IMG/VR virus record: IMGVR_UViG_2513237251_000001
Length of the DNA: 27,257 bases
Source of the DNA: a virus
Lineage: Duplodnaviria; Heunggongvirae; Uroviricota; Caudoviricetes
Direction: 5' to 3' (one strand)
The notes below the pieces were generated by a model. That model saw only the letters and a program-made list of their open reading frames with translations. It did not search any database and was not told the origin of the DNA. Numbering within the stretch: position 1 is the stretch's first letter; every line of letters begins with the position of its first letter. Position numbers and translations under genes: made by a program. Shown here one piece after another: positions 1-27,257 of this stretch.

Positions 1-9904: not shown

Positions 9905-10486
9905 CTTTATCAATGACTTATCTCCCGACTTCCCGTCTTGCTTTTCCTAAACAGAACAATCGTAGAATATTCTTGAAGGGTTAGATCGTCACTGTTTTCT
10001 GTTCGATACTGTGACATTCAGCACTTGATTCGCTATGGATCTGACAGGAAGGTTTTGAGCGAAAATCTGCAGTTATTCAGTCGTTTTCTTATCGGTCACC
10101 ATTATTCTTTTAGACATTGATCCTACAAAGCTGCCGCAAAGTTGGTGGTGGGAACTGAAGTTGCGTAGAGAAGGGGTCAATACCCGGAGGCAAACATGGG
10201 CTGGCAAAAGTGTAGCGGTATTAGGCGCAGCTATTTAGCCTAGTTATGTTTTATGAAAACTTGATATCATATAAGTGTCTTACTTATTGGCTGTAAATAA
10301 GTTTTTCCTAAGGAATTGTTTCTTGAGTATCATTTGTAACTGTAACGGAATTTATAATCCTTTGCTTTATTGTTACGGTATTTTTTATCACACCCTATTT
10401 TTAGTGGTTTTTTATACTGAAGTTTGGCAAAGTGAACTTTATATACATATACTTCATCCTGGTTTCAGTTAAATTGGGGGGATGAT

Positions 10487-11230
10487 ATGGCAACTACATG
10501 TTCAGTTATATTGATTTTGGAGTCCTTTGATGTTTATTTCGGAAAAGAGAGTGTGTTTCTGGAGAGAGGTTCATCTGTACTTGTCGACTCTAGCTCTAGA
10601 GATTTTTTCCTGACATATCCTGAAAGAGTGATAGTGGCGGATTTTGGCGCTGAGTTTATTAGTCGCTATTTGAAAGCTAATAACTTAAGGGATATTTCTG
10701 ATTGTAGGGAATATCCATCTTATTTAAAAATAAACTTTGCTGACTTCAGTTTAATTAAAGGATTAATTAGTTGGGCTAATCACTGTGCTGAATACATAGA
10801 AATTTTTGATGAGTCTATTGCTTTTACATGTCTCTCTGCATTTTCTTCTGAAAAACAATTTGGAGTATTTCTGTTTGGATGTTTGAAAAGCACAGGGGCT
10901 AAAGTTAAAACGATTATTCATACGGATTTATCTGCACCATGGCGTCTTAAGGATATATCATCAAGATTATATCTCAGCGAAAGTTTACTAAAGAGGAAAT
11001 TGAAAGAAGAGGGGGTATCATTCAGTAAGATCATACTTGATGAGAGGATGCAAATGGCTGAATATTTACTCAGCACTCGTTGTTATCCTATTAGTAAAGT
11101 AGCTAAGGTCTGTGGTTATGCCAGTGTCTCATACTTTACTTATGTATTTAGACGTTATTTTGGTGTTTCTCCAAGTCAATACTCTCAGAGGAGTTCAGAA
11201 AGTAAAATTCTTACTCACCAGGGAATCTGA
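10487..11230 (+). CDS. AraC/XylS-family transcriptional regulator (AppY/EnvY/Rns-like)
   Basis: 247-aa AT-rich ORF with a C-terminal double-HTH AraC signature (...WRLKDISSRLYLSESLLKRKLKEEGVSFSKIILDERMQMAEYLL...CGYASVSYFTYVFRRYFGVSPSQY); SD GGGGGGA upstream. Confidence 0.8.
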   Translation: MATTCSVILILESFDVYFGKESVFLERGSSVLVDSSSRDFFLTYPERVIVADFGAEFISRYLKANNLRDISDCREYPSYLKINFADFSLIKGLISWANHCAEYIEIFDESIAFTCLSAFSSEKQFGVFLFGCLKSTGAKVKTIIHTDLSAPWRLKDISSRLYLSESLLKRKLKEEGVSFSKIILDERMQMAEYLLSTRCYPISKVAKVCGYASVSYFTYVFRRYFGVSPSQYSQRSSESKILTHQGI

Positions 11231-11271
11231 TCATTGTTCTTGCCCCCTTATTTCCAGACAGGGGGGGTATC

Positions 11272-11637
11272 TTAAGTTAACGTTACCCGCTGACGTCGAT
11301 ATTCTCGCGGAGAGCGATAACCCAACGCACTGTGCGGATGGTTTTCATTGTAATGTTCGATCGCCACTGCAAGATTATGCAATGCCGTTCTTACATTCGG
11401 TTTCGGCATGAACGCGATGTAGTCTTCCTTCATCGTTTTCACGAACCTTTCTGCAATTCCATTACTCTGAGGACTGCTGATTGCCGTTGTGCAGGGCTCC
11501 AGATTCAACTCTCTGGCGAACTGCCGTGTTTCATGCGCTCTATACGCTGAACCGTTATCTGTCAGCCACTGGATGGACTGTTCCGGTACTTTATCGCCAA
11601 AGCGTTTTTCTATCGCTCCTAACATGACATCCTGCAC
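11272..11637 (-). pseudogene. IS3-family (IS2-group) transposase OrfB, C-terminal fragment
   Basis: 121-aa ORF with [25 protein letters not shown]...[19 protein letters not shown]...[14 protein letters not shown], the DDE catalytic C-terminus of IS2 InsD-like transposases; no cognate orfA or N-terminal part. Confidence 0.7.
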
Positions 11638-11984
11638 TGTCGCTTTATCGTAACCTCCCGTGCTTGCGGCCCAGTCTATGGCTTCACGATCGCAACAGTC
11701 CAGGGCGATTCATCTGGGCCAATCCTTGCTCATAACAGGCATTCACTTCAGTCATGGCAGAAAGGTATGCATGCTGGAGAAGTCGTGAAAGAAAAGAAGA
11801 CTGCTGCGCCGTTTGTCGTCACGTTTATCTTCATTGGCTATGCAAGTCGTAATACAAGGTGGGACAAAACTGAGACACATAAGGCCTCGCAATGGCTTGC
11901 AAGGCTTTACATGTTTTGATGTGGTGGGACGTGTGAGCGCAGTGTTGATGGGGTAATGCTTTGAATTAGAAGCGGATTCTTATA

Positions 11985-12030
11985 ATTCGTAATGCGAAGG
12001 TCGTAGGTTCGACTCCTATTATCGGCACCA
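11985..12030 (+). repeat. 46-bp direct repeat of the thrW 3' end (att core, distal junction of the first element)
   Basis: ATTCGTAATGCGAAGGTCGTAGGTTCGACTCCTATTATCGGCACCA is identical to thrW positions 1399-1444; the flank after CCA differs from that at 1445. Confidence 0.85.
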
Positions 12031-12529
12031 TCTCAACTTCCTCAAACGTCCGTATTAGTCCATAAAATCTCTGATTTATAACATTTTTTATTCTTTTAAG
12101 TCCATAGTAGTCCGTAACCATCCAGTAGAATCCGGTACTGAATGTGTATAGGATTGTGTATATGTTCCTGTTCGGTCTGGATTCCTATACACATGCCTTT
12201 AAACGATATGCAGATTCGCCGCGCTAAGCCTGAAGCTAAAGCCTATACATTTGGAGATGGGCTAGGGTTGTCATTACTTATAGAACCTAATGGAAGCAAG
12301 AGTTGGCGGTTCCGCTATCGCTATGCCGGCAAACCCAAAATGATCTCGCTTGGTGTTTACCCAACGATCACCCTTGCCGATGCTCGTTCCCGTCGTGATG
12401 AAGCTCGAAAACTTGTGGCAGAAGGAAAGAACCCTAGTGAGGTTCGAAAAGAGCAAAAGCTAGCTATGCAAACAGTGAACCGCCCCGGAAATCCTGGAGA
12501 CTAAACTCCCTGAGAAAGAGGTAAACAGG

Positions 12530-12856
12530 ATGACTAAAAATACTCGTTTTTCCCCCGAAGTCCGTCAGCGGGCGATTCGTATGGTTCTGGAAAGTCAGGA
12601 TGAATATGACTCACAGTGGGCGGCAATTTGTTCCATTGCCCCAAAGATTGGCTGTACGCCGGAGACTCTGCGTGTCTGGGTTCGCCAGCATGAGCGGGAT
12701 ACCGGGGGCGGTGATGGTGGGCTCACCAGCGCTGAACGTCAGCGTCTGAAAGAGCTGGAACGTGAAAATCGTGAACTGCGCCGCAGTAACGATATCCTTC
12801 GCCAGGCTTCCGCTTATTTTGCGAAGGCGGAGTTCGACCGCCTCTGGAAAAAATGA
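12530..12856 (+). CDS. IS3-family transposase OrfA (HTH)
   Basis: 108-aa [26 protein letters not shown]... with a leucine-zipper-like C-terminus; matches IS629/IS1203 OrfA as I remember it. Confidence 0.85.
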
Positions 12857-13743
12857 TGCCACTGCTGGATAAGCTGCGTGAGCAGTACGGGGTCGGACCG
12901 GTATGCAGCGAACTGCATATTGCCCCGTCAACGTATTACCATTGTCAGCAACAGCGACATCATCCGGATAAACGCAGTGCCCGTGCGCAGCACGACGACT
13001 GGCTGAAGAGAGAGATACAGCGCGTATACGATGAAAATCATCAGGTGTACGGTGTGCGTAAAGTCTGGCGTCAGTTGTTACGGGAAGGAATCAGGGTGGC
13101 CAGATGTACAGTGGCACGTCTCATGGCGGTTATGGGACTTGCCGGTGTTCTCCGGGGTAAAAAGGTCCGTACGACCATCAGCCGGAAAGCCGTTGCCGCA
13201 GGCGACCGCGTAAACCGTCAGTTCGTGGCAGAACGACCTGACCAGCTGTGGGTGGCTGATTTTACTTACGTCAGCACATGGCAGGGCTTCGTCTATGTGG
13301 CGTTTATCATTGATGTGTTTGCCGGATACATCGTGGGGTGGCGGGTCTCATCGTCTATGGAAACGACATTCGTGCTGGATGCGCTGGAGCAGGCGTTGTG
13401 GGCCCGTCGTCCGTCTGGCACCATCCATCACAGCGATAAAGGCTCTCAGTATGTGTCACTAGCCTATACGGAGCGACTAAAAGAAGCCGGATTACTGGCA
13501 TCAACAGGGAGTACAGGCGACTCGTATGACAACGCGATGGCTGAGAGCATCAATGGTCTTTACAAAGCGGAGGTAATACACCGTAAGAGCTGGAAAAACC
13601 GTGCAGAAGTGGAACTGGCCACACTAACGTGGGTGGACTGGTATAACAATCGACGATTGCTGGGAAGGCTGGGCCATGCTCCTCCGGCAGAAGCAGAAAA
13701 AGCTTATTATGCTTCCATCGGAAACGATGATCTGGCAGCCTGA
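12853..13743 (+). CDS. IS3-family transposase OrfB (DDE integrase core)
   Basis: 296-aa ORF in the -1 frame relative to orfA, with ...WVADFTYV...[10 protein letters not shown]...[15 protein letters not shown]...; A6 run at the orfA/orfB overlap fits programmed -1 frameshifting. Confidence 0.85.
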
Positions 13744-14692
13744 GTTCACAGATAAAACACTCTCCAGGAAACCCGGGGCGGTTCAAACAGAGTCAGAGAA
13801 CGCCTTCGAAAAGATAGCCAGAGAGTGGCATCAACTTAAATCTGCTAAATGGTCGGCGGGATATGCATCAGACATCATGGAAGCGTTTAAGAACGACATT
13901 TTTCCTTATGTCGGAACAAGGCCTGTGGGAGAGATTAAACCGCTAGAGCTGCTGAACGTTCTGCGTAAAATTGAGAAACGTGGTGCGTTGGAGAAAATGC
14001 GCAAAGTGCGGCAGCGTTGCTCCGAAGTGTTTCGCTACGCAATTGCAACGGGTAGGGCGGAGTACAATCCTGCGGCTGATCTCTCCAGCGCTCTCGAAGT
14101 ACACCAATCCAATCATTTCCCATTCCTAAAAGCTGATGAGATACCTGATTTTCTACGTGCCTTAGAGGGTTACTCCGGGAGTAAGCTTGTCCAGATAGCC
14201 ACGAAATTACTGATGATTACGGGTGTGAGAACCATCGAATTACGCGCGGCATTATGGCAAGAATTTGATCTGGATAACGCTATTTGGGAAATTCCTGCTG
14301 AAAGGATGAAAATGCGTAGGCCACATCTTGTGCCCTTATCATCTCAAGCGGTAGATTTACTCAATGAACTCAAGATCATGACAGGGAACTATCGTTATGT
14401 TTTTCCAGGGCGGAACGATCCGAATAGGCCAATGAGCGAAGCGAGTATAAATCAAGCCATTAAGCGTATTGGGTATGGAGGAAAAGTCACTGGACATGGT
14501 TTTCGTCATACCCTTTCTACAATCCTGCATGAGCAAGGTTTTGAGAGTGCTTGGATTGAAATCCAGTTGGCTCATGTAGATAAAAATTCTATTAGGGGGA
14601 CTTATAACCATGCTCAATATTTTAGTGGAAGGAAGTCTATGATGGACTGGTACAGTAATTTGATATTTGAAAGACTAAAAAGGAGTTAATTT

Positions 14693-15109
14693 GTGTCTCA
14701 ACCACTTTCGGAAATATTGACATGGGATGATGAACAATGGGAGGTATTTGTCCATGATTGGCTTATTGTCTGTAAATCAGATGATTACCCGTGGAGCGAA
14801 CGTTTGGGAGGAGCTGGAGATAAAGGTAGAGACGTTGTTGGATATAAATCGGATCCTAACGTAGAAGGTTATTCTTGGGATAATTATCAATGCAAACTGT
14901 ACAAAAAAAGTTTAGGGTTCTCTGATGTTGTAGTTGAGTTTGGAAAACTTATCTATTTTACTCTGAATGGTGATTATCCCATCCCTCAGAAGTACTTTTT
15001 TGTGGCACCCTATGATTTATCTACTACATTTTCTAATTTATTGAAAAATAAAAACGAGCTTAAAAAAGCAGTCCTTGATTCATGGGATTCAGCAATTTCA
15101 AAAAAATAA
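14693..15109 (+). CDS. Mrr-like (PD-(D/E)xK type) restriction-endonuclease-domain protein; possible N-terminal part of a Lamassu LmuA-like effector
   Basis: 138-aa ORF, GTG start 7 nt after AGGAG, 3 bp after the integrase stop; motifs GGAGDKGRDVVGY and YQCKLYKK match the Mrr catalytic signature (D-G-x-D ... Q-x-K); ends inside an A7 tract. Confidence 0.55.
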   Translation: MSQPLSEILTWDDEQWEVFVHDWLIVCKSDDYPWSERLGGAGDKGRDVVGYKSDPNVEGYSWDNYQCKLYKKSLGFSDVVVEFGKLIYFTLNGDYPIPQKYFFVAPYDLSTTFSNLLKNKNELKKAVLDSWDSAISKK

Positions 15110-15699
15110 CTAAAAAGATTGATATTCCATTAGATGATGAAATAAAAAAATATATTGAGGATTTTGATTTTAGTATTTTTTACTCTCTACCCTTATCATT
15201 GATTTTAAATGATATTGCAAATACACACCTTTATTTTAAGTACTTTAACGAGCTGTATGTCGTGAGAATCCCTCCAAATGAAATTCCAACATACAATTCA
15301 AAAAAAGAGTCTGTATATGTTAATGCACTGCTTCAAGCCTATTCAGAGCATGGAAATAAAACTTATAGTTCTTTCTTAGAGCTTGATGATCCATACAGAC
15401 GACACTTTAATAATAGTAGAAATGATTTTTATTTTGCATCTTCGCTTGAGGTTTTTGTCCGCGAAGTATTTAAAGATGATGTATTCAAAGCATTGAAATG
15501 TTACATTTCATCTTCAATTGAACCCGTCTTTTATGAAGACCATAATTATGCATTTATTAGGTGTAATGCAGTCTTGAAGCAGGCTGTTCTGACACCAATT
15601 GCACATTCAGTACTATCAAAAATATGTGAAGCAAATGATAAAAAAGGAATATGCCATCATTTGGTTAATGATGGTGAAGTAATTTGGACGGTGAGATAA
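15082..15699 (+). CDS. hypothetical protein; would be the C-terminal part of the preceding ORF after a 1-nt shift in the A7 tract
   Basis: 205-aa AT-rich ORF overlapping the previous ORF by 28 nt in another frame; one extra A in 15095-15101 fuses the two into a ~335-aa protein. Confidence 0.5.
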   Translation: MGFSNFKKITKKIDIPLDDEIKKYIEDFDFSIFYSLPLSLILNDIANTHLYFKYFNELYVVRIPPNEIPTYNSKKESVYVNALLQAYSEHGNKTYSSFLELDDPYRRHFNNSRNDFYFASSLEVFVREVFKDDVFKALKCYISSSIEPVFYEDHNYAFIRCNAVLKQAVLTPIAHSVLSKICEANDKKGICHHLVNDGEVIWTVR

Positions 15700-16157
15700 T
15701 GGTTAGAATTTATAATTCAAGTTTAGAAGTGGCATGTCGAATGGCGAAAGTGCTCGTCGCTATTTATCCTTCTTCATTAAGCCTTGAACGGCTTATTTGT
15801 TTTGATTTTATTTTAGTAAATCTTAAGGATTTTTTACCTGAAGAGATTAGTCTTCATCCTCCAATACCCCGTAGAGATGCTCAGTTAGCCCTAAAACGAG
15901 AGATTGTTTTAGAATCATTGGCTTTGTTGCAAGGCTATGAACTAGCCTCAAAAATTTATACACATCGTGGTTTTGTATATAAAGCTTCTGAAAAAACATA
16001 TGCATTTACAAATTCTCTACATAATGAATATGTTGCGCAGATGGAGCATAATATAAATTTGGTGGTTAAGTTATATAGTGATATTCCTGATGAGCAGTTG
16101 CAATCAATTATAAAAAATAAAATTGGCAAATATGATATGGAATTTAATTATGAATGA
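15699..16157 (+). CDS. small hypothetical protein (LmuC/middle-component-like position)
   Basis: 152-aa ORF whose ATG overlaps the upstream stop (TAATG) and whose stop overlaps the next ATG (ATGAATGA), indicating translational coupling. Confidence 0.5.
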   Translation: MVRIYNSSLEVACRMAKVLVAIYPSSLSLERLICFDFILVNLKDFLPEEISLHPPIPRRDAQLALKREIVLESLALLQGYELASKIYTHRGFVYKASEKTYAFTNSLHNEYVAQMEHNINLVVKLYSDIPDEQLQSIIKNKIGKYDMEFNYE

Positions 16158-16782
16158 CAATTTTTTTACGTTCAGAAAAATAAAGGTAACCGGATTCAAT
16201 AAATTAGATGCTATAATTGAATTTGGTTCTAAATTGACTATTTTATATGGTGGTTCTGACTCTGGAAAAACATACATATATTATTTGATTCGATATTTAT
16301 TAGGGAGTGAAAAACTAAAAAATAAAGATATCGATCATGCTCAAGGTTATGATTTAGCCTATCTGGAATTTAATTTTCAAGGTAGGGTAATGACAATTGA
16401 GAGGTCTCTTCAGGATAGCGCCCATTACAGATTATATGATTCGAGCATTGAAAATGTTAGTGAAGCTAATCTGTTGATGGTTTTTTCCAAAAGTGCTTCG
16501 TCTAAAAAGAGTTTTTCATCATACTTTTATGGTAGGTTGAATTTCAAAGAGGCTAAAGTAAGAACAAACTTAAGTAATACTCTTCATAAATTTAATCTTA
16601 ATAATGTTTTTGAATTTTTTTGTATTGATGAATTAAGAGTGTTAACTGAGAAGTCGTTAATTCTTTCTGATATTCCTAGCGAGGAGACAAAAAGAAAGTC
16701 TGAATTTAAATTCCTTTTAACTCAGAGAGATGATACTAACTCCTTAGCAGAAAAACCAAATAAAAAAGCAAGATATTTTTAA
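16150..16782 (+). CDS. SMC/ABC-type ATPase, N-terminal Walker A segment (LmuB-like), ending at an in-frame TAA
   Basis: MNDNFFTFRKIKVTGFNKLDAIIEFGSKLTILYGGSDSGKTYIY has the RecF/RecN/SMC-like N-terminal layout with P-loop GGSDSGKT; the frame stays open after the TAA at 16780-16782. Confidence 0.55.
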   Translation: MNDNFFTFRKIKVTGFNKLDAIIEFGSKLTILYGGSDSGKTYIYYLIRYLLGSEKLKNKDIDHAQGYDLAYLEFNFQGRVMTIERSLQDSAHYRLYDSSIENVSEANLLMVFSKSASSKKSFSSYFYGRLNFKEAKVRTNLSNTLHKFNLNNVFEFFCIDELRVLTEKSLILSDIPSEETKRKSEFKFLLTQRDDTNSLAEKPNKKARYF

Positions 16783-16812
16783 AAAAATCAAATTGCAAAT
16801 ATTTATGAGGAA

Positions 16813-17403
16813 TTGAAAGCGCAATTAATTTATCCTGAATATGATCAAGTCATTGTTTCAAGAGAACTTGAGAAAGTAGAGCAAGATATTGAATCATCGA
16901 AAGATATATTGAAAGGTATTGTTGATGCACTTGATGATAAGAAGCAATTATTAAAAGAGTTAAGTGATGAATTATATTCAATCAGTGACAGGGAAAAATA
17001 CTTATCATTACTCATTGAAAGATTTAGTCTTCTTAAAGACCAATACTTTATAGATCTACAAAGAATAGATGTTGTATCACAGGCGAATTTCTATTTAAAT
17101 AATTTTGCAGATATTTATTGTGAGTTCTGTAATACACCGCAAAAAAAAGAAAATGAAATATCATATGATGATTGTTTTTTGTCGTGTAATGCAGAAAAAT
17201 TGAAAATCAAAAGCCAGCTGAAAGGATTAATTGAATCAATCGGATCTAATGTTCGCGAACATGAATTAATTATGTTAAGAAAAAATGATGTTAATGAAAT
17301 TTATCAATCAGAAAAAAGTGATTTTAAGACGTTAGAAGATAAAAATATAAAACAATACATTCATCTCTTGAATCACTTTATGAATATAAAGACAATCTTT
17401 TAA
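16813..17403 (+). CDS. coiled-coil segment of the same SMC/ABC-type ATPase (same frame as the preceding ORF)
   Basis: 196-aa ORF in the same frame as 16150..16782, separated only by the single TAA; E/K/L-rich heptad-like sequence as in SMC/Rad50 coiled-coil inserts; the annotated start is a TTG. Confidence 0.5.
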   Translation: MKAQLIYPEYDQVIVSRELEKVEQDIESSKDILKGIVDALDDKKQLLKELSDELYSISDREKYLSLLIERFSLLKDQYFIDLQRIDVVSQANFYLNNFADIYCEFCNTPQKKENEISYDDCFLSCNAEKLKIKSQLKGLIESIGSNVREHELIMLRKNDVNEIYQSEKSDFKTLEDKNIKQYIHLLNHFMNIKTIF

Positions 17404-17969
17404 TGGATCACACAAAACATAGCATTCTATCTTCATTACAAGATAAAGAAGATGATGTTGACGAACTTAAATACTCCGCCGAGGACTTTGACTCCTTAAC
17501 AGTAGCTGATTTGTATGATATAGAAATAGCGATGCAAGACTTTTTGAATGATATAAATTTTGAAAATTCTAAAGATAACAAAGTGCGATTTGACGAAGAT
17601 ACATATGACTTTAATATCAATGGGAAACGCCGAGGAATGTTTGGTAAAGGTACCCGTGCAGTAATGCATGCTATATTTACCATTTGCTTTGCGGAATTTT
17701 TATCAAGAAAAGGGAATCCATTCATTGGATTTGTTGTGCTTGATAGTCCATTAGTGACGCACTTTGATAAAGATAGAGGGGGTTCTCTATCGGATGTTAA
17801 TAGCGTCAGTCTCAGTGATTCATTTTATCACGCATTAATCAAAAGGGACTATAATTTCCAGATTGTAATTCTTGAGAATAAAGGTCCGACGTTCCAAATA
17901 AAAATTAATGATGCAAATAAAATCCATAACTTAAATAAGAATGGAAGCTCTGGTTTTTATCCTGTTTAA
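17403..17969 (+). CDS. C-terminal segment of SMC/ABC-type ATPase (Walker B-like FIGFVVLDSP)
   Basis: 188-aa ORF with ATG overlapping the previous stop (TAATG); GMFGKGTRAVMHAIFTICFAEF followed by FIGFVVLDSPLVTHFD resembles a signature/Walker B/H-loop region; the frame is open upstream to 17343. Confidence 0.5.
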   Translation: MDHTKHSILSSLQDKEDDVDELKYSAEDFDSLTVADLYDIEIAMQDFLNDINFENSKDNKVRFDEDTYDFNINGKRRGMFGKGTRAVMHAIFTICFAEFLSRKGNPFIGFVVLDSPLVTHFDKDRGGSLSDVNSVSLSDSFYHALIKRDYNFQIVILENKGPTFQIKINDANKIHNLNKNGSSGFYPV

Positions 17970-18378
17970 TACATTAAAAATATAACTGCTAATTGGGGTG
18001 CTCGAAATTATATTTCGTTTCGAGCGCTCAGTTCATTTCTAAATAATTTGCAAAATTATTTTGGGTACTTTCGCCTCTACACTTCCTTCGGGTGGTTCCA
18101 CAATAATGGATCTCACCGGCGTTTGATATTTTATAATCTAACCCCTTAGCGCGCGCAGCCCCCCACGCCTGCTCGCTTCGCTTAACAGACTGGTTTTCAT
18201 GCATTCCGCAAATCGTCTCAGAAGCCACCACACAAGGGCTTTCGCGTCAAAAATGGTGCATGAGAATCATGCGTTTTCATGCGCTATAGACATGCACTCA
18301 TGCGCTCTCAGGCCAGCCAGGGAAAAGGCGTAAAAAATCCCAGTACTGGACCGGGATTACGTGGGCTTTTTTTGCTAA

Positions 18379-18651
18379 TCAGACAGGAATTTGCTGACGG
18401 CTTGACAGCTTTGACGCGGAGCCATAGCGATTGAGAGTTTGCTGTTGTTTTTCCGGCATTTGTGCTTTCTCTGATTCCTGTTCATTGCGCCGGGGCTTCA
18501 TGATTATCGTATCCACACTTTCCAGTGCGGTAAATGTGTAGGAACATTCAAGATTCTGGCACTGATACCATGAGCGTTTAACCGATGGTGCTTCATAGGC
18601 GGAGGTTCTGGCGTGTGCCGTCGTACCGCATTCGGGACATTTAAGTGCCAT
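18379..18651 (-). CDS. Ogr/Delta-family zinc-finger late transcription activator
   Basis: 90-aa ORF MALKCPECGTTAHARTSAYEAPSVKRSWYQCQNLECSYTFTALESV with the C-x2-C...C-x4-C spacing and AHARTS/YQCQN motifs of P2 Ogr / P4 Delta. Confidence 0.85.
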   Translation of the reverse strand: MALKCPECGTTAHARTSAYEAPSVKRSWYQCQNLECSYTFTALESVDTIIMKPRRNEQESEKAQMPEKQQQTLNRYGSASKLSSRQQIPV

Positions 18652-18656
18652 TAATA

Positions 18657-27257: not shown

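What the first reader, a model, noticed from the sequence alone, without database searches (positions are those of the whole stretch)
14693..17969. AT-rich nuclease plus SMC/ABC-ATPase cassette (Lamassu/ABC-3C-like) in the integrase-proximal cargo slot of a P4-like satellite
Six tightly packed same-strand ORFs begin 3 bp after the P4-type integrase stop and end before the delta/psu/sid genes. This is the interval where P4 itself carries cII/beta/gop and where P4-like satellites are reported to carry anti-phage cargo. The first ORF has a Mrr-type catalytic signature (GGAGDKGRDVVGY ... YQCKLYKK). The last three ORFs together read as one SMC/RecN-like ABC ATPase: a Walker A N-terminus (GGSDSGKT), a ~200-aa heptad-rich coiled coil, and a C-terminal FIGFVVLDSP Walker B-like region. 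A small translationally coupled ORF sits between. The layout (nuclease effector, small middle protein, SMC-like ATPase of about 600 aa) matches the Lamassu family, but that assignment is my inference from motifs, not a search result. Base composition is visibly far more AT-rich than the flanks (judged by eye).
Basis: partly seen in the sequence, partly recalled or inferred. Interest (0 to 1): 0.85.

Follow-up and report, generated by a model that had tools for sequence, protein, structure and literature searches.

The report
Broken Lamassu defence cassette in O157 satellite
The six ORFs are the mutated remains of a three-gene Lamassu anti-phage system (nuclease LmuA, small LmuC, SMC-like ATPase LmuB) in the P4-like element Sp2 of E. 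coli O157:H7; the locus is already annotated and published, so it is real but ordinary.

Summary
Window 14693-17969 holds six same-strand ORFs at about 31% GC. They start 3 bp after the integrase stop and end before delta/psu/sid. The stretch is 100% identical to E. coli O157:H7 Sakai prophage-like element Sp2 (ECs_0290-0293).

Profile searches confirm the Lamassu reading. ORF1+ORF2 match LmuA, with a Mrr-type nuclease motif and an ABC-3C CTD6 domain. ORF3 is an intact LmuC (MC2). ORF4+5+6 match a short, roughly 600-aa LmuB.

Three lesions break the system:
- a 1-nt deletion in an A-run in lmuA (A8 to A7, 15100-15106);
- a TTA-to-TAA nonsense codon in lmuB (16780-16782), seen in O157 but not in the O55:H7 copy examined;
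- a 1-nt deletion in lmuB (A6 to A5, 17341-17345).

Intact co-linear orthologues (335, 152 and 606 aa) exist in Pantoea, in a P4-like satellite at the same slot, and in Proteus. None of about 308 complete E. coli genomes carrying the cassette has either frameshift repaired. Sub-lineages add further indels and IS insertions.

The cassette was published in 2024 as "Lamassu-var", tested as the O55:H7 allele, with a weak phenotype. That paper does not mention the fragmentation.

Verdict: an already known, recently pseudogenised Lamassu-Mrr relic.

The parts
12193..14689 (+). P4-type tyrosine integrase intS of Sp2. In this window it is split by an IS629/IS1203 insertion.
   Evidence: Pfam Arm-DNA-bind_3, Phage_int_M and Phage_integrase on the two halves. 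The gene is an intact 393-aa ORF in Sakai. Comparison with Sakai places the insertion.
12476..13783 (+). IS3-family element IS629/IS1203 (orfA 12530-12856, orfB 12853-13743) inserted in intS. The boundaries are uncertain by a few bp because of the target duplication.
   Evidence: Pfam HTH_Tnp_1 and rve. The window is identical to Sakai on both sides of a roughly 1308-bp insert.
14680..14685 (+). AAGGAG Shine-Dalgarno sequence for lmuA, embedded in the last integrase codons 7 nt before the GTG start.
   Evidence: Read directly from the sequence. The same arrangement is conserved in the Pantoea and Proteus copies.
14693..15109 (+). lmuA fragment 1: N-terminal Mrr-type PD-(D/E)xK nuclease domain with the motif GDKGRD...QCK. 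It ends at a premature TAA caused by the frameshift.
   Evidence: PADLOC LmuA PDLC03852 E=9e-41, model positions 10-140. Pfam Mrr_cat reaches only E=0.2. G42, D43, G45, D47, Q66 and K68 are invariant in 57 homologues.
15100..15106 (+). A7 tract: site of the 1-nt deletion that splits lmuA. The ancestral state is 8 bases (AAAGAAAA in Pantoea, AATAAAA context in Proteus).
   Evidence: DNA alignments with L007, L008 and L009 each show exactly one missing base here. The repaired protein aligns end to end with intact homologues.
15082..15699 (+). lmuA fragment 2: helical C-terminal domain (ABC-3C CTD6). Homology to LmuA begins at about 15109.
   Evidence: Pfam CTD6 E=7.7e-30. PADLOC LmuA model positions 141-333, E=3.9e-44.
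15699..16157 (+). lmuC (ABC-3C middle component 2), an intact 152-aa ORF. Its ATG overlaps the lmuA stop (TAATG).
   Evidence: Pfam MC2 E=6e-30. PADLOC LmuC PDLC03871 E=2.5e-36. The length equals that of the intact orthologues.
16150..16782 (+). lmuB fragment 1: N-terminal ATPase head with Walker A GGSDSGKT. It ends at a TAA nonsense codon (16780-16782) that is TTA (Leu) in the O55:H7 copy, in Proteus and in locus L014.
   Evidence: PADLOC LmuB PDLC03863 model positions 3-199, E=8e-50. SNP comparison. L211 is invariant in the LmuB alignment.
16783..17403 (+). lmuB fragment 2: coiled coil with a CxxC hook (CEFC). It is in the same frame as fragment 1 and runs into a stop after the frameshift.
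   Evidence: PADLOC LmuB model positions 231-412, E=1.6e-21. C324 and C327 are invariant.
17341..17345 (+). A5 tract: site of the 1-nt deletion (A6 in Proteus) that frameshifts lmuB.
   Evidence: One base is missing relative to L007, L008 and L009. The repaired stretch LEDKKYKTIHSSLESLYEYKDNLLMD matches the Proteus sequence LEGKKYKKIHLLLESLYEYKDNLLMD.
17403..17969 (+). lmuB fragment 3: descending coil and C-terminal ATPase head, with Walker B FVVLDS and the H-loop THFD. The frame is open from about 17346.
   Evidence: PADLOC LmuB model positions 428-608, E=5e-37. Pfam DUF3732 E=5e-5, sub-threshold. Three-frame translation.
17996..18029 (+). Terminator-like hairpin (13-bp stem) after lmuB.
   Evidence: Consensus scan only.
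18379..19957 (-). Satellite late genes sid-like (19205-19957), psu (18657-19208) and delta (18379-18651), which bound the cargo slot.
   Evidence: Pfam Ogr_Delta and Psu. PHROG Psu-like families.

Best explanation
The interval is a recently pseudogenised short-type Lamassu system with a Mrr-type nuclease effector, in gene order lmuA-lmuC-lmuB. It occupies the integrase-proximal cargo slot of the divergent P4-like satellite Sp2 of the E. coli O55:H7/O157:H7 lineage.

How the ancestral intact form worked is inferred from the family, not shown here. A LmuB dimer with LmuC holds monomeric LmuA through its C-terminal domain. On sensing DNA ends or phage replication intermediates, and with ATP hydrolysis, the complex releases LmuA. 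LmuA then oligomerises and cuts DNA indiscriminately, which aborts the infection.

In this window that mechanism is disabled. A 1-nt deletion in an A-run separates the LmuA nuclease domain from the domain that docks it to LmuB and LmuC. LmuB is cut into three pieces by a nonsense codon and a second A-run deletion. Only lmuC is intact. The cassette is most likely a non-functional relic drifting neutrally in a clonal lineage.
For: Identity of the system:
- PADLOC LmuA, LmuC and LmuB models match each fragment in co-linear order, and match the repaired proteins end to end (E=8e-89 and 4.7e-117).
- Pfam gives CTD6 and MC2.
- An AF2 model of a 67%-identical LmuA homologue (pLDDT 93.8) has solved Lamassu LmuA chains (9nxx, 9hqx, 9ny1) as its best PDB matches, followed by Cap4, MspJI and FokI nucleases.
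- LmuB has Walker A Gx4GKT, Walker B VVLDS, a CxxC motif and a length of 606 aa. These are the features of short Lamassu given in PMC12663957.

The lesions:
- Three intact orthologous cassettes (Proteus mirabilis, 89% nt identity; Pantoea alhagi and a Logan contig, 79% nt) encode 335, 152 and 606 aa. They differ in length from the window by exactly one base at 15100-15106 and one at 17341-17345. They carry TTA or CTG where the window has TAA.

Decay:
- The history before the lesions shows purifying selection: dN/dS about 0.1, with 81 synonymous and 44 non-synonymous changes on the E. coli branch.
- The eight O55-versus-O157 substitutions are 1 synonymous and 7 non-synonymous (Fisher p=0.005).
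- Sub-lineages carry further indels at 14736, 15640, 16615, 16689, 17141 and 17311/17312. Some have IS insertions in lmuB or partial deletions.

The mechanism of the family is taken from PMC12663957 and the Millman et al. preprint.
Against: - The O55:H7 allele was cloned in PMC11754643 and reduced plaque size of T-even phages. Some activity of the fragmented cassette, or of something else on the 4-kb insert, is therefore reported.
- All catalytic motifs are still intact in the fragments.
- One strain lineage (L027) has TAA changed to AAA, which reopens the frame.
- The exact repaired LmuA sequence (335 aa) occurs on 434 contigs of the large protein collection, so A8 alleles or assemblies exist somewhere.
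- Nothing here measures expression or activity.
Confidence: 0.8

Rival explanations
1. The cassette is a split but still functional Lamassu variant. The separately translated pieces (nuclease domain, CTD, LmuC, and two or three LmuB fragments) assemble non-covalently and give weak defence. This is how the literature treats 'Lamassu-var'.
For: - PMC11754643 reports smaller T2, T4, T6 and RB69 plaques with the O55:H7 allele.
- The motifs are intact.
- The TAATG overlap at 17401-17405 looks like translational coupling.
- A TAA-to-AAA change in L027 reopens the lmuB frame.
Against: - All relatives outside this lineage that were examined in full have single 335-aa and 606-aa ORFs.
- The cloned insert begins exactly at the lmuA GTG (CP038295 position 4120474). 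It therefore lacks the Shine-Dalgarno sequence and any native promoter. The effect was seen only at the highest dilutions.
- O157 carries an extra nonsense codon, and the next in-frame start is a TTG.
- The substitution pattern after the lesions is 7 non-synonymous to 1 synonymous, and further indels and IS hits accumulate.
- In the published mechanism the CTD tethers the effector to LmuB and LmuC. A nuclease domain detached from its CTD cannot be sequestered or released.
Confidence: 0.12
2. The A7 tract in lmuA is a programmed or contingency switch. Either -1 ribosomal frameshifting or transcriptional slippage on A AAA AAA, or heritable A7/A8 phase variation, produces full-length LmuA in a fraction of cells.
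For: - The 0-frame heptamer A_AAA_AAA sits directly before the stop, and a -1 shift enters the CTD frame.
- The exact repaired 335-aa protein is recorded on 434 contigs.
Against: - None of about 300 complete genomes that cover the tract has A8.
- Intact orthologues have interrupted, non-slippery codons at this site (AAG AAA ATA and AAT AAA ATA).
- No stable RNA structure follows the tract: MFE -5.9 kcal/mol, z=+1.0.
- lmuB remains broken at sites that are not slippery heptamers, so a restored LmuA would lack its partner.
- The 434 contigs could be homopolymer assembly errors among tens of thousands of O157 assemblies. They could not be inspected.
Confidence: 0.06
3. The frameshifts are sequencing or assembly artefacts, and the real genes are intact.
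For: Two of the three lesions lie in homopolymer runs, where sequencing errors are common.
Against: - The same A7 and A5 states occur in about 300 independently sequenced complete genomes from many laboratories and platforms, including Sakai.
- The third lesion is a base substitution.
- RefSeq already flags ECs_0293 as a pseudogene.
Confidence: 0.01

Closest known systems
'Lamassu-var' of the Domainator paper (PMC11754643, NAR 2024), cloned from E. coli O55:H7 TB182A, CP038295 4116517-4120474
   Same: It is the same locus. The CP038295 region carries the same gene set and the same protein accessions as the O55:H7 copy, which is 99.7% identical to the window. The paper reports it as the most frequent cluster (259 of 910) between Psu and integrase genes in E. 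coli genomes.
   Different: - The tested O55 allele lacks the O157 TAA nonsense codon but has an extra 1-nt deletion at 17312.
- The paper treats it as a functional variant and does not mention frameshifts or pseudogenes.
- Here it is shown to be a fragmented copy of an otherwise canonical three-gene system.
Lamassu-Mrr (expanded Lamassu family; Millman et al. preprint 10.1101/2022.05.11.491447, system from E. coli O150:H5 SE15)
   Same: The architecture is the same: an LmuA with a Mrr-family endonuclease N-domain, plus LmuC and the SMC-like LmuB. In that study defence was abortive and needed the ATPase, the effector and lmuC.
   Different: - There is no nucleotide-level relative of the window cassette in E. 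coli outside the O55/O157 lineage, so the SE15 system is a distant relative at best. The two proteins were not compared directly.
- The window copy is broken.
- Pfam Mrr_cat is sub-threshold for this LmuA.
Vibrio cholerae DdmABC / Lamassu Vc-Cap4 and Salmonella Lamassu (solved structures 9nxx, 9ny1, 9ny5, 9hqx, 9uxl)
   Same: - It is a short Lamassu with a LmuB of about 600 aa.
- LmuA has two domains, a PD-(D/E)xK-type nuclease and a helical CTD. The solved LmuA chains are the best structural matches to the modelled homologue.
- The inferred mechanism is taken from this system.
   Different: - The effector is Mrr-type, not Cap4.
- Sequence similarity to solved chains is undetectable.
- This LmuB has a CxxC hook motif, which Vc-Cap4 lacks.
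ABC-3C (ABC three-component) systems, Pfam CTD6 / MC2 / DUF3732
   Same: The effector CTD matches PF20282 and the middle component matches PF20288, both above threshold. RefSeq names the proteins accordingly.
   Different: This is the same biological family under another name. DUF3732 reaches only 23.2 bits against a cut-off of 25.
P4 satellite integrase-proximal defence hotspot (Rousset et al. 2022, PMC9122126; gop-beta-cII in P4 itself)
   Same: The cassette sits in the same slot, between int and the psu/delta/sid genes of a P4-like element integrated at a tRNA gene (thrW).
   Different: - The satellite is divergent: Psu is about 31% identical to P4 Psu according to PMC11754643, and the gene order is sid-psu-delta.
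- The cargo is a pseudogenised system. The preprint 10.64898/2026.02.27.708500 reports that less than 1% of the pseudogenes detected in P4-like satellites resemble defence genes.

Membership tests
Lamassu (short type, LmuA-LmuC-LmuB) | LmuB: an SMC/Rad50-like ATPase of about 600 aa with Walker A Gx4GK[ST], a coiled coil and Walker B hhhhD[Q/S/T/E] | tested here: met
   The feature is met at the level of sequence homology. The repaired 606-aa sequence matches PADLOC LmuB PDLC03863 over model positions 3-608 of 610, E=4.7e-117. It has GGSDSGKT and FVVLDS. It aligns end to end with 606-609-aa homologues. Criteria are from PMC12663957. As encoded in the window, the gene is in three fragments.
Lamassu (short type, LmuA-LmuC-LmuB) | LmuC small subunit encoded in the operon | tested here: met
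   PADLOC LmuC PDLC03871 E=2.5e-36 and Pfam MC2 E=6e-30. The ORF is an intact 152 aa and overlaps both neighbouring genes.
Lamassu (short type, LmuA-LmuC-LmuB) | LmuA: an N-terminal effector domain fused to a conserved C-terminal domain that docks on LmuB and LmuC | tested here: met
   The repaired 335-aa sequence matches PADLOC LmuA PDLC03852 over model positions 10-333 of 336, E=8e-89, and Pfam CTD6. The model of homologue P0038 has solved LmuA chains as its best matches (E=9e-5, prob 1.00). In the window the two domains are separated by a frameshift.
Lamassu (short type, LmuA-LmuC-LmuB) | All three genes are intact, which published mutants show is needed for defence | tested here: not met
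   lmuA has one frameshift. lmuB has one nonsense codon and one frameshift. Millman et al. showed that ATPase, effector and lmuC are each required.
Lamassu (short type, LmuA-LmuC-LmuB) | Anti-phage (abortive infection) activity | not testable with these tools
   The only evidence is from the literature: a weak plaque-size effect of the O55 allele on T-even phages (PMC11754643).
Mrr-type restriction endonuclease domain (Pfam PF04471) | A match to Mrr_cat above Pfam's gathering score | tested here: not met
   ORF1 scores E=0.2, 12.2 bits against a cut-off of 21. The repaired protein gives no hit at E<=0.01. Only 7 of 57 family members reach E<=0.001, the best at 1.6e-6.
Mrr-type restriction endonuclease domain (Pfam PF04471) | Catalytic signature GDxGxD ... 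QxK on a PD-(D/E)xK fold | tested here: met
   The window has GDKGRD (residues 42-47) and QCK (66-68), all invariant in 57 homologues. The modelled N-domain of the homologue matches Cap4, MspJI and FokI nuclease domains. That this signature defines Mrr comes from my own knowledge of the family.
P4-like phage satellite | Core gene set (int, delta, psu, sid, alpA, primase alpha) integrated at a tRNA gene with att repeats | tested here: met
   Pfam Ogr_Delta, Psu (twice), Phage_ASH and a primase with Zn_Ribbon_Prim, Toprim_3 and D5_N. AlpA was called in identical loci. The thrW 3' end is repeated at 11985-12036 and 26226-26249. Sakai annotates the element as 'prophage Sp2, P4-like phage'.
P4-like phage satellite | A P2-type cos site and mobilisation by a helper phage | tested here: inconclusive
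   A 19-nt P2/P4 cos sequence recalled from memory gave no match with up to 3 mismatches. The recalled sequence may be wrong, or the helper phage may differ. The integrase is disrupted by IS629 in this window.

The most novel reading that the evidence does not exclude
The fragmented cassette is not dead. On this reading the lmuA A-tract toggles between A7 and A8 (the exact repaired 335-aa LmuA is on record on 434 contigs), or it is bypassed by slippage. Split LmuB pieces would then reassemble, giving a low-level or phase-variable Lamassu that explains the published weak T-even phenotype. That would be a natural example of a toxic abortive-infection effector held behind a homopolymer switch in a major pathogen clone.
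Probability: 0.1. Interest if true: 0.55.

Novelty: already known. Interest (0 to 1): 0.22.

Why it matters
The practical value is corrective.

- **The published variant is broken.** The most frequent "P4-like hotspot" system reported in E. coli genome collections is a frameshifted and nonsense-broken copy of an ordinary Lamassu-Mrr system. It is over-represented because O157:H7 is heavily sequenced. Intact orthologues exist in Pantoea and Proteus, so functional work should use those or a repaired allele.
- **It runs against a reported trend.** A recent preprint finds that less than 1% of pseudogenes in P4-like satellites resemble defence genes. Here a dead system has been carried by a successful clone rather than swapped out.
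- **Databases have absorbed the fragments.** PHROGs holds families whose lengths match the fragments exactly, and RefSeq names the pieces as separate proteins.

For O157:H7 biology, the result suggests that Sp2 no longer contributes Lamassu-type immunity.

Tried and rejected
- **NCBIfam** gave no significant family for any ORF.
- **Sequence search of PDB chains** with LmuB and LmuA profiles found only a marginal SMC head hit (E=0.0055) and nothing for LmuA. A structure model and Foldseek were used instead.
- **Distant-mode blastn in E. coli genomes** found no relatives beyond the lineage that is at least 99% identical.
- **A P2/P4 cos 19-mer recalled from memory** had no match. This is inconclusive.
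Look-ups through lmuC and lmuB fragment 3 returned only split-LmuA contexts.
- **The 'Lamassu variant' tested without effect in preprint 10.64898/2026.02.27.708500** might have been this cassette. Its synthesized sequence is an LmuBC-SMEK system and contains none of three window-specific strings, so it is not.
- **Programmed frameshifting** was considered and rated low. There is no downstream structure, orthologues are non-slippery at the site, and lmuB is broken in any case.
- **Sequencing artefact** was rejected, because the lesions are identical in about 300 complete genomes.

Full report
**1. What is in the sequence**

Window 14693-17969 holds six + strand ORFs of 138, 205, 152-157, 210-219, 196 and 188 aa. 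They overlap or abut one another. The first starts with GTG at 14693, 3 bp after the integrase stop at 14687-14689. An AAGGAG Shine-Dalgarno sequence lies inside the last integrase codons. A terminator-like hairpin follows the last ORF at 17996-18029.

Downstream on the minus strand lie delta, psu and a sid-like gene. GC is 0.27-0.37 inside the interval and 0.47-0.55 in the flanks.

The window is identical to E. coli O157:H7 Sakai across 4285-27100, the part compared. The one exception is a roughly 1.3-kb IS629/IS1203 insertion in the integrase at about 12476-13783. The interval corresponds to ECs_0290-0293 of the element Sakai annotates as "prophage Sp2, P4-like phage". ECs_0293 is already flagged there as a pseudogene.

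Sp2 lies between copies of the 3' end of thrW at 11985-12036 and 26226-26249. It sits directly after the lambda-like remnant Sp1.

**2. What the ORFs are**

PADLOC models place the six ORFs co-linearly on three Lamassu proteins:

| ORFs | Protein and model | Model positions covered | E-value |
|---|---|---|---|
| ORF1, ORF2 | LmuA, PDLC03852 (336 positions) | 10-140, 141-333 | 9e-41, 3.9e-44 |
| ORF3 | LmuC, PDLC03871 | whole protein | 2.5e-36 |
| ORF4, ORF5, ORF6 | LmuB, PDLC03863 (610 positions) | 3-199, 231-412, 428-608 | 8e-50, 1.6e-21, 5e-37 |

Pfam agrees. It gives the ABC-3C domains CTD6 (ORF2, E=8e-30) and MC2 (ORF3, E=6e-30), AAA_23/SMC_N for ORF4, and a sub-threshold DUF3732 hit for ORF6.

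- Mrr_cat scores E=0.2 on ORF1 and nothing on the repaired protein.
- The signature GDKGRD...QCK is invariant in 57 homologues.
- Seven of those homologues hit Mrr_cat at E<=0.001.
- An AlphaFold model of a 67%-identical homologue (pLDDT 93.8) finds solved Lamassu LmuA chains as its best PDB matches. Cap4, MspJI and FokI nuclease domains follow.

LmuB carries Walker A GGSDSGKT, Walker B FVVLDS, a CxxC hook motif and an H-loop. Its repaired length is 606 aa. These features match the "short Lamassu" class described in PMC12663957.

**3. The cassette is broken, and where**

Three orthologous cassettes were recovered:
- Proteus mirabilis (L007), 89% nucleotide identity;
- Pantoea alhagi (L008), 79%;
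- a Logan contig (L009), also 79%.

Each has uninterrupted genes of 335, 152 and 606 aa. Against each of them the window lacks exactly one base in the A-run at 15100-15106 and one in the A-run at 17341-17345. It also has TAA at 16780-16782 where they have TTA or CTG.

Inserting the two bases and reverting the stop yields proteins that align end to end with intact homologues. This includes the junction sequences (...DSAISKKITKKIDIPL... and ...LEDKKYKTIHSSLESLYEYKDNLLMD...) and the invariant L211.

The lmuA frameshift falls at about residue 137, near the end of a helix spanning residues 120-135 in the homologue model, and ahead of the CTD6 domain. It therefore separates the nuclease domain from the domain that tethers it to LmuB and LmuC. 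The lmuB lesions fall at codon 211, just past the N-terminal head-domain match, and at about codon 400, within the region between the two ATPase heads.

**4. Distribution and timing**

The cassette occurs in 309 of 5426 complete E. coli genomes. All copies are at least 99% identical, and the records sampled are O157:H7, O55:H7 or unserotyped strains. No more distant DNA relative exists in E. coli.

Queries carrying the repaired A8 or A6 tract find at best 99.5% identity in every genome. No complete genome has either frameshift repaired.

O55:H7 strains retain TTA at 16781 but have an extra deletion at 17312. The two A-run deletions are therefore ancestral to the lineage, and the nonsense codon arose later. 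L014-type strains still have TTA and otherwise differ from the window only by a synonymous change at 17432.

Long-term evolution against Proteus and Pantoea shows purifying selection, with dN/dS about 0.1. The E. coli branch has 81 synonymous and 44 non-synonymous changes, no different from the Proteus branch. In contrast, the eight O55-versus-O157 substitutions are 7 non-synonymous and 1 synonymous (Fisher p=0.005).

Sub-lineages add further damage:
- indels at 14736, 15640, 16615, 16689, 17141 and 17311/17312;
- IS629 insertions inside lmuB;
- partial deletions.

This is the pattern of a recently inactivated gene set drifting neutrally.

**5. How it works, or worked**

No step of the mechanism is shown here. 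It is inferred from the family.

In the Vibrio cholerae system a LmuA1-LmuB2-LmuC1 complex sequesters monomeric LmuA through its CTD. LmuB and LmuC recognise DNA ends or phage replication origins. With ATP hydrolysis LmuA is released and forms a tetramer that cleaves DNA non-specifically (PMC12663957). Lamassu systems with other effectors, including Mrr, defend by abortive infection and need the ATPase, the effector and lmuC (Millman et al. preprint).

The ancestral form of this cassette most likely worked the same way, with a Mrr-type nuclease. In the window, the nuclease is cut from its CTD and LmuB is in three pieces, so the canonical mechanism cannot operate. I put 0.8 on "non-functional relic".

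**6. Rival readings**

*Split but functional.* PMC11754643 cloned the O55:H7 allele (CP038295 4116517-4120474) and saw smaller T-even plaques at the highest dilutions. That region carries the same fragmented ORFs.

The insert begins exactly at the lmuA GTG. It therefore lacks the Shine-Dalgarno sequence and any upstream promoter, and the authors state that the plasmid has no promoter. It also includes delta. The paper does not mention frameshifts or pseudogenes. I give this reading 0.12.

*Programmed or phase-variable A7 tract.* The heptamer A_AAA_AAA before the stop would allow a -1 shift into the CTD frame. The exact repaired 335-aa LmuA is on record on 434 contigs.

Against this:
- no complete genome has A8;
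- orthologues are not slippery at the site;
- no downstream RNA structure exists;
- lmuB stays broken.

I give this 0.06.

*Sequencing artefact.* This is excluded by the number of independent genomes that carry the same lesions.

**7. Comparison with what is known, and novelty**

The family (Lamassu/ABC-3C), the Mrr-effector subtype, the P4 cargo hotspot concept (PMC9122126) and this very locus ("Lamassu-var", PMC11754643) are all published. RefSeq already names the pieces [quoted passage not shown]. The finding is therefore already known.

This analysis adds three points:
- "Lamassu-var" is a mutationally fragmented ordinary Lamassu-Mrr, with intact orthologues elsewhere.
- It is a retained defence pseudogene in a P4-like satellite. 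The preprint 10.64898/2026.02.27.708500 reports that less than 1% of the pseudogenes it detected in P4-like satellites resemble defence genes.
- The integrase and the Lamassu genes are far more conserved between the E. coli and Pantoea satellites than the rest of the backbone. The figures are int 92% and LmuA/C/B 87/82/76% aa identity, against 40-68% for psu, sid, delta and primase. In Proteus the cassette sits after an integrase pseudogene in a non-P4 island. This suggests that int and cargo move together as a module.

**8. Verdict**

The object is a known, decayed system, and its interest is low (0.22).

Noticed in passing
window 8890-9714 (-): An intact 274-aa ORF in the Sp1 lambda-like remnant matches the PADLOC defence protein PD-T4-3 (E=2.3e-140) and has a LEM-3-like GIY-YIG nuclease domain. 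It is an apparently intact known defence gene 5 kb upstream of the broken Lamassu.
   Followed up: partly
window 12476-13783: IS629/IS1203 is inserted in the Sp2 integrase gene. The insertion is absent from Sakai and from the other loci examined in this lineage. The satellite in this strain therefore has a disrupted integrase as well as a dead cargo.
   Followed up: yes
protein P0160 (exact repaired LmuA, 335 aa): The conceptually repaired LmuA sequence exists verbatim in the 15-billion-protein collection on 434 contigs, the longest 1.88 Mb. Yet none of about 300 complete E. coli genomes covering the tract has the A8 allele. These could be true revertants, phase variants or homopolymer assembly errors.
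   Followed up: partly
L027 (GCA_011898565.1) at the position equivalent to window 16780: One strain lineage (8 samples) has TAA changed to AAA. This reopens the lmuB reading frame to 417 aa, a pseudo-reversion of the O157 nonsense codon.
   Followed up: no
window versus L009 (Pantoea satellite) and L007 (Proteus island): The integrase (92% aa) and the Lamassu genes (76-87%) are much more conserved between the E. coli and Pantoea satellites than psu, sid, delta and primase (40-68%). In Proteus the cassette follows an integrase pseudogene (L007 7680-8536) in an island near smpB that has no P4 genes. int and cargo appear to travel as a unit.
   Followed up: partly
window 24726-25682 (-): A 318-aa ORF (ECs_0304 in Sakai) lies in a second AT-rich patch (29-39% GC, 24501-26500) at the right end of Sp2, after the primase gene. 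It has no Pfam, PADLOC or PHROG match and may be further cargo of unknown function.
   Followed up: partly
window 5132-5239: Five tandem copies of an 18-nt repeat (spacing 20-24 nt) lie inside the Sp1 replication-gene remnant. They look like lambda-type origin iterons.
   Followed up: no
window 15082-15699, 15699-16157, 17403-17969: PHROGs v4 contains 'unknown function' families whose profile lengths equal these ORFs exactly: phrog_22815 (205/205) and phrog_35073 (188/188) for two pseudogene fragments, and phrog_36943 (152/152) for the intact lmuC. Pseudogene pieces from this locus appear to have seeded database families.
   Followed up: no
window 1369-1444, 11985-12036, 26226-26249: tRNA-Thr(CGU) thrW lies at 1369-1444. 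Partial copies of its 3' end mark the tandem integration of Sp1 and Sp2 at the same att site.
   Followed up: yes

Follow-up and report, generated by a model that had tools for sequence, protein, structure and literature searches.

Three reading-frame breaks in a putative Lamassu-type cassette of Escherichia coli O157:H7 are probably inherited mutations of a decayed operon

The cassette at positions 14693-17969 of the window (the whole stretch of viral DNA analysed here, 27,257 nucleotides) contains three reading-frame breaks at A/T tracts, which raises the question of whether these breaks are real and what they have done to the genes that carry them. The original prediction, whose three breaks are all present in the sequence with only small errors in coordinates, offered sequencing error in low-complexity DNA, slipped-strand inactivation and recent pseudogenisation as explanations. 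We argue that the breaks are very probably real, inherited mutations (two one-base deletions and one stop substitution), which would make the locus a dead Lamassu operon undergoing ordinary neutral decay.

Judged from its sequence, the cassette is a short Lamassu / ABC-3C anti-phage operon with the gene order lmuA-lmuC-lmuB. It is carried by the P4-like satellite prophage Sp2 / CP-933I of E. coli O157:H7 in the int-psu hotspot, at the thrW site, and is flanked by a P4-type integrase on one side and by delta/psu/sid genes on the other. The cassette has 31% G+C and a per-kb density of A/T runs about three times that of the surrounding DNA. In the predicted operon, lmuA would encode an Mrr-type nuclease with a CTD6 domain, lmuB an SMC-like, zinc-hook ABC ATPase, and lmuC, which lies between them, an MC2 middle component. 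Pfam matches are to CTD6, MC2 and AAA_23/SMC_N, and the PADLOC E-values for orthologue proteins are 2e-87 (LmuA), 2.9e-36 (LmuC) and 3.4e-117 (LmuB, 87%-identical orthologue). Because no PDB chain was a significant sequence match to LmuA or LmuB and an NCBIfam search gave nothing, a fold search was needed; Foldseek with an AF2 model of the LmuA orthologue (pLDDT 93.8) matched the solved LmuA structures 9nxx and 9hqx, as well as Cap4 and MspJI structures. The labels given at the outset (Mrr-like; ATPase N-terminus, coiled coil and C-terminus) agree with the Pfam, PADLOC and fold searches. In most O157:H7 genomes the cassette is annotated as six separate CDSs (PGAP), and its decay was already known in part, since RefSeq labels ECs_0293 of strain Sakai an 'AAA family ATPase' pseudogene. 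The features, all on the plus strand, are as follows.

14693-15109 (+): lmuA 5' fragment, N-terminal PD-(D/E)xK (Mrr-type) nuclease domain, with GTG start, AAGGAG Shine-Dalgarno and premature TAA end
15100-15106 (+): break (i), A7 run one base short; single-base gap in the DNA alignment, 8 bases in intact relatives (AAAGAAAA or CAATAAAA)
15107-15699 (+): lmuA 3' fragment, linker plus CTD6 (PF20282, 7.7e-30); contiguous with the 5' fragment on PADLOC LmuA
15699-16157 (+): lmuC, ABC-3C middle component 2, intact, 152 aa (PF20288 MC2, 6e-30; PADLOC LmuC, 2.9e-36)
16150-16782 (+): lmuB fragment 1, N-terminal ABC/SMC head with Walker A GGSDSGKT (Pfam AAA_23 / AAA_15 / SMC_N)
16780-16782 (+): break (ii), TAA nonsense codon; T-to-A at 16781, TTA (Leu) to TAA
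16783-17345 (+): lmuB fragment 2, coiled coil plus CxxC zinc hook (CEFC)
17141-17148 (+): A8 run in dead lmuB, length-polymorphic; A7 in TW14359 and Rafaela_II
17312-17317 (+): A6 run in dead lmuB, length-polymorphic; A5 in O55:H7 DEC5D, A7 in LSU61 and independently in ERL04-3476
17341-17345 (+): break (iii), A5 run one base short; single-base gap in the DNA alignment, A6 in Proteus, CTGAAATAC in Pantoea
17346-17969 (+): lmuB fragment 3, coiled-coil end plus C-terminal head with Walker B FVVLDS (PADLOC LmuB, 5.1e-37; weak Pfam DUF3732 match)

The fragments tile single PADLOC models end to end, LmuA at positions 10-140 and 141-333 and LmuB at 3-199, 231-412 and 428-608. Intact operons occur in Proteus mirabilis (89% nucleotide identity to the cassette) and Pantoea alhagi (79%), with proteins of 335, 152 and 606 aa, and ORFs of 335, 152 and 606 codons are found in five related loci. 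The Pantoea-type relatives (L005-L007) occupy the same position in a P4-like element as the Sp2 cassette. In the DNA alignment to the Proteus/Pantoea relatives, the whole 3.28 kb contains only two indels, at sites (i) and (iii), and in the tract-length comparison proposed in the original prediction intact relatives are one base longer at both sites. More distantly, 26 LmuB homologues of 594-612 aa span at least 97% of the repaired LmuB, and more than 100 LmuA homologues of about 330-380 aa span at least 95% of the repaired effector. A search of GTDB genomes for related loci with a single protein query found nothing, and with an alignment as query it returned solely a 47%-identical Serratia locus; the phage collection held no match to the cassette, and the plasmid matches were limited to an O157 duplicate and a Yersinia locus with 64% identity.

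The 5' fragment of lmuA matches positions 10-140 of the 336 in PADLOC model PDLC03852 (E = 9e-41), its GDxGxD...QCK nuclease motif is invariant in 42 homologues, and Pfam Mrr_cat (PF04471) is found in three LmuA homologues. The Mrr-like ORF had been described as stopping inside an A7 run at 15095-15101; the run exists, but lies at 15100-15106, and the stop (TAA 15107-15109, frame 2 ORF) follows directly 3' of it. As predicted, one added A joins this ORF to the next, the CTD6 ORF, in a 335-codon frame, and the alignment of this frame to homologues has no gap across the conserved segment W131...I139. The 3' ORF is annotated from an ATG at 15082 that lacks a Shine-Dalgarno sequence. CTD6 docks the effector on LmuB/LmuC, and nuclease and docking domain must share one polypeptide; both domains are present here but split, united only by conceptual repair, and break (i) severs one from the other. 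A slipped-strand origin is plausible for break (i), whereby either an A8 intermediate slipped or the base interrupting the tract in relatives was deleted. Because the tract is interrupted in relatives, pure slippage is no more than plausible at this site.

In lmuB, fragment 1 matches positions 3-199 of the 610 in PADLOC model PDLC03863 (1.3e-49) and ends at the nonsense codon. The original prediction correctly placed the ATPase N-terminal and coiled-coil ORFs (16123-16782 and 16813-17403) in one common frame separated by a single TAA at 16780-16782. This codon lies at the T/A junction of a T5A7 tract (16776-16787); the T4A8 reading that had been proposed would be open, as stated, but it is T6A6, which reads TTA, that is ancestral. 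The affected Leu is invariant in 8 homologues and is encoded by TTA in Proteus. Break (ii), as read from this alignment, is a substitution (a T-to-A transversion) and not slippage. Fragment 2 carries the residues C324, C327 and C346, invariant in the alignment. The claim of two open frames across 17343-17403 holds, frame 0 being open from 17343 and frame 1 to 17403, and the lesion itself is the A5 run at 17341-17345. Break (iii) is a -1 deletion after which the true reading goes on in frame 0, and the repaired reading, TLEDKKYKTIH, matches RLEGKKYKKIH of Proteus. The intact Proteus orthologue has A6 where the cassette has A5, which supports a slipped-strand origin for break (iii). Slippage as the original explanation is thus supported at site (iii), plausible at site (i) and wrong at site (ii). 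The LLMD motif of fragment 3 is conserved in close relatives. Once repaired, the reading has 606 aa and contains GGSDSGKT, FVVLDS and CEFC, as befits an LmuB, and the deletion at break (iii) severs the Walker A half from the Walker B half, which are required in one polypeptide. Walker A mutants of LmuB abolished defence in two tested Lamassu systems (PMC12663957).

Between effector and ATPase, where a middle component is encoded, lmuC has the same length as in all intact relatives, and its start overlaps the lmuA stop (TAATG). The intactness of lmuC, together with fragments that have no additional stops in most strains, speaks against a dead operon, and some residual or novel fragment activity may be possible.

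The cassette contains 44 A/T runs of at least 5 bases, covering 7.6% of its bases. Two deletions would both fall in such runs by chance with p ~0.006, and if two further polymorphic indel tracts are included, with p ~3e-5. The association of indels with A/T runs is real and mechanistically expected. By contrast, 14% of the possible nonsense substitutions in the cassette lie in or adjoin such runs, and therefore the A/T-run position of break (ii) is not informative.

Allele states were compared across 308 E. coli records, which are independent complete assemblies and include Sakai and EDL933. At site (i), 307 of the 308 are identical over 99 nt, and none of the 308 has a repaired run, which would be A8 at that site and A6 at site (iii). 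Site (ii) was scored with an offset 99-nt query: 298 of the 308 records have no match to the TTA allele, and four aligned typical O157:H7 strains have TAA as in the window, whereas T at 16781 is kept in a phylogenetically coherent set of 10 records that includes O55:H7, 493/89 and LSU61. The window has one lesion in lmuA and two in lmuB, and all 308 records are in the same or a worse state, none with an intact system. Over the 99 nt around 17141-17148, 69 of the 308 records differ from the window, and 18 differ over the 99 nt spanning 17312-17317 and break (iii). The +1 at 17312-17317 in LSU61 and ERL04-3476 was considered as compensation for the -1 of break (iii) and rejected, as it creates an immediate TGA. 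Tract variants from single long-read assemblies, such as the O157 'plasmid' copy CP044147 with its 4 fewer bases, could be assembly errors.

Breaks (i) and (iii) are old because O55:H7 has both, and break (ii) hit an already dead gene because it is absent from O55:H7, 493/89 and LSU61. On these alleles it can be shown that the ancestor shared by O55:H7 and O157:H7 (or the element before its acquisition) lost one base in lmuA at the present A7 and one from an A6 in lmuB, and that the TTA-to-TAA stop was added to the broken lmuB later, in typical O157:H7 only. Afterwards, extra indels in A-tracts, a deletion of 645 bp and an insertion of IS1203 arose in different sublineages. The genes are thus pseudogenised, as had been suggested, but by no single recent event: two lesions predate the O55:H7/O157:H7 split and the third is a secondary hit. 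Against Proteus and Pantoea, dN/dS is 0.05-0.14 for every segment (~0.1). Within the O55/O157 clade, 10 nonsynonymous and 3 synonymous changes give an omega of ~0.83; this ratio cannot be told apart from neutrality (p = 0.73), and it is distinct from the one between species (Fisher p = 8e-4).

Taken together, we propose that slipped-strand mispairing produced both deletions, and that the density of A/T runs in the 31% G+C cassette may account for its mutational fragility. After inactivation the operon would have drifted neutrally, and in O157:H7 it would give no Lamassu-type defence at present.

Alternatively, the split of lmuA might be regulatory, with programmed -1 frameshifting or transcriptional slippage on A_AAA_AAA_UAA. 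The zero frame, TCA AAA AAA TAA, contains a canonical X_XXY_YYZ heptamer directly followed by the stop, and a -1 shift yields exactly the SKKITKK of the repaired protein. Shifting on A-rich heptamers does occur in E. coli, with IS1 and dnaX as examples. However, no stimulatory structure is found downstream (fold of 15100-15190, -8.7 kcal/mol, z = 0.13), and all intact relatives have one continuous ORF, so that the two-frame arrangement is not conserved. Further, lmuB, which is required for LmuA activation, is broken twice at non-slippery sites (GAT AAA AAT at site (iii)), and the decay is neutral-like. We consider such recoding very unlikely. The heptamer and stop at site (i), an observation against a dead operon, could nevertheless allow a trace of full-length LmuA.

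Homopolymer-tract contingency loci control phase-variable restriction-modification and surface genes in Haemophilus, Neisseria, Campylobacter and Helicobacter. The cassette resembles them in having defence-gene frameshifts at mononucleotide runs, both in poly-A, with tract length polymorphic among strains; the lmuB A-runs at 17141-17148 and 17312-17317 vary, once homoplasically. The A-tracts might then act as reversible ON/OFF switches of a costly abortive-infection system, and Lamassu is toxic on over-expression (PMC12663957). However, since no record among the 308 has the repaired A8 or A6, ON and OFF alleles do not coexist at either site, and switching ON would require reversion of two independent OFF lesions as well as of a nonsense codon. 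The tracts are short (A7, A5) and not conserved as homopolymers in intact relatives, which read AAAGAAAA or CAATAAAA at site (i), with CTGAAATAC in Pantoea at site (iii); the length variants seen only add frameshifts, as with the +1 of LSU61; and within-clade omega is ~0.8, as under neutral evolution. Phase variation is accordingly even harder to credit than recoding.

Still less probable is a split-gene Lamassu in which the six ORFs are separate functional genes whose halves reassemble. PGAP does call separate CDSs, the TAATG at 17401-17405 resembles the translational-coupling overlap at the real lmuA/lmuC boundary, and in vitro, split Rad50-type ABC heads can form again from their N- and C-terminal halves. 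However, the original prediction named tract lengths confirmed by high-accuracy reads, together with intact orthologues of the same ORF boundaries, as the sign of genuinely separate genes, and none of more than 150 homologues has these boundaries. As a coupled gene boundary the TAATG was rejected: Met 17403, the annotated start of fragment 3, is an internal residue in all close homologues, and the overlap is coincidental. The fragment starts, including ATG 17403, lack a Shine-Dalgarno sequence, the boundaries vary between strains of the same clone, and strains tolerate additional frameshifts, an inserted IS element and a deletion. Finally, that the breaks are sequencing or assembly errors in genes intact in the organism, as their position at or beside homopolymers (error-prone for 454 and long-read chemistries) and the duplicate O157 'plasmid' copy 4 bases short might suggest, has practically no chance of being right, because ~300 independent complete genomes share the break states, the Sakai and EDL933 references agree, and break (ii) is a substitution dividing 298 records from a coherent set of 10.

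With the breaks read as inherited mutations of a dead operon, the loss itself might have had consequences. Lamassu detects DNA ends and the replication origins of phages and strongly restricts lambda-vir, and as DdmABC it removes plasmids. Loss of Lamassu in the O55:H7/O157:H7 ancestor may therefore have been selected, or may have been permissive for the later build-up of lambdoid (including Stx) prophages and pO157, with the heptamer perhaps leaving a trace of nuclease; we regard this as speculative and improbable. The two primary lesions are older than the O55/O157 split, and the decay since then looks neutral.

The decay leaves the current understanding of Lamassu unchanged. It offers a dated example, in which the lesions can be put in order along the series O55:H7, 493/89 / LSU61 and typical O157:H7, and an illustration of how mutationally fragile AT-rich horizontally acquired cargo is at A/T runs. 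Since the fragments still match the PADLOC LmuA/LmuB models (E = 1e-21 to 1e-49), a defence census can score this dead system as present. A 'common Lamassu-family' system has been predicted in O157:H7 strains (2026 preprint 10.64898/2026.07.23.740414), which may or may not be the Sp2 cassette.

Among known systems, the cassette shares with the ABC-three-component (ABC-3C) systems, reportedly described by Krishnan, Burroughs, Iyer and Aravind in 2020 and the source of Pfam CTD6 (PF20282) and MC2 (PF20288), an effector-CTD, a middle component and an ABC ATPase, with Pfam matches above gathering thresholds and ABC-3C names in PGAP; the architecture is identical once the frames are repaired, whereas the Sp2 copy is inactivated. 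Short Lamassu (type II; V. cholerae DdmABC / Lamassu Vc-Cap4 and Salmonella LmuACB; PMC12663957, PDB 9nxx, 9hqx) has the same LmuA-LmuC-LmuB gene order. Its LmuB is defined by ~600 aa, the motifs Gx4GK[ST] (Walker A) and hhhhD[QSTE] (Walker B), and a coiled coil in which the CxxC hook is optional (PMC12663957), and the cassette conforms with an LmuB of ~600 aa (Gx4GKT, hhhhDS, CxxC hook), a small LmuC, and an LmuA that combines an N-terminal PD-(D/E)xK nuclease with a C-terminal docking domain, as PADLOC and fold matches indicate. The cassette departs from the solved systems in having an Mrr-type effector, with CTD6 and MC2 as partners, instead of Cap4; sequence searches gave no significant match to the solved proteins, and, above all, lmuA and lmuB are pseudogenes. 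The cassette also sits in the hotspot of the int-psu defence cargo of P4-like satellites (Rousset et al., 2022, PMC9122126; PMC13586616, 2026). The inactive system of O157:H7 strain FRIK944 in Rousset et al. (2022) was considered as data on this cassette and rejected, as it is a different cassette, with a cytidine deaminase. In contrast to other such cargo, the Sp2 system decayed in place and was retained in ~300 sequenced genomes, and in-place decay of a defence system in this hotspot was rare in the survey (PMC13586616).

Between 14693 and 17969 on the plus strand lies a cassette in the order lmuA-lmuC-lmuB, whose open reading frames have the following Pfam matches:

15082-15699 (+), ORF with CTD6 (PF20282, 7.7e-30)
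15684/15699-16157 (+), ORF with middle component 2 (PF20288, 6e-30)
16123-16782 (+), ORF with AAA_23, AAA_15 and SMC_N

PADLOC assigns the three proteins as LmuA, LmuC and LmuB, and these names together with the Pfam domains identify the cassette as a short Lamassu (equivalent to ABC-3C) operon. The LmuA effector is of the Mrr type, since its GDxGxD...QCK motif is invariant across 42 homologues, three homologues carry Pfam Mrr_cat, and in a fold search with the AlphaFold model (pLDDT 93.8) of an orthologue that is 68% identical, the top hits are solved LmuA structures, with Cap4, MspJI and FokI next. In the window, the fragments of each broken gene match successive stretches of one PADLOC model and together span it, both for LmuA (10-140 and 141-333) and for LmuB (3-199, 231-412, and 428-608).

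All three reading-frame breaks of the original prediction are present in the sequence. Break (i), in lmuA, falls in an A7 run as proposed, although at 15100-15106 rather than 15095-15101, with a TAA (15107-15109) directly 3' of the run, and adding one A indeed opens a frame of 335 codons. Break (ii), in lmuB, is the TAA at 16780-16782 within T5A7, and break (iii), also in lmuB, is marked by the overlap of frames 1 and 0 across 17343-17403, both as described originally. When the conceptually repaired ATPase was used as query, 26 homologues of 594-612 aa were found that span at least 97% of it, proteins from Proteus mirabilis (606 aa, 87% identical) and Pantoea alhagi (75%) among them. The repaired effector matched over 100 undivided polypeptides, roughly 330-380 aa long. 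None of the three genes is interrupted in five related loci, where the ORFs have 335, 152, and 606 codons.

Aligning the 3.28-kb cassette with related loci gave exactly two indels, each a single base missing from the window. One is in the A7 run of break (i), where relatives carry AAAGAAAA or CAATAAAA; the other is in the A5 run at 17341-17345, where Proteus has A6, and restoring A6 yields TLEDKKYKTIH, matching Proteus RLEGKKYKKIH. Slipped-strand mispairing best explains both deletions. It is firm for break (iii), from A6 to A5, and less certain at site (i), because the tract in relatives is interrupted and the A8 intermediate is a conjecture. By contrast, the stop at 16780 stands where eight homologues invariably have Leu, encoded by TTA in Proteus; break (ii) is therefore a T-to-A transversion (T6A6 to T5A7) and not slippage, nor is it the T4A8 state suggested earlier.

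Alternative to the loss of LmuA, a -1 shift at site (i) might yield the full-length protein. The zero frame there reads TCA AAA AAA TAA, in which a canonical -1 slippery heptamer stands directly before a stop, and the shift would produce precisely the repaired protein. No downstream structure accompanies this site, however (z = 0.13), the slippery-heptamer arrangement is absent from relatives, and lmuB is dead; such recoding is therefore unlikely and, even if real, would be without consequence for defence.

The breaks might otherwise reflect a reversible switch or errors in the sequence. The region 14650-18000 is 100% identical to E. coli O157:H7 strains Sakai, where it belongs to prophage Sp2 ("P4-like phage"), and EDL933; at ≥99% identity it occurs in 309 records, which come from 308 of the 5426 complete E. 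coli genomes. We surveyed complete E. coli genomes using short queries with the repaired or observed alleles. Among the 308 records with the cassette, none matched the repaired alleles exactly, each departing from A8 and from A6 by a single difference, which contradicts phase variation. Sequencing error is contradicted as well, since the breaks recur in these independent assemblies, the Sakai and EDL933 reference genomes among them, and 307 of the 308 are identical around site (i). Thus, the three breaks are neither sequencing error nor phase variation. That the genes are genuinely separate is contradicted by the continuous lmuA and lmuB ORFs of relatives, and TAATG at 17401-17405, although mimicking the genuine coupled gene boundaries in this operon, has an internal residue (LLMD) as its Met. 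The original interpretation is therefore partly right: of the options it offered (sequencing error, slipped-strand inactivation, or recent pseudogenisation), the first falls and real mutations stand, namely two slippage-type deletions and one nonsense substitution in an old, progressive pseudogenisation.

Another copy of the cassette, four bases shorter and 99.9% identical, is found at 33270-36542 of plasmid record NZ_CP044147.1 (46.9 kb), whose accession adjoins that of the O157 AR-0428 chromosome (NZ_CP044145.1). It is probably an artefact of assembly that carries homopolymer errors, and not a true copy on a plasmid.

In Lamassu, LmuB2-LmuC holds monomeric LmuA via the LmuA C-terminal domain, DNA-end binding frees LmuA to form active nuclease tetramers, and defence is lost when Walker A of LmuB is mutated (PMC12663957). 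Break (i) would cut the nuclease domain off the docking domain of LmuA, and break (iii) would part Walker A from Walker B in LmuB; with these domains separated, the system is not expected to work.

The ancestral TTA at site (ii) is kept in 10 of the 308 records, from O55:H7 strains, from 493/89, a sorbitol-fermenting O157 strain, and from LSU61; in the stepwise O55:H7-to-O157:H7 model these are the early branches. According to annotations and sequences, these strains have breaks (i) and (iii) and a longer first lmuB ORF; both breaks therefore predate the O55/O157 split or arrived with the element, and break (ii) struck an lmuB that was already dead.

Damage has continued since. The A8 run at 17141-17148 is A7 in TW14359 and Rafaela_II, and 69 of the 308 records differ at this site; the A6 run at 17312-17317 is A5 in O55:H7 DEC5D, and has independently become A7 in LSU61 and in ERL04-3476, which results in an immediate TGA. 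All indels seen in the cassette fall within A runs of at least five bases, and runs of this length make up 7.6% of the cassette, at about three times their density in the rest of the window. IS1203 lies inside the first lmuB fragment in three O157:H7 isolates (M1300706002, 6535NalR, and 6535WT); in the NZ_CP089270.1 locus the position is 2283-3496. One read-archive contig (Logan SRR7251010) has a 645-bp deletion that removes window positions 16134-16778 and fuses lmuC to mid-lmuB; both ends of the deletion fall within A-rich stretches that resemble each other, with about 25 nt of overlap between the BLAST pieces, which suggests a repeat-mediated deletion.

For each segment flanking each break, dN/dS in the repaired frame is 0.05-0.14 against Proteus and Pantoea, and each segment was therefore coding in the repaired frame through most of its history. 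Among the compared O55/O157 sequences, 10 of 13 substitutions are nonsynonymous (one nonsense) and three synonymous; the resulting omega (~0.83) does not differ from neutral (p = 0.73), whereas it differs from the between-species ratio (Fisher p = 8e-4).

The cassette (31% G+C vs. 45% for the window) is flanked by a P4-type integrase and the delta/psu/sid genes, an interval known as a defence hotspot of P4-like satellites (Rousset et al., PMC9122126). The P4-like backbone appears intact, with its defence cargo dead, and the integrase is interrupted by an IS3-family element (~12476-13783, within 12142-14689):

12142-12504, integrase arm-binding ORF
12530-12856, IS ORF (HTH_Tnp_1)
12853-13743, IS ORF (rve)
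from 13676, remainder of the integrase
18379-24593, backbone with delta (90 aa), psu (183 aa), sid (250 aa), alpA, ash (185 aa), and primase-helicase (796 aa)

With its integrase split, the satellite is probably immobilised in the source strain of the window; the integrase is intact (393 aa) in Sakai and EDL933, and annotated as N-terminally truncated in TW14359 and ERL04-3476. The last 30 nt of tRNA-Thr(CGU) (thrW, 1369-1444) recur at 12002-12031, the left end of the P4-like element, as an att duplication, and between the two copies lies another element (the lambda-like Sp1 remnant in Sakai). Directly after the primase gene, a second low-G+C block (24601-26400, 28-36%), containing a 318-aa ORF on the minus strand (24726-25682) without a Pfam match, could represent additional cargo, accessory or defensive, at the opposite end of the satellite. 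Upstream of an IS remnant, an AraC-family regulator ORF (10487-11230, 247 aa) in another low-G+C patch (33-39%) corresponds to ECs_0287, "transcription regulator", in Sakai.

Sakai RefSeq already lists ECs_0293 as an "AAA family ATPase" pseudogene, and PGAP already names the CTD6 and MC2 proteins, whereas the lmuA frameshift is absent from existing annotation; our literature search found no paper on this Lamassu locus. What this analysis adds is modest: the precise lesions, the order in which they arose from O55 to O157, and the continuing tract-length decay. The dead fragments still score strongly with defence-finder HMMs, and a "common Lamassu-family" system has been predicted in O157:H7 (preprint, 10.64898/2026.07.23.740414); should that call refer to the present locus, it would be a false positive as regards function. 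Both the Lamassu/ABC-3C family and the P4 hotspot are well described already, and defence pseudogenes are rare in P4 hotspots (2026 survey, PMC13586616), so that a decayed Lamassu in such a hotspot is an uncommon yet unsurprising case, and the finding an ordinary one.
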